Shown here: piece after piece, positions 1 to 64,000 of the stretch
Layout of the letters: every line of letters starts with the position of its first letter
Numbering within the stretch: the first letter of the stretch is position 1
Assembly: GCA_002238425.1 (NCBI GenBank)
Contig: MPMJ01000009.1
Location: 20,209-84,208 of the forward strand
Reading direction: 5' to 3'
Length of the DNA: 64,000 nt
DNA from: SAR202 cluster bacterium bin16
GTDB lineage: Bacteria > Chloroflexota > Dehalococcoidia > Lucifugimonadales > Australimonadaceae
Made by a program: the position numbers and the translations under genes
Notes under the pieces: generated by a model
What the model was told of the DNA's origin: nothing
Seen by the model: only the letters and a program-made list of their open reading frames with translations
Databases searched by the model: none

Positions 1-779
1 GACACTCACCTCGCCACCGGTCCGTCAATGTTCGACGGCACGCGCCGCCTGCACTGGAACGGGAAAGACCTGGCGCACATGGGCAAGGTCGCATGCTTCG
101 CTGAGCAGGCCGTCGTGCCAGAGGCCGGCTGCATGAAGATCGACGCGGACTTCCCGCTCCCAGTGGCCGCGCTCATCGGCTGCAGCGTCACCACCGGCGT
201 CGGCTCGGTGCTATTCAGCGCGCAGGTCGAACCGGGCAGCACCGTCGCGGTCATCGGCTGCGGCGGTGTGGGGCTAAATGTCGTACAAGGGGCGCGCCTG
301 GCGGGCGCCAAGCGCATCATCGCGGTTGACATCAACGACGCGGCGCTCGAGTTCGCCACGCGCTTCGGCGCGACCGACACCCTGAATCCGAACGACGGCG
401 ACGCGCTCAAGGCGATACGCGACATGACCGGCGGCGGCGTGGACTATGCTTTCGAGGCGTTCGGCTCCTCCGAGACGGCCACGATGACGTTCGACGCGGC
501 GCGCAAGGGCGGCACCGCCGTCATCGTGGGGCTCGCGCCGATGGGCGACTACGCCAGCATCGACCCGGTCGCGCTCGTGCGCTACGAGAAGACGTTGAAG
601 GGCTCCTACTACGGCTCATCCCGGCCAGCCATCGACTTCTACCGCATGGTGGACTTCTACGAGAGCGGCAAGATAGACGTGGACGGCCTCATCACACGCA
701 GCTACAGCCTCGACCAGATCAACGAGGCGTACGAGGAGCTGGACCGGGGCGTCGTGGGCCGCGGGGTCATCACCTTCTG

Positions 780-780
<1 letters not shown>
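1..780 (+). CDS. Zn-dependent alcohol dehydrogenase family protein (C-terminal part; 5' end outside window)
   Basis: Frame is open from base 1 ([17 protein letters not shown]...). Rossmann motif [27 protein letters not shown]. Stop TGA 778-780 overlaps the next ATG (TGATG). Confidence 0.85.
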
Positions 781-1249
<469 letters not shown>

Positions 1250-1253
<4 letters not shown>

Positions 1254-2122
1254 TCCCTGCGGCGTTCACCTATCACGCTCCCCGGTCGCTCCGCGATGCG
1301 GTGCGCCTGCTGCGCGCGTACGAGGGCGACGCCCGCGTCGTTTCCGGTGGCATGAGCCTGATTCCAGCGATGAAGCTGCGGCTCGTGCAGCCCGAGCACC
1401 TGATCGACATCGGGAGGCTCGGCGAGCTCGACTACGTCCGGCGCACCGAGGACGGCGGCATCGCCATCGGCGCAGGCGCGACGTACCGTAGCATCGAGAA
1501 ATCGAGAGCGGTCGCAGCGGTGGCCCCGATGCTCGTCGAGACGGTTCGGCAGGTGGGCGACATTCAGGTGCGGAACCGGGGGACGCTGTGCGGCAGCGCC
1601 GCACACGCAGATCCCGCGGCGGATGCCCCAGCTACGCTCCTGGCGCTCGACGCAACGTTCCATACTACCGGGGGAGCGAGCCGCCGCACGATCCAGGCGC
1701 GCCGCTTCTTCGTAGACGCCTACGAGACCACGCTTGGCCCGACCGAGGTGCTGACCGAGATCCGCATCCCCAAGCAGCCCGCGCGCACTGGCTCCACATA
1801 CCTGAAGTTCGCGAACAAGGCGTCGCGGTTCGCCATCGTGGGCGTCGCAGCGGCAGTGACGGTGGACCGCCGGGGCGTATGCACGCGGGCGCGCATCGCG
1901 GTGACCGGCGCAGGGCCATGTGCGGTTCGCGCTACGGCGAGCGAGCGATACCTCACAGGGCGCGAGGTATCGGCGGAGGCCATCGCGGCGGCGGCGGCGC
2001 GGGCATCGCGCGGGATGGAGTTCATCGAAGACGTGCACGGCTCCGAGGAGTACCGCGAGCACCTCACGCGCGTCATCACCCAGCGCGCGCTCACAGAAGC
2101 AGCGCGCCGCGCGGGCGCGTAG
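1250..2122 (+). CDS. FAD-binding medium subunit (CoxM/CutM-like) of the same enzyme family
   Basis: Track ORF 1073..2122 trimmed to ATG 1250 (ATGA overlap with the preceding stop). [18 protein letters not shown]...[12 protein letters not shown] is the medium-subunit signature. Confidence 0.85.
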
Positions 2123-2126
2123 CCGC

Positions 2127-2732
2127 TTACCCCAGATTGCCCCACTTGTCCCAGTGCGTGACCTCCGACGACGGACGGCGTGTCGTCGGGCCGTAGCGGT
2201 GGCCGTCCTGCGGCCAGCCAAGTGGAATCATCGCAGCGGTTACCCAGTCGTCCGGCAGCCCGATGGCCTCGCGTATCTGTGGTTCGAATCCCCGGCGGAC
2301 GCGCGTCGTGAGCACGCTGCCGAGCCCGAAAGCACGGGCCGCAAGCAGCATGTTCTGCACGGCGGGATAGATGGAAGCGCCGTGGTGGATGTCCGTGCCC
2401 GGATGCCGCGTGACGGCGAGTATCCACACCGGAACGTCCATGACGTGCTGCGCCAGGTAGTCGGCCGAATTGGCAGCGCGCTGCTCGGAGGTTGTCGCGG
2501 CCTCGCCGTGGTTGGGGCGCGCGGTCGCGGGGTAGTGCTCCGCGACGATGCGCTTGGTCGCCTCATCCTTGATGACGACGAACCCCCACTGCTGGGAGTT
2601 GCCGCCGTTTGGCGCTCGGATTCCGGCCTCGATGACCTTCTGTACGAGGTCGTCGGGCACGGGGTCGCTCTTCAGGTAGCGCAGCGCCCGCTGCGTGTAC
2701 ATCGCCTCGAACAGTCCAATATCCTCACTCAT
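2127..2732 (-). CDS. nitroreductase family protein
   Basis: Track ORF trimmed to ATG 2732, preceded by GAGGTG. N-terminus MSEDIGLFEAMYTQRALRYLKSDPVPDDLVQKVIEAGIRAPNGGNSQQW matches the nitroreductase fold. Confidence 0.8.
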   Translation of the reverse strand: MSEDIGLFEAMYTQRALRYLKSDPVPDDLVQKVIEAGIRAPNGGNSQQWGFVVIKDEATKRIVAEHYPATARPNHGEAATTSEQRAANSADYLAQHVMDVPVWILAVTRHPGTDIHHGASIYPAVQNMLLAARAFGLGSVLTTRVRRGFEPQIREAIGLPDDWVTAAMIPLGWPQDGHRYGPTTRRPSSEVTHWDKWGNLG

Positions 2733-2799
2733 CCCCGCACCTCGTTTCGTGGTTATGAAGTTGGAGTAACCCAGGCATCGCATCCATCGCCATGCAGCC

Positions 2800-2997
2800 T
2801 CAAAGCTCGAAGATGGGCATTATCTCCCAATGCGTCCATACCCCGGAGTCGGTGTTGCACGGAGGCGGCGGGTTGCGGCGAGCGAACTCCTGCGCTTCCT
2901 TCTGGGTCTCGTAGGACTCGAGCCAGGACTCTCTGCCGTGCCTCTCGCACGAGGCTATCAACTGATACTTGCTCGGTTCTCCCAACTCTCCGGCCAT
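2800..2997 (-). CDS. hypothetical small protein (65 aa)
   Basis: ATG 2997 has AAGGAG about 8 nt upstream. No recognisable domain. Divergent from the Rieske gene at 3123. Confidence 0.4.
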   Translation of the reverse strand: MAGELGEPSKYQLIASCERHGRESWLESYETQKEAQEFARRNPPPPCNTDSGVWTHWEIMPIFEL

Positions 2998-3122
2998 GTT
3001 CCCTACTCTCCTTCTACCGTCCATCCCTCTCTTTTTCCGCTCCCGCCGTGCAGCATTGCATATAGTTCTCTAAACTTACCATCGCAGAGTCCGTCCCCGA
3101 TACCGAACCACGGAGGAGCTCT

Positions 3123-4355
3123 ATGCTGACGAGCGACATGAACGACCGGCTGACGCAAGTGGGCCCCGGCACGCCGATGGGCGAGCTGATGCGCCGCTAC
3201 TGGCACCCCATCGCCGCGAGCCTCGAACTGACCGAAGAGAACCCCACGAAGGAGATACGTCTCCTCGGCGAGGACCTCGTGCTCTACCGGGACGCCAGCG
3301 GCAAGGTCGGTTGCATCGAGCCGTCGTGCGCGCACCGCAAGGCGAACCTGTCCTACGGTATCCCCGAGGAGAACGGGATCCGGTGCGCCTACCACGGGTG
3401 GATATTCAACGAGGCCGGTCAGTGCGTCGACCAGCCCTCGGAGCCGGAGGGCTCGAAGTTCAAGGAGAAGGTGCGCATCAAGGCGTATCCCGTCGAAGAG
3501 AAGGGCGGGGTCAGTCACGTCTACATGGGGCCGGATCCGGTTCCCGTGCTCCCGAACTGGGACCTCTACCAGTGGGAGGGTGTCGAGCGCTCCACGTACG
3601 CGGTGATGCTGCCGTGCAACTGGCTGCAGTGCCACGAGAACTCGCTCGACCCCGTGCACTTCCAGTGGCTCCATCGCTACTACGGCATGTGGCGCGCCTC
3701 CAAGATCATGGGCGAGGAGCGCCTCGACGAGTTCGACCGCATCTCTGCGGCGCGCGGCAAGGCCCACGTGAAGATCGGGTTCGACCGGTTCGAGTACGGC
3801 GTCATCAAGCGCCGGATGCTGGAGGGGGAGGACGAGCAGAGCGAGTGGTGGCGCATCGGTCACCCCATCCTCTTCCCGTACACGCTGCGCGTCGGCCAGG
3901 GCACCTGGTTCGAGTTCCAGCACCGCGTGCCGGTCGACGACACGCACACGCTGCACTTCGGCTACACCATCCGTACGCCGGAGCCGGGCGAGATGATCGA
4001 GCCCGGGCCGATGACACACGAGAACCGGCCCGCCTTCTTCGACAACGGCCGCATCAAGGACGATTGGGTGGTGGGGCAGGACCAGCTCGCGTGGATCATC
4101 CAGGGACCGCGCATGGACAGGAGCACGGAGGCGCTGGGCGTCACGGACGTCGGCCTCATCATGTTCCGCAACATGCTGAACGAGCAGATCAAGGTGGTGG
4201 AGGACGGCGGCGACCCGGTCAACGTGCACCGGAAGCAGCAGGAGATCATCGAGCTGCCGACCGAGTATGCGTGGTTCCCCGGCTACGACCGCACCGGCGG
4301 CCCGTTCGCCGACCTGCAGCCGCAGCCCGTCGAGCTGGAGCGGGGCCTGCAATAG
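3123..4355 (+). CDS. Rieske [2Fe-2S] non-heme iron oxygenase alpha subunit, single-polypeptide phthalate/KshA-type
   Basis: Rieske motif CAH-x16-CAYHGW. Iron-site region NWLQCHENSLDPVHFQWLH. GGAGGAG RBS. Close paralog of 8285..9550. Confidence 0.9.
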   Translation: MLTSDMNDRLTQVGPGTPMGELMRRYWHPIAASLELTEENPTKEIRLLGEDLVLYRDASGKVGCIEPSCAHRKANLSYGIPEENGIRCAYHGWIFNEAGQCVDQPSEPEGSKFKEKVRIKAYPVEEKGGVSHVYMGPDPVPVLPNWDLYQWEGVERSTYAVMLPCNWLQCHENSLDPVHFQWLHRYYGMWRASKIMGEERLDEFDRISAARGKAHVKIGFDRFEYGVIKRRMLEGEDEQSEWWRIGHPILFPYTLRVGQGTWFEFQHRVPVDDTHTLHFGYTIRTPEPGEMIEPGPMTHENRPAFFDNGRIKDDWVVGQDQLAWIIQGPRMDRSTEALGVTDVGLIMFRNMLNEQIKVVEDGGDPVNVHRKQQEIIELPTEYAWFPGYDRTGGPFADLQPQPVELERGLQ

Positions 4356-4402
4356 GACGCTCGGGACGCGTACGGCCTGAGGCAAGGAAGTGGAGGCTCG
4401 CA

Positions 4403-5512
4403 ATGGTTAACGTCGACGGGGACACGCACTACTGGCCGACCCGGATGCTCGACAGGGTGACGCACCCGGGCAAGGGTGAAGTGCGCATCCACGATGGAGC
4501 AGCCGACTACATCCGCGATGGGAAGGCCATCTGGGAACGCATCCCGGAGAGCCGGTGGAGCCTCGAGAATCGCTACGCCATCATGGACCAGGAGGGCTTC
4601 GACCTCCAGGTCCTGATCCCCGACAACCGACCGCTCCCCTACGAAATGGAACCAGACCTCGGATGCGAACTCGCGATCGCGTACAACGATACGGTTGCGG
4701 AGGACATCGCCGAGTATGACCGCTTCATCGGCGTTGCCTGGGTCTACCTTCCCGACATCGAGGCGTCCGTGCGTGAGGTCCGCCGCACTGTGGAGGAACT
4801 TGGACTGCAGGCCGTGAAGGTCATGGGGGCGTTCGGTGACCTCCACCTCAGCGACAAACGACTGTGGCCCTTCTACGAAGAGGTGGAGCGGCTGGACATC
4901 CCGGTGCTGGTCCACCCGGTGGCCGGCGTCGCTCAGAACCGGTTCTTCGCGACAGATACGCGGGTCGCGAACCGCCCGGACCTCCTGGGCGTCGGGGCCC
5001 TGGGGCTGCCGTTCGAATACATGGCTGAGATCGCACGGCTCGTGTTCAGCGGCGTGTTCGACGAGTTCCCAGCGCTCCGGGTCGGTTTCTTCGAGGGAGG
5101 AGCCGGATGGGTGCCGTTCCTCATGAACCGGCTGGACCACTCGATGTTGCGCGGGCACGAGATAGAGCCGAACCCGAGGCAGACGCTCCATCAGGGGCCA
5201 GAGACTCTGCTGAGGAAACCCAGCGAGTATTTCGAACAGATATACGTGGCCGCCGTCTCCTGGGAGGCGTACCTGCCAGAGATCCTCGCGCTGTGGCCCA
5301 ACCACAACGTCATCATCGGCAGCGACTACGATCACGGGGACGCCATCGCGACGTGGCCGAGGACGATCGAGGGGCTCGACAACATCCCCGGCCTGTCGCC
5401 GGAAGACCGGCGCAAGATCCTGAGCGACAACGCCAGCCGGCTGTTCGGGTTCGACCGCCACCCGGAGCGCTTGCCGTCCGGGCGGGCTCGCACGTCGCCA
5501 ACCCCGGCGTAG
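4403..5512 (+). CDS. amidohydrolase_2 family protein (ACMSD/LigW-like metal-dependent hydrolase/decarboxylase)
   Basis: Track ORF 3311..5512 trimmed to ATG 4403 (GGAAGTGGAGG upstream). C-terminal GSDYDHGD motif. Paralogous to six other amidohydrolases in the window. Confidence 0.85.
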   Translation: MVNVDGDTHYWPTRMLDRVTHPGKGEVRIHDGAADYIRDGKAIWERIPESRWSLENRYAIMDQEGFDLQVLIPDNRPLPYEMEPDLGCELAIAYNDTVAEDIAEYDRFIGVAWVYLPDIEASVREVRRTVEELGLQAVKVMGAFGDLHLSDKRLWPFYEEVERLDIPVLVHPVAGVAQNRFFATDTRVANRPDLLGVGALGLPFEYMAEIARLVFSGVFDEFPALRVGFFEGGAGWVPFLMNRLDHSMLRGHEIEPNPRQTLHQGPETLLRKPSEYFEQIYVAAVSWEAYLPEILALWPNHNVIIGSDYDHGDAIATWPRTIEGLDNIPGLSPEDRRKILSDNASRLFGFDRHPERLPSGRARTSPTPA

Positions 5513-5645
5513 CGTCTCGCGTTCAGGACCCGAGAGATGCTTCTCGGCTCTGCTCAGCATGACACATCCCAGGCCTGACCACTGCAGGGCGCCCATGAAG
5601 GACGCCCCTACAGCAGTCAGCGCCTCCAGTCCCACCGGTTCACCC

Positions 5646-6113
5646 TCACTTCCGCATCAAGTGTGAGACAGACTCCGGCTCCATCCCTTCGAGGGAGCGG
5701 GCGATGCGCGACATGAGCGAGGGGCCATCGCGCTCGTCACCGGTGGGGCCGCCGAAGGTGCGGCGGGGTTTCAGGAGGGGTTCACGCATGGGACAGGCGC
5801 AGGTCTCACCTTGCAACCCCATGAGGTTGGCCTCGGCGTAGCCGTGGACGATGGCAGTGATGACGCGGGTGGGGTCCGGGGTGCGTCTGTTGCGGGCGCA
5901 TTGCTTCAGGTAGGCGTCGATGGGCGCAAAGGCCAGCACCGGGGCGGAAACGCGGATGGCGGCCTCAATGAGATCAAAGACCTCCGGCAAGGGTTCATCC
6001 TGATCCAGGGCCTGCTGCCAGCGGTCTGCGAAGTTCTCGGCGACGGGCAAGAGAGCGGCCTGGGCACGGAGGCAGGCGAGGTAGCGTTCCAGCGTCTTGA
6101 GGCGGGCGGTCAC
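5646..6113 (-). CDS. hypothetical protein, partner gene of HTH cassette copy 1 (GETCxCP motif)
   Basis: 155 aa. Start overlaps the stop of 6110..6562 by 4 nt. About half of aligned residues are identical by hand alignment to 51844..52218 (LERY..C..AQAAL, AYL.QC, GETC.CP). Confidence 0.6.
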   Translation of the reverse strand: MTARLKTLERYLACLRAQAALLPVAENFADRWQQALDQDEPLPEVFDLIEAAIRVSAPVLAFAPIDAYLKQCARNRRTPDPTRVITAIVHGYAEANLMGLQGETCACPMREPLLKPRRTFGGPTGDERDGPSLMSRIARSLEGMEPESVSHLMRK

Positions 6114-6562
6114 CGGGCACCGCGCTGGTTCTTCAGCATGCTGATGGCGTAGTCCATGATGTCGATCCGGTTCCGTATCTCGCTGAGTTCCTTGAGCCTG
6201 AATGCGTTCTGGAGAGCAGTCCGGACTGCGGCGTTCCGGACGTGAGGGTCGGGGCTTTCAAGGAGGTCGGCGAGGGCGATAACGCTCTTCAGGGCGAGGC
6301 CGTTGATCTCGGCGAAAGCGAGGTCGGCCACATGGCGGCGGGCCTGTTCGATCTCGGCACGGAAGTTGGGGTCCTGCATCCACCGGCTGAGGGTGTTGCG
6401 GCCGATGCGGGCGGCCTGCGCGCCCTTGCGCTGCGAAGGGGCTGAGACGATATAAGGGATCGCCAGCATCTGTTTGGGCGTGAGTTGCGCGGGCACGGGC
6501 GGCGCAGCGCCGCCTTCGCTGCTGTCGGGGTCTCGCTGAATCCTGGCTCTATCTTGCACCAT
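6110..6562 (-). CDS. helix-turn-helix protein of HTH cassette copy 1 (terminase-small-subunit-like HTH pattern)
   Basis: 150 aa. The segment AARIGRNTLSRWMQDPNFRAEIEQAR looks like an HTH. 37 of 66 core residues are identical (hand count) to 51446..51847. Confidence 0.65.
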   Translation of the reverse strand: MVQDRARIQRDPDSSEGGAAPPVPAQLTPKQMLAIPYIVSAPSQRKGAQAARIGRNTLSRWMQDPNFRAEIEQARRHVADLAFAEINGLALKSVIALADLLESPDPHVRNAAVRTALQNAFRLKELSEIRNRIDIMDYAISMLKNQRGAR

Positions 6563-6761
6563 TTGGCACCATCCACTCTTGAATTCCGGCGTTCAAGCGG
6601 GGCCACCGCGGGGCCTTCCGGGGCCGTTTCAGGGACGGTCCGAGGGTGAACGGGGCAGGTATGGGGCCACAACGGAGCCACCCCTCCTGCCTCCGTCCAC
6701 GCGGTCCGAGCCGTGGCCCGCCGCGCCGGTCAAAACATCGTAGGGAGGAGTGCGGCGTCCC

Positions 6762-6798
6762 CGCAACGGGCGCGTGTCACAAATGTGACGAGAGGAAG
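6762..6798 (-). promoter_or_regulatory. conserved upstream block with inverted repeat GTCACA-TT-TGTGAC followed by GCCCGTTGCG (cassette copy 1)
   Basis: The reverse complement reads CTTCC..GTCACATTTGTGACA...GCCCGTTGCG, nearly identical to 51314..51346. Flanking sequence is not conserved. Confidence 0.55.
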
Positions 6799-6806
6799 GG
6801 CTGCGA

Positions 6807-6830
6807 GATTCCCGCCTTCGCGGGAATGAC
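6807..6830 (-). repeat. 24-nt REP-like hairpin GTCATTCC-CGCGAAGGCG-GGAATC
   Basis: 8-bp stem ATTCCCGC/GCGGGAAT with a GAAG loop. Same termini as the copies at 49404 and 52239. Confidence 0.7.
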
Positions 6831-6834
6831 GGCG

Positions 6835-7656
6835 TTACCGCGTGGCGGGGCCGCCGTGCTGCTGCTGGCCGAGGCGATTGTAGGTGACCGGGGTGGTAAC
6901 GAGCAGGCCGGCGTCGACGGGCAGGACGACGCCCGTGATCCAGCGGGCCTCGTCGCTGGCGAGGAAGACTGCCGCCCAGCCGATGTCCCATGCGGTGCCC
7001 TCGGTGCCGAGGACGCCCGCCTCGCGCCGGATCTGGCGCAGGTCGTCGTCCATGCGGGGGGCGACCATGGGGGTGTAGACGAGGCCGGGGGCGATGCAGT
7101 TGACGCGGATGCCGTCGCGCCCGTGGTCGCCGGCCATCGACTGCGTGAGGCCGACCACCGCCGCCTTGGACGTGGTGTAGGGCGTGCTGCTGTTGGCGCG
7201 CAGCCCGGCGATGGACGAGAGGGTGATTATGGAGCCACCCCCGCCCTTCTCCATCTCCGGTATGGCGTACTTCGAGGAGAGGACGATGCTCTTGACGTTC
7301 ACCGCCATGATGTGGTCCCACTGCTCCTCAGTGACCTCGGTCACGTCGGCGCGGGTGGAGATGCCGACGTTGTTGTGGAGGATGTCCAGTCGACCGAAAC
7401 GCTCGACCGCCGTCTGCACCATCGCCTCGCAATCGGCGGCGCTCGTCACGTCGGCGGCCATGGCGAACGCAGTGCCGCCCTCGGCCTCGATCAGGCCGAG
7501 GGTCTCCTGGGCGCGATCGAGCTCACGGTCGACGAGCAGCACCTTTGCGCCCTCGCGCGCGAAGAGGATGGAAGCGGCCTTGCCGTTCCCGATCCCCGGG
7601 CCGCTCGAACCGGCCCCCGTAACGATCGCCACTTTGCCTGCGAGCCTGTCTGCCAC
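6835..7656 (-). CDS. SDR family oxidoreductase
   Basis: GKVAIVTGAGSSGPGIGNG cofactor motif. I prefer GTG 7656, with AGGAGGAG 4 nt upstream and 1 nt after the stop of the small ORF. ATG 7689 is the alternative start. Confidence 0.85.
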   Translation of the reverse strand: MADRLAGKVAIVTGAGSSGPGIGNGKAASILFAREGAKVLLVDRELDRAQETLGLIEAEGGTAFAMAADVTSAADCEAMVQTAVERFGRLDILHNNVGISTRADVTEVTEEQWDHIMAVNVKSIVLSSKYAIPEMEKGGGGSIITLSSIAGLRANSSTPYTTSKAAVVGLTQSMAGDHGRDGIRVNCIAPGLVYTPMVAPRMDDDLRQIRREAGVLGTEGTAWDIGWAAVFLASDEARWITGVVLPVDAGLLVTTPVTYNRLGQQQHGGPATR

Positions 7657-7657
7657 G

Positions 7658-7873
7658 CTACTCCTCCTCTGAGTCGCTGTCGTCGTCAACGAGGCCGCTC
7701 ACCATGGGGTGCCCCGCGAGCAGTCCGGACATCTCGGTGACGCGCCCCTCGAATATCTTGCCCTCGATGGCGGACTCGACCTGCGCGTACCAGCCGTCGA
7801 CGAGCTTGAACAGCTTGATGGTGAGGTGACCGTCGCGTACAACGATCTCGTCTGCAGCCTCCGGCCACCGCAT
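7658..7873 (-). CDS. hypothetical small protein with acidic tail (DDDSDSEEE)
   Basis: ATG 7873 is preceded by GAAGGAGG at 7-nt spacing. Its stop abuts the SDR start, suggesting translational coupling. No domain recognised. Confidence 0.4.
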   Translation of the reverse strand: MRWPEAADEIVVRDGHLTIKLFKLVDGWYAQVESAIEGKIFEGRVTEMSGLLAGHPMVSGLVDDDSDSEEE

Positions 7874-7966
7874 AAGCTGGCCTCCTTCGCTGCGGGCCAT
7901 CTTCGGTTACGTGGGGCGTCGGTGCAAGCGGAGGTCTGCCCAAAAGAGCACGTGTAGCATTACGGC

Positions 7967-8209
7967 ATGACGAAGACCATCAATTTCACGATAGACGAAG
8001 GACTACTTGAACGGCTGGACAGTTGCGCGGAGGTACGCTTGCGCGGACGCTCCGCGGTGGTCAGGGAGGCTCTCACCCATTACCTAGACCGGAAGATGAG
8101 CGAGGAGGAGGCCGAGGCAATCCAACGCGCTTATGAACGGGCGTACGGGCCGGGCACGCCACCTGACGAGTTGGAGGACTGGGCGGCGGAAGCAGTGTGG
8201 TTGGAGTAG
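7967..8209 (+). CDS. ribbon-helix-helix (CopG/antitoxin-like) protein, no adjacent toxin
   Basis: 80 aa. N-terminus KTINFTIDEGLLERLD...RGRSAVVREALTHYL is an RHH pattern. The next gene is a convergent Rieske oxygenase. Confidence 0.65.
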   Translation: MTKTINFTIDEGLLERLDSCAEVRLRGRSAVVREALTHYLDRKMSEEEAEAIQRAYERAYGPGTPPDELEDWAAEAVWLE

Positions 8210-8235
8210 CGCGCCGCCACCCTGCCCCCGCAGTA

Positions 8236-8277
8236 CCCTCACCCTAGCCCTCTCCCCTTGTAGGGAGAGGGGATTCC
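8236..8277. repeat. REP family 2 hairpin (TCACCCT..CCCTCTCC..GGAGAGGG) between convergent genes; probable bidirectional terminator
   Basis: Stem 8248-8256 pairs with 8263-8271. A related element lies at 63499..63533, also between convergent genes. Confidence 0.5.
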
Positions 8278-8284
8278 TGAGCGC

Positions 8285-9550
8285 TTACGCGAAGTTCGCG
8301 TCAATCTCCGGGGCGAGTTGCGCCTCGATGAGCGGTTTGAGGTTCGGCTTGTCGCGGTAGGGGCCGCCGGTGACGTCGTAGCCGGGGTAGTAGGAGTGCT
8401 CCTGCGGCAGGACGATGACGCCCTTGTCCTCGCGATGGACGTTCATGGGCTCGCCGCCGTCCTCGACGATCTGTATCTGCTCCTCGAGCACCTTGCGGTA
8501 GAGGATGATGCCGATGTCTGTAACGCCGAGCGACTCAGTGGTGCGGTCGGAGATGGGGCCCTGCATGATCCAAGCAGCCTGGTCCTGACCGAGCACCCAG
8601 TCGGCGCGGATGCGTCCGTCGTTCTTGAACACGTTCTCGTATTTGTACGGAATCTCTGCCTGCTCGACGACCTCGCCCGCCTCCGGCACGCGCACCCGCA
8701 GGACGATGTGGTAGGTGTGGGTGTCGTCAATCGGGACTCGCATCTGGAAGCCGTGGTTGCGCTGCTGGCCAACGCGGAGGATGTTGGGGAAGAGCACCGG
8801 GTGACCGATGCGCCACCACTCGTTCTCCTCGGTGTCGCCCTGCATCAGGCGGCGCTTGATGACGCCGTACTCGAACCGGTCGAAGCCGACCTTCACCTCG
8901 TGGCGGCCGCGCGCGCCGTCGCCTTGCATCTGCTTCTTCCAGGCCTCGCGCTCTTCAGGCGGCTTCTCCATGCCAAGCACGTAGGAGCCCCAGTAGTTGT
9001 GGAGCCATTCGAAGTGCACCGGGTCGAGCGAGTTGTCCATGCACTGGAGCCAGTTGCAGGGCAGCTCCATCGCGACAACCCAGCGCTCGACGTTGTCCCA
9101 CTCAAGGAGGTCCCAGCGCGGGAGCATGGGCGCCGGCGAGGGTCCCATGTACGCGAAGACGATGCCCGCCTTCTCCTGGACCGGGTACGCCTTGATGCGG
9201 ACCTTGTCCTTGAACTTGGAGCCCTCAGGCTCTGACGGCTGGTCGACGCACTGGCCGGTCTCGTTGAATATCCATCCGTGGTAGGCGCACCGGATCCCGT
9301 TCTCCTCAGGTATGCCGTAGGAGAGGTTGGCCTTGCGGTGCGCGCACGACGGCTCGATGAGGCCGAGCGTGTCCTTCGCATCGCGGTAGAGGACGAGGTC
9401 CTCGCCGAGGATGCGTACTTCCTTCGTGGGGTTGTCGGCGTTCAGTTCGGCGCTCGGGGCGATGGGGTGCCAGTAGCGCCGGAGCAGCTCGCCCATCGGC
9501 GTGCCCGGCCCGACCCGTGTTAGGCGCTGGTTCTGTTCGGCAGTTAGCAT
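8285..9550 (-). CDS. Rieske non-heme iron oxygenase alpha subunit, phthalate/KshA-type
   Basis: CAHRKANLSYGIPEENGIRCAYHGW is identical to the Rieske site of 3123..4355. CNWLQCMDNSLDPVHFEWLH iron-site region. GGAGGT RBS. Confidence 0.9.
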   Translation of the reverse strand: MLTAEQNQRLTRVGPGTPMGELLRRYWHPIAPSAELNADNPTKEVRILGEDLVLYRDAKDTLGLIEPSCAHRKANLSYGIPEENGIRCAYHGWIFNETGQCVDQPSEPEGSKFKDKVRIKAYPVQEKAGIVFAYMGPSPAPMLPRWDLLEWDNVERWVVAMELPCNWLQCMDNSLDPVHFEWLHNYWGSYVLGMEKPPEEREAWKKQMQGDGARGRHEVKVGFDRFEYGVIKRRLMQGDTEENEWWRIGHPVLFPNILRVGQQRNHGFQMRVPIDDTHTYHIVLRVRVPEAGEVVEQAEIPYKYENVFKNDGRIRADWVLGQDQAAWIMQGPISDRTTESLGVTDIGIILYRKVLEEQIQIVEDGGEPMNVHREDKGVIVLPQEHSYYPGYDVTGGPYRDKPNLKPLIEAQLAPEIDANFA

Positions 9551-9631
9551 CCGCGTACCTCCGTTAGAGGCTGATCATCTCTTTCGCCAATCATACTCCC
9601 GCAACGCAAGTCCTACCTGCGCCGCCGGGCA

Positions 9632-10870
9632 TCAGAGGCCGTAGTCCGGCGACATCGGCACCTGGTGAGTGAGTTGCACGTCCTTGCCGGTGCGCGACGA
9701 CTCCATGATGCCCGTGATGAGCTCCAGCGTCGCCATGCCCCAGAGGCCGTCGTGGTAGACGGGCGCGTCGTTCCGCACTGCGTTGTAGAGCTCCATCAGG
9801 TCTTCCCGGCCGGCGTGGTAGCGCGAGATCGTGAGCGAGCGGTCCTCGATGCCGCCGTCCTTGTAGACGTAGAGCCCGTAACGTGACTGCCGCAGGTCGC
9901 CGCGCTCACACGTCGCGATGAGGATGCCGAGGTTCGTAGGGCGCCACGGCGGCGTTTCCTTCGGCTGTTCGCGCCAGAAGCGGCGCTCGTGCTCGGAGCC
10001 GATGCGGAGCGAGTCCTTCGCCTCGAACTCGTCTCGGGTACCGTCCTTGAGGCCGGCGCGGATCTGGACGCGGTCGTCATGGGTGTAGCCCTCGATGAGT
10101 CCCCTGCCCTGCTCGTCGCTCCACGGCACGAGGTCGGCGGTCATTGAGTAGCCGTAGCCGTTGTTGGTGACGGAAGCCGTTGCGCCGTCCTCGAACTCCA
10201 TGAACGCGGAGTAGTAGCCGACGGCGTTGCGCTCCGGCCACCACTTGCCGGTGGCGCCGCGTATGGTGCGCACCATGCCGCCGCCGAGCACGCGCAGGCT
10301 GTCCAGCTGGTGCGGTCCCTGGCGGTATAGGACGCCGCCTCCCACGCTCTCGTCCAGCTCCTCGGGCTGGCGCGCTTGGAGCATCCAGTCCGTGAACGCC
10401 CAGTTGTTGAGTGCCTTGAGTGGGCCAAGCTCGCCGGAGAGGATGATGCGCCGCATCTCCAGGACGGGCGGGCTGAATCCGAGCGTGTGGCCGCAGAGTA
10501 GCTTCACGCCGTTCTTCGCGGCGGCGTCAACCATCGCCTCGGCTTCCTGCATGTTCAGGGCCATCGGCTTCTCGGAGACGGCGTGCTTGCCCGCGTTCGC
10601 AACGAGCACGACGTGCGGGCTGTGGAAGTTGTTGGGCGTCGCTACCCACACGGCCTCGACGTCCGGGTCGGCGCAGAGCGCCTCGGCGCTGTCGTAGACG
10701 CGGGCCTCCGGGAAGCGGACCTGAAACGCCTCGCGGACGCGAGGGTTCGTGTCCGCCGCGGCCATCAGTTCGATCTCGTCCAGGCTCTCCATGCTGGGCA
10801 TGATCTGCGTCGCGCCGACGCCCACGCCGATAACGCCCATCTTCAAGGGTCTGGCAGAGCCTGTGGTCAT
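9632..10870 (-). CDS. Gfo/Idh/MocA family oxidoreductase
   Basis: N-terminal Rossmann fold KMGVIGVGVGATQIM and the EKPMALN motif. GAGGAG RBS. Confidence 0.85.
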   Translation of the reverse strand: MTTGSARPLKMGVIGVGVGATQIMPSMESLDEIELMAAADTNPRVREAFQVRFPEARVYDSAEALCADPDVEAVWVATPNNFHSPHVVLVANAGKHAVSEKPMALNMQEAEAMVDAAAKNGVKLLCGHTLGFSPPVLEMRRIILSGELGPLKALNNWAFTDWMLQARQPEELDESVGGGVLYRQGPHQLDSLRVLGGGMVRTIRGATGKWWPERNAVGYYSAFMEFEDGATASVTNNGYGYSMTADLVPWSDEQGRGLIEGYTHDDRVQIRAGLKDGTRDEFEAKDSLRIGSEHERRFWREQPKETPPWRPTNLGILIATCERGDLRQSRYGLYVYKDGGIEDRSLTISRYHAGREDLMELYNAVRNDAPVYHDGLWGMATLELITGIMESSRTGKDVQLTHQVPMSPDYGL

Positions 10871-10988
10871 GGTTCGCTCCTCTTCCGGCGCCCCTGTCTA
10901 CAGGGGGAGCCGACGTGCTGTGTCATGGCGAGGCGTTCACCCGATAAGGTGTTGCGAATCCGATGCGCTCCACCCGGGACGACGGGAA

Positions 10989-12044
10989 CTACCCGATCGC
11001 GCCGATGACTTCCTGCCGCTTGCCCTCTTCCTCGCGGTAGAGGCCCATCGCCTCGATCACAGGCAGGTCGCTCATCGAGAAGAGCACCGCATCTTCCGAC
11101 GAGTCGGTGCCGTGCTCGTGCAGTGCCCACGAGGGCAGGACGAAGGTGTCGCCCTTCGTCCATTCGAGCTGCTTGCCGTCGATGATCGAGTAGCCCTCGC
11201 CCTTCGCAACGTGGTAGACGACGCTGGACGTGTGGCGGTGGGCATCGGTGTGGGAGCCGGGTGCGAGACGCTGGAGTTTCAGCGCGAGCGTCGGCATGGA
11301 GTGTCCGCCCGTCACCGGGTTGGCGTACTCCATCATCACGCCGTCGAAGGGGTCTTCCTCGCCGTAGCCGAGGAGCGCGCCGTAGGCTTCGTCCCACCGG
11401 TAGGTGAGCGGGAGAGCGCCGCCGTGGACGTCTCCCAGGTTGGGGCGCATGAGGCCGTTGCCGATAGAGGCGTTGGTGAAGCCGACGGGCTTGGTCACGG
11501 GCTGCACGTCCTCCGGGAACGGCTCCTGGAACATGGCGTCCAGGTAACCGACCAACGGAGCGTCGAGGCAGTCGAGCCAGATGACGGGCTTGTCGGTCGG
11601 GTTGTTGTGATCGTGCCACGCCCAGCTGGGGGAGAGGACCAAGTCGCCCTCCTGCATCCGGAAGCGCTCCCCCTCTTGCACCGTGAAGGCGCCTTCACCC
11701 TCGATGACGAACCGGATTGCAGCGGCGGTGTGGCGGTGCGCCTCGGCGATCTCGCCGGGCCAGACGATCTGGACGGCCGCGGACATCGTCTTGGTCGCGC
11801 CGGCCATCGGGCTCTTCAGGCCGGGGTTGCGCATCGTGAGCGCCCGGCGGAAGCCCTGCCCTTTCAGGCTCTCCAGTGCGCCCGCCTGTATCGCCAGTTC
11901 GCGCATCTTGTCCCAGCGCCACACGTGCGGCGCGAGTTTCGGACGCTCGGGCGGGTTCGCGTGCATCACCCACAGCGGGTTGATGTTCTCGTCGTCCAAC
12001 TCCTGGTGGTACGCCTTCTCACTCTCCGGCATCGTCCAGGTCAT
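10989..12044 (-). CDS. gentisate 1,2-dioxygenase-like bicupin
   Basis: PLW...WRW, QIVWPGEIAEAHRHTAAAIRFVIEGEGAFT and WAWHDHNN...WLDCLDAPL match the gentisate dioxygenase cupin signature. AGGAGG RBS. Confidence 0.8.
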   Translation of the reverse strand: MTWTMPESEKAYHQELDDENINPLWVMHANPPERPKLAPHVWRWDKMRELAIQAGALESLKGQGFRRALTMRNPGLKSPMAGATKTMSAAVQIVWPGEIAEAHRHTAAAIRFVIEGEGAFTVQEGERFRMQEGDLVLSPSWAWHDHNNPTDKPVIWLDCLDAPLVGYLDAMFQEPFPEDVQPVTKPVGFTNASIGNGLMRPNLGDVHGGALPLTYRWDEAYGALLGYGEEDPFDGVMMEYANPVTGGHSMPTLALKLQRLAPGSHTDAHRHTSSVVYHVAKGEGYSIIDGKQLEWTKGDTFVLPSWALHEHGTDSSEDAVLFSMSDLPVIEAMGLYREEEGKRQEVIGAIG

Positions 12045-12054
12045 GGTCGTCCTC

Positions 12055-12915
12055 CTACTCTCTTGCCTGCGCTCTTGCGGACAGCTCGCCTACCTGACTT
12101 ATGTGTATCGTCACCAGATCTCCCGGTCCGACCGAGCCGACCCCCTCCGGCGTGCCCGTGAAGACGAGGTCACCGGGCTCCATGCGGGCCACCCACGACA
12201 TGTTGGCTATCTGGTTCTTGCAGTCCACGATCATGTCGCGCGTGAATGCGTGCTGGCGCAACTCCTCGTTTACCCAGAGGTTAATTTCGAGGTCCTGCGG
12301 GTCCGGTATCTCGTCTGCCGTCACGATGCAGGAGCCGATGGGCGCGAAGGTGTCGAACGACTTGCGCTTGCTCCTGTCCTCGGGTCCGCGCACGGTCATG
12401 TCCAGACCGCAGGTGTAGCCGAATACGTGCGAAAGCGCCTCGTCCAGCGGAATCATGCTGCCGCCCTTGCCGATGACCATGACGAGTTCGGACTCGTGGT
12501 GGATGACGCGGTCCGAGTAAGGCAGCAGGATGGGCTCGTTCGGGCCGGAGACAGCGCTGGACGCCTTCAGGAACATCCCCTGGTCGGACGACACCTGCGG
12601 CGCGGTGCCGCTCCATGGGCTTTCCTGCATCTCCGCCTGATGCGCCCTGTAGTTCACAGGCTGCGCATACACCTTGCGCGGCGCGGGCACCGGCGGCAGC
12701 AGGCTCACGGAGCCGAGCGGCACGCCGCTCTCCGACGCCGCCATCGACTCCACCTGCGGCCGTAGGCTCTCCCACCGCTCGATGAGGAGCAGCATGCGCA
12801 TAGGCTCGAACTCGTCCGGTAGCTCCGGCAGCAGGCCGGTGACGTCGACGACGACGTCGCTATCGGTCAACACGCCTATGCGGTAATCGTCGAAACTCAC
12901 GAGGCGCATACGCAC
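12055..12915 (-). CDS. fumarylacetoacetate hydrolase (FAH) family protein, fumarylpyruvate-hydrolase-like
   Basis: C-terminal FAH domain ESELVMVIGKGG...GYTCGLDMTVR...MEPGDLVFTGTPEGVG. Lies 10 nt upstream of the dioxygenase gene. Confidence 0.85.
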   Translation of the reverse strand: MRMRLVSFDDYRIGVLTDSDVVVDVTGLLPELPDEFEPMRMLLLIERWESLRPQVESMAASESGVPLGSVSLLPPVPAPRKVYAQPVNYRAHQAEMQESPWSGTAPQVSSDQGMFLKASSAVSGPNEPILLPYSDRVIHHESELVMVIGKGGSMIPLDEALSHVFGYTCGLDMTVRGPEDRSKRKSFDTFAPIGSCIVTADEIPDPQDLEINLWVNEELRQHAFTRDMIVDCKNQIANMSWVARMEPGDLVFTGTPEGVGSVGPGDLVTIHISQVGELSARAQARE

Positions 12916-12966
12916 CCTCCCGTTCGCTTATCAGGCATGACGCTAACACCGGCGCAGAGGCGGGGT

Positions 12967-13012
12967 CAACGCGCGTCGGAGCCGTCGCTGGCGCGCCGAT
13001 TCCGACGCGTTG
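12967..13012 (-). terminator. long stem-loop immediately after the NIPSNAP stop codon
   Basis: CAACGCG(CG)TCGGA pairs with TCCGACGCGTTG: 12 bp with a 2-nt bulge and a 20-nt loop. No U-run, so function is uncertain. Confidence 0.3.
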
Positions 13013-13627
13013 TCAGTGCAGCGGCGAGAACGACGCAGGAACCATGTGCCGCACGAGCTGATGCACCGCACTCACGTCCGTGTGCGCCGGCCAGATGCCT
13101 TCCTTAAGGTAGATGCCGCGGAGTTCATCCCGGTGCGCCCAGTCCTTGTACGGCCAGAGCTGGTAGAAGCGGTTGAGCTGCCCCAGGTCGCTCATGAAAA
13201 AGCAACCCGGGTACATCTCCAGCCGCTTCGCGGCCTGCTCGCTGAACTGCTGCATCACGGAGCGGACGGTGCCCGACGGGAAGGTGTACATCCGCAACTC
13301 GTAGAGGCTGCCCCACTCGCGCGGGCCGTCCAGCGAGTCGTTCACTGCCGAGCCCACGAGGATGTCGCTCTCCATAGAGACGATGAACTCGGTGATGTCC
13401 GGCGGCCAGATGCCGTCCGCGATTGCCTTGTTACGCACGTCCGCGCGCTGCTGCAGCGTCTCGTACGCCCACAGGTGAACGATCTGGTTTAGCGGCCCGA
13501 TCTCCGTGTGCCAGAAGCCGACCAGAGGCGAGAGTTTCGTGCGCCCCTCTATCTTCTCGGCGAAGCGCCGCTCCACCTCGGGCACGGAATTGGCCGTGAG
13601 ATTGTATGTCCGCAGTTCGTAGATCAT
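13013..13627 (-). CDS. NIPSNAP family protein (tandem NIPSNAP domains)
   Basis: MIYELRTYNL... and a second LYELRMYTF repeat. Start set at ATG 13627, 7 nt after AGGAGGA. ATG 13633 is the alternative. Confidence 0.7.
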   Translation of the reverse strand: MIYELRTYNLTANSVPEVERRFAEKIEGRTKLSPLVGFWHTEIGPLNQIVHLWAYETLQQRADVRNKAIADGIWPPDITEFIVSMESDILVGSAVNDSLDGPREWGSLYELRMYTFPSGTVRSVMQQFSEQAAKRLEMYPGCFFMSDLGQLNRFYQLWPYKDWAHRDELRGIYLKEGIWPAHTDVSAVHQLVRHMVPASFSPLH

Positions 13628-13875
13628 CCGCATTCCTCCTGGAAAGGTCTGGGTGAGTGTAGCGCAGCGCGGGAATCCGCGCCGCACACCTGCGGTCCCT
13701 TCTGAGGAGCATCCGGGCGGGGTGGATGGTGTGCAATTCCGCCGCATCAGGCGTAATTCTGCGAAATTCCCTCAAAAATGAGGCTTCAGGGGACTTGTAG
13801 AGTGCCTATCTGGTAGGAAAGCATTGCTCTGTGATACGGCAGCCCAAAGGCTGCAACAGCAGAAGGAGGACAAGA

Positions 13876-14031
13876 ATGCAGGCATACTGCGTCAAGTGTC
13901 GGGACAAGCGCGACATGGGTAGCCCCCGCGACGAGACGACCAAGAACGGCAAGCCAATCATCAAGGGGACATGCCCCGTCTGCGGCACGGGCCTCAACAT
14001 CATCGGCAAGACCATGGCCCAGATGGGCTAG
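13876..14031 (+). CDS. small zinc-ribbon protein (DUF5679-like)
   Basis: MQAYCVKCRDKRDM...GTCPVCGTGLNIIGK has CxxC...CxxC. AGGAGGA lies 5 nt upstream of ATG 13876. Confidence 0.6.
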   Translation: MQAYCVKCRDKRDMGSPRDETTKNGKPIIKGTCPVCGTGLNIIGKTMAQMG

Positions 14032-14077
14032 AGCCTCAGGCTCTTTGCGGGAAGCCCGGCGCAAGCCGGGCCTTCCC
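14030..14077. terminator. two adjacent hairpins between convergent genes (bidirectional terminator)
   Basis: AGAGCC-TCA-GGCTCT followed by TTT. Then GGGAAGCCCGGC-GCAA-GCCGGG(C)CTTCCC. Confidence 0.6.
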
Positions 14078-14082
14078 GTTGC

Positions 14083-14916
14083 CTAGTACATCACGTCCCC
14101 ACCGGAGACGGAGACAGCAAGGCCGGTTATGTAGTCCGACTCAGCGGACGACAGGAACGCGGCCATTTTTGCGATGTCCTCGGTTTCCGTAATCCGGCCG
14201 AGCGGGTTTGCCCGTGTGCGGTCGGCCACCATCCCCCGCAACTGCTCCTCAGCCGTCGTGCCTGACGGCTTGATGGCGTCGGCGATGTACGCGGCGCGCT
14301 CCGTCTCGGCGAGGCCGGGGCATATGGCGTTCACGTTCACTCCATGCGGCCCGAGTTCATGTGCGACGGACTGCGTGAACCCAACCAGCGCGAATTTCGA
14401 CGCCGTGTAAGCCGCGTAGCGCGGCATACCCCGCTTCCCCGCCGTGGAAGCGATTGTGACGATCTTCCCCCCTCCCCCACGCTCAATCATGTGGCGCGCA
14501 ACGGCACGCGTGCAGAGGAATGTTCCGCGCACGTTCACCCGCTGCACCTCGTCGAAGGCCTCCTCCGTCAGCTCCACCAGCGGCACGCGGTCCGGCCCCG
14601 GACGCGACCCGGCGTTGTTCACCAGGATGTCTATCCGTCCGAAGCGTTCGAGCGTTTCCTGCACCATCCGGTCGACGGACTCGCTATCCGACACGTCACC
14701 GACGAGCGCGAGCGAACTGCGTCCTGTTTCGGCTATCTCTGCCGCAACCGACTCCAGCCCCTGCCAGCCGCCCGCGCTACCGTAGGGATTCAGGGCAACG
14801 TCGTTCAAGGCAACGTCCGCGCCCTCCCGCGCGAGGCGGTTGGCGATGGCGCGGCCGAATCCGCGTTCGCCGCCCGCGCCCGTCACCAGTGCCACCTTGC
14901 CCGTGAGGTCGTACAT
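14083..14916 (-). CDS. SDR family oxidoreductase (3-oxoacyl-ACP reductase-like)
   Basis: GKVALVTGAGGERGFGRAIA cofactor motif and the YAAYTASK catalytic Y-x3-K. Confidence 0.9.
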   Translation of the reverse strand: MYDLTGKVALVTGAGGERGFGRAIANRLAREGADVALNDVALNPYGSAGGWQGLESVAAEIAETGRSSLALVGDVSDSESVDRMVQETLERFGRIDILVNNAGSRPGPDRVPLVELTEEAFDEVQRVNVRGTFLCTRAVARHMIERGGGGKIVTIASTAGKRGMPRYAAYTASKFALVGFTQSVAHELGPHGVNVNAICPGLAETERAAYIADAIKPSGTTAEEQLRGMVADRTRANPLGRITETEDIAKMAAFLSSAESDYITGLAVSVSGGDVMY

Positions 14917-14918
14917 GC

Positions 14919-15944
14919 TTACGCCATCCCGTAGAAGCGCTGCGCGTTCAGCCCGGCGACCTTCGCCCGCTGCTCGGGCGTCATGTCCTCGCGAGCGAGC
15001 AGATGTTGGATGTTCTCCGGGAACTCTGCGTCCCAGTGGGGGAAGTCCGACGCGAACATGATGATGTCCTCACCCAGGATGCGCATCGTCTCCGGCAGCA
15101 TCCGCTCCTCGGCCTCGCAGGAGATGAAGATGTTGCCGGAAGCGAGGTACTCGCTCGGGTACTTCGTCAGCAGCGGCGAGTCCACGTGGCCGCGCAGGTG
15201 GTAGCGCTCGTCCATCCGGTCGAGCATGTACACAGTCCAGCCGCAGCCTGCCTCCAGGAACGCGATCTTCAGGTCAGGGAACTTCTCCGGCACGCCGGAC
15301 AGCATGATGCTCACGAACTGCTTCATCTGCGTGAACGCATGGCCGAGCGAGTGCACCTGCGAGAGGTTGTCGAACAGGAACTCGTCGTAGGAGCCGGTGA
15401 TGCGTCCACTGCCGTGCACGGCGAGCGGCACACCGAGGCGCTGTGCCTCCTGGTAGATGACGTCGAACTGCGGCTTGCCGAACTGGTACGGCCCTTCCGG
15501 CAGCATCCCACCGAGCATGCCGAGCTCTTCGACACAGCGCCGTAGCTCCTGGGCCGCGGCGGGCGGGTCCTGCACGGGCAGCAGCGCAACGCCCTTGAAT
15601 CGCGAGTCCAGTTGGAGGTAAGTGTCGAACAGCCAGTTGTTGTAGGCACGGGAACGCACGATCGCGAAGTCCGGCTCCATGAGCCAGCCCGCGCCGAGGC
15701 TTCCCGTGGGGAAGAGCGCCGATGCCGCAAGTCCGCCGCGGTCCAGCGCATCGAGCCAGACGCCGGTGTCGACCTGGCGGGTGCCGAGGCGGCCACCAAG
15801 TGTGTTGTCGAACCCGTCGCGTGGGGAGTTCGCGCTCAGGCGCGGCCTCTCGTTGTACGGCGCTGGCAGGTACGGGCGTATGTCCTCGTCAGCGTCGCGC
15901 ACGTGCCCGTCCGCGTCGATGCAGAGCGTTGCCGTTGTCGTCAT
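14919..15944 (-). CDS. amidohydrolase_2 family protein
   Basis: N-terminal IDADGHV and C-terminal ASDFPHWD metal-ligand motifs. Lies 2 nt upstream of the SDR gene. Confidence 0.85.
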   Translation of the reverse strand: MTTTATLCIDADGHVRDADEDIRPYLPAPYNERPRLSANSPRDGFDNTLGGRLGTRQVDTGVWLDALDRGGLAASALFPTGSLGAGWLMEPDFAIVRSRAYNNWLFDTYLQLDSRFKGVALLPVQDPPAAAQELRRCVEELGMLGGMLPEGPYQFGKPQFDVIYQEAQRLGVPLAVHGSGRITGSYDEFLFDNLSQVHSLGHAFTQMKQFVSIMLSGVPEKFPDLKIAFLEAGCGWTVYMLDRMDERYHLRGHVDSPLLTKYPSEYLASGNIFISCEAEERMLPETMRILGEDIIMFASDFPHWDAEFPENIQHLLAREDMTPEQRAKVAGLNAQRFYGMA

Positions 15945-16167
15945 CCCCGACCTCCTTATTCCGTGTTCCCGCGCGGCGCAGGATAGGCCGGTAGTTTGAA
16001 GACGGCAACTTGTGAACGGTATTCACACAAGACGCTCCTAACGATTGACCTGACGCTCGCGCGCAGGTACATTGCGCCGCGACAAATCGACTACACACGG
16101 CGACCCGCTCGGTAAAGCGGTTCGGTCACGCGTGTCCAAAATGCAGCGCAACGCAGGAGGAAACCGA

Positions 16168-17451
16168 ATGCGCATCCACCGATTCCTGGCCCTCGGCGCG
16201 ATAGCCATGATCCTGGCCCTTTTCGCGGCCTGTGGCGGTGACGACGACCCCACCGCGACGCCCCGTCCGGCGGCGACGCCTACGCCCACCCCCACGGCTG
16301 AAGCGATGATGGCGGACGATCCTACTCCCACGCCCGACGCGATGATGGGAGACGAACCTACTCCCACGCCCGACGCGATGGCGGCAGATCCAACCGCCAC
16401 CCCGACGCCACGGCCGACGCCCACACCCGTTCCTCCGCCCGCTGGCTTCGACGCGGAAGACTACTTCGGCGGCAAGACCATCAAGATCATCACGGGAGCC
16501 AGCCCCGGCGGCGGGTACGACACGTTCAGCAGGCTCGTGGCGGCAGCCGCTGAGCGATACTTCCCGGAGAGCACGCGCTTCATCATCCAGAACCTGCCCG
16601 GCGCCGGACAGTTGCGCGGGCTGCGGGCCGTCCTCGACTCGAAGCCTGACGGTTACACCATAGGCCCGACGCACTCACGCTGGTTCGCCCGCCAAGTGCT
16701 CATAGGCGACATCGAGGGGTTCGACCTCGACGGCATCCACATCCTCGGCTCGCCAACGTTCACCATCGGCGAGGACGGCTTCTGCCTGGACAAGAACTTC
16801 GCCTCCTCCTGGCAGGAGGTGCTGGACAGGGACCTCACCATCAGGGTCGGCTCCGCGGGACCGGGCAACGAGCCCGCCATCGAGTTCATGATCCAGAACG
16901 GCGCGCCGTTCAAGATGATCTACGGTTACGGCGGCTCATCTGAGATCATGGCGGCGTTCGACCGCGGCGAGGTGGACGGCACGAACCGGTGCAGCCCGGG
17001 CACGGCGGGCCGCCTCTACCCTGAATGGATAGACCAGGGCCGCCTCGTTCCCATCTACTACGAGAAGAAGCCATTCAATGACGAATGGCTGGCCAATCTT
17101 GGGCGCACCACCCCGCTGCCTTCGTTCCGCGACCTGCCGGGCCTCACCTTCAACGCGGCGCAGGCGGAAGCGCTGGAGTTGAACCTGCTGGTGACTGAGA
17201 TCTCCCGTGTCTTCTTCCTGCCTCCCGGCGTACCGGACGACGTGATCCAGTACTGGCAGTCGGCGTTCGACCAGCTGATGGAGGACCAGCAGTTCAGGGA
17301 GTCGGTCGAGATTGCCGGGTACGCGGACGACTTTGGCTATGGCAGAGGCGAGGACATCCTGGACATCGTCAACCGGGTACGGAACGCCAGCGACGCGACG
17401 CGCGCGATCGCGCTCGAACTGAGTGGCGTCGAGGGCCTGGTGGTGAACTAA
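16168..17451 (+). CDS. tctC: TTT-family substrate-binding protein (TctC/Bug-like) made as a lipoprotein with a Pro/Thr linker
   Basis: ATG 16168 follows AGGAGG. Signal peptide plus lipobox LFAAC. About 70-aa PT linker with repeated AMMxD(D/E)PTPTP. Core GASPGGGYDTFSRL...NLPGAGQL...KPDGYTIG. Confidence 0.8.
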   Translation: MRIHRFLALGAIAMILALFAACGGDDDPTATPRPAATPTPTPTAEAMMADDPTPTPDAMMGDEPTPTPDAMAADPTATPTPRPTPTPVPPPAGFDAEDYFGGKTIKIITGASPGGGYDTFSRLVAAAAERYFPESTRFIIQNLPGAGQLRGLRAVLDSKPDGYTIGPTHSRWFARQVLIGDIEGFDLDGIHILGSPTFTIGEDGFCLDKNFASSWQEVLDRDLTIRVGSAGPGNEPAIEFMIQNGAPFKMIYGYGGSSEIMAAFDRGEVDGTNRCSPGTAGRLYPEWIDQGRLVPIYYEKKPFNDEWLANLGRTTPLPSFRDLPGLTFNAAQAEALELNLLVTEISRVFFLPPGVPDDVIQYWQSAFDQLMEDQQFRESVEIAGYADDFGYGRGEDILDIVNRVRNASDATRAIALELSGVEGLVVN

Positions 17452-17466
17452 GAGCGCACGCCAAAT

Positions 17467-17495
17467 GCCGGTGCGGACATCCCATCCGCACCGGC
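17467..17495 (+). other. intercistronic stem-loop between tctC and tctA
   Basis: GCCGGTGCGGA-CATCCCA-TCCGCACCGGC: a perfect 11-bp stem 16 nt after the tctC stop. Confidence 0.5.
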
Positions 17496-17538
17496 ACGGC
17501 ATACGTGAGGCGAAACAGCAGAAAGGACGTGCCGCCTT

Positions 17539-19071
17539 ATGTGGGAAGCAGCCATCAGCGCGGCTCAACACCTGTTCAGTCCCGGGCCGCTCATCGCATT
17601 CGCGATCATCACTCCCATCGCGCTCTTCAATGGTGTGATGATTGCGGGCGGCGTACCCGTCTTCATTCTGCTGCTCAGCTTCGCCTCTCAGCTTGACCCG
17701 TTCATAGCCCTGCCGGCCGCCGTCTTCTACGCGGCCGCCAACGACGCGACCGAGCCGATACCGTCCATCCTCATCGGCGTCCCCGGCTCGCGAGGGTCGC
17801 AGGCGACCATCATCGACGGCTATCCGATGTCGCGCCAAGGCCGCGCGGGCGAGGCACTCGGCGCGGTCTACGTCTCCTCGCTCATCGGCGGCATCATCGG
17901 CGCGGCGATGCTGATGGGCGTGCTGCCGGTAGCGCGCGAGGTGCTGAAACTGTTCGGGGCGGCGGAGTTCTTCCTCCTCTCGCTCCTTGGCATCGCAACG
18001 GTAGCGCTGCTGAGTTCCGGTGCGATGGTAAAGGGGCTGCTCACCGCAGCGTTCGGACTCGCCATCGCCCTCATCGGCTTCTCGCCCATCGGCGGCGTTG
18101 TCCGCGCGAACATGGGCATCGGCTACCTCTGGGACGGCCTCCCGCTCGTACCGATGCTGCTGGGGCTGTTCGCTATCCCGGAGCTGGCCAACCTGGTCGT
18201 CAGCAACACCACCATCGCGACGGAGCGGCTGGACGAGGTGCTCTCCGGCTCCGGCGAGGGGGTGAAGAAGGGCATGAAGGAGGCGACACGCCACAAGTGG
18301 CTGATCACGCGCTCCTCACTCATCGGCGCTTTCGTCGGGATGATGCCGGGGCTCGGGGCAGTGCCCGCGCACTGGATAGCCTATGCGCAGGCGCGCCAGA
18401 CCGAAGCGGGCGCGATGGAGTCCTTCGGCACGGGCGACATACGCGGAGTCATAGCGCCGGAGGCGTCGAACAACGCGATAGACGGCGGCGTGCTGGTGCC
18501 CACGCTTTTCTTCTCGATACCGGGCAGCCCCAACATGGCGCTTATCCTCGCCATGCTCATCCTGGTCGGCATCCAGCCCGGCCCGCCCATGCTCAACCAG
18601 CACCTGGACCTGAGCATCGCACTCGTCTGGACGATCGTGCTCGCGAACATCATCGTGGTGCCCATCGTTCTGCGGTTCGCGCCGCTCATCGCCCGCGTCA
18701 CGGTGATACCGCCGAACATCCTCTTCCCGCTGGTGATGGCCATCATCGTTATCGGCGTCTACCAGAGCTCGCAGTCCGTTGGAGACCTGTGGCTGTTCGC
18801 CGCAGCCGGCGTGCTCGGCCTGTTCATGAAGGCGTACGCCTGGCCACGCCCACCCATCGTCATCGCGATCGTGCTGGCGAACGAGGCCGAGAAGTGGCTC
18901 TGGATAGCGACCAACACGTACGGCTGGGAGATGTTCCTCCGGTGGCAGTTCAACGCCATCCTGGCATTCGTCGTTCTCGGTGCGATCGTCGGCATCAGGG
19001 CGCAGCGGAACGCATCCCGCATCCGGGCGGCTGAGGCAGCGGAGCACGACATAGGGGAGGCGGCGCCATGA
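17539..19071 (+). CDS. tctA: TTT-family large permease TctA
   Basis: 510-aa polytopic membrane protein. GVPGSRGSQATIIDGYPMSRQGRAGEALG is the TctA signature. Confidence 0.9.
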   Translation: MWEAAISAAQHLFSPGPLIAFAIITPIALFNGVMIAGGVPVFILLLSFASQLDPFIALPAAVFYAAANDATEPIPSILIGVPGSRGSQATIIDGYPMSRQGRAGEALGAVYVSSLIGGIIGAAMLMGVLPVAREVLKLFGAAEFFLLSLLGIATVALLSSGAMVKGLLTAAFGLAIALIGFSPIGGVVRANMGIGYLWDGLPLVPMLLGLFAIPELANLVVSNTTIATERLDEVLSGSGEGVKKGMKEATRHKWLITRSSLIGAFVGMMPGLGAVPAHWIAYAQARQTEAGAMESFGTGDIRGVIAPEASNNAIDGGVLVPTLFFSIPGSPNMALILAMLILVGIQPGPPMLNQHLDLSIALVWTIVLANIIVVPIVLRFAPLIARVTVIPPNILFPLVMAIIVIGVYQSSQSVGDLWLFAAAGVLGLFMKAYAWPRPPIVIAIVLANEAEKWLWIATNTYGWEMFLRWQFNAILAFVVLGAIVGIRAQRNASRIRAAEAAEHDIGEAAP

Positions 19072-19709
19072 CGACATCCAACGCCAATGGCGCAACAACC
19101 TCACGCAGCCGCTTCACGTCCATAGAGTTCATCGGCGAGGTCATCCTCCTCGTCGCAGTCGCTGCGTTCTTCGTCTACATGTACCTGGACTCCGTGCCGC
19201 CGGACGCCGATGCACTGGGGTGGCTGCCATGGCGGCTGGAGTGGGACAACGGCGGATGGCTGCTGCCACGGATCGCGGTCCTGTTCGGAACGCCCTTCTG
19301 GTTCTGGCGCGCTTACCTGCTCTTCAAAGCGGGGGCTTCCAGCACGACCGGCCAGATCATGGACACCGGCTTCCTAGAGACTGACGACGACCCAATGATG
19401 GTCCTGCGGCGCTGGGTCCAGCTGATCGGCACAACGGGCGCGCTGCTCATAGGCCTCTGGGTATTCGGCTTCCACATCGCCGTGCCTGCGTACACCATCC
19501 TCTACCTCATCATCTTCGGGAAGGTGAAGTGGTACTGGACACTCATCCCGGCGGTGTTCTTCGAGATCATCATCATCGGCATCTACGGCTACATCCTGCT
19601 CTCAGAGTGGGGCACGCCGGTTGCGCGCGATTGGCCCGTCATCGGTTCCATATGGGACGCCGCCATCAACGTCTGGCACAACTTCTACGAGGCCAACCTC
19701 GAGTCGTAG
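19068..19709 (+). CDS. tctB: TTT-family small membrane subunit (TctB-like)
   Basis: ATGA overlap with tctA. Several hydrophobic segments. Alignable by eye to the C-terminal 190 aa of the fused protein 57940..60054 (W.LIPA.F region). Confidence 0.6.
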   Translation: MTTSNANGATTSRSRFTSIEFIGEVILLVAVAAFFVYMYLDSVPPDADALGWLPWRLEWDNGGWLLPRIAVLFGTPFWFWRAYLLFKAGASSTTGQIMDTGFLETDDDPMMVLRRWVQLIGTTGALLIGLWVFGFHIAVPAYTILYLIIFGKVKWYWTLIPAVFFEIIIIGIYGYILLSEWGTPVARDWPVIGSIWDAAINVWHNFYEANLES

Positions 19710-19814
19710 TGCACCTTGAGAACAGGGTGTTATATGTCGCTGCTGGACGGGAGTAGTACAATCGGCGGCAGCAAGTCACCGTCCTGAGAACAACGCACAC
19801 AGGAGGAGCAAGCC

Positions 19815-21083
19815 ATGCTTTCCAGGGAGAACAACGAACTCATCACTCGAGTGGGTCCCGGTACGCCGATGGGCGATGCCATGCGGCGTTACTGGATACC
19901 CACGCTCATGGACTTCGAACTGCCGGAACCCGACTGCGACCCCGTGCGCGTGCGGCTCCTCGGTGAAGACCTCGTCGCGTTCCGCGACTCCAAGGGACGC
20001 GTTGGCCTCTTGCCGGACGCTTGCCCTCACCGCCGCGTGAGCCTCTACTTCGGCAGGAACGAAGAGGAAGGCCTGCGCTGCGTCTATCACGGCTGGAAGT
20101 TCGACGTGGACGGCGTCTGCGTGGACCAACCGAACGAGCCGGAACAGAGCAACTTCAAGCACAAAGTGAAGACGCGGGCATACAAGACGTGGGAAGGCGG
20201 CAACGTCGTCTGGGCCTACCTTGGCCCGTCCGACGAGGTCCCTCCCCCACCCGCGTTCGAGTGGACGACCGTGCCGGACTCGCACCGCGGCGTCACCAAA
20301 CTCATCCAGACGTGCAACTGGGTGCAGGCCGTCGAGGGCGGCATCGACACCTCTCACTCGTCCTTCCTGCACAACAACGACCTCTCCGACAAGACGTTGC
20401 TCCGCTCACGCTCCACCGCCCCGTACCTGGAGGTCGAGCAGACCAACTACGGCTACACCTACAGCTCCGTACGCCCGCTATCGAAGGATGAGGGCAACTA
20501 CGTTCGCACGTACCACTACGTGCTCCCCTTCCACCAGCTGCGCGCTGGTCAGGTGGGCCGCAGTGGCGAGCCGGTGCAACCGCGCAGTTCCGGCCACTGC
20601 TGGGTGCCCATAGACGACGAGAACACCATGGTCTTCAACTGGACGTTCACCTGGGACGAGAACCCGCTGAACGACAAGGACAGGCGGCTCGCCGGCACCG
20701 GCAACGAGTGGGACGTCGACATTGACCGCACCACCTTCCGCACGGTGCGCAACAAGGAGAACGACTGGAAGCTCGACCGGCAGATGCAGCGCACGGAGAA
20801 TTTCACCGGCATCGTCGGCGTCAACACCCAGGACCGCGCCCTGCAGGAGACGATGGGCACCATCGCGGACCGCAGCCAGGAGCACCTCGGCACGAGCGAC
20901 CGCGCCATCATCGCGATGCGCAAGCTGCTTCAGGAGGCGATCCGGGTGAACGCAGACGGTGGCGCGCCGCGCGGCAGCCAAAATGAGTTCGTAGCCATCC
21001 GGGCCATCGACCGCATCCTGCCCGCCGACCAGCCATGGTCCGTGCTCAAGCCGGAGATGTACCCCGCGACAGCCGGACGCTAA
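19815..21083 (+). CDS. Rieske non-heme iron oxygenase alpha subunit, phthalate-type (CPHR subgroup)
   Basis: CPHRRVSLYFGRNEEEGLRCVYHGW. NWVQAVEGGIDTSHSSFLH. AGGAGGAG RBS. Closest in-window paralog is 39366..40733. Confidence 0.9.
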   Translation: MLSRENNELITRVGPGTPMGDAMRRYWIPTLMDFELPEPDCDPVRVRLLGEDLVAFRDSKGRVGLLPDACPHRRVSLYFGRNEEEGLRCVYHGWKFDVDGVCVDQPNEPEQSNFKHKVKTRAYKTWEGGNVVWAYLGPSDEVPPPPAFEWTTVPDSHRGVTKLIQTCNWVQAVEGGIDTSHSSFLHNNDLSDKTLLRSRSTAPYLEVEQTNYGYTYSSVRPLSKDEGNYVRTYHYVLPFHQLRAGQVGRSGEPVQPRSSGHCWVPIDDENTMVFNWTFTWDENPLNDKDRRLAGTGNEWDVDIDRTTFRTVRNKENDWKLDRQMQRTENFTGIVGVNTQDRALQETMGTIADRSQEHLGTSDRAIIAMRKLLQEAIRVNADGGAPRGSQNEFVAIRAIDRILPADQPWSVLKPEMYPATAGR

Positions 21084-21115
21084 GCAGCCGCACAACAGAC
21101 GGCACAAGACTGACG

Positions 21116-21151
21116 CATACGGCAGGGCTCGACGATGAGCCCTGCCGTATG
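21116..21151 (+). terminator. rho-independent-type terminator after the Rieske gene
   Basis: Perfect 15-bp stem CATACGGCAGGGCTC/GAGCCCTGCCGTATG with a 6-nt loop, followed by TTATGTT. Confidence 0.65.
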
Positions 21152-21158
21152 TTATGTT

Positions 21159-21218
21159 CCGTACAGTTGATGCCGTACGTATCCGTACGGCGCAGGAGGT
21201 ACGGCAATGACTGTACGG
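21159..21218 (+). promoter_or_regulatory. cluster of CCGTAC/GTACGG motifs around the vapB start (candidate antitoxin operator)
   Basis: Five GTAC-core copies at 21159, 21173, 21183 (the palindrome CCGTACGG), 21199 and 21213, all within 60 bp. Confidence 0.4.
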
Positions 21219-21455
21219 CTCGAAGTGCGTCTCGACAAGAAGCGCCGTGCGCAACTCGAAGAGATCGCGGGGATGCAAGGCGCATCGATATCAGAAGTAG
21301 TGCGGGTCCTCATAGACGACGCCTACGAGGCGATGATTCAAGAAGATCGGCGCCGCGCCGTTCAGGAACTCACTAACCTCCGGGGAGAAGCCATGCCCGA
21401 CCCAGAGGAACTCTCACGCCAGTTGGCATCCGCCCATGAACCAGGAGGCATCTAA
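21207..21455 (+). CDS. vapB: RHH-type antitoxin (VapB-like)
   Basis: 82 aa. MTVRLEVRLDKKRRAQLEEIA...SISEVVRVLIDDAY is an RHH pattern. AGGAGG RBS. Overlaps the PIN gene by 20 nt. Confidence 0.7.
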   Translation: MTVRLEVRLDKKRRAQLEEIAGMQGASISEVVRVLIDDAYEAMIQEDRRRAVQELTNLRGEAMPDPEELSRQLASAHEPGGI

Positions 21456-21897
21456 TCCGAGGGCGTTCGTCGACGCCAATATTCCCATGTACACAGCGGG
21501 CAGTGAGCATCCGCTCCGTGCTCCATGCGCTCGCGTCATGGGCATCATTGCAGCGCATCCGAGTAGATTCGTCACGGATGCCGAAGTCTTTCAGGAGATC
21601 ATCCACCGTTATGTAGCTGAAAGGCGCTGGCCCCTGGGGAGAGAAGTGTTCAACAGGTTCGCCCGGGCGATGCAACGGTACATCGAACCGGTCTACGTGC
21701 AGGACGTTCTCGATGCAGCAGCGCTCGCTGACGACCACCCAGGCATCAACGCCCGCGACCTCGTACACGCCGCGGTCACGCTGCGGCTCGGCGCATCGCA
21801 CATCGTCTCAACCGACACGGACTTCGACCGCCTGCCGGTGATCACCCGGCTGGCCCCCGAACGCATCGATGAATGGGCGGATGCCTTCATGGCGTAA
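21436..21897 (+). CDS. vapC: PIN-domain toxin (VapC-like)
   Basis: AFVDANIPMY... and ...STDTDFDRL supply the acidic PIN residues. Typical size and position for a type II toxin. Confidence 0.8.
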   Translation: MNQEASNPRAFVDANIPMYTAGSEHPLRAPCARVMGIIAAHPSRFVTDAEVFQEIIHRYVAERRWPLGREVFNRFARAMQRYIEPVYVQDVLDAAALADDHPGINARDLVHAAVTLRLGASHIVSTDTDFDRLPVITRLAPERIDEWADAFMA

Positions 21898-21910
21898 GGG
21901 GGTGCAGCAT

Positions 21911-23182
21911 TTACCCCTTCGTCACCGGTTTGGCAAGCGCGAACGCAACGAACGCGATCCCGAATACGCCCGCGAATATGGTGAACGACAGGTCGTAGCT
22001 GCCCGTGATGTCCTTGACTATTCCTGCGAGTATGGGCCCCACCATGCTTACTCCCGCCATGATGGGCGCCGCGAAGCCCCGTATTGTCCCGAAAGACCTG
22101 CGCCCGAAGTAGTTCGCGAACATCATCCGGCTCACCACCGTCCAAACACCCAGTGCGGACCCGAAGGCGACGCTGAACGCCACTGCTGTTGGGAACGAAT
22201 CGACCGCTACCGCCAGCACCATCGCCGTGAGGTAGAAGAGCACTGACGTGAGCGCCAGGTAGCGCGTGTGCACACGCTCCATCAGCAGCCCCCAGCCGAA
22301 CACGGAGAGCGCCGCCGCTGTCAGGTAGATCGTCACCGCCATTGCCGCCGAAAACTGTGACAGACCCTTGTCCTGCAGGCTCACATTGATGTGCAGGTTC
22401 GTCGCGTTCACCGCCAGCACCACGGCGGCCTGCGCCACGATGAGAGCCCACAGCGTCACCGTCCGCTTCGCCTCCGCCAGGCTCCACAACTCCTCACCGG
22501 CGTCCTCTGACACTTCCCCGACCTGTACGTCGTGCGTGGGCTGGCGTCCGTCCGGCAGCAGTCCGTAGTCTTCGGGCCTGCGGCGCATGTATGCGGCGCT
22601 CGGCAGCACGAGCGCGAGAAAGGCGAATCCCGCAAGCGCCAGCCACGCCTCGCGCCAGCCGAACCAGGTCATGACCGCCACTATCGGAAGCGGCATGAGG
22701 AACTGTCCCGTCCGCTGCCCTACGCCCAACAGACCCACGACGCGGCCCCGCTTCCGTACGAACCAGGACGCCAGCGCAACCATCGTTCCCAACTGCGCGC
22801 CAGCCGCCGCCGTACCGCGCGCCAGCCCGAAGAACCCCCAGAAGTGCCACACCTGCGTCATCGCAGCGAGGCCCACCATGCAGCCCACGATGATCATCCC
22901 CGCAGCAACCGTAACGCCGCGCGCACCGCGCCTGTCGAGTATCCGCCCCACCCATACCGAGGAGATGCCCCCCAGTCCAGACCCGAGCGCGAAACCGATG
23001 CTGATGGACGTTGCGGACCAGCCCAACTCGTCCTGCATAGGGCGGACGAACACGCCAACGATAGGCCCCTGCATCGGGACGCTTGCTGCCGCGTTCAGCA
23101 TGCTCGCGGTCATGATGGCCCAGCCGTAGTAGGCGCGGGGGAACGGCCAGAAGCGGGATATGCGGGGCTGCTGCATCGCCAT
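21911..23182 (-). CDS. MFS transporter
   Basis: Track ORF trimmed to ATG 23182 (MAMQQPRISRFWPF...). About 12 hydrophobic segments. The longer N-terminus would overlap the divergent ACAD gene. Confidence 0.8.
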   Translation of the reverse strand: MAMQQPRISRFWPFPRAYYGWAIMTASMLNAAASVPMQGPIVGVFVRPMQDELGWSATSISIGFALGSGLGGISSVWVGRILDRRGARGVTVAAGMIIVGCMVGLAAMTQVWHFWGFFGLARGTAAAGAQLGTMVALASWFVRKRGRVVGLLGVGQRTGQFLMPLPIVAVMTWFGWREAWLALAGFAFLALVLPSAAYMRRRPEDYGLLPDGRQPTHDVQVGEVSEDAGEELWSLAEAKRTVTLWALIVAQAAVVLAVNATNLHINVSLQDKGLSQFSAAMAVTIYLTAAALSVFGWGLLMERVHTRYLALTSVLFYLTAMVLAVAVDSFPTAVAFSVAFGSALGVWTVVSRMMFANYFGRRSFGTIRGFAAPIMAGVSMVGPILAGIVKDITGSYDLSFTIFAGVFGIAFVAFALAKPVTKG

Positions 23183-23270
23183 GGGAGTGCATGCAACCCT
23201 ACCACCCACGCGCAGCTCACGCCCGCGAACGGCTATACTCCCCACGCTCACCCTCCCTTCCGAGGCGCTC

Positions 23271-24446
23271 ATGCAACTGTCAGAAGACCAGCTAACGCTC
23301 GTCGCCACCGTCCGCGATTTCGTGAAGCGCGAGGTCATGCCTGCCGCGACCGAGCTCGAGCTTGCCGACGAGTACCCCCACGCACTCGTGGCGCAGATGC
23401 GCGAACTCGGCTTCTTCGGCGCGACCATTCCGGAGGAGTACGGCGGCAGCGGCGTGGGCGCAGAGACCTACGCGCTGCTCATCGAAGAGCTGTCCAAGGG
23501 CTGGATGAGCCTCACCGGCGTCCTGAACACCCATCTGCTCGTCGCCCACATGATCGACACCTTCGGCACGCCGGACCAGAAGGAACGCTTCCTGCCCGCC
23601 ATGGCGCAGGGCGAACGGCGCGCCGCCCTGTGCATCACTGAACCGGACGCAGGAACGGACGTGGCCGCGGTCAAGACGAGCGCCGTCCGGGACGGCGACG
23701 ACTACGCGGTGAACGGGCGCAAGATGTTCATCACCAACGGCCGATACGGCAGCATCTACGCCATCGTCTGCAAGACCGATCTGCACGCCGATCCGCCGCA
23801 CCGCGGCATCAGCATCCTCCTCGGCGAGAAGGGCCCCGGCCTCGACGTGGTGCGCGACATCCCCAAGCTCGGCTATCGCGGCGTCGAGACCACGGAGATT
23901 GCGTTCGAGGACTACCGGACGCCCGCAACGAACCTGCTCGGCGGGACGGAGGGTGAAGGATTCCGGCACGTGATGGGCGGGCTGGAGCTGGGGCGCATCA
24001 ACGTCGCGGCGAGGTCGGTCGGTGTGGCGCGCGCCGCGCTCGAGGCCGCGATGCAGTATGCACAGCAGCGGCAGACGTTCGGCAAGCCCATCGCGGAGCA
24101 CCAGGCGATACAGCAGAAGCTGGCGGACATGGCAACGCAGGTGAAGGCCGCGCACCTGCTGGTGATGGACGCCGCCCGCAAGAAGGACCTCGGCCAGCGC
24201 GTTGACCTCGAAGCGGGCATGGCCAAGCTCTTCGCCAGCGAAACGTGCCTGAACGTCGCGATCGAGGCGATGCGCATCCATGGCGGCGTCGGCTACACGC
24301 AGGACCTCCCCATCGAGCGCTACTTCCGCGACGCCCCGCTCATGATCATCGGCGAGGGCACGAACGAGATACAGCGGCAGGTCATCGCACGGAACCTGCT
24401 CCGCAACTACTCCTCCGGCGACTTCCTCTTCGAGGCCGGCCTGTGA
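23271..24446 (+). CDS. acyl-CoA dehydrogenase family protein
   Basis: Trimmed to ATG 23271. EEYGGSG, CITEPDAGTDV and IGEGTNEIQRQVIAR are ACAD hallmarks. Confidence 0.9.
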   Translation: MQLSEDQLTLVATVRDFVKREVMPAATELELADEYPHALVAQMRELGFFGATIPEEYGGSGVGAETYALLIEELSKGWMSLTGVLNTHLLVAHMIDTFGTPDQKERFLPAMAQGERRAALCITEPDAGTDVAAVKTSAVRDGDDYAVNGRKMFITNGRYGSIYAIVCKTDLHADPPHRGISILLGEKGPGLDVVRDIPKLGYRGVETTEIAFEDYRTPATNLLGGTEGEGFRHVMGGLELGRINVAARSVGVARAALEAAMQYAQQRQTFGKPIAEHQAIQQKLADMATQVKAAHLLVMDAARKKDLGQRVDLEAGMAKLFASETCLNVAIEAMRIHGGVGYTQDLPIERYFRDAPLMIIGEGTNEIQRQVIARNLLRNYSSGDFLFEAGL

Positions 24447-24448
24447 GC

Positions 24449-25645
24449 ATGCCGCTGGAAGACGTCCGCATCCTCGAGCTCACCTCAGTGCTCGGCGGAC
24501 CGCTCGCGGGGCGGCTGCTCGCCGACCTCGGCGCGGACGTGATCAAGGTCGAGCAGCCCGGCTCCGGCGACGCTTCCCGTAAACTCGGCCCTTACTTCCT
24601 GAACGGCGAGAGCGCCTATTTCCTCGGCTTCAACCGCAATAAGCGCAGCGTTACGCTCAACCTGCAGACCGACCTTGGACGCGAGGCGTTCTACGCGATG
24701 GCGGCGAAGGCGGACGTGGTGCTGGACAACTTCCGTCCCGGCGTCCTGGAACGGCTGCGGATCGACCACGAGACGCTCAAGAAGGTCAACCCGTCCATAA
24801 TCTCCGCATCGCTCTCCGGTTTCGGGCAGGACGGCCCCTACTCCGGGCGTCCCGCGTTCGACGGCGTCGTGCAGGCGCTCGGCGGGGCGATGAGCGTGAC
24901 CGGCAACCCCGGCGACGACCCTGTCTACATGGGGTTCCCGATGGGCGACGTGGGCGGCGGCTGGGGACTCGCGTTCGGGGTGCTCACCGCGCTCCACGAA
25001 CGTGCGAGGACGGGCGAAGGCAAGCGCGTGGACGTGAGCATGCTGGACATGCAGGTCTCATTCCAGGCACACCTCGCCGCGTTCTATCTCGCATCCGGCG
25101 TCACGCCGCAGCCCATCGGCTCCGGCCACCCCAGCAACATCCCGGCCAAGGCGTTCCGCAGCAGCGACGACAAATGGGTGCAGATCCACTGCAGCACGGA
25201 GCCGTTCTGGTTCAAGACAGCCGACATGATGGCCGCGACCGTCCCCGGCTACGAGTCGCTGCCGGACGACGCCCGCTTCAAGACTGCCGAGGGACGCATG
25301 AAGCACCGCGGTGAATTGGAGGACCTGCTCGCCGAGGCCGTCCGTCAGAAGACGCAGGAGGAGTGGCGGTGCCTGTTCGCCGAGTGGGATGTTCCCGGGG
25401 CGCCCATCAACGACATCGCCGACGTCTACGAGGACCCGCAGGTGCTGCACCGCAACATGCTCGTGGAGATAGACCACCCCACGGCGGGGCGCATACGCAC
25501 CGGCGGCAACCCCATCAAGACAGGTCACGAGGAGCGTTTCACACCCCCGCCAACGCTCGGACAGCACACCGTCGAGGTGCTGCGGGAGATCGCAGGCTAC
25601 ACGGACGCGCAGCTGGACGCCCTACGGGCCGCACAAGCGGTCTAG
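24449..25645 (+). CDS. family III CoA-transferase (CaiB/BaiF family)
   Basis: Trimmed to ATG 24449, 2 nt after the ACAD stop. VRILELTSVLGGPLAGRLLADLGADVIKVEQPGSGD is the family signature. Confidence 0.9.
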   Translation: MPLEDVRILELTSVLGGPLAGRLLADLGADVIKVEQPGSGDASRKLGPYFLNGESAYFLGFNRNKRSVTLNLQTDLGREAFYAMAAKADVVLDNFRPGVLERLRIDHETLKKVNPSIISASLSGFGQDGPYSGRPAFDGVVQALGGAMSVTGNPGDDPVYMGFPMGDVGGGWGLAFGVLTALHERARTGEGKRVDVSMLDMQVSFQAHLAAFYLASGVTPQPIGSGHPSNIPAKAFRSSDDKWVQIHCSTEPFWFKTADMMAATVPGYESLPDDARFKTAEGRMKHRGELEDLLAEAVRQKTQEEWRCLFAEWDVPGAPINDIADVYEDPQVLHRNMLVEIDHPTAGRIRTGGNPIKTGHEERFTPPPTLGQHTVEVLREIAGYTDAQLDALRAAQAV

Positions 25646-25660
25646 GGTCAGCACGGCGTC

Positions 25661-26923
25661 ATGCAGACCCAACAATCGCCGGCTCCCGACATCGCCCGGC
25701 TCGCCGTCCCCATCGCCCTCATCTTCTTCATGTGGGGCTTCGGCACCGGCGCACTGTGGGTGGCGCGTCCCCTCTTCGCCCTTGCGCTGGGCGGGACGCT
25801 GCTGCAGGTCGGCCTCATCTCGTCCCTGAGCGCGATGCCCCGGCTCATCTCCGGCCCTATCGCCGGCCTCCTCTCCGACCGCTGGGGCAGGCGCCCCATG
25901 CTCATCCTGGGCGCGGTCGGGCACGGTTTGATCCTCGTCGGTCAATTCGCAACCACCAACTACGTGCACTACGCCCTGCTCGAAGCGCTGGCGGGCATCA
26001 CCATCGCTATCTGGACGATCAGCTCAAGCGTCCTGATAGCGGACCTTACGAAGATAGCGAACCGCGGGCGCACCGTCGCGTTCCGCGACACGGCGATGCG
26101 GATGGGGATGCTGGCGGGGCCCCTCGTCGGCGGGTTCATCGCCGCGCAGTTCGAGTTGCGGTGGGTGTTCATCTTCATCGCGTCCACCAAGGTCGTCGCC
26201 ATCTTCGTCGTGCTGTTCCTCATCCCTGAGACGAAGCCCGCTCGCGCTCCACGCGAGCCCGACCGGCGTCCGGGCGAGGCGCGGGTCAGCAGAGGCGGCA
26301 TCCCATGGGCGATATTCGGTACGAGGTCGTTCATCGCGGTCGCCGCGGCCACAATCTGCTTCGGCATGATAGGGCTGGGACCCGGCATCTTCCGCACGTA
26401 CTATCCCATCCACGCACAGGAGACGCTGATGCTCTCCCCGGACGTTATCGGCAACCTCGTTGCCATGGGCGGCGTGCTGACGATGCTCGCGGCAGCGCCC
26501 ACCGGCTTCGCGGTCGACCGCTTTGGACGCAAGTGGCCGCTAGCGTTCGGGCTCGTCCTGCTGGGCGCCTCTGTCTACCTGCTCGGAGCGTCGACGGCCT
26601 TCATCGGCATTGCCGTGGCCTTCGCCGTTTTCGCCATCGCGGAGGGGATGAACACCAACACCAACCAGACGTATGCGATGGACCTCGCGCCGACAGAGCA
26701 GCGCGGGGTCTTCCTGAGTGCATTCCACATGGCGACGAGCACAGGGATGATGATTGGGCCGTTAGTCGCGGGGCTGCTGGCCGGACGCCTCGGTCTGGAG
26801 AGCACGCTCTTCATCTTCGTGGGCGTCGCCGGAGGATGCGCGTTGCTGTTCGTCGTTCTCGCTCAGGAAACCCTGCGGAGGGAACCGGCGCAAGGTCCAG
26901 CCACGACGCGTTCAGGTTCGTAG
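25661..26923 (+). CDS. MFS transporter
   Basis: 420 aa, about 12 TM segments, with an MFS loop motif LSDRWGRRPM. Confidence 0.85.
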   Translation: MQTQQSPAPDIARLAVPIALIFFMWGFGTGALWVARPLFALALGGTLLQVGLISSLSAMPRLISGPIAGLLSDRWGRRPMLILGAVGHGLILVGQFATTNYVHYALLEALAGITIAIWTISSSVLIADLTKIANRGRTVAFRDTAMRMGMLAGPLVGGFIAAQFELRWVFIFIASTKVVAIFVVLFLIPETKPARAPREPDRRPGEARVSRGGIPWAIFGTRSFIAVAAATICFGMIGLGPGIFRTYYPIHAQETLMLSPDVIGNLVAMGGVLTMLAAAPTGFAVDRFGRKWPLAFGLVLLGASVYLLGASTAFIGIAVAFAVFAIAEGMNTNTNQTYAMDLAPTEQRGVFLSAFHMATSTGMMIGPLVAGLLAGRLGLESTLFIFVGVAGGCALLFVVLAQETLRREPAQGPATTRSGS

Positions 26924-26929
26924 GCAGCC

Positions 26930-28051
26930 CTACCGTACAGTGACGTAGCCGCCCGGCACGCCACGCTTCGCCAGGACGATCTGCCACAGCTGGATGTTGC
27001 GCGCCCGGAACCCGCCCGCACACGAGAGCAGGTAGAACTTCCACATGCGGTAGAAGCGCTCGGTGTAGCGCTCCTTCAAGGAGTCCCAGTTGCTGCGGAA
27101 CTTCTCGTACCACGCCACCAGCGTCTTGTCGTAGTCCGCACCGAAGTTGTGCCAGTCCTCCACCACGAACAGCCCCTCGATCGCCCCGCCTATCTGGGAG
27201 ACCGACGGCAGCACACCATTCATGAAGATGTACTTGTCCATCCACGGGTCTATCGCGTTCGTGGACTTGTTGCCGCCTATCGTGTGCAGCAGGAAGAAAC
27301 CGCCGTCTTCCAACAGACGCTCCGCTGTCTCGAAGTACGCACGGTAGTTCTTCGGCCCCACGTGCTCGAACATCCCCATCGAAACGACATGGTCGAATGT
27401 TCCCGTCGCGTCGCGGTAGTCCTTCAGCATCCCTGTGACCGGCAGGTGGCCGTAGCGCTCGGCGATGTAGTTCACCTGTTCCTCAGAGATAGTGACGCCG
27501 GAGCACGTCGCGCCGTACTTCTCTGCTGCGAACCCCATGAACGCCCCCCAGCCGCAGCCGATGTCAAACACCGACTGTCCAGCCTGCAGCCCGATCTTGC
27601 GGCAGATCAGGTCGAGCTTCGCGTCCTGTGCGGCGTCGAGGTCGGTCGCTTCCTTCCAATAGCCGCAACTGCCCGTGAGGCGCGAGTCGAACGTCGCGGC
27701 GAAGAGGTCGTTGCCGAGGTTGTAGTGCTGGTCGCCCACGTCCCACGCGCGCTTCTTGCTCTGGCGGTTCATCCACCGAGCGGCCAGGGCAAGTCTCGCA
27801 GTGTTGAAGTTCCTCCCGAGGTTGTGCTGCGCGCCCGAGCCGAGGATGCGCGCCATCGTCTCGTCCAGCTGCTCGGAGTCCCACCAGCCATCCATGTACG
27901 ATTCACCGAACCCGAGTGTGCCCTCCGCGAACACACGTGCGAACAGCCGCTCGTCGTGCACCTGGATGTCCCACGGTTCCGAGCCGTTTATCGCCACCTC
28001 CGCCGGTGCGAGGAGGCGCTCTGCTTGCTCTCTGAACTTCGCATTCGCCAT
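26930..28051 (-). CDS. cyclopropane-fatty-acyl-phospholipid synthase-like SAM methyltransferase
   Basis: Trimmed to ATG 28051 (MANAKFREQAERLL...). LGFGESYMDGWWD and the SAM motif VFDIGCGWG. Confidence 0.85.
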   Translation of the reverse strand: MANAKFREQAERLLAPAEVAINGSEPWDIQVHDERLFARVFAEGTLGFGESYMDGWWDSEQLDETMARILGSGAQHNLGRNFNTARLALAARWMNRQSKKRAWDVGDQHYNLGNDLFAATFDSRLTGSCGYWKEATDLDAAQDAKLDLICRKIGLQAGQSVFDIGCGWGAFMGFAAEKYGATCSGVTISEEQVNYIAERYGHLPVTGMLKDYRDATGTFDHVVSMGMFEHVGPKNYRAYFETAERLLEDGGFFLLHTIGGNKSTNAIDPWMDKYIFMNGVLPSVSQIGGAIEGLFVVEDWHNFGADYDKTLVAWYEKFRSNWDSLKERYTERFYRMWKFYLLSCAGGFRARNIQLWQIVLAKRGVPGGYVTVR

Positions 28052-28201
28052 GTGGGTCGCAACCCTCCTTACCCCCCTGTCGGCGAGAGAGTATAGCGCG
28101 CCGCGCAATGGTATGCGTACGTGGAGAATTCCTCTTTGTGTGACAGGGTTACGCACAGGCGTATACTCACGAATGTACTCGTGCTGCAAGAGGAGGGGAT
28201 C

Positions 28202-29323
28202 ATGCCAGGAATCGTCGACGCAGACACCCACATCATCGAACACCCCGGCGTCTGGGAGCACTTCGACGCCGACATGTACGACCGCAGGCCTCTGCTCGCG
28301 TCCATCCCGCTCGACGGCGAGGACGGCCCCCGCGATTTCGTCTGGATGGTCAACGGCACTGCCGTTCCCAAACGCTCCGGCAAGGGCAGCTACGCGGTAG
28401 CCGTCGGCGGTTCCGACTCCGAGAACAACCGCTCCGACATCCGTGCCTCGGTACGCTACATCACCGACCCTCTCGCGCGTGTCGAGGACATGGACAAGCG
28501 CGGCGTCGACTCAGAAGTCGTCTTCCCCACAGTCCTCCTCGCCTACATCACCGACGATGTGGACCTCGAGATCGCCATCTGCCGCAGCTACAACCGCTAC
28601 ATGGCCAACGCCTGGCGCGTGGCGGGCGACCGCATGGCATGGGTCGTCGTACCCCCGCTCCGCGACCTCGAAGCTTCGCTGCAGGAGATCGAGACGGCGC
28701 GCGACAACGGTGCTGTCGGCGTCTTCTTCCGAGGCGTCGAGGGCGACCGCTCGCTCGCGGAGTCGTACTTCTTCCCCATCTACGAGGCGGCGCAGCGGCT
28801 CGGCATGGCCATCAGCATCCACACCGGCGGCGGCTCGCCCGGCATGCTGCAGGTGTTCGACCGAAACGTCTCCCACAACCTGCCGCACGTTCGTTCGCTC
28901 CCGCTGTTCGCGTTCCGCGACCTCGTGGCGCACAAGATACCAGAGCGCTTCCCTGACCTGACGTTCGGCTTCATCGAGGCGTCGGCCTCGTGGGTGCCCT
29001 ACGTCGTTCACCACCTCAGGCGCTCCACCCGGACCTCCGAGCGCGGCATCGGCCGGGCCAACCCCGACTCCGCGCTCGATTTCGGCCCCGCCCTCTTCCG
29101 CGAATACCGGCTCTTCATCGCCGCCGAGACCGACGAAGACATCCCCTACCTCATCAACTACATCGGCGAGGACAACATCATCATGGGGTCGGACTACGGC
29201 CACCAGGACCAGTCGAAGGACAACGGCATGGTCGGCGTCATGCAGCGCCGCGAGGACCTCCCCGCCAGCGTCGTCGAGAAGATCCTCGCCGACAACCCCA
29301 CACGGTACTACGGGCTGGGGTAG
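28202..29323 (+). CDS. amidohydrolase_2 family protein
   Basis: Trimmed to ATG 28202 after AGGAGGGG. VDADTHIIEH and GSDYGHQD motifs. Confidence 0.85.
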   Translation: MPGIVDADTHIIEHPGVWEHFDADMYDRRPLLASIPLDGEDGPRDFVWMVNGTAVPKRSGKGSYAVAVGGSDSENNRSDIRASVRYITDPLARVEDMDKRGVDSEVVFPTVLLAYITDDVDLEIAICRSYNRYMANAWRVAGDRMAWVVVPPLRDLEASLQEIETARDNGAVGVFFRGVEGDRSLAESYFFPIYEAAQRLGMAISIHTGGGSPGMLQVFDRNVSHNLPHVRSLPLFAFRDLVAHKIPERFPDLTFGFIEASASWVPYVVHHLRRSTRTSERGIGRANPDSALDFGPALFREYRLFIAAETDEDIPYLINYIGEDNIIMGSDYGHQDQSKDNGMVGVMQRREDLPASVVEKILADNPTRYYGLG

Positions 29324-29410
29324 GCAGAACAACCCTCATCCCCACAAAGGAGCAGGGGCGCCCGAATGGGCGCCCCTCGTGGTTTCCTATTGCCTGGGCA
29401 GGGTTATGCC

Positions 29411-30424
29411 CTACTCGTCCAGCTTCAGCAGCCTACGCGCGTTCCCCTCGTAGATCTTCTGCTTGTCCTCGATGCTTGCCGTGATGCCGTCCATCACCGC
29501 GAGGGTCGAACGGATGTAGCCGGAGCCCTTTTCCGGGTCGAAGGGCGCGTCCGACGCGAAGAGCACGTGATCGGCGCCGAAGAACGCCAGCCCGCACTCC
29601 GTCGCCGGGACGGAGCCGAACGTAGCCGTGTCGGCGTAGAACATGCGGAAGTAGTCGTATGGGCGCTTGGCCAGCCGCCCGAGCGTGCCTGCCTCGTGGG
29701 GGTCGTCGCTGCGGCGGCCGAGCTGGTCGAGGCCGGGCCCGACGCGCCCCTCGAAGAACGGAACCAGACCGCCAAGGTGGTGCGTGATGATCTTGATGTC
29801 AGGGTGCTTGTCGAACATGCCGGACATCACGATGCGCCCCATCGCGACGCTCGTCTCGTACGGCCAGCCGAATGCCCACCACATGTCGTACCAGGAGCGG
29901 TCCTCCGTCACGTAGTCGGAGAACTCGGCTGAACGCGTCGGGTGCAGCCAGATGGGCAGGTCGAGCTCGGCCATCTTGTCGAACACCGGCGCAAGCTCGG
30001 GGTCGTCGAGCGGGCGGCCGTTCACGTTCGTGAAGATCTGCACGCCCTTCGCGCCGAGCTTGTTGACGGAGCGGTCGATCTCGTCCAGCGAGGCCTGTGT
30101 GTTGTTCATCGGCAGCGCCGCGACGAAACCCGGGAACCGGTCAGGGTGCTGCGAGACGACCTCCGCCATGCCGTCGTTGGCGATCTGCGCGAGCTCCGGG
30201 CTGTCCTCCGGTCCGGCGACCACCTCGACGGGCGGCAGGTTCAGCGAGAACACCTGCTTGTAGTCGTCGCCGAACTGGTCGATCTTCTCGAACCGGGCGT
30301 CGACGTCGTACAGCATCGGGATGGCGGAGACGCGCTTCATCATGTACGCGCCGCCCTCGCTCATGTTGGTCATCGTGTCGAAGTAGGGCTTGGGCAGAAT
30401 GTGATTGAAGATGTCTATCTTCAC
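29411..30424 (-). CDS. amidohydrolase_2 family protein (ACMSD-like decarboxylase subgroup)
   Basis: MKIDIFNHILPKPYF..., WLHP and FASDAPFD are typical of the decarboxylase branch. Confidence 0.85.
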   Translation of the reverse strand: MKIDIFNHILPKPYFDTMTNMSEGGAYMMKRVSAIPMLYDVDARFEKIDQFGDDYKQVFSLNLPPVEVVAGPEDSPELAQIANDGMAEVVSQHPDRFPGFVAALPMNNTQASLDEIDRSVNKLGAKGVQIFTNVNGRPLDDPELAPVFDKMAELDLPIWLHPTRSAEFSDYVTEDRSWYDMWWAFGWPYETSVAMGRIVMSGMFDKHPDIKIITHHLGGLVPFFEGRVGPGLDQLGRRSDDPHEAGTLGRLAKRPYDYFRMFYADTATFGSVPATECGLAFFGADHVLFASDAPFDPEKGSGYIRSTLAVMDGITASIEDKQKIYEGNARRLLKLDE

Positions 30425-30566
30425 GTAGTCCTCCGTTGGGGCGCTCCGCGTAGACGCGCCGTTATCATCTGACTAACCCTATCCTTGCGAGGCACTGCGG
30501 GTCAAAGGGCGCGGGGGCGTCGTTCCTCTCGAACCGGGCACTCGTCACTACGCGGTGGAATCTCGT

Positions 30567-32786
30567 CTACGGCGCGATACGGCCCTCCTGGCGCAGGTGT
30601 ATCCGGGCCAGCCGCAACTCGTCGTACGTGACGTGGGTTCCCAGGAATTCCCAGACCGGCTTGAGAACGGCGCTGCCGCAGGTCTTGAAGGCGCCCTCTA
30701 TCGCGTCGAGCCTGTCGCGTCCCGGCAGGATGTGGGTCAGGTCCAATACCGAACCCTGAGCCGATATGCGTTCCAGATGGCCTACGATCGTGGTCTCCGC
30801 CAGGCCTCGTTGCTGCGCCACCTCGCCGATCGACAGCCCCTGAGACAACAGACCCAAGGTCTCGCCGTGCGTGGAACTATGCCGCCTCTCCCGGCGTTCC
30901 CGCGGTCTGCCTCCGGCTGTCTCCCAGGACTGCCCCACAGGCAGTGCGTCAGTCCTGTCAGGCAGACCATTGATGGCGGCGTACTCCCGTATGACCTCCA
31001 CGAACTGCCGGCCGTACTGCTCCAATTTGATCGCACCTACGCCGGGCGCGCGGGCGACCCCCTCGACGGTCTGCGGAAAGACAGTGGCCATGTAGCGGAG
31101 CGTCGTATCCTCGAAGATCACATAAGGAGGAACGTTCCGAGCGTCGGCAAGCCGCCTCCGCATGTCCCGCAATCGCTCGAACAGGTCCTTATCGTAGTCC
31201 GCGGTTGCAGTTGGGGAGCCGGCCCGCCCTGCACCGCCCGTCTCCACGCTTCGGCTGTTGAGGGGGCGGGAGAGCGTCAGCGGTTGACGGCTCCGGAGGA
31301 ACTCGCGACCCTCAGGCGTCGCAGCCAGCACCGGATAGTCCCCTCCGTTCTGCACCAGCAGCCCCTTCGCCTGCAGTCGTTCGATGATCTCTCTGAGTTC
31401 GAGCCGGTCGAAGTCCCTAGCGATTCCATAGACGCTCAGTTGTTCGTGGCCCATCTCGATGATGCGCTTGTCCCTGCTCCCGCGCAGCACGCGGACGACG
31501 TGGGTCACCCCGAACCTCTCGCCGGTGCGGATCACGGCCGACAGGATCTTCTGGGCGATCTCCGTGGCATCGAAGTCCTCTCTCGGTTGCAGGCAGACAT
31601 CGCATCCGCCGCAGTCCTCTTCCGTCCATCGTTCACCAAGGTACTCCAATATAAACCGGCGGCGGCAGGTGGACAGTTGGGTGTACTCCACCATTCGCGC
31701 CAGTTTTTGCTGGGCGTTCCGCTTCTCCGAAGCGTCTTCGATCTCGTTTATGAAGTAGTCCTGCCTGACCTTGTCGCCGTAGGAGTAGAAGAGGACGCAC
31801 TCGCTGGGTAGTCCGTCCCTGCCGGCCCGGCCGGTTTCCTGATAATAGTTCTCCAAAGACTTGGGCAGGCTGTAGTGGGCCACCAGCCGGATGTCAGGCT
31901 TGTCGATGCCCATGCCGAAAGCAATGGTGGCAACGATGATGGGCGTCCTGTCCCGGATGAAATCTTCCTGGGTACTGCGGCGTGTCTCCCGGTCCAGTCC
32001 TGCATGATAGGGACGCGCCTCGAAGCCCTGGTCTCTCAGGTCGGCGGCCAGCTCCTCCGTTTCCCGTCGAGAGAGGCAGTAGATGATGGTGGACTGATCG
32101 CGATGATGCTCCAACAGGGACAGGAGCCGCCCCCAGGAGTCTCCTTTGGGCAACACGGAATAGCGCAGGTTCTCCCGGTTGAAACCGGACAGGAATACAC
32201 TGCCCTGCTGCAAGCCGAGTTGAGCAACGATGTCCTCTCTGACCCGTTCCGTCGCGGTCGCGGTCAAGGCGATGACCGGGACCGCGGGGAAGTCCTCGCG
32301 CAATCGCCGGAGGTTGCGGTAGTCGGGACGGAACTCGTGCCCCCACTCGGATATGCAGTGGGCCTCGTCGATGGCTATCAGGCTGAGGTTGAGTTCGTGG
32401 AGGAATCGCCGGAATCCGGGGAGCGCCAGCCGCTCGGGCGCAACGTAGAGCAGTTTGACCTCTCCTTGTCTCACCCGCGTCCCAACCTGCTGCACCTCCG
32501 AGGCGGACAGTGAGCTGTTGATGAAATCAGCGCCCACGCCCGTGGCGTTCAGAGCGTCTACCTGGTCCTTCATCAGAGCGATCAGTGGGGAGACCACAAG
32601 GGTTGTCCCCTCGAAGAGCAAGGCTGGCAGTTGGTAGCAGATGGACTTGCCGCCGCCGGTGGGCATGAGCGCCAGCGTGTCCCGGCCGGCGAGCACGTTA
32701 TCGATGATCTCTGCCTGGAAGGGACGGAAACTCTCATACCCGAAGCGGGACCTGAGCAGGGACAAAGGAGTATCACCGCTGTGCAT
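30567..32786 (-). CDS. recQ: ATP-dependent DNA helicase RecQ with HRDC and an extra C-terminal HTH domain
   Basis: Track ORF (886 aa) trimmed to ATG 32786 after GAGGTG. FGYESFRPFQAEII, MPTGGGKSICYQ, DEAHCISEWGHEFRP, then an HRDC-like region and LSIGEVAQQRGLAETTIVGHL. Confidence 0.9.
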   Translation of the reverse strand: MHSGDTPLSLLRSRFGYESFRPFQAEIIDNVLAGRDTLALMPTGGGKSICYQLPALLFEGTTLVVSPLIALMKDQVDALNATGVGADFINSSLSASEVQQVGTRVRQGEVKLLYVAPERLALPGFRRFLHELNLSLIAIDEAHCISEWGHEFRPDYRNLRRLREDFPAVPVIALTATATERVREDIVAQLGLQQGSVFLSGFNRENLRYSVLPKGDSWGRLLSLLEHHRDQSTIIYCLSRRETEELAADLRDQGFEARPYHAGLDRETRRSTQEDFIRDRTPIIVATIAFGMGIDKPDIRLVAHYSLPKSLENYYQETGRAGRDGLPSECVLFYSYGDKVRQDYFINEIEDASEKRNAQQKLARMVEYTQLSTCRRRFILEYLGERWTEEDCGGCDVCLQPREDFDATEIAQKILSAVIRTGERFGVTHVVRVLRGSRDKRIIEMGHEQLSVYGIARDFDRLELREIIERLQAKGLLVQNGGDYPVLAATPEGREFLRSRQPLTLSRPLNSRSVETGGAGRAGSPTATADYDKDLFERLRDMRRRLADARNVPPYVIFEDTTLRYMATVFPQTVEGVARAPGVGAIKLEQYGRQFVEVIREYAAINGLPDRTDALPVGQSWETAGGRPRERRERRHSSTHGETLGLLSQGLSIGEVAQQRGLAETTIVGHLERISAQGSVLDLTHILPGRDRLDAIEGAFKTCGSAVLKPVWEFLGTHVTYDELRLARIHLRQEGRIAP

Positions 32787-32990
32787 AGGGACAGTCACCT
32801 CTTTTGAATGAACTGAGCCGAACGGTTCGCCGGAACGAGCGAAGACGGCCGTCTCAGTGTGATAGAGCACACGGAATTGCACTGTCAACGCCACGATGTC
32901 ACAGGATGACTGCCTCCCCGTGTTCCTTGCCCATTGCCCGGCGTGCGTCTGCCTCGCTACCATGGCCGCACCCCAGCCCCCGGAGAACCC

Positions 32991-33764
32991 GTGCAAGTAC
33001 GCATCGTCGGAGCCCACAGCCTGGACTCGAAGCACGCCCACCACAACTGCTTCCTCATCGACGAACGCATGGCCGTCGACGCCGGAAGCATCATGAGCGC
33101 GCTCGCCGCTGACGAGCAGGAGCGCATCGAGGCGGTGCTGCTCACCCACCACCACTTCGACCACTGCCGCGACCTCCCGACCCTCGCGCTCAACAACCGC
33201 GACGCGGGCAGGACCGTCCAGGTGCACGGTGAGCCGCCCGCGCTCCGGACGACCAACACCCTCCTGCTGGATGGGCGCATCTACACCGACGCCACGAGGG
33301 TGCCCGAACCTGGCGTCTCCCCGCCCCTCTCGCTACGCCCCTTCGCTGTTGATGAGACGCATGAAGTGCTCGGCTACAGGGTCTCCTCCGTGCGCGTCGA
33401 CCATCCCGTGCCGACGATGGGCTACATCGTCAGTGCAGGCGGGCTGAGCGTTGGCTTCTCCGGCGACACCGGCGGCGCGCTGATGGGCTTCTTCGCGCAC
33501 CCCACGCCACCGGACGTGCTGCTGATCGACGTCAAGCTGCCGGAACGCATGCGCGACGAGGCAGAGCGCCAGCGCCACATGACGCCCGGCATGCTGCGGC
33601 AGGAGCTGCTCGCCGCGAAGGAGGCTGGCGTCGCGCTCCCGAAACTCCTCGCCGTGCATCGCTCGCTCCGCGAGGAGCCGGAACTCCTGCGCGAACTCGC
33701 CGCACTCCAGACCGAACTGAACGTCGACCTGGAGCCCGGCTACGAGGACATGGTCATCGGCTGA
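32991..33764 (+). CDS. MBL-fold metallo-hydrolase (class II cyclic-nucleotide phosphodiesterase-like)
   Basis: LLTHHHFDHCRDLP is the metal motif. Start is uncertain: GTG 32991 with GGAGA upstream is preferred over TTG 32934. Confidence 0.7.
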   Translation: MQVRIVGAHSLDSKHAHHNCFLIDERMAVDAGSIMSALAADEQERIEAVLLTHHHFDHCRDLPTLALNNRDAGRTVQVHGEPPALRTTNTLLLDGRIYTDATRVPEPGVSPPLSLRPFAVDETHEVLGYRVSSVRVDHPVPTMGYIVSAGGLSVGFSGDTGGALMGFFAHPTPPDVLLIDVKLPERMRDEAERQRHMTPGMLRQELLAAKEAGVALPKLLAVHRSLREEPELLRELAALQTELNVDLEPGYEDMVIG

Positions 33765-33799
33765 GTCGGTGCTTGACCTGGCACCACTATTAGCCACAT

Positions 33800-33811
33800 A
33801 CTTAGCTAAGT
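33800..33811 (+). promoter_or_regulatory. perfect 12-bp palindrome ACTTAGCTAAGT upstream of the phd/vapC pair (candidate operator)
   Basis: Lies 20 nt upstream of ATG 33831, in a locally AT-rich stretch. Confidence 0.4.
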
Positions 33812-33830
33812 AATGCTCCGGTGAATCCCC

Positions 33831-34061
33831 ATGACAACCGTAAACGTCCACGAAGCGAAGTCCCAACTCTCCCGCCTGCTCGCGCAGGTTGAGGCCGGCG
33901 AGGAAGTCATCATCGCCCGCAACGGCAAGCCCGTGGCGCGGCTGGTTAGTTGTCAGCCCAAGCCCAAGCGCCAGCCGGATACGATGAAGGGGCTCATCAG
34001 TATCGACGAGCGCTTCTTCGAACCGCTGCCAGAGGAGGAGCTGGAGCTCTGGGGCGTTTGA
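33831..34061 (+). CDS. Phd/YefM-family type II antitoxin
   Basis: MTTVNVHEAKSQLSRLLAQVEAGEEVIIARNGKPVARLV is the canonical Phd/YefM N-terminus. Confidence 0.8.
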   Translation: MTTVNVHEAKSQLSRLLAQVEAGEEVIIARNGKPVARLVSCQPKPKRQPDTMKGLISIDERFFEPLPEEELELWGV

Positions 34062-34064
34062 TCA

Positions 34065-34451
34065 TTGCGAGTCCTGCTCGACACGCACGCGTTCATCTGG
34101 TGGTTCAGCGACAGCGCCAGACTGTCGCGACCCGCACACCGTCTCATCGCCGATGATGCGAACGAGGTTCTGGTCAGCGCCGCCACGGCTTGGGAGGTCG
34201 CTACGAAGCACCGCTTGGGGAAATTGCCGGATGCGGAGGCACTGGCCCTCGACATCCCTGGGGCTATCGTGCGGCAGAAGTTCGAGGAACTGCCAGTCAC
34301 CGTGACCGACGGCGTGCGAGCCGGGGAACTTCCCGGCCCGTTACGGGACCCATTCGATCGCATGCTCATCGCGCAGGCACTGGCACGCGACCTCGTCGTC
34401 GTGTCCAACGAGAGGCTCTTCGACCGCTACGGCGTGCGCCGTCTCTGGTAG
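34065..34451 (+). CDS. vapC: PIN-domain toxin (VapC family)
   Basis: (TTG start) RVLLDTHAFIWW...DPFDRMLIAQA is the PIN signature. Starts 3 nt after the antitoxin stop. Confidence 0.8.
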   Translation: MRVLLDTHAFIWWFSDSARLSRPAHRLIADDANEVLVSAATAWEVATKHRLGKLPDAEALALDIPGAIVRQKFEELPVTVTDGVRAGELPGPLRDPFDRMLIAQALARDLVVVSNERLFDRYGVRRLW

Positions 34452-34461
34452 CGCGGCAGCC

Positions 34462-35169
34462 TCAGCCTGCGAGGTGCTTCCCGAACCACACGAGGGCGTC
34501 TGCCCACGCGGCCTCAGCGGCTTCCTGGTTGTAGCGCTCCGCGTTCGTGTGGTTGTGGAACGCGTGCGGCGCGTTGGCGTACACCTTCATGTCGCACGTC
34601 GTCCCAGCGTCGTTCAGCGCTCTCGTGATGTCGTCGATGCCCGCGTTGATGCGCTCGTCCAGCTCGCCGTAGACGGCGTAGACCGCGCCCTTGATGTTCG
34701 GCACCTGCTCCAGCGGCGGGTTCGCACCGTAGAACGGCACTGCGGCCGCGATGTCCTCGCTCTCCGTCGCCACGCGCCACGTGATGCCTCCGCCGAAGCA
34801 GAAGCCGATGATGCCAATGCTCGTGACGTCCGACTGCGCCTTGAGGTATGCGATCACCGCTTGCACGTCGCCGATGTGCCGCTCGCGCGGGATCTCGCCC
34901 AGCTTCGCCGGGATGTCCTCGATGCTCGCCGTGCCGCCGTCGCGCGACAGCAGGTCGGGCGCGACCGCGATGTAGCCGTTGCTGGCGAGGCCGTCCGCCA
35001 CGTCGCGCAGGTAGGGCACGAGACCCCGGTTCTCGTGGATGACGATGACCGCAGCAGCGCTGCCGCCGCCTGCCGGTTTCGACTCGTATGCCGCGAGCTG
35101 CGCGTCGCCCGTGTCTATCGAGATGTCGCTTCCGTTGGGCTCAGGCCCGCCGATGAGAGGGTTCGCCAT
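34462..35169 (-). CDS. dienelactone hydrolase family protein
   Basis: VIVIHENRGL, the nucleophile elbow IGFCFGGG and C-terminal YANAPHAFHN. Confidence 0.85.
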   Translation of the reverse strand: MANPLIGGPEPNGSDISIDTGDAQLAAYESKPAGGGSAAAVIVIHENRGLVPYLRDVADGLASNGYIAVAPDLLSRDGGTASIEDIPAKLGEIPRERHIGDVQAVIAYLKAQSDVTSIGIIGFCFGGGITWRVATESEDIAAAVPFYGANPPLEQVPNIKGAVYAVYGELDERINAGIDDITRALNDAGTTCDMKVYANAPHAFHNHTNAERYNQEAAEAAWADALVWFGKHLAG

Positions 35170-35209
35170 TTCTCCTATCCTCCTTTGGTTTGGTCAGGCC
35201 GGTTCTGAT

Positions 35210-36007
35210 TCACTCCAGCCTGACGTTCTTGCTATAGTCGTACTCAGTCGAGATGTCGCTCGCGAAGTCCCACGTCACGCGGCTGGTGTCCCAGCCGGCG
35301 CCGAACGCTTCTTCGAAGAACGCGAGCATGTCCCGCCACGCGGCGGCGGTCTGTTCCGGACGGTACCTCCCGGGCATCGTATCGTTGAACCAGCCGTGTG
35401 GTGCGCCCGGGTAGACGCGGATGCGATAGCTCTTGTTCGCACGCTCGAATGCGTCACGCCACGCCCGCAAGCTCTCGATAGAGATGATGTGGTCCGCCTC
35501 GCCGAACTGCCCGAGCACCGGGCAGTCCACCGCTGCGATGAGTTCGCTCATGGGTACCGGTTGCTCCGGCGTGGGTTTCCAGTTCGCGTTGTCCACGCCG
35601 CCGTAAAGCGCCACGACTGCCGCTACATCGTCCCGGTGCGCCGCGTACAGTATCGGCTGACGCCCGGTCTGGCAGACGCCGATGATCCCGATGCTGTCGC
35701 TCCGCACGTAGTCCTGGCTTCGCAGGAAGCGGATGACTTCATCGAAATCGTCGATAACCTCGTCGTCCCGTATCTCGACGCGCGCCTCGCCGCGCGCAAC
35801 CGCGTCGAGGTCGCCGTCGAAGCGGTGGAACAGGTCGGGCGAGACGCCTACGTAGCCCACCTCAGCGAGCCGCTCGGCCATATCCTTCGGATGCTGAACG
35901 ATGCCGTACCGCTCGTGCAGCCACATTACTGCGGGGCGCGGTTCGTCCGTGTCGGGCCGCGCCAACCAGACGCTCATGCCGCTCTCCAGGCGATGCTCTT
36001 CCAACAT
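35210..36007 (-). CDS. dienelactone hydrolase family protein
   Basis: Trimmed to ATG 36007 after GGAGGAGG. LHERYG and IGVCQTGR (G-x-C-x-G). Paralog of 40891..41676. Confidence 0.8.
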   Translation of the reverse strand: MLEEHRLESGMSVWLARPDTDEPRPAVMWLHERYGIVQHPKDMAERLAEVGYVGVSPDLFHRFDGDLDAVARGEARVEIRDDEVIDDFDEVIRFLRSQDYVRSDSIGIIGVCQTGRQPILYAAHRDDVAAVVALYGGVDNANWKPTPEQPVPMSELIAAVDCPVLGQFGEADHIISIESLRAWRDAFERANKSYRIRVYPGAPHGWFNDTMPGRYRPEQTAAAWRDMLAFFEEAFGAGWDTSRVTWDFASDISTEYDYSKNVRLE

Positions 36008-36030
36008 GGCGTTTCCTCCTCCGAGCCGGA

Positions 36031-36918
36031 CTACGACCCCGCAACGAAATCCGCAAGACGGTCTATCTGATCGATGTCCGCAAGTCCGGGCTCCAGTATC
36101 AGCTCGTCGCAGCCGATCTCCTCGTAGGCACGGAAGGCCTCCCGCAGCGTCTTGGGCGTGGACGGCACCTTCACTTCCATCGTCCGCGCAGCCTCCCCGC
36201 GGAACGAGTAGTAGGAGCGTATCGACTCCGCCGTGCGGTCTGCGGCGTACTGCCCCCAGGCGCACGTGAGCCCGGCGACCAGCCTCGGCCTGCCCGGCTT
36301 GCCCGCCTCCTTCCACGCTGACTCGACAACGCGGAAGTAACCCATCACTTCCTGCGCCTGGTTGGACGCTGCGCTTCCCGCGCTTCCCGCGATGTAGCCG
36401 TCGCCCAGCTTGCCGGAGCGCCGCAGCGCAACCTCCGTGCGTCCGCCGATGAGCAGTTCAGGACCCTTCCCGTACGCCGCCCTGGGCCCGATGGGACCGA
36501 CGTCGTCCTGCAGCGGTTCGCCCGCCCAGATGCGGCGCATCGCGGCTATCTGCTCCTCGAACCGCTTGCCGCGAGCCCTCATCGACGCCTCGGCGGCAAC
36601 GAAATCGTCCGGCCGCGAACCGACGCCGAGCCCTAGCACGAAACGTCCGCCTGAGATCGAGTCGATACTGGCGACCTGCTTCGCCATGATCGCCGCATTA
36701 CGCAGCGGCGCGATGAGCACTGTCGGCATCAAGCGCACACGCCGCGTCACCGCCGCCGCTGCGGCCATCGCGATGAGCACGTCGTGGTTGCCGTATACCA
36801 GCCGGTCTATCTGTGCGAGCGATGAGAACGGCCCGTCGTCCGCTCGTACCGCCCATTCGACGAGGATGTCCCCCTTGTTCGCGGGGATCACCTTGGGAAA
36901 TGCGATTCCTATCTCCAT
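36031..36918 (-). CDS. LLM-class (luciferase-like) flavin/F420-dependent oxidoreductase
   Basis: SIDSISGGRFVLGLGVGSRPDDF and the RGKRFEEQIAAMRRIW pattern. Confidence 0.85.
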   Translation of the reverse strand: MEIGIAFPKVIPANKGDILVEWAVRADDGPFSSLAQIDRLVYGNHDVLIAMAAAAAVTRRVRLMPTVLIAPLRNAAIMAKQVASIDSISGGRFVLGLGVGSRPDDFVAAEASMRARGKRFEEQIAAMRRIWAGEPLQDDVGPIGPRAAYGKGPELLIGGRTEVALRRSGKLGDGYIAGSAGSAASNQAQEVMGYFRVVESAWKEAGKPGRPRLVAGLTCAWGQYAADRTAESIRSYYSFRGEAARTMEVKVPSTPKTLREAFRAYEEIGCDELILEPGLADIDQIDRLADFVAGS

Positions 36919-36943
36919 GCACGCTCCGCGCCTGAGCGCCTGA

Positions 36944-37885
36944 TCATTCCGGTCTGACTACGAACACGGGCCCGGCGCTGTGCCGCACGACGCGATCCGT
37001 AACACTGCCCAGCAGCAGGCGCGCCATGCCCGCACGGCCATGCGTCGCCATCGCCACAAGCTTGTCGCCCGACTCGCCGACCTCGTCCAGTATCACGCTG
37101 GCCGGGTAGCCGGTCACGACGCTCCCGCTCACGTCCGCGACGCCCGCCGACTGCATCTCAGCGACCTTCGCCGCGACGTACTCGTGCGCCTCCGATTCCA
37201 TCTCTCCAGCCAGGTCCTGGCTCGCGTGTATCGGGGCGTACTCCGTGAACGCTTCGCCGTATGGGTTCAGCGAAACGGCGCGCAGCACGGTCACTCCCAC
37301 TCCCAGCGCGTTCGCCATCTCCACCGTATGTGGCAGCGCCTGCTCGGACAGATCAGAGCCGTCCACCGTCACTACCACCCGGTTGACCGGGTGAGCGCCA
37401 CCTTCCTGAGCGCGGGTGATGAGCATCGGGTGCCTGCCACTCCGCACCATCTTGTCCGTGACGCTGCCCAGCAACCATCGGCCGACGCCCGTGCGCCCGT
37501 GCGTGGTCATCGCGATGAGCGTGCCAGCGTCCTTGTCCGCTTCCTCGAGGATGCAGTCCGCAGGGTCGCCGTCCTTCACCACTGTCTCGACGGTCACACC
37601 GTCCGACCTGATGGTCTCAGCCATCTTGTCGAGATACGCCTGGGCATCGCTGTTGATCCTCGAAAGCACGTCTTCCCAGTCGGCGGCCGATGGCAGCGCG
37701 CCGGCCTGGTTATCCGTCTCCCGATAGACGCTCATCCCTTCTCTGACCAGTTCGCCGGGGAAGGGGTTTACCACGCGCAGCAGTAACACGGTCGCTCCTG
37801 TCGACTTGGCGACCATTTCGGCGTACGGCAGCACTTGCGACGCCAGCGCCGACCCATCCAACGGAACAACGACACACGAATACAT
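36944..37885 (-). CDS. universal stress protein, tandem UspA domains
   Basis: Two repeats end in TTHGRTGVGRWLLGSVTDKMVR and ATHGRAGMARLLLGSVTDRVVRHS. Confidence 0.85.
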   Translation of the reverse strand: MYSCVVVPLDGSALASQVLPYAEMVAKSTGATVLLLRVVNPFPGELVREGMSVYRETDNQAGALPSAADWEDVLSRINSDAQAYLDKMAETIRSDGVTVETVVKDGDPADCILEEADKDAGTLIAMTTHGRTGVGRWLLGSVTDKMVRSGRHPMLITRAQEGGAHPVNRVVVTVDGSDLSEQALPHTVEMANALGVGVTVLRAVSLNPYGEAFTEYAPIHASQDLAGEMESEAHEYVAAKVAEMQSAGVADVSGSVVTGYPASVILDEVGESGDKLVAMATHGRAGMARLLLGSVTDRVVRHSAGPVFVVRPE

Positions 37886-37940
37886 GCAGACCCTCCTGCC
37901 TTTCAGCTTGCGATTCCTGTTGACGGACGTGCGGTCCGGC

Positions 37941-39293
37941 TTACCCCTGGCCCACCAGCTTGCGACGCTCGGCAGCGTCCTCGCCGCCCTTCACGCCGCG
38001 CTGGTTGAGGATGGGGCTGTACTTGCTCGCCATCCCCTGGCGCTCGTAGACGCTCGTGCCCGTGCCCGTGCCGCCGAGGTCGTTCGGGTTGATCTTCGCC
38101 GCAAGTTCGCGCGGGTACTCCGTGACCATCCCGTGGTACCGGTTCTCCTCCGGTGTGCGGAACGTGTTCATCGGGTCGCCGCCGTCCTCGACGATCTTGA
38201 TGTTGTCCTCGAGCATCTGGCGGAACATGATGATGCCCTTGTCGGAGCGTCCCAGGTGTTCGCCCGTGCGGTCGGCGATGTCGCCCTGCGTGATCCACGC
38301 CGCGACGTCCTGCGCGGAGTTGCTGTCCAGGATGACGTACTGCGGCTGGTCATTCTCGTCCAATTGGATGACGGGAGGCGCGAAGAACGGTACGTCCTCC
38401 GGCGCCTGCTCGGGCGTGTCCGCTTCCTTGGGATGGCACATCACCCACCAGTGTGCGGTGTTGTAATCGTCTATCGGGACGCGGATCTGCACCGCCGGAC
38501 CGGTCATGCCCCACTTCTCGCGGTCGAACCCGTCGCCGCCCTGGCGCAGGTAGTACGGGAAGATGATGGGGTGACCCTCACGCCAGGAAGTGTCCTCTTC
38601 AGAACCGCCCTCCATGACGCGGCGCTTGTAGATGCCGTACTCGTACTCCGTGAACGCGATCTTCTCGTGGTGCCGGATCGTCTTCTGGCGTTCCGGTTCG
38701 TCCCGCATCACGGAGATGAAGTTGGACCAGTAGCCGTGGAGCCACTCCAGGTGCACCGGGTCCAGCGAGTTCTCCTGGCACTGAAGCCAGTTGCACGGCA
38801 GCACGGCCAGTCCGATGTCCCTGATGACGTCGTCTACCGCGAAAACGTCCCAGTTCGGTACGAGCGGCGCGGGTGTGGGGCCGAGGTAGGCAAACAGCAG
38901 CCCGGCCTTCTGCTCGACCGGGTACGCCTTCATCTGGATCTTGTCCTTGAACCGCGCCTCCGGGTCCTCCGTCTCCTCGTACGGCTGCTCCGTGCACTGG
39001 CCGGTCTCGTCGTAGAGCCAGCCGTGGTAAGGGCACCGCAGACCGTGCTCCTCGGGGATGCCGTAGATCATGTTCATGCGCCGGTGGGCGCAGTGCGGCT
39101 CCATCAGACCGAACGTGCCGGATCGGTCCTTGTAGAGGATGAGGTCCTCGCCGAGGAGGCGCACCTTCATCGTCCACTTGTCGTTCATCTGGGAGACGGC
39201 GGCTATGGGGTGCCAGTAGCGGCGCATCAACTCGCCGGTGGGCGTGCCGGGACCGACTCGGGTATAGCGGTCGTTTGCTTCCTGCGTCAGCAT
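37941..39293 (-). CDS. Rieske non-heme iron oxygenase alpha subunit, phthalate/KshA-type
   Basis: CAHRRMNMIYGIPEEHGLRCPYHGW. CNWLQCQENSLDPVHLEWLH. Confidence 0.9.
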   Translation of the reverse strand: MLTQEANDRYTRVGPGTPTGELMRRYWHPIAAVSQMNDKWTMKVRLLGEDLILYKDRSGTFGLMEPHCAHRRMNMIYGIPEEHGLRCPYHGWLYDETGQCTEQPYEETEDPEARFKDKIQMKAYPVEQKAGLLFAYLGPTPAPLVPNWDVFAVDDVIRDIGLAVLPCNWLQCQENSLDPVHLEWLHGYWSNFISVMRDEPERQKTIRHHEKIAFTEYEYGIYKRRVMEGGSEEDTSWREGHPIIFPYYLRQGGDGFDREKWGMTGPAVQIRVPIDDYNTAHWWVMCHPKEADTPEQAPEDVPFFAPPVIQLDENDQPQYVILDSNSAQDVAAWITQGDIADRTGEHLGRSDKGIIMFRQMLEDNIKIVEDGGDPMNTFRTPEENRYHGMVTEYPRELAAKINPNDLGGTGTGTSVYERQGMASKYSPILNQRGVKGGEDAAERRKLVGQG

Positions 39294-39365
39294 CGCATCC
39301 TCCTTCTATCCTTCTACCTCGTCTCGATTATCGGGCGCATCATACAGCCGCCCAAGTTCGTGCCG

Positions 39366-40733
39366 CTAGCGTCGGTACGACGGCGAACTCGGGAGCGTCC
39401 GCTCCTCGAACGCACGCTGGACGTCAGCGAGCTTGCGGGGGAACTCCGTCGTCCGGCAGTTGTGCCAGTCGCCCAGTTCCGCTTCCCAGTCCGCGCCCGG
39501 CGGCAGGACCGTCGCGCACGAGCGCACGGTGTACTGCTCCGGGTGCTCCGACGCGGGCGGCGGCGTACCGTCCTCGCGCAGCTGCGTCGCTGCCCGCAGC
39601 AGCATGCGGCGGGCACGGATGATGCTCACGTCCGTTGTCCCCAGGTGTTCGCGCGTCCTGTCCATGATCGGGCCCATGCTGTGGATGACCGCCGAGTCCT
39701 GCAGCCGCACGGTGGGTATACCTGTCGCGTTGCGCTGTTTCGCCGTCTGGTCCATCAGGAAGTCGCTGTCCGGCGCGGCCTGCGGCCACCACTTCGCGAA
39801 GAAGCGCCCGTGCTGCTCCGGCTTCATCGGCCCGACGCCCGGCACGAGCGTCCCCGGCTCCTCCGGCAACGCCGAATGCGGCTTGCCGTTGCCCGGCATC
39901 TCCCCCGCGGGCTTCCACCAGATGCCCATGTGGACGGTGTGGTAGTCGTCCACCGGCAGGTAGATGGAGAGCGGCACGACGCCGTCCTGCGCCGGGAACA
40001 TCCCGTAGATGGGGAAGATAAACTGCGTAGTGCGCCAGTAGACGTTGCCGTCCAGCTCATGGCGCTCCGCGCCGTAGGTGAAGCCGTAGGGCTTCTCCGA
40101 GATGTGGAAGTTCGCGCGCTGGTCGTTGTGGTAGAGGCCGTATCGCGGCGAGTCGTCGACGTTCAGCCGGCGATGCAGGAAGTACACGTGCGTCGAGTCC
40201 AGTTCCCCCTCGAGCGCCTGCATCCAGTTGCACTCGTAGACGATCTTCTGCGCGTAGCTCACGTTCTCCGGCGGTATCTGCCCCCACTCGAACAGCGGGA
40301 TGCCGGGCGGATCATCCTGGTTGGGGCCCATGTAGATCCACGTAACCCCGCCGTAGTCCGCGCCCTTGTACGCCGTTATCCGTACCTTCTGCTTGAAGGC
40401 GCTCTCAGCGGGCTCGTTCGGCATGTCGACGCACTGACCGTCGGCATCGAACTTCCAGCCGTGGTAGGCGCAGCGCAGGCCCTCTTCCTCGGTGCGGCCG
40501 TAGAAGAAGCCGGCGCCCCGGTGCGGGCAGTTCGCCTGCGTGAATGCGGGAGTCCCATCGAGTGTGCGCCAGATAACGAGGTCCTCGCCCAGCACGCGTA
40601 CGCGCTGCGGCTGTCCCTCCGCTTCGTACTCCCACGAATAGCCGACCGGCAGCCAGTACTGGCGCATCAGGTCGCCCATCGGCGTGCCGCGGCCTACGCG
40701 GCAGAGCAGGTCCGTGTTCTCAGCAGAGAGCAT
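39366..40733 (-). CDS. Rieske non-heme iron oxygenase alpha subunit, phthalate-type (CPHR subgroup)
   Basis: CPHRGAGFFYGRTEEEGLRCAYHGW. CNWMQALEGELDSTHVYFLH. Confidence 0.9.
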   Translation of the reverse strand: MLSAENTDLLCRVGRGTPMGDLMRQYWLPVGYSWEYEAEGQPQRVRVLGEDLVIWRTLDGTPAFTQANCPHRGAGFFYGRTEEEGLRCAYHGWKFDADGQCVDMPNEPAESAFKQKVRITAYKGADYGGVTWIYMGPNQDDPPGIPLFEWGQIPPENVSYAQKIVYECNWMQALEGELDSTHVYFLHRRLNVDDSPRYGLYHNDQRANFHISEKPYGFTYGAERHELDGNVYWRTTQFIFPIYGMFPAQDGVVPLSIYLPVDDYHTVHMGIWWKPAGEMPGNGKPHSALPEEPGTLVPGVGPMKPEQHGRFFAKWWPQAAPDSDFLMDQTAKQRNATGIPTVRLQDSAVIHSMGPIMDRTREHLGTTDVSIIRARRMLLRAATQLREDGTPPPASEHPEQYTVRSCATVLPPGADWEAELGDWHNCRTTEFPRKLADVQRAFEERTLPSSPSYRR

Positions 40734-40890
40734 GCCGTCCTCCCGTTACGCCTGAAGCAGCGTTGTGCACTCGGACATCATCCTGCAGGCGCAGCATACG
40801 ACATAGCGCAAGTCCCCGCACCGAACGATGCGCACGGATGCGTCCACTGGCGTATAGTCGCACGCGAGACAACGCCGGAGGAGCAGCAGC

Positions 40891-41676
40891 ATGGAGATCA
40901 CCGAGAACGTCCTGCAGAGCGGTATGCGACTCTGGTACGCTCGGCCTGACGACACGACCGAACCACGCCCCCTCATGGTCATGCTCCACGAGCGCTACGG
41001 CCCCGTCGAGCAGAGCTGGAACGTCATCCGGCGCATGGCGAGCTACGGCTACGTCGCCTGCCTCTCCGACCTCTTCCATCGATACGAGGGCGACCGCGGC
41101 CCCCTCGAACGCTCCGAGGCTCGCTGCGACCCCACCGACGAGCAGACGGTGATCGACATCGACGAGTCCATCGCGTTCATGCGGGGCCTCGATTTCGTGG
41201 ACGGAAGCAACATCGGCCTCGTCGGCTTCTGCCAGAGCGGACGCACCCCAATGGTTTACTCGGCAGCAAGACGCGACGTTGGCGCTCTCGGGGTGTTCCA
41301 CGGTGGCATATACCCCCGCGACTACGAACCCATCTTCGAGGGTCAGGAGCCCATCGCCGACGTGCTCCCCCGCGTCACCGCGCCGATCCTTGCAGGCTTC
41401 GCCGAGCACGACCAGCTCGTGCCCATGGAGAACGTCCGGCGCTTCCGGGGCGAACTGGAGTCCCTCGGTAAACGCGCGAGCGTCCGCGTCTTCAGTGGCA
41501 TCGGCCACGGCTGGTTCAACGTCACTCGCCCCAAGGACTACAACGAGGCGGCGAGCAACGAGTCGTGGGACATGATGGCCGCTTTCGCAGCCGACGCGTT
41601 CGCGGGCACGCTCGGCGATGCCCCGAAGGTCGAGTTCAACGCCGACGCCTCGATCCCGTTCGACTTCTCGATCTAG
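40891..41676 (+). CDS. dienelactone hydrolase family protein
   Basis: MLHERYG and VGFCQSGR. GGAGGAG RBS. Confidence 0.85.
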   Translation: MEITENVLQSGMRLWYARPDDTTEPRPLMVMLHERYGPVEQSWNVIRRMASYGYVACLSDLFHRYEGDRGPLERSEARCDPTDEQTVIDIDESIAFMRGLDFVDGSNIGLVGFCQSGRTPMVYSAARRDVGALGVFHGGIYPRDYEPIFEGQEPIADVLPRVTAPILAGFAEHDQLVPMENVRRFRGELESLGKRASVRVFSGIGHGWFNVTRPKDYNEAASNESWDMMAAFAADAFAGTLGDAPKVEFNADASIPFDFSI

Positions 41677-41724
41677 AGCATAGGGAAGTGGGCGGAATCG
41701 CTATGGCTCAGCGTTAGGAATCTC

Positions 41725-42507
41725 TCACAGTTTCCTGACAGGAAGACAGTCCAACAACATGTTTGTCCTGTTGTCTGCCACACATACTACGAGGTCAGAC
41801 AAGTCGTACTCTTCTGCGGTTAACCTGGTCCAGACTCTGAGAACACCGTCCTCGTAACGGTACAGTATTGCACGCCTCAGGGCCCGTTGTGACTCGAAGT
41901 TTCCTTCGGGTGTCGGGTAGACGCCGCCCAGATGATCTCTGCCACTGAACAGATGCACATTGCTTGTCCATGAATACACGTTCGCAGTGCCTCCGGTACT
42001 ACTGAACCTGTCGCTGATGAAGTCGTCCAGCAGGTAGACGTTCTGTTCGTGTATCGCAACCGCCACCTTGAGCGTCCTCTGGGAGTCCAGGGTAGGTTCT
42101 GATACCCACACGAGATTAGTAGGGGAGATGGTCGGTGTGGGCCTGGGTGTGGCTGTTGCGGTCGGAGTTGCTGTAGGCCGTGGCGCGGGAGCAGCAGTGG
42201 GGCTCGGCCTGGGCGTGGAAGTTGGCCTGGGGGTCGCTGTTGGCGTCGGCGTAGGAGTCGCGGTTGGAGCAGGAGTCGCCGTTGGCGTAGGTGTGGCCGT
42301 TGCCGTTGGAACAGCGGTCGCCGTTGGCGTGGGTGTGATCGTTGGAGTTGGAACAGCGGTCGCCGTTGGCGTGGGTGTGGACGTTGCCGCTGGCACAGGA
42401 GTCGCCGTAGGTACGGGTGTTGCCGTAGGAGTAGGCGCTGGGCTGGAACAGGCTGCAACTAAAGCGATGGACAGCAGGACAGGAACGAGAGACAACGAAC
42501 GGGTCAT
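41725..42507 (-). CDS. lipoprotein with a ~110-aa Pro/Thr linker and a C-terminal domain of unknown function
   Basis: Trimmed to ATG 42507. Signal peptide plus lipobox LVAAC. PTPTAT-type linker encoded at 42109..42447. The C-terminal domain has no recognisable motif. Confidence 0.65.
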
Positions 42508-42594
42508 GCCTTCACCTGGGCGGGGATTTCCGGATAATGGATGGGCGCCAGGCTCAGGCTGGCGCCCACCCATCGCGAGTCTTGCGGAGTGTCT

Positions 42595-43512
42595 CTACAC
42601 CTTGGCCCGGACCCCCGCCGCGAGCTCCGCACTTTCGGAGACGGCAGTGCCGTCCGGGTCCTCCCACGCGATCTGGCCGCCGAGGCCGTGCTCGATGTTC
42701 CACGTGACGACGTCGAAGCACTTGCCCGTCACCTCGGTCGCCGCGTTCTGCTTCGCGAGGAAGAGCGCCAACGGCACCATGTGGTCTGCCCGAAGCGGCA
42801 GCGGCGCGTTCGGGTTGCCCATGCCGAGCTCGCGGCGCGCGATGTTCTGCTCGTCGAAGCCGGTCGTGCGCGTGTGGCCGGGGATCATCAGGTTCACGGC
42901 CACGTTGTCGCTGCGAATCTCGTCCGCCAGGTAGAACATCATCGTGAGCAGCGCGGCTTTGGTCGACTGGTACGGCATCTCGCGGCTGTTCGGACGGAAC
43001 GCCTTGTACGCGCCGCCGTAGGAGTGGTGCAGCGCGCCGCTGCTGATGATGGAGATGACGCTGCCGGAGCGCTGCTGGATCATCGGCTGGATGAAGCGCC
43101 GCGTGACTTTGAGCGCGCCGAACACGTTGACGCCGAAGGCCCGCTCCCAGTCCTCGTCGCTCGTCTCCAGCGTCGTGATGCGCCCTGTCGGCGGGAAGAG
43201 GATGCGCTGCCGCATGGCGGCGTCGTTGATGACCACGTCGCACGTGCCCCACTTCGCCAATGTCTCCTCGTACGCCGCGTCGATCTGCGCGCCGTCCGCA
43301 ACGTCCACTGTCGCCACGAGCACGTCGTCGGGGCGGCCGCGCAGGCTGTCCAGGAACTCGGTGTCCCTGTCGCTGGAGAAGCCCGACGGCTCCCAGGACA
43401 GGTCCATCGCCACCACCTTTGCGCCTTCCGCCAGGAATGCCTGCGTGAACGCCCGGCCCATCCCTCGCGCCGCTCCGGTTATCGCTACGACTTTGCCAGC
43501 AAGTTCGCTCAT
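42595..43512 (-). CDS. SDR family oxidoreductase
   Basis: Trimmed to ATG 43512 after GAGGAG. GKVVAITGAARGMGRAF cofactor motif. Confidence 0.85.
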   Translation of the reverse strand: MSELAGKVVAITGAARGMGRAFTQAFLAEGAKVVAMDLSWEPSGFSSDRDTEFLDSLRGRPDDVLVATVDVADGAQIDAAYEETLAKWGTCDVVINDAAMRQRILFPPTGRITTLETSDEDWERAFGVNVFGALKVTRRFIQPMIQQRSGSVISIISSGALHHSYGGAYKAFRPNSREMPYQSTKAALLTMMFYLADEIRSDNVAVNLMIPGHTRTTGFDEQNIARRELGMGNPNAPLPLRADHMVPLALFLAKQNAATEVTGKCFDVVTWNIEHGLGGQIAWEDPDGTAVSESAELAAGVRAKV

Positions 43513-43650
43513 CTCTTCACTCCTCGGATACCGCCCCAACACGCGCGCCGGGCGGAAGATGCGCCAATCATACTCCGCCAGCCGATGGGACGCTCGCCCC
43601 GCGTGTCCGATAATGGTACGAGTGGGCACACCGCCCGCAGGCGGTTGGAC

Positions 43651-44406
43651 GTGAAGATACTGGGTAAACGCATCGGGCTCGGGAACGGCACCGCGGCGGA
43701 CGTTGCCCGCTTCCTGCGAGGGCCGGACCGCCGCAGGCGCGAGCTCCGGCAGGCCGCAAGCGTCTTCCGCGAGATGATCGGCGGCTTCCGCGCGCTCCAC
43801 TTCGTCGGCCCGTGCGTCACAGTGTTCGGCTCCGCCCGCACGCCGGAGGACAGTCCGTACTACCGCCTCGGCATGGAGGTGGGCGGCGCGCTCGCTGACG
43901 CCGGGTTCACCGTCATGACTGGCGGCGGGCCCGGCATCATGGAGGCGGCGAGCCGCGGCGCGAAAGAAGCGGGCGGGCGCACCGTCGGCTGCACCATCCG
44001 CATCGACGAGGAAGAGGACGCCAACGCCTACCTGGACACCTGCAAGGAGTTCAACTATTTCTTCGTCCGTAAGGTGATGCTGGTCAAGTACTCGTACGGC
44101 TTCATCGTCATGCCTGGCGGCTACGGCACCCTCGACGAGGTCTTCGAGACCGCGACGCTCGTGCAGACCCGCAAGATCGAGGACTTCCCCATCGTCCTCA
44201 TGGGCGCGGACTTCTGGCAGCCGATGCTCGGGTTCATGGAGGAGACGCTAGTCGCCCAGAACATGATCGACCCCGAGGACTTCGCCGCCATCACCGTCAC
44301 CGACGACGCCCAGGAGGCCGCGTCGCTCATCCGCAACGCCGCCGTCCGGCGTCACGGCCCGCGCTTCACCGACGTCCTCCGCCGCAACCGCCTGCTGCTC
44401 GAGTAG
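43651..44406 (+). CDS. LOG-family (TIGR00730-type) Rossmann protein
   Basis: VTVFGSAR...TGGGPGIMEAA...MPGGYGTLDE motifs. Start is uncertain: GTG 43651, with ATG 43585 as the alternative. The upstream 1.1 kb of track ORF 42541..44406 is a shadow of the SDR gene. Confidence 0.8.
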   Translation: MKILGKRIGLGNGTAADVARFLRGPDRRRRELRQAASVFREMIGGFRALHFVGPCVTVFGSARTPEDSPYYRLGMEVGGALADAGFTVMTGGGPGIMEAASRGAKEAGGRTVGCTIRIDEEEDANAYLDTCKEFNYFFVRKVMLVKYSYGFIVMPGGYGTLDEVFETATLVQTRKIEDFPIVLMGADFWQPMLGFMEETLVAQNMIDPEDFAAITVTDDAQEAASLIRNAAVRRHGPRFTDVLRRNRLLLE

Positions 44407-44425
44407 CGAACGCCAGCCGCGCTGC

Positions 44426-45571
44426 CTACGCGGGCAGGTAGCTCGGGAAGCCGTAGAGCGCGACGCAGTTGTCGTGCACGATCTTCCGCATGTCCTCCTG
44501 CGCCTCTGGTCCGGCGAAGTCGCGCTCGGTGAACTCGCGGGACTTCGGCCACGTGGACGCCGCGTGTGGGTAGTCCGACGACCACATCACGCGGTCGACG
44601 CCGATGTCTCCCCGGTACCGGATCCCCACCTCGTCGTCGATGTAGGTGACGTACACCTGGCGGGCGAAGTACTCCGTCGGCTTCATGCTGAGCGGCGTCG
44701 AGAAGCCGCCTCGCCTGCTCGAACCGGTCCCCACCGTGCCGTTGATCCGGCCGAGCCAGAACGGCACCCAGCCGACGCCGTACTCGGCGGAGATGACGTT
44801 GAGCGTGGGGAACCGCTCCAGCACGCCGGACGCGATGATGACCGCGATCGACTTCTGCACCTCGTGCGCCGCGATGATCGGCCGCAGCACGCGGTTCTCC
44901 CTACCGAACTCGTACCGGGGACGCTCCATGCCCGTCGGCGGGTGGAGGCTGAGGGGCATGCCGAGCTCCTCTGCCTTGTTCCAGAAGACGTCGTACGTGT
45001 CCAGGTGGTACGGCTGGTCCTCGGGCGGCGACGCCCAGATCATCGCGCCGCTCAGGCCCATCTTCGCGCAGCGTTCGAGCTCCTCCGCGCCGAGGTTGGG
45101 GTCGTACAGCGATATCAGGGCCAGTCCCTTCAGCCGGTCGGGCGCGTAGCTGCAGTACTCGGCCAACCAGTCGTTGTAGACGCGGAAGCACTCGCGCTGC
45201 AGCGCCGGGTCCAACAGCCAGAAGAGCCGGAAGCCGAGCGTCGTGTACAGCACTTCGGCAGCCACGCCGTCGACGGCCATGTCCTTCAGCCGCTCCGCCG
45301 GGTCCCACCCGCCGGGGCGAGCATCCGCGTATCCGCCGGTCTTCATGAACTCGACCTTCTCTTCGGCGGTGCGGCTCTGGCCCCCGGCAACCCCGACGGC
45401 GAGGTCGTGGGGCTGGTAGCCCTCGTAGACCCACCATGCTCCCGGGACGCCGTTGTACTCGTCCTCGACGTGCGGCGCGCGATCACGGAACTTCGCGTCC
45501 ATCCGCGTCGTCCACAGGTCCAGCGGCTCGCTCATGTGTGAGTCCGACGATATGTACCACGCATCTACCAT
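44426..45571 (-). CDS. amidohydrolase_2 family protein
   Basis: Trimmed to ATG 45571 after GGGGAGGA. SSDSHMSEP and SSDYPHAAS motifs. Confidence 0.85.
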   Translation of the reverse strand: MVDAWYISSDSHMSEPLDLWTTRMDAKFRDRAPHVEDEYNGVPGAWWVYEGYQPHDLAVGVAGGQSRTAEEKVEFMKTGGYADARPGGWDPAERLKDMAVDGVAAEVLYTTLGFRLFWLLDPALQRECFRVYNDWLAEYCSYAPDRLKGLALISLYDPNLGAEELERCAKMGLSGAMIWASPPEDQPYHLDTYDVFWNKAEELGMPLSLHPPTGMERPRYEFGRENRVLRPIIAAHEVQKSIAVIIASGVLERFPTLNVISAEYGVGWVPFWLGRINGTVGTGSSRRGGFSTPLSMKPTEYFARQVYVTYIDDEVGIRYRGDIGVDRVMWSSDYPHAASTWPKSREFTERDFAGPEAQEDMRKIVHDNCVALYGFPSYLPA

Positions 45572-45716
45572 CGGTTTCCTCCCCGTGCTCCTGGCGCACG
45601 CACGCCCTTGTGCGCGCAATATCCTCCCACCCGCATTCCCCGTCAAATCCGCCGCGCCTGCAAGCACGCCACCCATGGCGTATGTGGGGGCGCAGCGGTT
45701 GGACGGGACAGGCGGC

Positions 45717-45814
45717 GCGGGCGGAATGCAACGCCCATGCGGACGGAATGCAACGCCAACGCGGACGAAGTGCAACACGGACCGGGACGGAATGCAGCAG
45801 AATGCAACAGCCCG
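45717..45814. repeat. degenerate 22-bp tandem repeat (GCGGACGGAATGCAACGCCAAC), about 3 full and 2 partial units
   Basis: Units start at 45717, 45739 and 45761 (19/22 and 17/22 identities by hand), with partial units at 45783 and 45801. The AATGCAAC core recurs at 22-bp phase. Confidence 0.7.
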
Positions 45815-45847
45815 TTCACTCCTGAAGGAGAACCCGCCAGGAGTGAA
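45815..45847. other. 10-bp stem-loop directly after the tandem repeat
   Basis: TTCACTCCTG pairs with CAGGAGTGAA. The 13-nt loop is AAGGAGAACCCGC. An unusually AT-rich stretch follows (45855-45892). Confidence 0.4.
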
Positions 45848-46113
45848 ACGGCAGGATGTCTTTCTGAAAAGTGTCGCATTCTGTCGCTTTTTCCCTGACG
45901 GGACCTCAGCCCTGTGACCAGCATAGGGCGAGGACGGAGGTCCGCGTAAGGGGCGGATGTCACTCCGCAGGAAGAGGGCGGGTATGACGGGACCCCGTCA
46001 ACTTGCACCCGCCTGCCATCTGATTGACAATCCGCACTGACTGTAGGAAAACGCCAACTGTCCCGGTATGGGAGCGTTCTCGTAAGAAACGAGCGCGGCA
46101 CAGGAGGACTGCA

Positions 46114-47499
46114 ATGGTCTCGATCATCAGTTCACGCGGCGACCGGTCGCTTCGCAGCCTGGTGAACCTCGACGAGGGGCTCATCGCAAGAGAGATCTAC
46201 GTCAACGCGGCGATCTACCAGCAGGAACTGGAGCAGATATTCGCCCGCGCGTGGCTCTTCCTCGGACACGAGAGCCAGGTGCCCAACCCCGGCGATTTCG
46301 TCATCTCCCGCATGGGCGAGGAGGAGATCATCGTCACGCGCGACAGGAAGAACGTCATCCACGCGTTCCTCAACACCTGCCGCCACCGCGGCATGAAGGT
46401 CTGCCGCTACGACGACGGCAACACCCTCGTCTTCACATGCCCCTTCCACGGCTGGTCGTACGACACGGACGGCAGGCTCGTCGGCGTCCCGCACCACAAG
46501 CAGGCCTACAACGAGGAGCTCGACAAGGGTAAGTGGGGGTTGCACGAGGTAGCCCAGCTCGCCAACTACTACGGCTCGCTCTGGGCGACGTGGGACCCCA
46601 AGGCTCCGTCGTTCGAGGACTACCTCGGCGTCTACGCCCCGACCATCAAGTGGTGTTTCGAGAGCTCCGGCGGCGAGGACAACGGCGTCGAGCTCTTCAA
46701 CCCCGCCACCAAGTGGTACATCCCCACGAACTGGAAGTTCCCCGGCTTCTCGTTCGACGGCGACAGCGCCCACGGCGCGATGACGCACCGCTCCGTCAAC
46801 GTCGCCGCCATCGGGCCGCAGGGCGACCTGCAGGGCGGCAGCCGGAGCGGCATGAGGGCGCCCTTCCCTTCCACCTCCTACGAGATGCAACTGCCGGAGC
46901 TCGGCCACGGCGGTCACAACTTCATGTTCGAGCAGCCCGGCACGGCCGAGTATATGGACACCTGGCAGACCGAGCCGCCTGAGGTCGACGCCTACTACCG
47001 CGCGCAGCGGGAGAAGAAGCAGGCGCGCTACAAGGACACGTACCTGCACGCGGGCAACGGCGGCACCGCCCTCGTCTGGCCGAACGTCAACATCCAGCCG
47101 CACCGCATCCTCATCTGGCACCCGCACGGCGTCGGCGTCACCGAGTCCTGGCGGCAGTACCCCGTCGACAAGGACGCCCCCAAGGTCGTGAAGGACGCCC
47201 AGCGGCGCTACATGATGCGCTACGGCGGCCCCACCGGCCTCACCGAGTCCGACGACATGGAGAACTGGAACTACGCCTTCCCCGCAAGCCTGGGCACCAT
47301 CGCCCAGCGCCTCCCCTACAACTTCCAGATGGGCCTCGGCCACGACTTCACGGACGAGCGCTTCCCCGGCATGACCTTCACCTTCCGCATCGCCGAGGCG
47401 AACCAGCGCGCGCGCCTCCGTCGCTGGATCGAGTTCATGGAAGCCTCCAGCTGGGACGACATCTACCCCGTCCACCCCAAGAAGAACACGGAGCGCTGA
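46114..47499 (+). CDS. aromatic-ring-hydroxylating dioxygenase alpha subunit (alpha/beta type)
   Basis: Trimmed to ATG 46114 after AGGAGGA. IFARAWLFLGHESQVP. CRHRGMKVCRYDDGNTLVFTCPFHGW. Confidence 0.9.
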   Translation: MVSIISSRGDRSLRSLVNLDEGLIAREIYVNAAIYQQELEQIFARAWLFLGHESQVPNPGDFVISRMGEEEIIVTRDRKNVIHAFLNTCRHRGMKVCRYDDGNTLVFTCPFHGWSYDTDGRLVGVPHHKQAYNEELDKGKWGLHEVAQLANYYGSLWATWDPKAPSFEDYLGVYAPTIKWCFESSGGEDNGVELFNPATKWYIPTNWKFPGFSFDGDSAHGAMTHRSVNVAAIGPQGDLQGGSRSGMRAPFPSTSYEMQLPELGHGGHNFMFEQPGTAEYMDTWQTEPPEVDAYYRAQREKKQARYKDTYLHAGNGGTALVWPNVNIQPHRILIWHPHGVGVTESWRQYPVDKDAPKVVKDAQRRYMMRYGGPTGLTESDDMENWNYAFPASLGTIAQRLPYNFQMGLGHDFTDERFPGMTFTFRIAEANQRARLRRWIEFMEASSWDDIYPVHPKKNTER

Positions 47500-47524
47500 A
47501 CCCGGAACAGCGTCAGGAGACACC

Positions 47525-48190
47525 GTGTACTCAGCCTCATCCAACAACAGGATTGTCGGGCTCGGCTTCATCGCGCTGGGCGTCCTGTTCCTGCTGCCGC
47601 TCATCAGCGGCTTCGAGTTCTCCTTCAGCGACTGGTGGCCCCTCTTCCTCATTCTCATGGGGTTCGGCAGCCTCTCCAAGGGGAGCACGAAGGGCGGCCT
47701 CATCGCCATCGGCATCGGGGTCGTGTTCCTGCTGAGCAACCTGGACATCCTGAGCATCAGCTTCTGGCTGCTCTGGCCGGTCGCGCTCATCGCCGTCGGG
47801 GTGGCCATCCTCTTCGGCCACTCCCGCTCCCGCCAGGCCGCGAACGACGCTGCGCCCGCGGGCGACGACCTCGCCGTCACTGCCCTCTTCTCGGGTAGTG
47901 AGCAGCGCATCGACAGCCAGCGCTTCAACGGCGGCAACGTCTCGGTCACTTTCGGCGGCGCGGAGATAGACCTGCGCGGCGCCGCGATGGACGGAGACGC
48001 GGCCACCATCAACGTCAACGCGGTATTCGGCGGCGTGAAGTTCCAGGTCCCGACCGGCTGGGCCGTCCATGTCCGCGCCGATTCGACGTTCGGCGGCGTC
48101 GAGAAGAAGCGCCCCGACCCCGCCGAACCCAAAGCCACGCTCACCATCACCGGCTCATGCCTCTTCGGCGGCATCGAGATCACGTCCTGA
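47525..48190 (+). CDS. LiaF-like membrane protein (N-terminal TM region plus C-terminal beta-rich LiaF/DUF2154-like domain)
   Basis: GTG 47525 after AGGAGA. About 4 TM segments, then VTFGGAEIDLRGA...INVNAVFGGVKFQVPTGWAV...GSCLFGGIEI. Confidence 0.65.
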   Translation: MYSASSNNRIVGLGFIALGVLFLLPLISGFEFSFSDWWPLFLILMGFGSLSKGSTKGGLIAIGIGVVFLLSNLDILSISFWLLWPVALIAVGVAILFGHSRSRQAANDAAPAGDDLAVTALFSGSEQRIDSQRFNGGNVSVTFGGAEIDLRGAAMDGDAATINVNAVFGGVKFQVPTGWAVHVRADSTFGGVEKKRPDPAEPKATLTITGSCLFGGIEITS

Positions 48191-48209
48191 ACCCGACAGG
48201 AGCAACGCC

Positions 48210-49061
48210 ATGACGACCCAACGACCCAACGACAAGGCCGAAGACCTCATCAACGTAAACAACACCGTCATCCTCACCAACCTGCCCATCGGACAGCAGA
48301 TCAAACTCCGCGACGGCACGGTTGCCGAGGTGACCGCCAACCCGCGCGACGGCGGATGGGTGCGCGCGCGATACGTGGAACACGCCTCCAACGCCACACT
48401 CGTCGGCACCGAGGAGATGATCTTCGCCACCGATGTCACCGGCATCCTCGAGACCCCGGACGCCACGCCGTTCGCTCCGGCCGACGCCGGCCCCGAGCGC
48501 GCTGTCGGCCTCGCCCGGCCCGTTACGATAACGACGCCGGAGCAGAGCCTGGAGCGCCTCCTGTTCGAGCGTGAGATCGAGCGCTTCCTCTACCGCGAGG
48601 CCGAGCTCCTGGACGACCGCCGCTTCAACGACTGGATCGAGCTCGTGGCCGAGGACATCCATTACCACATGCCCGTCCGCCGCAACGTCAAGTTCGGTGA
48701 GCAGCACCGCGAGAACACCGACCCCGAGTCCGAGATATCGTGGTTCGACGAGGGCAAGCGCACGCTCGCGGGCCGCGTCCGCCAGATCAACACCGGCCTC
48801 CACTGGGCCGAGGAGCCGTTCTCCCGCATCCGCCACGTCATCAGCAACGTTCAGGTCGGCGAACTGCAGGGCGACGAGGTTCCCGTCCGCAGCAATTTCT
48901 TCGTCTGGTCCAACCGCCTGCACGACGAGGTCAACGTCTTCGTCGGCACGCGCCACGACGTCCTCCGCCGCGACCCGGACACCGGCTGGAAGATCGCCCG
49001 CCGCCTCATCCTGCTGGACCAGAACGTCCTCCTCTCCAAGGTAATCACGACCTTCTTCTAG
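48210..49061 (+). CDS. ring-hydroxylating dioxygenase beta subunit with a ~110-aa N-terminal extension
   Basis: Trimmed to ATG 48210. Residues from about 112 onward align with the canonical beta subunit 60132..60674 (FLY.EA.LLD...W..L...D..YH.P...N; both end LSK..T.FF). The N-terminal part is unassigned. Confidence 0.8.
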   Translation: MTTQRPNDKAEDLINVNNTVILTNLPIGQQIKLRDGTVAEVTANPRDGGWVRARYVEHASNATLVGTEEMIFATDVTGILETPDATPFAPADAGPERAVGLARPVTITTPEQSLERLLFEREIERFLYREAELLDDRRFNDWIELVAEDIHYHMPVRRNVKFGEQHRENTDPESEISWFDEGKRTLAGRVRQINTGLHWAEEPFSRIRHVISNVQVGELQGDEVPVRSNFFVWSNRLHDEVNVFVGTRHDVLRRDPDTGWKIARRLILLDQNVLLSKVITTFF

Positions 49062-49068
49062 GAGCGTC

Positions 49069-49395
49069 ATGGCACTCACCGCGGAATGGCGCTCCTTCGG
49101 AGAGTTCGACGTCGTCCTCGTCGTCGAGGACGGCATCGTGCGCGAGGCGATGACCGCGGAGCCCGCCATCCTCAATAACTTCCTCACCTCCATGAGCGGC
49201 CTCCGCTCCTGGCGCAGCGACCACGCCGTCGAGGGCGAGAAAGACCATCCCGAGCCGTGGGGCGCCCTCGTCATCTCCCGCGCCGAGACCGGCGAGATCA
49301 TCGACATGGACCCGCAACGCTTCTGGACCGGCGTCCACATCTGGTTCCGCTCCCGCGGCGTCGACTACGACACCCCAATAGCAGCGGGGGCGTAG
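49069..49395 (+). CDS. hypothetical protein (108 aa), last gene of the dioxygenase operon
   Basis: AGGAG overlaps the upstream stop, with ATG 8 nt later. No recognisable domain. Confidence 0.45.
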   Translation: MALTAEWRSFGEFDVVLVVEDGIVREAMTAEPAILNNFLTSMSGLRSWRSDHAVEGEKDHPEPWGALVISRAETGEIIDMDPQRFWTGVHIWFRSRGVDYDTPIAAGA

Positions 49396-49403
49396 GTTCC
49401 ACC

Positions 49404-49427
49404 GTCATTCCCGCGGAGGCAGGAATC
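49404..49427 (+). repeat. 24-nt REP-like element GTCATTCC-CGCGGAGGCA-GGAATC
   Basis: Imperfect hairpin with one mismatch. Sits between the operon end and the RAYT stop. Confidence 0.65.
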
Positions 49428-49481
49428 CAGAGTCACCGCCAGATCACGCGACAGGGCGTGGGACAGGCGTAATCCCCTTTT

Positions 49482-50066
49482 CTACGGCCTTCTCCTGTGC
49501 AACACCGGGTTCTCAGCGTCGTCATCCCAGCGAGCCGGGTTCTCCATGATGTACTGGCGTATGCGGTTCAGGGCGGTTTCGTTCCGTATCACGTGTTCAT
49601 AGTAGTTGCGTTGCCAGAACGAGGCGCCCTGCGTGCCTTGGAGGGCGTTGATACGCCTGGCGGAGAACGTCTTGAAGGCCCTGACGATTTCCGACAATGC
49701 GTGGCGCGGCGCACCCCCGTCCCCGACCCCGGCCCCGGTAGGGGCAGGTTTGAAACCTGCCCCTACCCCTGTCGACGCCTCGCCATCCCCATCGTCCACA
49801 CCGCCTGCGCCTGCGCTCGTCAACACCACGATTCCATGCACGTGATTCGGCATCACCACCCAGGCATCCAACCCTACGTGCGGATAATGGCGCGGCAACT
49901 CCTCCCATACGGCCTGCACGATCCGTCCGGCCTCGCTGAGGCGCATCTCGCCTCCCAGCGCCTGGCCAAGGAGACACTCCCGGTTCCGAATGCACACTGT
50001 CACGACATACGCCCCATCACGGGCATAGTCAAAGCCGCGCAGTCGTATGGAATGCCTCCGGCGCAC
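49482..50066 (-). CDS. REP-associated tyrosine transposase (RAYT, IS200/IS605 Y1 HUH family)
   Basis: (GTG start) RRRHSIRLRGFDYARDGAYVVTVC, the HUH motif MPNHVHGIVV, and the catalytic Tyr region FWQRNYYEHVIRN. Confidence 0.8.
   Translation of the reverse strand: MRRRHSIRLRGFDYARDGAYVVTVCIRNRECLLGQALGGEMRLSEAGRIVQAVWEELPRHYPHVGLDAWVVMPNHVHGIVVLTSAGAGGVDDGDGEASTGVGAGFKPAPTGAGVGDGGAPRHALSEIVRAFKTFSARRINALQGTQGASFWQRNYYEHVIRNETALNRIRQYIMENPARWDDDAENPVLHRRRP
49737..49767. repeat. perfect 31-nt palindrome inside the RAYT coding sequence
   Basis: GGTAGGGGCAGGTTT-G-AAACCTGCCCCTACC has 15-bp arms. It encodes the GAGFKPAPTGAG insert between the HUH and Tyr regions. Confidence 0.8.
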
Positions 50067-50084
50067 TGGGACGCCGAAGGGATA

Positions 50085-51300
50085 TCAAAGGGCCAACATT
50101 GTCCTCAGGTAGGGTTAACGAATGGAACGTTCAATGAGCCACGAAAGTACGACTGCAGGTGGGAACTACAGACCACTTTACCAATCTCGCGCTCCTCGTC
50201 ACAGAGCCAAATGATGCATCCCTGTAGCAGGGACTGTGGCGTGCGATTGTCGGGTCTAGTTTCACAATGAACGCAGAACTCCTCGCTATTCACAGGTGGT
50301 TTCTCAGCAATCTTGAACGCTACTTCGCTGTAGTCATAAAGCCTTGAAGCGTCCTTGCCACAATTAGGGCAAGTATTTGCGAGGTAATTGAAAGGGAAAT
50401 AGGAACTGGGCTGCATTCCAAGAGACACGCCTTCTTGTTTGGCAAGGGCAATCTCGTCACTGTTGAATCCTTCGGGGCCGTAAAACCGCAGAAGAGGTGT
50501 ATCAGTCTTCACTACAGATTGTTGAACTATGTGAGCACAGTTTGTGCACTGTTTTTCGAATCTGTACAGGGAGCGTCGCCTTAGGGGTCCATAGCAGCCC
50601 TTGCACTTCGGTCTAGTACACACTGGAATCGATGATGCCGTTGGAGTGAGAGGTGTACCTTTATCAAGGCGTTCCAAGTCATGTACTGTTTCTACTTTAA
50701 ACACAACCAAGTATGCCTCATTCTGGCGAGCGTAATCCCAAACCGGTGCCTCCGGCTCATGCGTCACTACAACCTCAACCAGAACGCGAGGCTTCCGGTA
50801 CCGGTCAAATACTGTGACATCTGGCTGAATCGAGCCCAAAGACTCTTCTAATTCGACTGTCGACGCCAACTCGGTCAGGTTCCCCTGATGAGTATCCTGA
50901 CACTCGCAACATCGCCACCGGAAAGGAATGTCCTCTCCTCGGGAAATAGCATTGCAGATTCTATCGTGCAACAAGCGTTTCCCAAGCTTGTGAAGAAGCG
51001 ACTCCCCGTCGCAGTTCTCTTCTTGAAGATGTGCGAAGTGGTGCACATTAGTGTTACCTTTGCGCGCCACTAGTGTGCCACCGCACTCAGGGCAGACACA
51101 ATGGCATGCCAAACCTCTGGGTACATCACCTATGTGGACAAGGTGTCCATCTTTTTCGCCATATGGAATCTTGAGAGTCATTCAGAAGCACCTACCTCCA
51201 AAGCTTAGCCTGTCTCCATGCTGTGTATCACGGTTGCGATAGTCGCCGTAGCTGTCGTGCCTCCGTCTACGCTCATACAGGATAGCATCGGGTTCAGTGT
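50085..51300. other. low-GC single-gene island
   Basis: Hand counts of 60-nt lines give 24-33 G+C here, versus about 40-42 in flanking genes. Contains only 50105..51181. Confidence 0.7.
50105..51181 (-). CDS. CoiA-like PD-(D/E)xK nuclease-family protein with additional zinc ribbons
   Basis: CPECGGTLVARKGNTNVHHFAH...GESLLHKLGKRLL...IQPDVTVF...VLVEVVVTH parallels the CoiA N-terminal and nuclease motifs. Further CxxC pairs: CCECQ, CTRPKCKGC, CTNC, CPNC, CVHC. Confidence 0.7.
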   Translation of the reverse strand: MTLKIPYGEKDGHLVHIGDVPRGLACHCVCPECGGTLVARKGNTNVHHFAHLQEENCDGESLLHKLGKRLLHDRICNAISRGEDIPFRWRCCECQDTHQGNLTELASTVELEESLGSIQPDVTVFDRYRKPRVLVEVVVTHEPEAPVWDYARQNEAYLVVFKVETVHDLERLDKGTPLTPTASSIPVCTRPKCKGCYGPLRRRSLYRFEKQCTNCAHIVQQSVVKTDTPLLRFYGPEGFNSDEIALAKQEGVSLGMQPSSYFPFNYLANTCPNCGKDASRLYDYSEVAFKIAEKPPVNSEEFCVHCETRPDNRTPQSLLQGCIIWLCDEEREIGKVVCSSHLQSYFRGSLNVPFVNPT

Positions 51301-51313
51301 CCCTCCCTCTCCC

Positions 51314-51346
51314 CTTCCGTCACATTTGTGACATCTGCCCGTTGCG
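51314..51346 (+). promoter_or_regulatory. conserved upstream block with inverted repeat GTCACA-TT-TGTGAC followed by GCCCGTTGCG (cassette copy 2)
   Basis: CTTCCGTCACATTTGTGACATCTGCCCGTTGCG matches the reverse complement of 6762..6798. Confidence 0.55.
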
Positions 51347-51445
51347 CACCCAATCAACCCTTCCCTACCCTGTTCCCAACGGCCCACCCAGCCCGCGCCA
51401 TCGCCGGGATGACGGGCCGATACCACAGAGGAGGAATGGCCAGAA

Positions 51446-51847
51446 ATGGCGCAAAATGGCTCACTTTTCAGAGATGACGCACTCACCCACCGTCAGGCAG
51501 TGGCTCTCCCGCACATCGCGGCCGAATCCAACCTGGAGCGAGCAGCCGAAGCAGCCCAGATAGGCAGGCGGACGCTCACACGGTGGATGAACGACCCCGC
51601 CTTCCGAGCGGAACTTGAGCGCATCAGGCAGAACGTCTCAGACCTCGGTTTCAACGTGGTGGAAGGACTCACCCTCAAGAGCGCTATCCGCCTCGACCAG
51701 CTGCTCGACGACCCGGACCCCAACGTACGACTCCGTGCCCTGAAGGCTGCGCTCTCCATCTCCCTCTCCGTGAAGGAGCAGAAGGAGCTCCGGCGCCGGC
51801 TCGACATGCTGGAGAACACTCAGGTCATGATGAGGCAGCAGCGATGA
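51446..51847 (+). CDS. helix-turn-helix protein of HTH cassette copy 2
   Basis: 133 aa. AAQIGRRTLTRWMNDPAFRAELERIR. Paralog of 6110..6562. Confidence 0.65.
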   Translation: MAQNGSLFRDDALTHRQAVALPHIAAESNLERAAEAAQIGRRTLTRWMNDPAFRAELERIRQNVSDLGFNVVEGLTLKSAIRLDQLLDDPDPNVRLRALKAALSISLSVKEQKELRRRLDMLENTQVMMRQQR

Positions 51848-52218
51848 GGCGCGCTACAAGAGCGCTCGAGCGGTACTACGGCTGTCTGCTGGCGCAGGCG
51901 GCGCTCGACCCCATCGCCGGGGACTACGTCTTGCGCTGGGTGGACGCGATAGAGCGCGGTGAGCACCCGCCGGACCCTACGGACCTCTTCATAGCCGCTG
52001 CAGATGTGCGTGTCCCCGTACTCAGCCCGGAGCCGGTTATGGCGTACCTCAGGCAGTGCTTCAAGACCCAGCGCATCCCGGACGAGACCCGCATCGTGCA
52101 GGCCATCGCCCACGCCTACGCGGAGCGAGACCTGATGAAGGTGGGTGAAACGTGCCACTGCCCGGCGCGGCGTCCGCTCTTCCAGCGGCCCAGGCGCGAT
52201 GGCTTCCGTGGGGACTAG
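51844..52218 (+). CDS. hypothetical protein, partner gene of HTH cassette copy 2 (GETCxCP motif)
   Basis: 124 aa. ATGA overlap with the HTH gene. Paralog of 5646..6113. Confidence 0.6.
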   Translation: MRRATRALERYYGCLLAQAALDPIAGDYVLRWVDAIERGEHPPDPTDLFIAAADVRVPVLSPEPVMAYLRQCFKTQRIPDETRIVQAIAHAYAERDLMKVGETCHCPARRPLFQRPRRDGFRGD

Positions 52219-52238
52219 GAATGAGAACGGGAGTACCC

Positions 52239-52262
52239 GTCGTTCCTGCGGAGGCAGGAACC
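52239..52262 (+). repeat. 24-nt REP-like hairpin GTCGTTCC-TGCGGAGGCA-GGAACC
   Basis: Perfect 8-bp stem GTTCCTGC/GCAGGAAC with a GGAG loop. A variant of the GTCATTCC family. Confidence 0.65.
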
Positions 52263-52303
52263 CCGCAGCCCTGGGGGGACGTGGCGAGGGCTGTGTGGGG
52301 CTT

Positions 52304-52339
52304 GTCATTCCGAGCGGAGTGCAGCGGAGCCGAGGAATC
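52304..52339 (+). repeat. 36-nt REP-like element sharing GTCATTCC...GGAATC termini
   Basis: GTCATTCCGAGCGGAGTGCAGCGGAGCCGAGGAATC. Only the 5-bp termini pair; there is an internal GCGGAG direct repeat. Confidence 0.5.
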
Positions 52340-52499
52340 TCTCGGGCCAGGCCCCGTTGTTGGCCAGCGCTCCGTGAGAGGATGCTGCGCGCTGAAGCGC
52401 GGGCTGCGCTCAGCATGACAACCCCCGGGGCGTTGCCCCCTTTCCCGCGACGCGCGTACGATAGCGCCCTCAAACCCGGCCACCCGCAGGAGGACCAAC

Positions 52500-52935
52500 G
52501 TGTTGCCAACCAGGATCCGAACAGCCCGCTTCGCCGGATGGCGCGCATCCCTCGCCCTGCCGCTTGTCCTCGTCATGCTCCTCGGCCTGGCCGTTGCCTG
52601 CGCCGAACCCACCCCGACGCCAACACCAACACCGACCCCCACCCCCACGCCAACCGCCACACCCACTCCCCCCCCCACCCGCCCCCCCCCCCCCCGAGCC
52701 TCCCCCTGCCGCTGGCGGAGGCGGCATCCTGGGCAAGGACCTCTTCGCCCTCCTCGACGAAGCCGACGTTGCCTGCATCAAGGAGTCGGCGGGCGAAGCC
52801 ATGTTCGCTATCGCCGAGCAGATGACCATCACCATGGCGCTGGCCAACGACCCGGCCGGGGCCGTCATCTTCCAATGCCTCTCAGAGGAGACGATCGCGC
52901 AGCTCGGCGCCGCCATCATCGCTGCAGGAGGTTGA
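52500..52935 (+). pseudogene. small PT-linker lipoprotein interrupted by a +1 frameshift in a poly-C tract
   Basis: GTG 52500 after AGGAGG gives a signal peptide, lipobox LAVAC and a PTPTPT linker. After the C-runs the sensible continuation (GILGKDLFALLDEADVACIKE...) is in the frame of track ORF 52564..52935. Confidence 0.55.
52682..52695 (+). repeat. C14 homopolymer (preceded by a C9 run at 52668-52676)
   Basis: Read directly from the sequence. Coincides with the frame change of the lipoprotein gene. Confidence 0.9.
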
Positions 52936-52939
52936 GGAC

Positions 52940-54031
52940 ATGGACAGAACGACGTTCCGGGCGATAGACGGCGACGGCCACATCCGCGAACGCGACGCCG
53001 AGATATGGCAGTACCTCGATGAGCCCTACGGCTCGTCCGAGATTACGCTCAACTACCCGTTCTTCCCCTCACTGGACGGCTTCCAGCGAGGCGCGTTCGG
53101 CGCGGCGGCCGGCGCGCACAAGCGCAGGGAGGGCGTCATCGACGTCCCCGCCTGGCAGCGTCTCCTCGACGAGATAGGCCTCGACTACGCCGTCCTCTAC
53201 CCCACCGCCGGGCTGGGCGTCGGCATGATCCAGGACCCGGACTGGGCCACCGCCGTCTGCCGCGGCTACAACAGTTGGCTCGACGCCGTGTACCGGCAGG
53301 TCGACTCCCGCCTCGTCGGCGTCGCGCTGCTCCCGCTGCAGGACGTCGACGCCGCCGTAAAGGAGCTGCGCCGCAGCGTCACCGAGCTCGGCATGGTCGG
53401 CGGCATGCTCCCGGCCAACAGCGCCAACATGGGCGTCCGCAGTCCCCTCGGCGACGAGATGTTCTGGCCGCTCTACGAGGAGGCGCAGCGGCTGAACGTG
53501 CCCCTCGCCGTCCACGGCGCACCGTCGGTCGGCCTCGGCATCGACTTCAACCGCAGCGTCACCTTCGCCAACGTGCTGGAGCACCCGCTCTCCGTCATGA
53601 TCCAGCTCGCCAGCATGTTCCTCGAGGGTGTCTTCGACGAGTTCCCAGACCTCCGCGTCGCCTACCTGGAGGCCAACACCGGGTGGATGCCCTACATGAT
53701 GGACCGCATGTCCGGCAAGAAGCGCCGCGGACGCACCGACTCCGCCGACCTCATGCACAGCGGGCGCGTGCTCGTGAGCGTCGAAGGCGCGGACCCCGGC
53801 CTCCCCTACGCCGTCGACCGCCTCGGCGAGGACGCCATCATCTACGCCACCGACTACCCGCACGAGACGAAGGAGATGGTCGCCGAGGAGCTGGACGAGG
53901 CTCTCGCCCGCACCGACCTCCCGGAGCGCGTGCTCCGCAAGATCTACCGCGACAACGCCGTCCGCCTCTACAACTGGCAGGGCCCCACGCAGGAGGCGGC
54001 CACACAACCCGCGGCCACCGCAAACGCGTAG
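52940..54031 (+). CDS. amidohydrolase_2 family protein
   Basis: IDGDGHIRE and ATDYPHET motifs. AGGAGG upstream. Similar to 14919..15944. Confidence 0.85.
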   Translation: MDRTTFRAIDGDGHIRERDAEIWQYLDEPYGSSEITLNYPFFPSLDGFQRGAFGAAAGAHKRREGVIDVPAWQRLLDEIGLDYAVLYPTAGLGVGMIQDPDWATAVCRGYNSWLDAVYRQVDSRLVGVALLPLQDVDAAVKELRRSVTELGMVGGMLPANSANMGVRSPLGDEMFWPLYEEAQRLNVPLAVHGAPSVGLGIDFNRSVTFANVLEHPLSVMIQLASMFLEGVFDEFPDLRVAYLEANTGWMPYMMDRMSGKKRRGRTDSADLMHSGRVLVSVEGADPGLPYAVDRLGEDAIIYATDYPHETKEMVAEELDEALARTDLPERVLRKIYRDNAVRLYNWQGPTQEAATQPAATANA

Positions 54032-54046
54032 GTCTGTCAGAGCCCG

Positions 54047-54907
54047 ATGCAACCAGACACGCTCCACACCGCTGGCCCGGACGCCGCAGCCACCGTCCGG
54101 TACACCTACTGGGCGCTCTACGCCTACGGCCACGAGGTCACGCGCAACGAGAACGAGTTGCGCGTCTTCCCTCGCGTCGACGGCGCCCAGTCCAACGCCA
54201 CCTGGGAGGTGCGCACCACGCCGGACGGCGAGCGAACGGAGCACCACGACGCCTTCGGCAACCGCGTCCTGCGCTCCCTTGTCACGCAACCGCACCGCGA
54301 GATGTACATCGAGGCGACCGGCTCCGTGGACATCCGCCTTGCGCAGGAGCCGGTTACCGACCTCCGGATGGAGGTCTACCGGCAGCGCCTGCTCCCCACC
54401 GAGGTCTACCTCGCGAAGTCGGCGCTCGTGGACCCTGCCGCGCTCGCCGGGCAGGCGGAGGTGGCTGCGGGCGGCGCGGTATCGCTGTTGGAGACCGTCG
54501 AGGCGGTCACCGCCTGGCTGCGCCGCAACATCGTCTACGAGCGCGGCTACACCTCCGTATTCACCACCGCGGAGGAGGCTGTCGCGCGGGGCCACGGCGT
54601 CTGCCAGGACTACGCCCACGTCGCCATCGGCCTGCTCCGCGCCCTCGGCATCCCCGCGCGCTACGTCTCCGGCCTGCTCTCCACCCAGGTCGGAGAAACG
54701 CACGCATGGATCGAGTTCCAGCACCCGGACCACGGCTGGCTCGCCGCCGACCCTACGAGGGGGCTCATGCTCCCCGGCCCAACGGAACTGCTGACATTCG
54801 CCGTAGGCCGCGACTACAACGACGCCCGCCCCAGCATCGGCTCGTTCGAGCCGCCCGGCCAGGGCGGGCTGGTGTCGATAGTGGCCAGCGTGCAGCTGCC
54901 GGCCTAG
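54047..54907 (+). CDS. transglutaminase-like family protein
   Basis: GVCQDYAHVAIGLLRALGIPARYVSG...THAWIEF...DPT carries the Cys-His-Asp core. Confidence 0.85.
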   Translation: MQPDTLHTAGPDAAATVRYTYWALYAYGHEVTRNENELRVFPRVDGAQSNATWEVRTTPDGERTEHHDAFGNRVLRSLVTQPHREMYIEATGSVDIRLAQEPVTDLRMEVYRQRLLPTEVYLAKSALVDPAALAGQAEVAAGGAVSLLETVEAVTAWLRRNIVYERGYTSVFTTAEEAVARGHGVCQDYAHVAIGLLRALGIPARYVSGLLSTQVGETHAWIEFQHPDHGWLAADPTRGLMLPGPTELLTFAVGRDYNDARPSIGSFEPPGQGGLVSIVASVQLPA

Positions 54908-55530
54908 GCCTGCACGGACTCCTTGCCCTCGATGCGCCGCACGAAACCGACCAGCGCATAGATGAGCGGGGTGTCCAGCGCGGCGATGCCCAGCTTGATG
55001 ACGTACTGCACGTAGATGAGCTCCCACAGCACGCCGCCCGGCACGTTCCCCGCGAAGGCGATGGAGACGAAGATGGCGGAGTCCAGCGCCTGCGAGACCA
55101 TGGTGGAGCCGTTGTTCCGCAGCCAGAGGTGCTTGTCCTTCGTCACCTTCTTCAGGATGTGGAACAGGATGACGTCATTATTCTGGGAGATGAGGTACGC
55201 GATCATCGACGCCAGCACGATGCGCGGCACCGAGCCAAGGATATCATCGTAAGCCCCCTGCCCTTCCCACCACGGAGCGCCGGGGATGATGCCGCCGACG
55301 TAGGTGAGCAGCACAACCATCAGGCTCAGGGCGAACCCCGTCCAGACCACGATGGCAACGGTGCGCCTGCCGTACACCTCGGAGATGGTGTCGGTGACGA
55401 GGAAGGTCAGCGGGTATGCGATGAAGCTGACCGACACCTCCCAACCGCCCAGCGTAACGATCTTCGTGGCGATGATGTTCGCCACCACCAGGAACGTCGT
55501 GAAGGCCATCGCGAGCACAGCCAGCGGCAT
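54904..55530 (-). CDS. yhhQ: queuosine-precursor transporter (YhhQ/VUT family)
   Basis: VVANIIATKIV...YPLTFLVTDTISEVYGRR is the YhhQ/DUF165 signature. GGAGGGA RBS. 4-nt convergent overlap with the transglutaminase-like gene. Confidence 0.85.
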   Translation of the reverse strand: MPLAVLAMAFTTFLVVANIIATKIVTLGGWEVSVSFIAYPLTFLVTDTISEVYGRRTVAIVVWTGFALSLMVVLLTYVGGIIPGAPWWEGQGAYDDILGSVPRIVLASMIAYLISQNNDVILFHILKKVTKDKHLWLRNNGSTMVSQALDSAIFVSIAFAGNVPGGVLWELIYVQYVIKLGIAALDTPLIYALVGFVRRIEGKESVQA

Positions 55531-55622
55531 CGGTTCCCTCCATGGATGGGTCGCGGCACCCGGAAGATTTCGTGAGTATATCCGTTCTGCGTCGTTTGGG
55601 AATCACTCGGGTGCGGGCCGGT

Positions 55623-56393
55623 TCACGCGCCGGGGCTCGGCCCCGGAAAGACCCACCGCGACAGCGCCGGTTCGGCCTCCGAACAGGGCTGCATGAGCAG
55701 ATCCCGCCGGACGTGGCTGCGCCCGCCCGCAGGTTCGCCGCCGCCTCCCGCCACCGCCAGACACATGCCGTCGCCATCCAGCCGGAGCGTCCCATCTCTT
55801 CCGTACGCGAACCGCTGCCGCGGCGACTCCGAGCACGCCCGCACGTAGAGGCTGGTCCCGTCCGCCTCGATGCAGCGGTCGTGTTCCACCAGGTAGAGCT
55901 GCCCCTCGGAGGGCCGGTTGAACGCGAACATCTCGTCGTCCGCGCCCGGCTTGCAGGTGTGCGCTTGCAGCGGGCGGTCCAGACCGAGGCTGGCCCCGAA
56001 TCCCGCAACGTCGACGCAGTAGAACTCCGGCTCGTCCAGCGGATCCGCCAGCATCACGAGGGTCTCAGGCGGCGCGGCGCCATCCATGGGCGCCGCTGCG
56101 GTTGGGGCCGGTTCCGGAGTGGACGTAGGCGTGGACGTAGGCGTGGGGTCGGGTACCGGTGTTGCCGTCGGCGCGGGTAAACGGGTGGCGGTAGGCTCCG
56201 ACGCCGGTGCTGATACAACCGTGGGGGTCGGAGTGGGTTTTGACGTCAGCGCAGGTGCAGCCGTAGGAGTCGCGAGGGACTGCAGCGTTGGAGTCGGCGC
56301 AACTGTGGGGGTGAGCTCGGCCGAACATGCGGCAAGCGCTAACACAACTGGGCAGACGAGCAGCGCAGCCAGTATCCACACACGTCTCGACAC
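55623..56393 (-). CDS. lipoprotein with PT linker and a ricin-type beta-trefoil-like C-terminal domain
   Basis: GTG 56393. Signal peptide plus lipobox LAAC. The C-terminus has repeated C...Q.F/W elements (RQRFAY, SRWVF) and paired cysteines. Confidence 0.6.
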   Translation of the reverse strand: MSRRVWILAALLVCPVVLALAACSAELTPTVAPTPTLQSLATPTAAPALTSKPTPTPTVVSAPASEPTATRLPAPTATPVPDPTPTSTPTSTPEPAPTAAAPMDGAAPPETLVMLADPLDEPEFYCVDVAGFGASLGLDRPLQAHTCKPGADDEMFAFNRPSEGQLYLVEHDRCIEADGTSLYVRACSESPRQRFAYGRDGTLRLDGDGMCLAVAGGGGEPAGGRSHVRRDLLMQPCSEAEPALSRWVFPGPSPGA

Positions 56394-56399
56394 GGGAGC

Positions 56400-56405
56400 A
56401 TTATA
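56400..56405 (-). promoter_or_regulatory. TATAAT -10 hexamer 6 nt upstream of the GTG start (possible leaderless transcript)
   Basis: The reverse complement of 56400-56405 is TATAAT. No SD sequence between it and GTG 56393. No convincing -35. Confidence 0.3.
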
Positions 56406-56603
56406 GAAGCGCTAACCCGAGCCGCCATCCTTTCAGGTGGCAGTATGGAATATCCGGCATTGCGCCATGTGATAGCATCCGAAGCACGTATCCGTTCATC
56501 GACAGGGGAGTTCGTTCCGAAAACAGGCAGTGTTGAGAAGACTGGCTGCGCCCGCCGGTCGAGCGTGTCCGTGCAGAGGATAGACGCTACGAGGAGGTCT
56601 CCG

Positions 56604-57870
56604 ATGCGGCTTCTCAGACTCACGACCGTTCTGTCAGTCATATTGGCCACGCTGCTCATGGCCGGAGCGTGCGGTTCCGAAGAACCCACGGCCACACCGA
56701 GACCGGAGCCTACGCCGACACCGGTTCCCGCAGCACCGCAGCCACAGCCGACGCCCACCACAGAGGCGATGATGACTGACGACCCCACGCCGACGCCAAC
56801 GCTCGCGCCGGGTCAGCCGACACCCACTCCCGCTCCTCCTCCGGCAACGCCGACGGCCACGCCCGTCCCACCACCGTCGTTCGATGCCGGCACCTACCTT
56901 GAAGGCAAGACCGTCCGGGTTATCGTCGGCTGGGACCCCGCGACGTCGTCCGACCTGCAGGCGCGGTACATCGCGAGCGAACTGCCCAGGTTCATGGAGG
57001 GCAGCCCTCGGATGATCGTCACGAACAAGCCGGGCGCAAGCTCCATCATCGCCAACAACTTCATGGCGAAGGCGGAGCCGGACGGGCTCATCATCTTCTG
57101 GGGCGTCGGTGGCCAGCCGACCAACCAGCTCACTCGAGCGGACGAGACCGAGTACGAGTTCGACAAGTTCGTGCGCATCGGTACGTTCGAGAACCGACCC
57201 GCCGCCTGGTACATCTCCGGCGACGCTCCGTACAGCCGCATCCAGGACGCCATGGGCGGCACCGAGGAGTTCACGTACGGCACGACCACGTTCAGCGCCA
57301 CCGTCGAACTCATGAAGCAGGCGCTCAACCTGCCCGTCCGCCAGGTGCTCGGCATCCAGGGAGGCACCACCGGATTCCTGCTCGCTTTCGACCGCTCCGA
57401 CGTCGACAGCATGATCAGCGGCAGCGGCTGGTACCGCATCGCCAGCGACCGTCCAGGCTGGTTCACTGACGGCTATATCGAGCCGTTCGCCATAATCGCC
57501 GACCCGACCACGCGGCTCCAGTACAACGGCGAGATCAACCCACCGGACGACCTCGTCAACGTGCGCTCGCTGATGAGCGAGGAGCACGTCCGCGACTTCG
57601 AGATCCTCACGGCCACCGACGGTGCGCTCTACCGCACCGGCTTCCTGCCGCCAGGCACGCCGCACGAGATCCGCAACCTCTTCTCCGACGCTGGTACGGG
57701 CATTCCAGGACGCCGCATTCATAGACGGACTGACCAAGCTCATGGGGAGAGCCCCAGACGAACTGATCCCCGGTCCTGCATTGGATGACATCGCGCAGTC
57801 CTTCAGCGTCGCCGACCTGGACGGCGCCTACAGCAGGTGGGACCCGAACTACGAGTCGCCGCTCAACTAG
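56604..57870 (+). pseudogene. tctC: TctC/Bug-like substrate-binding lipoprotein with a frameshift near 57690
   Basis: ATG 56604 after GAGGAGG. Lipobox MAGAC and a PT linker with EAMMTDDPTPTP. After ...EIRNLFSDA the paralog-like continuation LVRAFQDAAFIDGLTKL... is in the frame of track ORF 57622..57870. Confidence 0.65.
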
Positions 57871-57939
57871 CGCGAGCGGCATCGAAGCGCCTGGACAACG
57901 GGGGCGGGATGAATCCCGCCCCCGTTCACGTTGCGAGAA

Positions 57940-60054
57940 CTACGACAGCCCCAGCCAGCCCAGCACGAAGCGGTCCGGCCAGATGACGTGCAGGAAGCCG
58001 TCCAGCACGACGAATGCGACGAACGCCGCGAAGGCGGCGGGGATCAGCGACCAGAGCCGCCTCTTCCCCTGCCAGGGCAGGTTCAGGTTGATAAACACCA
58101 GAGGATAGAGCACCGCCGCGTACTTGAATCCGATCGTCCCGGCAAGCAGCATGAACACGCCTATCCAGGCGATGATCCGGAGGAGAGCCCGCGCCGCTTG
58201 GAAATCGTTCCCCGTCCGCATGCCGATGTCGAACACCGGCGCGTTGCCACCGCGAGCGCTCAGCAAGGTGGTTGTCGCAATGCCCAGCAAGACGAGCAGG
58301 AACGCCGAACCAGCCCATAGCGGCAAGAGCTTCGCCTCACGTTGGTTGTAACCGATCGCCTCCGGCAACACGACCAGCGCCGTCCAGCCACCGAGCACCA
58401 GCAGCATCGCAAACTCCCACCGCCAATAGCGAGCGAGCGTGCTCCAGATCGTGGAGGGTTGAGCAACCGCTACGCTGCTGTCCAGACCAGCAGGAGCAGA
58501 TGCGGCTTCTCGGACGTCCGTAACCTCAGTACCAAGACCCTGCAAGCCTGCTTCGCCTGCCGCCTCCGAGAATTCGCGGGAAGCACGGCCCATCACCCAC
58601 CACAGGTAGGAGGCGAACAAGACCGCCAACACGAGGATGGTGATGGCATAGGGGCGCGAGAACACATAGGAGAACCCCCCTAGCGAGAGCGACGTAAAGA
58701 CGTTGTGCTCGATGACCGGGCCGAGGATGAAGCCAAGCAGGAACGGCGCCCTCGGCCAGCCGTGCCACTTCATGCTCAGCCCCAGGGCCCCCACCGCGAG
58801 CACCACCATGATGTCGCCCAGGTGGAGCGTGGCCTGGAACGCCCCGAGGAACATGATGGGGAGCATCATCCCCGCCACGAACGTGTACGGCACCTGCGTG
58901 AGCCGGGCGACCTGGGAGCCTATCGCAAGCGCGATCACCATGCTGAGCACGTTCCCTATCCCGATGGCGAGCACCAGACCCATCGTGATGTCGAGGTTCG
59001 TGGTCAGCATCGGGATTCCGGGCGCGACGCCGTAGGAGATGAGCGCCACGAGCATCATCGCCCAGCCCACACCCCCCGGTATCCCGAAGGCCAGCGTGGG
59101 GATGGCCTGCCCCGCTTCCTTCGCGGCCTGCGCCGATTCCGTGAAGAGGACACCGTCCAGGCTGCCCTTGCCGAACTGCGACTTATCCTTTGCGAACAGG
59201 ATGCCGAAGGCGTACGACAGCCACTCCACCACAGCAGACCCGATGCCGGGGACAGCCCCAAGGAACACGCCGAACAGGCTCTGGCGCGGGATGGTCCGCC
59301 AGCGCTTCAGCCCCTCCTTCATGCCGATCCAGATCTCCTTGTTGGAAACCTCTCCCGTCGAGGCGATGGGCCGCCTGCTCGCAGCGAGGTCGATGATCTC
59401 CGGCAACGCGAATATCCCCAGCACGGTGGGGATGAGCGGGAGTCCGTCGATGAGATACGCCGAGTTGAAATTGAACCGGTCTATGGCGGTAAGAGCAGCC
59501 GTCCCGATGGTGGACATGAGCACGCCCAGAATCGCGGCGGCGAACCCGCGCAAGAGGGAGCCTCGCACGACCATGACGACCATCGCGACGCCGAGGAGCG
59601 CCATCGCGGCTATCTCGGCGTAGGAGAACCGCACGATGAGGGGTTTGATGAACGGCAACGCGATGATGAGCGCGATTGCCCCGATGACGCCGCCTATGGC
59701 GGAAACGACGTAGGTCGCGCCGATCACCCGTGCGCCGAACCCGCGCCGCGCCAGCTGGTGCCCCTCCAGGAAGTCAACCGTGGACGACGGGCCGGGGTAG
59801 CCCAGCAGCACCGCCGGAATGATGTCCACCGACTGTCCCAGCGCAATCATGGCCCCGACGAAGATGAGGCCAATCGTGGGGTCAACGCTGAGGATGAGGA
59901 ACGGGAGCAGCAGGGCTATTGTCGTCGTGCCGCCTACTCCGGGTATCAGGCCAATCGGGCCTGCTATGAGCATGGCAAGGAGCAGCGCGCCCCAGAACCC
60001 AGGGCTGATCAGCAGATCGCCAACGATTGGGACGGAGTCGGCAAGGATTTCCAA
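57940..60054 (-). CDS. tctA: fused TctA-TctB TTT permease
   Basis: 704 aa. The first ~500 aa are TctA-like (GYPGPSSTVDFLEGHQLARRGFGARVIG). The last ~190 aa align by eye with TctB-like 19068..19709. Confidence 0.85.
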   Translation of the reverse strand: MEILADSVPIVGDLLISPGFWGALLLAMLIAGPIGLIPGVGGTTTIALLLPFLILSVDPTIGLIFVGAMIALGQSVDIIPAVLLGYPGPSSTVDFLEGHQLARRGFGARVIGATYVVSAIGGVIGAIALIIALPFIKPLIVRFSYAEIAAMALLGVAMVVMVVRGSLLRGFAAAILGVLMSTIGTAALTAIDRFNFNSAYLIDGLPLIPTVLGIFALPEIIDLAASRRPIASTGEVSNKEIWIGMKEGLKRWRTIPRQSLFGVFLGAVPGIGSAVVEWLSYAFGILFAKDKSQFGKGSLDGVLFTESAQAAKEAGQAIPTLAFGIPGGVGWAMMLVALISYGVAPGIPMLTTNLDITMGLVLAIGIGNVLSMVIALAIGSQVARLTQVPYTFVAGMMLPIMFLGAFQATLHLGDIMVVLAVGALGLSMKWHGWPRAPFLLGFILGPVIEHNVFTSLSLGGFSYVFSRPYAITILVLAVLFASYLWWVMGRASREFSEAAGEAGLQGLGTEVTDVREAASAPAGLDSSVAVAQPSTIWSTLARYWRWEFAMLLVLGGWTALVVLPEAIGYNQREAKLLPLWAGSAFLLVLLGIATTTLLSARGGNAPVFDIGMRTGNDFQAARALLRIIAWIGVFMLLAGTIGFKYAAVLYPLVFINLNLPWQGKRRLWSLIPAAFAAFVAFVVLDGFLHVIWPDRFVLGWLGLS

Positions 60055-60131
60055 GAATCGCCCTCCCGTGCCTCAACCTGAAAGAGGGCCGCGCCGTCGA
60101 TCCCGGCGCGGCCCACTCATCCGCGTGCCGA

Positions 60132-60674
60132 TCAGAAGAAGTTGGTCAGGTTCTTGGAGAGCAGTACGTTCTGGTCGAGATATATCTCCCGACGCGATAT
60201 CTTCCATTCACCGTCCACCCTGCGCAGGGTGTCTATCCTGTTCCCTATCCAGGTGTTGTCCTCGTCCTCCAGGCGGTTGCGGTGCACGAGGAACCGGGAC
60301 TTCACTCGTATCTCGCCGGCGCCGACCTTGTCGGAGCCGGAGTCCAGCAGGCGGACGTTCGAGACGAAGTGGGTAACGCGAGAGAGCGGCTCTTCCGCCC
60401 AATGCACGCCCGTGCGGATCTGCGCTACGCGTTTCTCGAGCGTGTCCTTGCCTTCGTCGAACCAGGACATCTCGACCGCCTCGCGCGTCAGTTCCTTATC
60501 CATCTCTTTGGACGAGACGTTCCGCTTCATGGGTGCGTGGTAGCGGACATCGTGCGTCAACAGGTCCAGCCATTCCTCGTAGCGATGCTCGTCCAGCAGG
60601 TCGGCCTCCATGTAGAGGAAGTCCTCGATCTCCAGCCGCAGCATCAGTTCCTCGTGTGACAGCAGGTCAGCCAC
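60132..60674 (-). CDS. aromatic-ring-hydroxylating dioxygenase beta subunit
   Basis: 180 aa. EDFLYMEADLLDEHRYEEWLDLLTHDVRYHAP is the canonical beta-subunit pattern. Confidence 0.9.
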   Translation of the reverse strand: MADLLSHEELMLRLEIEDFLYMEADLLDEHRYEEWLDLLTHDVRYHAPMKRNVSSKEMDKELTREAVEMSWFDEGKDTLEKRVAQIRTGVHWAEEPLSRVTHFVSNVRLLDSGSDKVGAGEIRVKSRFLVHRNRLEDEDNTWIGNRIDTLRRVDGEWKISRREIYLDQNVLLSKNLTNFF

Positions 60675-60683
60675 TGCGTCCTC

Positions 60684-62069
60684 CTACCTTCCGTTTCCGT
60701 TCTTCATCCAGTCATCCTTCGCAGCGGCGGCCTTGGTAGGAGCCATCTCGCCCCAGTCCTTCGCCTGCATCACCTCGGCCCAGCGCTGGTAGTAGCGACG
60801 GTGGTTCTCGTCGCTGTAGTTGTGCGCGAACAGGCCGGGCATGCCGAACTCCGTCGGCCCGTGGAGGGGTGGCTCGGAGAGCCGCATCTGGTAGTTGAGG
60901 TCCAGCTTCTGCGCGACCGGCCCCTTGCTCGCGATGGTGAGCGCGTACCAGTTCTCCATGTCGTCCTGCTGCGTGACGCCGCCCGGGCCGTAGTAGAGCT
61001 CGTAGTAGTTGGCAAGCTCGGTCTTCACCTCCTGTGGAGCGTCCTTGTCCACGAAGAAGTACGTCCATATCTCGGTCATCGCGGGGCCCTGCGGGTGCAT
61101 GATGCGGACGACGCGCCCGAGCCAGCCCTCGTTGGGGAAAATCGCCGGGCCGACGGAGAGGTGCGCCATCAGGCCCAGGCGCTTCTTGCGCTCCTCGAAC
61201 TTCTCGCGCAGGTACTCGCGGACAGCGGGCCGCTCATTCCACGTGCCGGACTCCTCCCAGCCGGGGTCGCCCTCCTCCGGAATCGTCACGCCCATCGTGT
61301 GGCCCTCCGGGAACGAGACGGTGTAGCGGCTCCGTGTCTGCCCGACGGAGATCGAGCGGTCCTCCCGCGGGCGCACCGGGTTGCCGGTCGCCCCGACGCC
61401 CAGCGCAAGAGCGGTCGAGCGGTGCGTTATCCAACCGTGCGTGGTGTCGGTGTCCGGGCAGGGCACCTTCCAGTTGCACCCAAGCCGCCACTTGACGACG
61501 CCGCCAAGCACCTCCGCGCCGTTGTCCGAACCGTCCGTGTGCATCAGTCCGGTGGCAAGGTAGAAATCTGACCCGCCGAGATACTCGTGGAAGCTGGGCG
61601 CTGACTTGTCCCACGTGGCCCAGATGGAGCCGTGGAAGACCTCCACGCGCGCCTGCAGCAACCCCCATTGCGACTTGTCCATGAGGTCATAGCCGTTCTC
61701 GTGGTACGGCAACGCGACCAGCGCACCGGTGGCGTCGTACGTCCAGCCGTGGAACGAGCAGACGTGGGTGAATGAGTTGCCCTGGTCGTAGCGGCAGACA
61801 CGGTTGCCCCGGTGCCTGCAGGAGTTCAGGAATACGTGCACCTTCTCGTCGCGCCCACGGCTGACGATGACCGCCTCTTCTCCCATCCGCCCGAGGATGT
61901 AGTCCCCGGCATTCGGTATCTGCGATTCGTGGCCGACGAACAGCCACGAACGATTGAATACCTGCTCCATCTCCTGGTCGTAGAGATCTTGATTCCAGAA
62001 GATCTCCCTGCTGACGGTGCCGCTCTCGGAGTCAACGAGCCTCTTCATCTCTGACGTAAGCTGGACCAT
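60684..62069 (-). CDS. aromatic-ring-hydroxylating dioxygenase alpha subunit (alpha/beta type)
   Basis: Trimmed to ATG 62069 after AGGAGGAG. VFNRSWLFVGHESQIP. CRHRGNRVCRYDQGNSFTHVCSFHGW. Confidence 0.9.
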   Translation of the reverse strand: MVQLTSEMKRLVDSESGTVSREIFWNQDLYDQEMEQVFNRSWLFVGHESQIPNAGDYILGRMGEEAVIVSRGRDEKVHVFLNSCRHRGNRVCRYDQGNSFTHVCSFHGWTYDATGALVALPYHENGYDLMDKSQWGLLQARVEVFHGSIWATWDKSAPSFHEYLGGSDFYLATGLMHTDGSDNGAEVLGGVVKWRLGCNWKVPCPDTDTTHGWITHRSTALALGVGATGNPVRPREDRSISVGQTRSRYTVSFPEGHTMGVTIPEEGDPGWEESGTWNERPAVREYLREKFEERKKRLGLMAHLSVGPAIFPNEGWLGRVVRIMHPQGPAMTEIWTYFFVDKDAPQEVKTELANYYELYYGPGGVTQQDDMENWYALTIASKGPVAQKLDLNYQMRLSEPPLHGPTEFGMPGLFAHNYSDENHRRYYQRWAEVMQAKDWGEMAPTKAAAAKDDWMKNGNGR

Positions 62070-62252
62070 GATCTCCTCCTGGTATACCCGCGACTCAAAT
62101 CTGGCGCTATTCAATCACATGGCCAGCGAAATTGGAAAGAAGCGCAGCCACTGGCAGCCCCGTGGTGTACGGATTTCGTTGCCGCCGGCGGCCACCGCTC
62201 TGCCGGACGAGTGGAAGCGGCTGCTAGAATGGCTGCCGGAGAAGCTGTACGA

Positions 62253-62576
62253 ATGTTGACCGAGTTCACCAAGCTCGCAGAGGTAGGAGACCTTGCTCCC
62301 GGCCAGATGCGCACGGTCAAGGCGGGCGCCGAGTACGTCCTTCTGGCGCGCCTCGGCGACGAGTATTTCGCGCTCGACGGGTTCTGCTCGCATGCTGACG
62401 GCTTCCTGGCGGACGGGTACCTGCACGAGGACTACTGCGAGGTTGAGTGTCCCATCCATGAAGGCGCCTTCGACCTGCGCTCCGGAGCGGTGACGAACCC
62501 GCCCGCAGAGGTACCCGTCGTTGCGTACGAGATTCGCATCGAGGGCGGCGACATCCTGGCCGGGCCGCGCGCCTAG
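62253..62576 (+). CDS. Rieske-type [2Fe-2S] ferredoxin component
   Basis: CSHADGFL...CPIHEG motif. About 107 aa from ATG 62253; upstream ATGs at 62211 and 62229 are possible. Divergent from the alpha/beta genes. Confidence 0.8.
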   Translation: MLTEFTKLAEVGDLAPGQMRTVKAGAEYVLLARLGDEYFALDGFCSHADGFLADGYLHEDYCEVECPIHEGAFDLRSGAVTNPPAEVPVVAYEIRIEGGDILAGPRA

Positions 62577-63475
62577 CCCTCTTTCGCGACCGCGCCCATG
62601 ACCCGCTCGCGGATCAGCGCGTGCAGGTCGTCGTCCAGAGGCCCCGCCTCCGCCGCGGCGATGTTCGCTTTCAGGTGGTCCAGATCCTTGGTGCCGTTTA
62701 TGAACGTGTGCGCTGAGGGGTGCGCGAGGGAGTATCGGAACATCGTCGAGACGAGGTCCATTCCTTTGAGCACATCTTCGAGCCCGGACTCCACCCAGCG
62801 TCTGCGCACGATGGGGAACTCCCCTCCCCGTCCCTGCTCGCGCAGCGGAGCGCCTTTGACCGACCCGCCCCTGATGATGGTGCCGGCCCCTGCTGCCTCA
62901 GCCGCAGTGATGGTCTCCTCGTGCTCCGGTTCCAATGCCGAGTAGACGATCTGGAACGCGTCGAACACGCCCCATTCCACGAATGTCGCGATGTCCGGCA
63001 GGACCGCGGAGACACCGATGAAGCGTGCCTTACCCGACGAACGTACCTCCTCCAGCGCGGCGACGCAGTTGTGCGCCTCGATGTCTTCGATCCTCGGCCC
63101 GTGCAGTTGCAGGAGGTCAACGTGATCTGTCTTCAGGCGGGCGAAGCTCTCGTCCATGGTGCGCAGGATGTCCTTACGCGACCACTCGGACTCGGCGTGG
63201 GGTACGCCGGTCTGCGGACGCCCGCACTTCGTCGCGAGGTAGTACTCGTCGCGCCGGTGCGAGATGAAACGGCCGATGAACTCCTCGCTTCTTCCGTAGC
63301 CGGGTGCGGTGTCGATGAAGTTGATGCCGGAATCCAGCACAGCGTTCAGCACGACACCCGCGTGCTCCTCGCTCGGCAGACGCCCTCCGTTCTCCACGGT
63401 GTCGCGCATCTCGAGCGCGCCGAAACCGAGCTTCGTGACCTCCAGGCCCGTCCGTCCGAGCACGACCTTCTGCAT
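62573..63475 (-). CDS. aldo/keto reductase
   Basis: LGRTGLEVTKLGFGA...GINFIDTAPGYGRSEE is the AKR N-terminal signature. Confidence 0.9.
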   Translation of the reverse strand: MQKVVLGRTGLEVTKLGFGALEMRDTVENGGRLPSEEHAGVVLNAVLDSGINFIDTAPGYGRSEEFIGRFISHRRDEYYLATKCGRPQTGVPHAESEWSRKDILRTMDESFARLKTDHVDLLQLHGPRIEDIEAHNCVAALEEVRSSGKARFIGVSAVLPDIATFVEWGVFDAFQIVYSALEPEHEETITAAEAAGAGTIIRGGSVKGAPLREQGRGGEFPIVRRRWVESGLEDVLKGMDLVSTMFRYSLAHPSAHTFINGTKDLDHLKANIAAAEAGPLDDDLHALIRERVMGAVAKEG

Positions 63476-63498
63476 GGGCTCACTCCCCTATCCCCTGG

Positions 63499-63533
63499 TT
63501 CACCCTGACCTCTTCCATCGAGGGAGAGAGGCC
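63499..63533. repeat. REP family 2 element (TCACCCTGACCTCTTCC...GGGAGAGAGG) between convergent genes
   Basis: Related to 8236..8277. Imperfect hairpin. Confidence 0.45.
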
Positions 63534-63544
63534 AGACGGCCACA

Positions 63545-64000
63545 TTAGATGCCGTAGAAGCGGCGCGGGTTGTCGTCGATGATCTTGCGCGCCACGCCTT
63601 CGGGAATCTCCCCTTCCGCTTCGCGGCGTTCGATGACGTCGAGCGCGTGCAGTTCGGCGGACTGGTCAGCGTGGGTGTAGTCCGTTCCGATCATCAGGCT
63701 GTCCTCGGTGCCGAACGACAGGATGTACGGAAGGTCGTCGGTGGTGTCGCACGCCACGTAGAAGCGGCAGTTGCGGAAGAGGTCCGAGCGATAGTCGAAC
63801 GGGTGGAACGTCAGTTTCTGTGCCTTGGCTATGAGGTCTGCCATGAGGAAGGGCACCCACGACGCGCCGGTCTCTATCCAGCCGACCCGCAGTTCCGGGA
63901 ACCTGTCGGGAACGTCGCTCATGGCGAGGTCGGTGAATGCGGCGATGGCGTTGAAGCGCCCTCCGATGTCAGCGCCGGAGGTCGGCGGATTGCCCGTGCC
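63545..64000 (-). CDS. amidohydrolase_2 family protein (C-terminal part; 5' end beyond window)
   Basis: The frame stays open to base 64000 (GTGNPPTSGADIGGRF...). WIETGASWVPF and GTDYTHADQ motifs. Confidence 0.8.
   Translation of the reverse strand, partial: GTGNPPTSGADIGGRFNAIAAFTDLAMSDVPDRFPELRVGWIETGASWVPFLMADLIAKAQKLTFHPFDYRSDLFRNCRFYVACDTTDDLPYILSFGTEDSLMIGTDYTHADQSAELHALDVIERREAEGEIPEGVARKIIDDNPRRFYGI

Follow-up and report, generated by a model that had tools for sequence, protein, structure and literature searches.

A translationally coupled helix-turn-helix gene pair beside a variable defence-gene slot in Chloroflexota is a candidate local regulatory module

The window, by which we mean the whole 64,000-nt stretch of SAR202 cluster bacterium bin16 DNA analysed here, contains two paralogous A-B operons, one at 6562-5646 on the minus strand (copy 1) and one at 51446-52218 on the plus strand (copy 2). 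A sequence-only reading of this DNA had placed a helix-turn-helix (HTH) gene followed by a second, coupled gene at both loci, and the coordinates as well as the 4-nt overlap were confirmed in both copies. The features of the two loci are as follows.

Copy 1
5646-6113, minus strand: gene B, encoding a 155-aa helical protein of an apparently undescribed family and overlapping A by 4 nt (GTGA)
6110-6562, minus strand: gene A, an open reading frame for a 150-aa HTH protein
6543-6572, minus strand: phased 10-nt repeats ATGGTGCCAA / ATGGTGCAAG / ATAGAGCCAG at -10, 0 and +10 of the A start codon
6563-6736, minus strand: non-coding leader of about 170 nt, conserved in nucleotide sequence with frame-breaking indels
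6766-6761 and 6742-6737, minus strand: promoter-like pair TTGCGG, 18 nt, TACGAT, assigned from conservation
6776-6789, minus strand: palindrome GTCACATTTGTGAC with 6-bp arms and a 2-bp centre, kept in alignments
6790-6800, minus strand: pyrimidine-rich tract CCCTTCCTCTC, adjoining the palindrome on its 5' side, where homology with related genomes breaks
6807-6830, minus strand: REP-like hairpin GTCATTCCCGCGAAGGCGGGAATC at the left edge of the variable slot, between the slot and the adh_short stop codon (6835)

Copy 2
50105-51181, minus strand: cargo gene for a 358-aa CoiA-like zinc-finger protein, a putative nuclease (Pfam CoiA_N, E 3.4e-7)
51307-51318 and 51319-51332, plus strand: pyrimidine tract followed by the palindrome GTCACATTTGTGAC; from 51316 on, the sequence is again homologous to the orthologous contig L027
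51342-51347 and 51366-51371, plus strand: promoter-like pair TTGCGC, 18 nt, TACCCT, assigned by sequence comparison
51436-51465, plus strand: phased repeats ATGGCCAGAA / ATGGCGCAAA / ATGGCTCACT over the A start codon
51446-51847, plus strand: gene A, encoding a 133-aa HTH protein (IGRRTLTRWMNDPAF)
51844-52218, plus strand: gene B, encoding 124 aa and overlapping A by 4 nt (ATGA)

Pairwise alignment of the two copies revealed 45% identity over 121 aa between the A proteins (E 3e-38) and 49% over 122 aa between the B proteins (E 4e-36), in agreement with the earlier hand count of about half of the residues. Both genes are under purifying selection, with dN/dS values of 0.09-0.46 for A and 0.32-0.47 for B. 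The 4-nt coupling recurs in the distant pairs L018 and L023, and in a third distant pair, L024, the two genes do not overlap.

The A protein of copy 1 comprises a recognition helix IGRNTLSRWMQDPNF, a HEAT-like DPDPHVRNAAVRTAL hairpin and a long C-terminal helix, and its homologues form 34 clusters. Its AlphaFold2 model is all-helical with a low pLDDT of 61.6, and a Foldseek search of BFVD with so poor a model was uninformative. Profile comparison matched A to PHROG 2538, a small-terminase family (E 2e-7 and 2.6e-5), and weakly to PHROG 7344, another small-terminase family, and to HTH_Tnp_1_2, while Pfam Sf6_terminase stayed below its cutoff (E 0.16, 12.5 bits against 27). The only tblastn matches came from Streptococcus satellite phages, in proteins without annotation (E 1e-7 to 7e-3, covering 69-87% of A); these A-like open reading frames are distant. 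The resemblance to terminase small subunits that had been read from the HTH pattern appears real but weak, and by sequence comparison A appears only distantly similar to small-terminase HTH proteins. A profile search of PDB sequences with A returned no match, and Pfam detected neither an HTH_3/Xre nor a Sigma70 domain in it. Neither A nor B contains a WYL domain (Pfam, NCBIfam) or a recombinase-like catalytic motif or domain (Pfam, NCBIfam, inspection of conserved residues), neither matches a PADLOC model, and tblastn against plasmids found neither.

The B protein carries the motifs LERY..C..AQAAL, AYL.QC and GETCxCP exactly as they had been described. It had gone unrecognised in the sequence-only reading, and it indeed matched no family, toxin or other, in Pfam, NCBIfam, PADLOC or the PHROGs, and no PDB sequence in a profile search. 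The all-helical AlphaFold2 model of copy 1 B (pLDDT 73) likewise found no structural relative in PDB and BFVD by Foldseek (best E >1). These searches point to a new, undescribed family, which comprises about 109 clusters, nearly all of them from Chloroflexota/Dehalococcoidia metagenome-assembled genomes (MAGs). Alignment of 16 homologues revealed C14, C72, H90, C105 and C107 as invariant; in the wider family C72 alone is kept, the four-cysteine set not being family-wide. B was not found in viral contigs or phage records. Distant B-like genes in L019, L021 and L022, which belong to a distant subfamily only, have no HTH open reading frame upstream, and B is apparently frameshifted in L008/L025 and in L016 with A staying intact.

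Upstream of both operons lies the palindromic site that the sequence-only reading had noticed, ending 213 nt before the A start codon in copy 1 and 113 nt before it in copy 2. The window has exactly two occurrences of the extended form GTCACATTTGTGACA, at 6789-6775 (minus) and 51319-51333 (plus), and a search allowing up to 3 mismatches returned nothing else in the window besides reverse reads of those two sites. Its presence ahead of both paralogous operons is not due to chance. Among the genome loci compared, 10 of 13 carry the palindrome at the equivalent position, and in the scanned loci L005-L017 it occurs only before the pair, apart from one match with 2 mismatches elsewhere in L015; the full palindrome is absent from the distant group L018/L023/L024. 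The palindrome had been taken as part of the only conserved block (about 35 bp) outside the genes, a view that has to be widened to the pyrimidine tract, the -35/-10-like pair and the three ATGGNNC repeats. A C/T-rich tract stands 5' of the palindrome in all aligned loci, and the promoter-like pair TTGCGC-N18-TACGAT keeps an identical 18-nt spacing across orthologues and paralogues; a strict sigma-70 consensus scan did not call it. In copy 1 about 52 bp separate the centre of the palindrome from the inferred transcription start downstream of it; the site is upstream of the -35-like box and does not cover the core promoter.

The start codon of A sits within an array of its own. ATGGNNC is found at -10, 0 and +10 in 13 of 15 loci, compared with an expectation of 0.1 per 60 nt, and in copy 1 the ATG of the -10 repeat opens a 7-codon out-of-frame upstream reading frame (6572-6549). 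The NN dinucleotide correlates with residue X of the motif G-R-X-T-L in the recognition helix of A, asparagine going with TGGTGC, alanine with TG(G/A)(A/T)GC, threonine with TGGAAC and arginine with TGGC.C. The arginine pairing is seen twice independently, in copy 2/L027 and in L023. This covariation, which comes from few independent lineages, is indirect and suggests A as a candidate binder of the repeats.

The copy 1 leader contains two tandem TGGCYCCRT units (6680-6661) and CCCCGTTCAC, which can pair with the Shine-Dalgarno and start-codon region. RNAalifold analysis revealed a long-range helix with 95% of cells paired and compensatory double changes at 3 pairs, and duplex energies in the copy 1 orthologues were significant, with z-scores ranging from -1.5 to -4.9. 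The minimum free energy fold of the single copy 1 sequence selects another structure, with a fold z-score of only -1.8, and the helix is not significant (z ~0) in the paralogues with short leaders, copy 2 included. An Rfam search of the whole window gave no match at the gathering score, and one of 6400-6900 only chance-level hits (E > 0.5). A small coding frame in the leader was ruled out, as indels of 1-2 nt break every frame.

Comparison with related genomes reveals a variable slot immediately upstream of the palindrome. L001 and L004 align collinearly with the window on both flanks and contain 2.1 kb and 3.2 kb of additional sequence, which stops about 0-12 bp from the palindrome. The copy 1 pyrimidine tract marks the right-hand edge of the slot, since homology with related genomes breaks there. 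In the window the copy 1 slot is empty with A and B intact, and therefore either the pair acts without cargo or the deletion was recent. At copy 2 the CoiA-like gene has a GC content of about 0.50 against about 0.66 in its surroundings and is absent from the orthologous contig L027, which makes this a replacement polymorphism. No target-site duplication is evident at the slot junctions, and no second palindrome was found at the far end of the cargo. A RAYT transposase gene and REP hairpins adjoin slots. A REP hairpin common to both copies was considered as the mark of a duplicated mobile unit and discarded, the REP flanks being different and REPs being generic intergenic elements.

The content of the slot is defence-like and varies from genome to genome. 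GmrSD/HEC-05/HEC-06/Orf5 genes occupy it in L006, L008, L013 and L025, and PDC-S26 PD-(D/E)XK nuclease genes in L009 and L012, the latter with a zinc-ribbon methyltransferase as well; the GmrSD (restriction enzyme) and PDC-S26 genes gave full-length PADLOC matches. The gene adjoining the L010 palindrome, which lay outside the defence scan, resembles the L009 nuclease, a methyltransferase-Mrr fusion lies near L017, a SIR2-like gene is present at L018, and some slots hold genes of unknown kind. Altogether, four loci that are not orthologous to one another (the copy 1 group, copy 2, L017 and L018) have defence-like neighbours, always on the palindrome side. Such recurrent adjacency to varied defence genes is what characterises a defence-island-associated regulator, which is a functional class and not a family defined by sequence; no recognisable defence gene stands beside the pair at L015, L023 and L024. 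Most copy 1-type loci have the variable gene packed tightly between the palindrome side and a conserved terminal methyltransferase gene. The same 283-287-aa methyltransferase ends the cargo operon in 8 of the 11 copy 1-type loci and shows a weak similarity (E 1.2e-11) to mad2 of the methylation-associated defence system; it is lacking at copy 2, L013, L017 and L018. Wherever its strand was examined (copy 1-type slots, copy 2 and L018), the cargo is transcribed opposite to the pair, so the palindrome lies within a divergent control region. Its distance from the cargo start codon varies from about 50 to about 450 nt, so that a shared operator is not geometrically obvious at every locus.

We tentatively favour, with a probability of about 0.4, a reading in which A-B is an autoregulated module gating the adjacent defence genes. 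The operon would be a lineage-specific regulatory module of Chloroflexota (Dehalococcoidia-type MAGs), in which it makes up the invariant arm of a locus for defence genes. A, with its HTH of the small-terminase/transposase type, would bind the phased ATGGNNC repeats at its own start codon and thereby regulate itself, and, alone or with B, would probably bind the palindrome in the divergent intergenic region too. Binding there could control the acquired nuclease or restriction genes, whose transcription runs away from the palindrome; we infer the partners bound, the sign of this regulation and the part played by B. Translational coupling would supply B in fixed proportion to A, as its putative partner or signal sensor, and in this subfamily B may sense through a Cys3-His or Cys4 metal or redox site. 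In the copy 1 orthologues, the leader helix of about 170 nt could mask the start codon together with the ribosome-binding site and so provide control at the level of translation as well.

The sequence-only reading had seen a toxin-antitoxin (TA)-like module here; the variable defence-gene slot, which it had missed, favours a function in regulation or docking. A new local regulator of the slot genes is more likely than a type II TA or addiction module in which A is an antitoxin autorepressing via the palindrome and B a novel toxin, the two stabilising the adjacent island, an explanation that we consider very unlikely. The likeness in architecture stands: two small genes overlap by 4 nt with the DNA-binder first, a dedicated inverted repeat lies upstream, and the acquired defence genes and mobile DNA nearby are the usual surroundings of TA modules. 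The pair also outlasts loss of the cargo at copy 1, and B is frameshifted in two lineages with A intact, as happens with decaying toxins. The toxin-antitoxin interpretation itself was not supported, however. Neither a recognised toxin family nor an obligate antitoxin partner was found, B matching no toxin or any known family or fold and distant B-like genes standing without an HTH partner. Unlike mobile multi-copy TA families, the pair is syntenic and inherited vertically in one lineage, and searches of viral contigs, phage records (for B) and plasmids did not turn it up. Moreover, the palindrome lies upstream of the -35-like box with the core promoter uncovered, and a conserved 170-nt leader with phased repeats is untypical of TA modules. 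Another way to read the pair is as structural or sensing parts of a multi-gene defence system, composed of A-B, a variable nuclease effector and the 283-aa SAM methyltransferase, with copy 1 as a remnant. The recurrence of that methyltransferase at the end of the cargo operon, its weak match to mad2, and the combination of a conserved core with swappable nuclease effectors, a common pattern of defence systems, agree with this; but GmrSD and PDC-S26 are known or candidate stand-alone defence genes, the methyltransferase is missing at four of the loci named above, the copy 1 pair is intact without any cargo, and elaborate cis-elements at A's own start point to gene regulation. We regard a multi-gene system as quite unlikely.

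The sharp junctions raise a different option, namely that the pyrimidine tract and palindrome are an att-like site capturing foreign cassettes, with A and B recognising the site or helping recombination. Several independent replacement or insertion events end about 0-12 bp from the palindrome at both paralogous loci, the variable gene is, in most copy 1-type loci, tightly packed from the palindrome side to the terminal methyltransferase gene, A weakly matches HTH_Tnp_1_2 and small-terminase families, and a RAYT transposase and REP hairpins lie beside slots. Against such a docking module, neither A nor B has a catalytic motif or domain of recombinase type, no second site was found at the cargo's other end, and the junctions show no evident target-site duplication; a sharp boundary can also result from selection acting on whichever functional element comes first in the control region, and the palindrome is a poor single-stranded DNA hairpin because of its 6-bp arms and 2-nt centre. 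We hold docking or recombination to be very unlikely. A more elaborate form, in which the tract and the GTCACAnnTGTGAC palindrome are a site-specific docking point and, together with A and B, make up a platform that captures and controls genes much as an integron does but has no recognisable integrase, is a long shot; foreign nuclease or restriction genes would be inserted at a fixed position by the operator and placed under the control of the resident pair. Finally, A-B might be an ordinary lineage-specific regulator of something else, such as nearby catabolic genes, that flanks a recombination hot spot by chance. The pair does lie among Rieske, adh_short, amidohydrolase and nitroreductase genes whose synteny is conserved, an Amidohydro_2 gene is near copy 1, copy 2, L023 and L024, and three loci have no recognisable defence neighbour. 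Seven Amidohydro_2 paralogues occur in the 64 kb, however, so that their adjacency is expected by chance and was dropped as a functional clue; four non-orthologous loci carry defence-like genes beside the pair, in every case on the palindrome side, and the precision of the junctions at two paralogous loci is hardly due to chance. This explanation is unlikely in our judgement.

Beyond model Proteobacteria and Firmicutes, little is understood of how bacteria silence horizontally acquired nucleases or leave them poised. In uncultured Chloroflexota, the locus would offer a compact and apparently dedicated system of control, together with a new protein family (B), a possible specificity code relating one HTH residue to a repeat dinucleotide, and a natural series of cassette-swap genomes with nearly base-precise junctions. 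Should the precision of these junctions reflect mechanism and not selection, it would represent a new way of capturing defence genes at a fixed chromosomal site.

Several known systems resemble the proposed module in part. Controller (C) proteins of restriction-modification systems are small HTH proteins with a palindromic site near their own gene, which time the expression of the adjacent nuclease after horizontal transfer; they belong to the Xre type, measure about 80-100 aa, are usually encoded in the same orientation as the nuclease and bind C-boxes situated directly over their own promoter. A does not fit this class, being 133-150 aa long with a terminase-type HTH, a HEAT-like tail and no Xre match, and being divergent from the cargo with its palindrome upstream of the -35-like box. 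In CapH/CapP of CBASS and the WYL-type BrxR/CapW, an HTH repressor, sometimes with a signal-sensing partner, is divergent from adjacent, diverse defence systems. In contrast to CapP, B has no metallopeptidase motif (HExxH is absent from its sequence, and Pfam gave no match), and unlike BrxR/CapW neither A nor B carries a WYL domain or matches the PADLOC models. B and A also differ from a zinc-binding anti-sigma (ZAS)/sigma pair: the B motif is H90-x14-C105-x-C107 and not HxxxCxxC, and A has no Sigma70 match. Phage pac sites occur within terS genes, which the repeat array at the start of A's own gene recalls, and A is weakly similar to PHROG 2538/7344 and to Streptococcus satellite phage proteins; however, no large terminase, capsid or other phage gene lies near the pair, its neighbours being metabolic and defence genes, and the pair is chromosomal and syntenic, with no viral relative of B. 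Defence islands are known to have small repressors of their own, for example RptR of enteropathogenic E. coli (PMC12255303), and the present locus resembles RptR in having a small DNA-binder (its binding here being predicted) at the edge of a defence island and short palindromic or direct-repeat sites arrayed in the promoter that are kept with the regulator (PMC12255303). No sequence relationship was detected between RptR and A. The A-B locus further differs from that of RptR in that the regulator gene is coupled to one for a further, novel protein, the pair is divergent from its cargo, the cargo is highly variable as opposed to one type I restriction-modification system, and the candidate binding repeats of A overlap its own start codon.

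The main new finding on the A-B gene pair, in which the HTH protein gene A is followed by the translationally coupled gene B for a helical protein, is its context: the pair borders a slot of variable DNA, on the side of the palindrome GTCACATTTGTGACA. The ORF listing gives both copies of the pair with 4-base overlaps:

6562..6110, minus strand: copy 1 A, 150 aa
6113..5646, minus strand: copy 1 B, 155 aa; GTGA common to A and B
51446..51847, plus strand: copy 2 A, 133 aa
51844..52218, plus strand: copy 2 B, 124 aa; ATGA common to A and B

Comparing the copies revealed 45% identity for A (E 3e-38) and 49% for B (E 4e-36), as the sequence-only reading had estimated (about half), and dN/dS of 0.09-0.47 for A and B indicates purifying selection on both genes. 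The palindrome occurs exactly twice in the 64 kb, once ahead of each pair, with no further site in the window at up to 3 mismatches, and ends 213 nt (copy 1) and 113 nt (copy 2) before the A start codon, close to the ~215 and ~100 bp first estimated. The pair is present in other genome contexts, with 13 loci in GTDB species representatives, all Dehalococcoidia/Chloroflexota MAGs, and two copies in one complete genome. The earlier observation of paired genes and palindrome is confirmed and extended.

Across genomes, the copy 1 locus runs Rieske, RHH or PemK, adh_short, slot, A-B, amidohydrolase, Rieske and nitroreductase. The slot is empty in the window, which matches the homologous loci L001 (94-96%) and L004 (90-95%) on both slot sides; their extra DNA (2.1 and 3.2 kb, respectively) runs from the REP hairpin that follows adh_short to the pyrimidine tract preceding the palindrome. 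In 15 loci alignability begins abruptly at the C/T-rich tract plus CGTCAC. The slot genes vary from genome to genome and are transcribed away from the pair. Cargo of the homologous loci:

L006, L008, L013, L025 slots: GmrSD-type restriction enzymes, full-length PADLOC HEC-05, HEC-06 or Orf5 matches
L009, L012 slots: PD-(D/E)XK nucleases, candidate system PDC-S26
L010, adjoining the palindrome: gene resembling the L009 nuclease
L012 slot: methyltransferase with zinc ribbon
L005, L007, L011 slots: uncharacterised genes of 234-346 aa
L005 5284-6135 (minus), L006 4276-5127 (minus), L025 5137-6000 (plus) and others: 283-287-aa methyltransferase

The last of these, a class I SAM methyltransferase (weak PADLOC mad2 match, E 1e-11), ends the cargo operon in 8 of the 11 copy 1-type loci, packed within a few nt of whichever variable gene precedes it, and is absent from the window; its N-terminus reads RILPERLVENLE..IPHYYT. 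Some 1.2 kb away is another small variable slot (window 7967-8209, plus strand, versus L004 433-956), holding a lone 80-aa RHH (CopG-like) gene in the window and L001, and a PemK toxin gene with a 67-aa gene at the equivalent position in L004.

The slot-beside-pair pattern recurs at three non-orthologous loci: copy 2, L017, with an MTase-Mrr fusion upstream of the pair, and L018, a distant pair facing a SIR2-like gene. The pairs of L015, L023 and L024 have no recognisable defence neighbour. Features at copy 2 and repeats at both pairs are:

50105-51181, minus strand: CoiA-like zinc-finger gene in the copy 2 slot, GC 0.50 versus background 0.66
49482-50066, minus strand: IS200-like REP-associated tyrosine transposase (RAYT) in the copy 2 slot, identified by eye
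6807-6830 (minus), 49404-49427 (plus), 52239-52262 (plus): exact copies of the REP core TTCCnGCGnAGGCnGGAA
5530-5611 (minus), 52295-52420 (plus): other REP-like repeat types after both B genes

The orthologous metagenome contig, L027, lacks the CoiA-like gene and has 588 bp of unrelated DNA in its place (1873-2460); its homology to the window picks up again at 51316, 3 bp short of the palindrome. By eye, the replacement may encode an ~85-aa protein with a C-terminal hydrophobic segment. All three exact TTCCnGCGnAGGCnGGAA copies in the window adjoin the pair loci and are oriented alike with respect to the pair; related genomes contain multiple REPs of this family. The repeats 3′ of the B genes (GTAGGGGCGTCC..GGGCGCCC, GTCATGCTGAGC..GCATCTC and GTCATTCCGAGCGGAG..GGAATCTC) in some cases match related genomes at 90-96% identity. 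Adjacency to an amidohydrolase was considered as a clue and found uninformative, as the window holds seven Amidohydro_2 paralogues (4403-5509, 14925-15944, 28490-29317, 29351-30424, 44417-45307, 52940-54031 and 63551-63967), accompanied by Rieske/LigXa-type oxygenases, a set that would fit a SAR202-like catabolic gene expansion.

Toward the pair, the pyrimidine tract is followed by the 14-bp palindrome, 9 nt, TTGCG(G/C), exactly 18 nt and TAC..T, and the geometry of these two boxes is kept in every orthologue and paralogue. A strict consensus scan does not call them, so the promoter is inferred from conservation only; with these boxes in use, the centre of the palindrome would fall near -52. 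Only the Dehalococcoidia subfamily has the palindrome in full; in L018 and L023 a CGTGAC half-site is all that is kept. In 13 of 15 loci, ATG[GA]NNC stands three times relative to the A start codon, at -10, 0 and +10, where chance would give 0.1 matches per 60 nt. Its two variable bases track the recognition-helix residue after G-R in A:

N: TGGTGC, six loci
A: TG(G/A)(A/T)GC, five loci
T: TGGAAC, two loci
R: TGGC.C, copy 2/L027 and, independently, L023

The closest relatives of L023 carry T and TGGAAC. This tracking, seen in few independent lineages, provides the strongest indirect evidence that A may bind the repeats. The -10 ATG of copy 1 also opens a 7-codon out-of-frame uORF (MVPNGAR*, 6572-6549, minus strand) overlapping the A start codon; L009 and L023 have similar 6-7-codon uORFs and L016 has none.

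Copy 1 orthologues share a leader of ~170 nt, conserved at the nucleotide level with frame-breaking indels and therefore non-coding. The claim that only one ~35-bp block is conserved outside the genes fails, as a pyrimidine tract, promoter-like boxes, start-codon repeats and, among copy 1 orthologues, the leader are conserved too. In the long-leader group, two copies of the start-codon repeat in inverted orientation plus a CCYCGTTCAC element ~100 nt upstream can pair with the Shine-Dalgarno/start region, on mixed evidence. RNAalifold predicts the helix, 95% of cells pair versus 34-53% with partners slid, double changes occur in three pairs, and duplex energies beat dinucleotide shuffles in long-leader orthologues (z -1.5 to -4.9) and not significantly in copy 2, L017, L023 and L024. 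The MFE fold of the copy 1 leader alone chooses a different structure, and Rfam gave no match.

The resemblance of A to terminase small subunits proved real but remote and confined to A (best PHROG 2538, E 2e-7, copy 2); Pfam matches to HEAT, HTH_Tnp_1_2, HTH_28 and Sf6_terminase all fell below cutoffs, and the AF2 model is all-helical at low confidence (pLDDT 61.6). Searching 50,697 phage records by tblastn found only unannotated Streptococcus satellite phage ORFs (E 1e-7 to 7e-3, 23-28% identity), and plasmids gave no relative. The phage-database relatives, unannotated or partly annotated, comprise 10 records: L028 (MK448433.1, 3001-3345), eight Streptococcus satellite phage 'Javan' genomes and MT837714.1, an unannotated human-faecal bacteriophage record; in the streptococcal satellites (9 of 10) the ORF lies near the right end.

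B, which the sequence-only reading could not recognise, has no match in Pfam, PHROGs, NCBIfam or PADLOC, nor its profile among PDB sequences, and its AF2 model, a helical bundle (pLDDT 73), matches no fold in PDB or BFVD. A word-indexed search of 5.8 billion proteins found only 15 clusters (34 for A), and an exhaustive profile search 109 clusters at 50% identity, defining an undescribed ~90-aa domain with no Pfam model (consensus RaLER..A...W..A...P.PD...YL..C...PD..LLP). C14, C72, H90, C105 and C107 are invariant in the close subfamily only, C72 alone being kept family-wide; the set is suggestive of a metal or redox site. In a distant B-like subfamily (LRRxxxALxRKxA...; L019 5001-5354, L021 and L022 5001-5348) no HTH gene accompanies the B-like gene, L019 carrying an uncalled 80-aa zinc-ribbon ORF (4602-4844) just upstream. 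After HGYAEAN the B frame shifts by +1 in two independent assemblies (L008 8001-8470; L025 2197-1732, reverse strand), and in L016 (8001-8440) a different frameshift follows YLKRCAR; in all three the downstream frame is open and conserved. These could be recent pseudogenes, recurrent assembly errors or programmed frameshifting.

We tentatively propose, at a probability of about 0.4, that A-B regulates itself and serves as a dedicated control module for whichever defence gene fills the neighbouring slot. A would bind the phased repeats over its own start and probably also, by itself or together with B, the palindrome of the divergent control region. B, made in fixed ratio to A via translational coupling, would modulate A. 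Which protein binds which site, and the sign of regulation, we infer.

That the pair is instead an unrelated regulator beside a hot spot is doubtful, given recurrence of the slot pattern at four independent loci. A and B are unlikely to be structural components of a multi-gene defence system that includes the 283-aa methyltransferase, as some loci lack this enzyme and there are stand-alone cargo types. A docking or recombination platform would account for junctions that are nearly base-precise at two paralogous loci, but the searches turned up neither a catalytic domain nor a second site or target duplication, making this quite improbable. Equally low stands the toxin-antitoxin reading first put forward: the architecture fits and the B frameshifts are compatible with toxin decay, yet B matches no toxin, B-like genes also occur solo, the pair is inherited vertically, and neither the operator geometry nor the long leader is typical, so that reading is unsupported.

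The locus supplies a new protein family, a pattern of residue-to-base specificity open to testing, and a natural series of cassette swaps whose junctions are unusually sharp. The A-B pair belongs to no described family, and is closest by kind to defence-island regulators; RptR, a small repressor binding repeats in a defence-island promoter, is a precedent for the class proposed here (PMC12255303).

What the first reader, a model, noticed from the sequence alone, without database searches (positions are those of the whole stretch)
50085..51300. Low-GC single-gene island encoding a CoiA-like nuclease with multiple zinc ribbons
G+C drops sharply, to 24-33 per 60 nt, exactly over one 358-aa gene. 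That gene is wedged between the RAYT gene and HTH cassette copy 2. The N-terminal half parallels CoiA-family proteins: CPxCGG..L..R.G....HFAH, then ES..H...K and a D...EV.V PD-(D/E)xK-like core, with an extra CCECQ ribbon inserted. The C-terminal ~170 aa has four more CxxC pairs and no fold I recognise. A recently acquired stand-alone nuclease next to mobile-element genes is a candidate defence, homing or mobile-element-associated effector of undescribed type.
Basis: partly seen in the sequence, partly recalled or inferred. Interest (0 to 1): 0.65.

Follow-up and report, generated by a model that had tools for sequence, protein, structure and literature searches.

The report
Horizontally acquired zinc-rich CoiA-like nuclease gene
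A single foreign-looking gene in a Dehalococcoidia genome encodes a zinc-rich DNA-cutting enzyme of a widespread but unstudied family that moves between bacteria and often sits among mobile-element and anti-phage genes, so it is probably a stand-alone conflict or defence nuclease, though this is untested.

Summary
ORF 50105-51181 (-) encodes 358 aa. Its GC is 0.50 and GC3 0.51, against GC3 0.91-0.95 in neighbouring core genes, and it is the only low-GC island in the 64 kb window.

The protein has three conserved modules:
- a CoiA_N-type C2H2 zinc finger (Pfam match above the gathering score);
- a PD-(D/E)xK nuclease core (E60/H64/K68, E112, D121, E136, each conserved in 94-100% of 127 representatives) with an inserted Cys/His knuckle;
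- a 130-aa double-zinc-ribbon C-terminal domain (AF2 pLDDT 92.5) with no PDB match, repeated two or three times in some relatives.

The family is not rare: 430 clusters at 50% identity score E<1e-30. It is patchily spread over many phyla, has no conserved neighbour gene, and has lower GC than its flanks in 45 of 50 loci. Most contexts examined in detail hold transposases, integrases, plasmids or defence genes.

The gene is not a competence CoiA orthologue, because the CoiA nuclease model does not match. It matches no known defence family as a whole protein.

A sister genome carries a syntenic allele with dS 1.38, against 0.19-0.37 in the flanks, and dN/dS 0.14. The enzyme is therefore functional and the alleles are old or exchanged, not simply "recently acquired".

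Verdict: a new variant of a known kind; a defence role is plausible but unproven.

The parts
50105..51181 (-). Complete CDS, 358 aa (P0001): ZnF - nuclease - C-terminal zinc-ribbon domain - tail
   Evidence: ORF list. The identical protein occurs on 19 contigs from several metagenomes. dN/dS is 0.14 against the syntenic allele.
51014..51181 (-). Residues 1-56: beta-rich N-terminal C2H2 zinc finger (C30, C33, H48, H51), CoiA_N type
   Evidence: Pfam PF25164 scores 3.4e-7, 30.1 bits, above the gathering score of 26.3. The residues are 96-99% conserved in 127 representatives. The same finger is detected at the N-terminus of DruB models and reported in PD-lambda-4B.
50648..51013 (-). Residues 57-178: PD-(D/E)xK nuclease core. 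Helix a1 carries E60/H64/K68; E112 follows b1; P120-D121 lies at b2; E136 lies in b3; then H141 and P143.
   Evidence: AF2 secondary structure. The Foldseek PDB list is dominated by PD-(D/E)xK nucleases, all with weak E-values. BFVD match EsV-1-12 has E 2e-8. Conservation is 94-100%.
50879..50926 (-). Residues 86-101: inserted beta-hairpin knuckle W89-x-C91-x-x-C94...H98. It probably binds zinc together with C57 (inferred).
   Evidence: Conserved at 96-100% in the family. Absent from the ZnF-nuclease-only plasmid relatives.
50246..50635 (-). Residues 183-312: C-terminal domain with C188 and two four-Cys sites (C193/C196/C212/C215 and C271/C274/C303/C306). The fold is not found in the PDB.
   Evidence: AF2 model of residues 176-316 has pLDDT 92.5 and pTM 0.82. 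Best PDB Foldseek match has E 0.76 and TM at most 0.22. The profile search of PDB sequences found nothing significant. The domain is repeated two or three times in tandem in 9 relatives.
50108..50245 (-). Residues 313-358: lineage-specific tail with C322, C327, C338 and H341. Found only in the six closest homologues.
   Evidence: Alignment. pLDDT is below 50. The wider family ends near residue 307-312.
51195..51199 (-). GGAGG ribosome-binding site, 13 nt upstream of the ATG
   Evidence: Read from the sequence. The 20-30 nt upstream of the start are the only flanking DNA conserved between non-syntenic copies.
51318..51333 (.). Palindrome CGTCACATTTGTGACA in the 265-nt divergent intergenic region. 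It is shared with HTH cassette copy 1 (about 6772-6787) and is probably the operator of the HTH cassette, not part of the nuclease gene.
49404..49427 (+). REP-type hairpin GTCATTCCCGCGGAGGCAGGAATC, at the left edge of the variable segment
   Evidence: Only three copies exist in the window, all beside HTH cassettes.
52239..52262 (+). Second REP-type hairpin, at the right edge of the variable segment
49482..50066 (-). RAYT (REP-associated tyrosine transposase) gene. It is a neighbour, not a partner, and is absent from the sister genome.
51446..52218 (+). HTH133 + orf124 cassette, transcribed divergently from the nuclease gene. HTH133 accompanies the nuclease gene only here and in the sister genome.

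Best explanation
The gene encodes an active, metal-dependent DNA endonuclease of a widespread but uncharacterised family. The conserved architecture is a CoiA_N-type C2H2 zinc finger, a PD-(D/E)xK core and a double-zinc-ribbon C-terminal domain (CTD).

Proposed chemistry (inferred): D121 (strand b2) and E136 (b3) hold Mg2+, with E60 and/or E112. K68 on helix a1 supplies the lysine missing from the E-V-V motif, as in other PD-(D/E)xK families whose lysine has migrated.

Proposed substrate choice (inferred): three or four structural zinc sites (N-terminal finger, inserted knuckle, two CTD ribbons) hold the nucleic acid. Two things make single-stranded or branched DNA the most likely substrate. 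CoiA, which carries the same finger, is an ssDNA endonuclease. The CTD is multiplied in tandem in some relatives, as modular DNA-binding zinc domains are.

Biology: the gene is a solitary accessory gene that circulates horizontally essentially as a bare ORF. I think it most likely acts in genetic conflict, as a one-protein nuclease that attacks invading DNA (phage, plasmid or incoming single strands). It would avoid host DNA by substrate structure or modification rather than through a partner methylase.

Shown: gene, composition, fold, conserved residues, purifying selection, horizontal distribution, contexts.
Inferred: catalytic roles, zinc binding, substrate, defence role.

Sub-probabilities: functional zinc-rich PD-(D/E)xK nuclease about 0.85; horizontally circulating accessory gene about 0.9; defence or conflict role about 0.45-0.5.
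For: Enzyme.
- CoiA_N match above the gathering score.
- Full-length AF2 model with pLDDT 80 and the PD-(D/E)xK topology a1-b1-b2-b3-a2-b4.
- Foldseek PDB hits are almost all PD-(D/E)xK nucleases: YaeQ, DrdV, BstEII, PA endonuclease, BpuSI, Can2, SfsA, NucS, FAN1.
- Viral relatives with E down to 2e-8.
- C30, C33, H48, H51, E60, H64, K68, E112, D121, E136 and H141 are 94-100% conserved in 127 representatives, and all but H141 are invariant in an alignment that includes the shorter plasmid relatives, where H141 is conserved in at least 90%.
- dN/dS is 0.14.
- CoiA is an ssDNA endonuclease with a C2H2 finger and catalytic D (b2) and E (b3).

CTD.
- pLDDT 92.5.
- Two or three tandem copies in 9 relatives.

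Horizontal, solitary gene.
- GC3 0.51 against 0.92 in neighbours.
- Lower GC than flanks in 45 of 50 loci, p = 1e-8.
- Present in at least 12 phyla, patchily.
- No neighbour family shared by more than 3 of 54 loci.
- Homology between non-syntenic copies is limited to the ORF plus about 25 nt.
- dS 1.38 against 0.19-0.37 in flanks at the syntenic locus.

Conflict context.
- Type I R-M/PIN/AAA_23/SLFN island.
- Integrases and transposases.
- Type ISP R-M plus DUF2726.
- McrBC on a plasmid.
- Nostoc plasmid with type I R-M and VapC.
- SMC_N/AAA_23 cluster.
- Bil-like ThiF operon plus ImmA.
- PADLOC hits among the +/-3 neighbours: LmuB/C, SduA, PD-T4-6, TmtA, Tmn, Ppl, R-M types I/II/IIG.
- The same zinc finger occurs in validated defence proteins PD-lambda-4B and DruB.
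Against: - No activity has been measured, and the fold matches to solved structures are individually weak (E at least 0.03).
- There is no whole-protein match to any PADLOC model.
- No homologue was found in phage genomes or viral contigs.
- Many neighbours are ordinary housekeeping genes, such as PGK, TIM, gyrase and glycoside hydrolases.
- I had no matched random-locus control, so defence enrichment is not quantified.
- In this window the neighbours are catabolic genes, not defence genes.
- The canonical lysine of the ExK motif is absent. Its replacement by K68 is an inference.
Confidence: 0.5

Rival explanations
1. A DNA-processing nuclease for recombination, repair or element maintenance. 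Like CoiA or YraN, it would cut D-loops, flaps or single strands during recombination. It would be carried by plasmids and islands for their own establishment or stability, or used by the host, rather than for immunity.
For: - CoiA, the only studied protein with this finger-plus-nuclease arrangement, resolves transformation D-loops.
- ZnF-nuclease relatives lie on more than 1500 plasmids, 1275 of them conjugative, near transfer genes (IncHI trh region; T4SS region of pMU3262).
- The Nostoc plasmid copy sits beside ParA.
- Many chromosomal copies lie among housekeeping genes.
Against: - Distribution is patchy and composition foreign, unlike a core repair function.
- The plasmid relatives lack the knuckle and the CTD, so they are a different subfamily.
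- There is no association with recA, dprA, com or any other recombination gene.
- Defence genes are frequent among the neighbours.
Confidence: 0.25
2. A selfish free-standing homing-type endonuclease gene. It would cut a specific site in genomes that lack it and be copied in by repair. This would explain why the mobile unit is the bare ORF and why two genomes carry it at the same site.
For: - Homology between copies stops at the ORF edges, with no terminal repeats.
- The same insertion point is used in two genomes, with alleles far older than the flanks.
- In cassette copy 1 the REP and the palindrome are 16 nt apart. In copy 2 they are separated by the 1.9 kb that holds this gene and RAYT.
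- PD-(D/E)xK homing endonucleases exist (background knowledge).
Against: - Copies in other genomes sit in unrelated sites with no shared flanking target.
- Only one copy was seen in each locus fetched.
- Copies differ by 30% or more at the DNA level, so there is no sign of recent spread.
- There is no intron, intein or phage association.
- Strong purifying selection across a very old, diverse family is unusual for homing genes, which decay quickly.
Confidence: 0.08
3. The toxin, or regulated effector, of a local two- or three-gene module with the divergently transcribed HTH133/orf124 cassette. The HTH protein would repress or neutralise the nuclease through the shared palindromic operator.
For: - The gene is arranged divergently from HTH133, with a shared 265-nt intergenic region containing a palindrome.
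- HTH133 and the nuclease gene are the two genes that diverge together between the window and the sister genome: 70.5% DNA identity, HTH133 dS 0.89.
Against: - HTH133 is found next to the nuclease only in this species and its sister, and in none of the other loci fetched.
- The HTH cassette with the same palindrome exists at 5646-6562 without any nuclease.
- orf124 is absent from the sister locus.
Confidence: 0.05
4. An ordinary competence CoiA orthologue, or alternatively a decaying, non-functional foreign relic.
For: - NCBI labels some family members "competence protein CoiA family protein".
- The composition is foreign.
Against: - The CoiA nuclease model PF06054 never matches.
- The C-terminus is different, and the host is Dehalococcoidia rather than Bacillota.
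- The ORF is intact and identical on 19 contigs, dN/dS is 0.14, and all key residues are conserved.
Confidence: 0.03

Closest known systems
CoiA (competence protein; Pfam CoiA_N PF25164 + CoiA nuclease PF06054), S. pneumoniae / B. subtilis YjbF
   Same: - N-terminal C2H2 zinc finger, with a significant Pfam match.
- The finger is followed by a PD-(D/E)xK nuclease with D in b2 and E in b3, a non-canonical third motif, and a basic residue elsewhere taking the lysine's place.
- An extended C-terminal region of unknown function.
- CoiA is an ssDNA endonuclease (bioRxiv 10.1101/2024.02.06.579203; PMC1189080).
   Different: - The nuclease domain does not match the CoiA model.
- The motif is PD...E-V-V with K68 on helix a1, not PD-ExQ plus Arg.
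- An extra Cys/His knuckle is inserted before b1.
- The C-terminus is a double-zinc-ribbon domain.
- The gene is a horizontally moving island gene in many phyla, not a competence-regulon gene of Bacillota.
PD-lambda-4 protein B (Vassallo et al. 2022, PMC9519451)
   Same: Carries the CoiA-type N-terminal finger (HHpred match of residues 1-66 to the old PF06054 model, which then included the N-terminus) and is experimentally validated in phage defence.
   Different: - It is part of a two-gene system with an AAA-type ATPase.
- Similarity is limited to the finger.
- No PADLOC model, including any for PD-lambda-4 the database holds, matched the target or the family as a whole protein.
- No conserved ATPase neighbour is present here.
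Druantia DruB (PADLOC PDLC00005/00004)
   Same: 39 of 127 family members match the first 50-80 positions of the DruB profile (best E 6e-7). This is the same finger at the N-terminus of a defence protein of unknown function.
   Different: - DruB is about 500-550 aa, and the rest of it does not match.
- DruB works with DruA, DruC, DruD and DruE, none of which is a conserved neighbour here.
- The window protein itself does not reach the threshold.
ZnF-nuclease-only 'CoiA family' proteins of conjugative plasmids (e.g. WP_024200486 on IncHI pO111_1; WP_231293872 on pMU3262; WP_067731786 on an Acinetobacter plasmid)
   Same: Same finger and the same catalytic constellation (C30, C33, H48, H51, E60, H64, K68, E112, P120-D121, E136 invariant in alignment A8). 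They are also carried on mobile elements.
   Different: They lack the W-x-C-x-x-C...H knuckle and the zinc-ribbon CTD, and carry other or no C-terminal regions. Their function is unknown as well.
Solitary PD-(D/E)xK defence nucleases (e.g. Shedu SduA; type IV restriction enzymes such as Mrr/McrBC-type)
   Same: A stand-alone or nearly stand-alone PD-(D/E)xK nuclease without a cognate methylase, located in variable islands. It would have to distinguish foreign from self DNA by structure, DNA ends or modification.
   Different: No sequence or profile similarity (PADLOC negative). The sensing or binding domains here are zinc modules of a different, unmatched fold.

Membership tests
CoiA competence nuclease family | N-terminal C2H2 zinc finger (Pfam CoiA_N, PF25164) | tested here: met
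   30.1 bits, E 3.4e-7, gathering score 26.3. C30, C33, H48 and H51 are 96-99% conserved.
CoiA competence nuclease family | Nuclease domain recognised by the CoiA nuclease model (PF06054) | tested here: not met
   No PF06054 hit for the target at E<=1, for 10 diverse family members at E<=0.01, or for 5 plasmid 'CoiA family' proteins at E<=1. A profile-profile test could not be run because no CoiA alignment was available.
CoiA competence nuclease family | PD-ExQ active-site variant with a conserved Arg at the swapped-Lys position (Kosinski 2005, PMC1189080) | tested here: not met
   The sequence reads P120-D121 ... E136-V-V, with no Q. A Lys (K68, 94% conserved) sits on helix a1.
CoiA competence nuclease family | Competence-regulon gene, essentially confined to Bacillota, vertically inherited | tested here: not met
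   The host is a Dehalococcoidia MAG. The family is spread patchily over many phyla with foreign composition. Expression could not be tested.
PD-(D/E)xK nuclease superfamily | a/b core (a1-b1-b2-b3-a2-b4) with acidic residues at b2 and b3 and a Lys | tested here: met
   AF2 topology. The Foldseek PDB hit list is dominated by PD-(D/E)xK enzymes, though each hit is weak. D121 is 100%, E136 96%, K68 94%, E60 96% and E112 96% conserved. Active-site geometry was not inspected because no coordinates were available.
PD-(D/E)xK nuclease superfamily | Metal-dependent phosphodiester cleavage | not testable with these tools
   Needs biochemistry.
PD-lambda-4 defence system | Two-gene operon: AAA-type ATPase (A) plus CoiA-finger protein (B); whole-protein similarity to B | tested here: not met
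   PADLOC gives no hit for the target and no PD-lambda-4 hit in 127 members. There is no conserved neighbour.
Druantia (DruB) | Full-length DruB similarity and the DruA/C/D/E gene set | tested here: not met
   Only DruB profile positions about 7-78 of 552 match, in 39 of 127 members. No Druantia genes recur among the neighbours.
Type II restriction-modification | Adjacent cognate DNA methyltransferase | tested here: not met
   No methylase lies next to the gene in the window. Methylases among neighbours elsewhere are sporadic and belong to other systems.
Type IV (modification-dependent) restriction | Solitary nuclease with a domain that reads modified bases | tested here: inconclusive
   The solitary nuclease is confirmed. 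The CTD has no match to known reader domains, but a new reader fold cannot be excluded.
Free-standing homing endonuclease | Defined target site occupied by the gene; recent spread; often in phage, intron or intein | tested here: inconclusive
   The same site is occupied in two related genomes. Other copies lie at unrelated sites, are deeply diverged and have no phage link.
REP/RAYT element cargo | Consistent linkage with a RAYT gene and REP repeats | tested here: not met
   RAYT is absent from the sister locus and from all other loci. The REPs flank the segment only here.

The most novel reading that the evidence does not exclude
The family is a new class of one-protein immune nuclease. A previously unseen, tandem-repeatable double-zinc-ribbon domain, working with the CoiA-type finger (which also heads DruB and PD-lambda-4B), would recognise invading single-stranded DNA or recombination and replication intermediates and direct a PD-(D/E)xK core to cut them. 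The old, strongly diverged alleles kept at one chromosomal site would reflect balancing or diversifying selection by the mobile elements it targets.
Probability: 0.22. Interest if true: 0.7.

Novelty: new variant of a known kind. Interest (0 to 1): 0.45.

Why it matters
- It separates a large, cross-phylum group of proteins labelled "CoiA family" or "hypothetical" from true competence CoiA. It defines their architecture and points to testable catalytic residues (D121, E136, K68, E60/E112) and zinc sites.
- It identifies a confidently modelled 130-aa zinc-ribbon domain with no counterpart among solved structures, and this domain can be multiplied in tandem.
- It shows that the CoiA-type finger recurs at the N-terminus of two validated but mechanistically obscure defence proteins, DruB and PD-lambda-4B. 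Working out what the finger recognises here could therefore inform those systems too.
- If the defence role is confirmed, it would add a compact single-gene system found from Dehalococcoidia to gut Bacteroidota.

Tried and rejected
1. The first word-indexed homologue search suggested a tiny family of 13 proteins. The exhaustive profile search showed that this was an artefact of the index.
2. The REP match at 49402-49427 was tested as an insertion boundary. It is a REP hairpin present three times in the window, always beside an HTH cassette. The REP/palindrome spacing (16 nt in copy 1, 1.9 kb in copy 2) is suggestive of insertion but is not proof.
3. RAYT and HTH133/orf124 were tested as functional partners and rejected. 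RAYT is absent from every locus outside this species, and HTH133 is found only here and in the sister genome.
4. A conserved neighbour gene was looked for in 54 loci. None was found.
5. tblastn against phages and a viral-contig scan found no match.
6. The search for related loci with the 127-sequence alignment failed because no stretch was conserved enough. It was rerun with the 12-sequence alignment.
7. A word-indexed search with the CTD alone, meant to find other architectures, returned one protein and was uninformative.
8. PDB searches by sequence, by profile and by fold found nothing significant for the CTD.
9. A literature search for 'CoiA-like', 'DUF7828' and 'DUF7830' returned only irrelevant papers. 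There are no mechanistic papers on DruB.
10. The sigma-70 promoter and terminator scan found nothing above chance, and it is not informative for this phylum.
11. A formal defence-enrichment control was not attempted.
Full report
**1. The observation**

The window holds a 358-aa ORF at 50105..51181 on the minus strand. A GGAGG lies 13 nt upstream of its ATG (sequence).

Its composition is strongly atypical.
- GC is 0.50 and GC3 is 0.507.
- Seven flanking core genes have GC3 of 0.91-0.95.
- The adjacent RAYT, HTH133 and orf124 genes are intermediate, at 0.75-0.84.
- In 600-nt windows it is the only substantial low-GC island in the 64 kb: minimum 0.49, window mean 0.651, SD 0.031.

- A RAYT gene lies at 49482-50066 (-).
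- An HTH133/orf124 cassette lies at 51446-52218 (+). It has a second copy at 5646-6562 (-) with 45-49% aa identity.

**2. The protein**

Pfam recognises only the N-terminal CoiA_N domain: residues 28-58, 30.1 bits against a gathering score of 26.3. PADLOC, PHROGs and NCBIfam give nothing for the target.

A 12-sequence alignment gave an AlphaFold2 model with pLDDT 80 and pTM 0.68. Confidence is low only after residue ~310. The model shows three modules.
- Residues 1-56 form a beta-rich module around C30/C33/H48/H51.
- Residues 57-178 have the PD-(D/E)xK topology: helix a1 (59-81), a small hairpin (86-101), b1 (108-111), b2 (122-125), b3 (131-138), a2, b4 and a3.
- A C-terminal domain follows.

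Foldseek against the PDB gave only weak hits (E at least 0.03). Nearly all are PD-(D/E)xK nucleases: YaeQ, DrdV, BstEII, influenza PA, BpuSI, Can2, SfsA, NucS, Bax1 and FAN1. Against predicted viral structures there are significant matches over about 200 residues, led by EsV-1-12 at E 2e-8, and a phage 'competence protein' also appears.

Across 127 full-length representatives the following residues are 92-100% conserved:
- C30, C33, H48, H51;
- C57, E60, H64, K68;
- W89, C91, C94, H98;
- E112, D121 (100%), E136, H141;
- C188, C193, C196, C212, C215, C271, C274, C303, C306.

The acidic residues sit where the fold expects them, D121 at b2 and E136 in b3. The ExK lysine is replaced (E136-V-V), and an invariant lysine, K68, sits on a1. 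This resembles known PD-(D/E)xK families whose lysine has migrated (PMC1189080). That K68 is catalytic is my inference.

**3. The C-terminal domain**

Residues 176-316 were modelled alone with a 45-sequence alignment and gave pLDDT 92.5 and pTM 0.82.
- No PDB structure matches. The best has E 0.76 and TM at most 0.22, and the only recognisable weak similarities are to zinc-ribbon modules of serine integrases and USPs.
- A family profile finds no significant PDB sequence either. E. coli topoisomerase I zinc ribbons score E 0.38.
- Local HMMs show the architecture ZnF-nuclease-CTD in 168 of the 202 proteins held.
- Nine proteins carry two or three tandem CTDs. Multiplication of this kind is typical of modular nucleic-acid-binding zinc domains; this reading is an inference.

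The last 46 residues (313-358), with C322/C327/C338/H341, exist only in the six closest homologues and are modelled poorly.

**4. Family size and naming**

The word-indexed search found only 13 relatives. The exhaustive profile search of 1.84 billion representatives found 12,159 hits at E<=1e-3, 5,652 at E<=1e-10 and 430 at E<=1e-30. The top 150 are mostly about 310 aa long and cover profile positions 1-307. The family is therefore widespread.

Source names are 'hypothetical protein' or generic zinc-ribbon labels.

In PLSDB, 1,544 plasmids, 1,275 of them conjugative, encode relatives of the N-terminal half. Two cyanobacterial plasmids encode the full architecture. Some of these proteins are annotated 'competence protein CoiA family protein'. 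That name rests on the finger alone, because these proteins hit CoiA_N, DUF7828 and DUF7830 but never the CoiA nuclease model PF06054. The target and ten diverse family members do not hit PF06054 either.

Alignment with the plasmid proteins shows the same finger and the same E60/H64/K68/E112/P120-D121/E136 constellation. They have no W-x-C-x-x-C...H knuckle and no CTD.

**5. Evolution and mobility**

The identical protein occurs on 19 contigs from several metagenomes, always in the same context. One of them is a Dehalococcoidia-type MAG, GCA_034428675.1.

A sister Dehalococcoidia genome carries a 69%-identical allele at the syntenic locus. That locus has no RAYT and no orf124.
- The flanks are 86-92% identical at the DNA level.
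- The HTH133-plus-nuclease segment is only 70.5% identical.
- By Nei-Gojobori, the nuclease gene has dS 1.38 and dN 0.19, so dN/dS is 0.14.
- HTH133 has dS 0.89.
- Seven flanking genes have dS 0.19-0.37.

The protein is therefore under purifying selection. The two alleles are several times older than the genomes around them. This points to allele replacement, repeated acquisition at one site, or long-maintained polymorphism, and not to a single recent acquisition or plain vertical descent.

Other features point to horizontal movement.
- All six close homologues keep GC 0.47-0.51 whatever the host GC, which ranges from 0.56 to 0.66.
- Across 50 loci from many phyla the gene has lower GC than its flanks in 45. 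The median difference is -8.4 points, it reaches -27 points, and Wilcoxon p is 1e-8.
- Between non-syntenic copies, DNA homology covers only the ORF and about 20-30 nt upstream, with no terminal repeats.
- The taxonomic spread is patchy: Dehalococcoidia, Brocadiaceae, Verrucomicrobiota, Cyanobacteria, many Bacteroidota, Bacillota, Gammaproteobacteria, Treponema, Acidobacteriota, Campylobacterota, Actinomycetes and an archaeal MAG.

**6. Context**

No neighbour family recurs in more than 3 of 54 loci, so the gene works alone or with unlinked host factors. HTH133 accompanies it only here and in the sister genome, and RAYT only here.

The +/-3 neighbours (262 ORFs) are heterogeneous.
- Housekeeping enzymes are common.
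- Mobile-element and restriction genes also appear: phage integrases, DDE transposases, AAA_21, ResIII, and several methylases and restriction enzymes.
- PADLOC finds LmuB/LmuC, SduA, PD-T4-6, TmtA, Tmn, Ppl, SoFic, mads proteins and type I/II/IIG R-M components among them.

Contexts looked at individually:
- a type I R-M/PIN/AAA_23/SLFN island;
- integrase, resolvase and transposase clusters;
- a type ISP R-M/DUF2726/radical-SAM island;
- an integrase-bounded element in Bacteroidota;
- a Nostoc plasmid beside ParA and a type I R-M/VapC cluster;
- an Acinetobacter plasmid beside McrBC;
- directly after an SMC_N/AAA_23 four-gene cluster;
- directly after a Bil-like ThiF operon with an ImmA peptidase;
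- one insertion among sugar-metabolism genes beside a DUF2442/DUF4160 pair.

Most of these contexts hold mobile elements or defence genes. I had no matched control, so the enrichment is qualitative.

**7. Local anatomy**

The REP hairpin GTCRTTCCYGCGRAGGCRGGAAYC occurs only three times in the window, always beside an HTH cassette: 6807-6830 (-), 49404-49427 (+) and 52239-52262 (+).

Upstream of cassette copy 1, the REP is followed after 16 nt by the palindrome CGTCACATTTGTGACA. At copy 2 the same two elements are separated by the 1.9 kb that holds RAYT and the nuclease gene. This is compatible with insertion of the nuclease gene between the REP and the operator of a pre-existing cassette, but it does not prove it.

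**8. Comparison with what is known**

CoiA has three relevant features: an N-terminal C2H2 finger, an atypical PD-(D/E)xK site with catalytic D (b2) and E (b3), and ssDNA endonuclease activity that resolves transformation D-loops (bioRxiv 10.1101/2024.02.06.579203). An earlier analysis described a PD-ExQ motif plus a conserved Arg (PMC1189080).

The target shares the finger and the fold. It fails four CoiA criteria: the nuclease model, the motif, the C-terminus and the biology. It works like a CoiA-type zinc-finger nuclease but is not a CoiA.

The same finger heads two proteins of validated defence systems.
- PD-lambda-4B: residues 1-66 match (Vassallo 2022, PMC9519451).
- Druantia DruB: 39 of 127 family members hit DruB profile positions ~7-78 of 552, best E 6e-7.

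These are domain-level links only. No whole-protein defence family matches.

**9. Verdict**

The gene encodes a functional, zinc-rich PD-(D/E)xK endonuclease of a widespread, horizontally circulating, solitary accessory family with a C-terminal domain not seen in solved structures. A role in conflict with invading DNA is the best-supported reading, at about 0.45-0.5. The main rival is a recombination or element-maintenance nuclease, at about 0.25. Homing, toxin-antitoxin and competence readings are much less likely.

It is a new variant of a known kind. It is interesting chiefly for three things: the unmatched repeatable zinc domain, the recurrence of the finger in DruB and PD-lambda-4B, and the unusually old alleles at one site.

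Noticed in passing
window 5646-6562 (-) and 51446-52218 (+); palindromes about 6772-6787 and 51318-51333; REPs 6807-6830, 49404-49427, 52239-52262: A two-gene cassette occurs twice in the window at 45-49% aa identity. It consists of an HTH protein of 133 or 150 aa with a weak PHROG 'terminase small subunit' match (2e-7), and an unknown protein of 124 or 155 aa whose start overlaps the HTH gene's end by 4 nt. Each copy is preceded by the same palindrome CGTCACATTTGTGACA and a REP hairpin. Both copies lie among Rieske-oxygenase, amidohydrolase and SDR catabolic genes. The cassette's function is unknown.
   Followed up: partly
window 49482-50066 (-), palindrome 49737-49767: The RAYT ORF has a low-complexity Gly/Ala/Val-rich middle that contains a perfect 15+15 nt palindrome (GGTAGGGGCAGGTTT/AAACCTGCCCCTACC) in frame. 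Pfam Y1_Tnp matches only its C-terminal part, and the NCBIfam RAYT score (67) is below the cut-off (80). The gene may carry an in-frame palindromic insertion and may be degenerate.
   Followed up: partly
PADLOC DruB models PDLC00005/00004, profile positions about 7-78; family members P0011, P0012, P0014, P0018, P0022, P0023: The N-terminus of Druantia DruB (function unknown) appears to be a CoiA_N-type C2H2 zinc finger. The same finger is reported for PD-lambda-4B. I found no paper that mentions this link.
   Followed up: partly
L009 9054-9911 and L079 6521-7918: In two unrelated loci a ThiF/E1-like gene lies immediately upstream of the nuclease gene on the same strand. In L079 it is part of a Bil-like operon with DUF2604 and BilD_N hits. 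This could be coincidence within defence islands or an occasional functional link.
   Followed up: no
P0026, P0028, P0047, P0061, P0069, P0078 (and cluster mates P0166, P0167, P0169): Some family members carry two or three tandem copies of the ~120-aa zinc-ribbon C-terminal domain and are up to 675 aa long.
   Followed up: partly
window 50108-50245 (-), residues 313-358: The lineage-specific tail has a conserved C-x4-C-x10-C-x2-H pattern (C322, C327, C338, H341) and the motif HLQSY. It is present only in the six closest homologues and may form a fifth metal site. The AF2 model is unreliable in this region.
   Followed up: no
window about 52400-52850: This stretch has very strong negative GC skew (-0.36 to -0.39) and GC 0.71-0.73. 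It encodes a Thr/Pro repeat (TPTPTP...) after a signal-peptide-like start, in the small gene between the island and the amidohydrolase gene. It is probably a lipoprotein linker.
   Followed up: no
L078 2607-7983: An unannotated four-gene cluster (423, 176, 641 and 547 aa) lies directly upstream of a family member. The 641-aa product has weak SMC_N/AAA_23 hits. It looks like a defence system that Pfam does not name.
   Followed up: no
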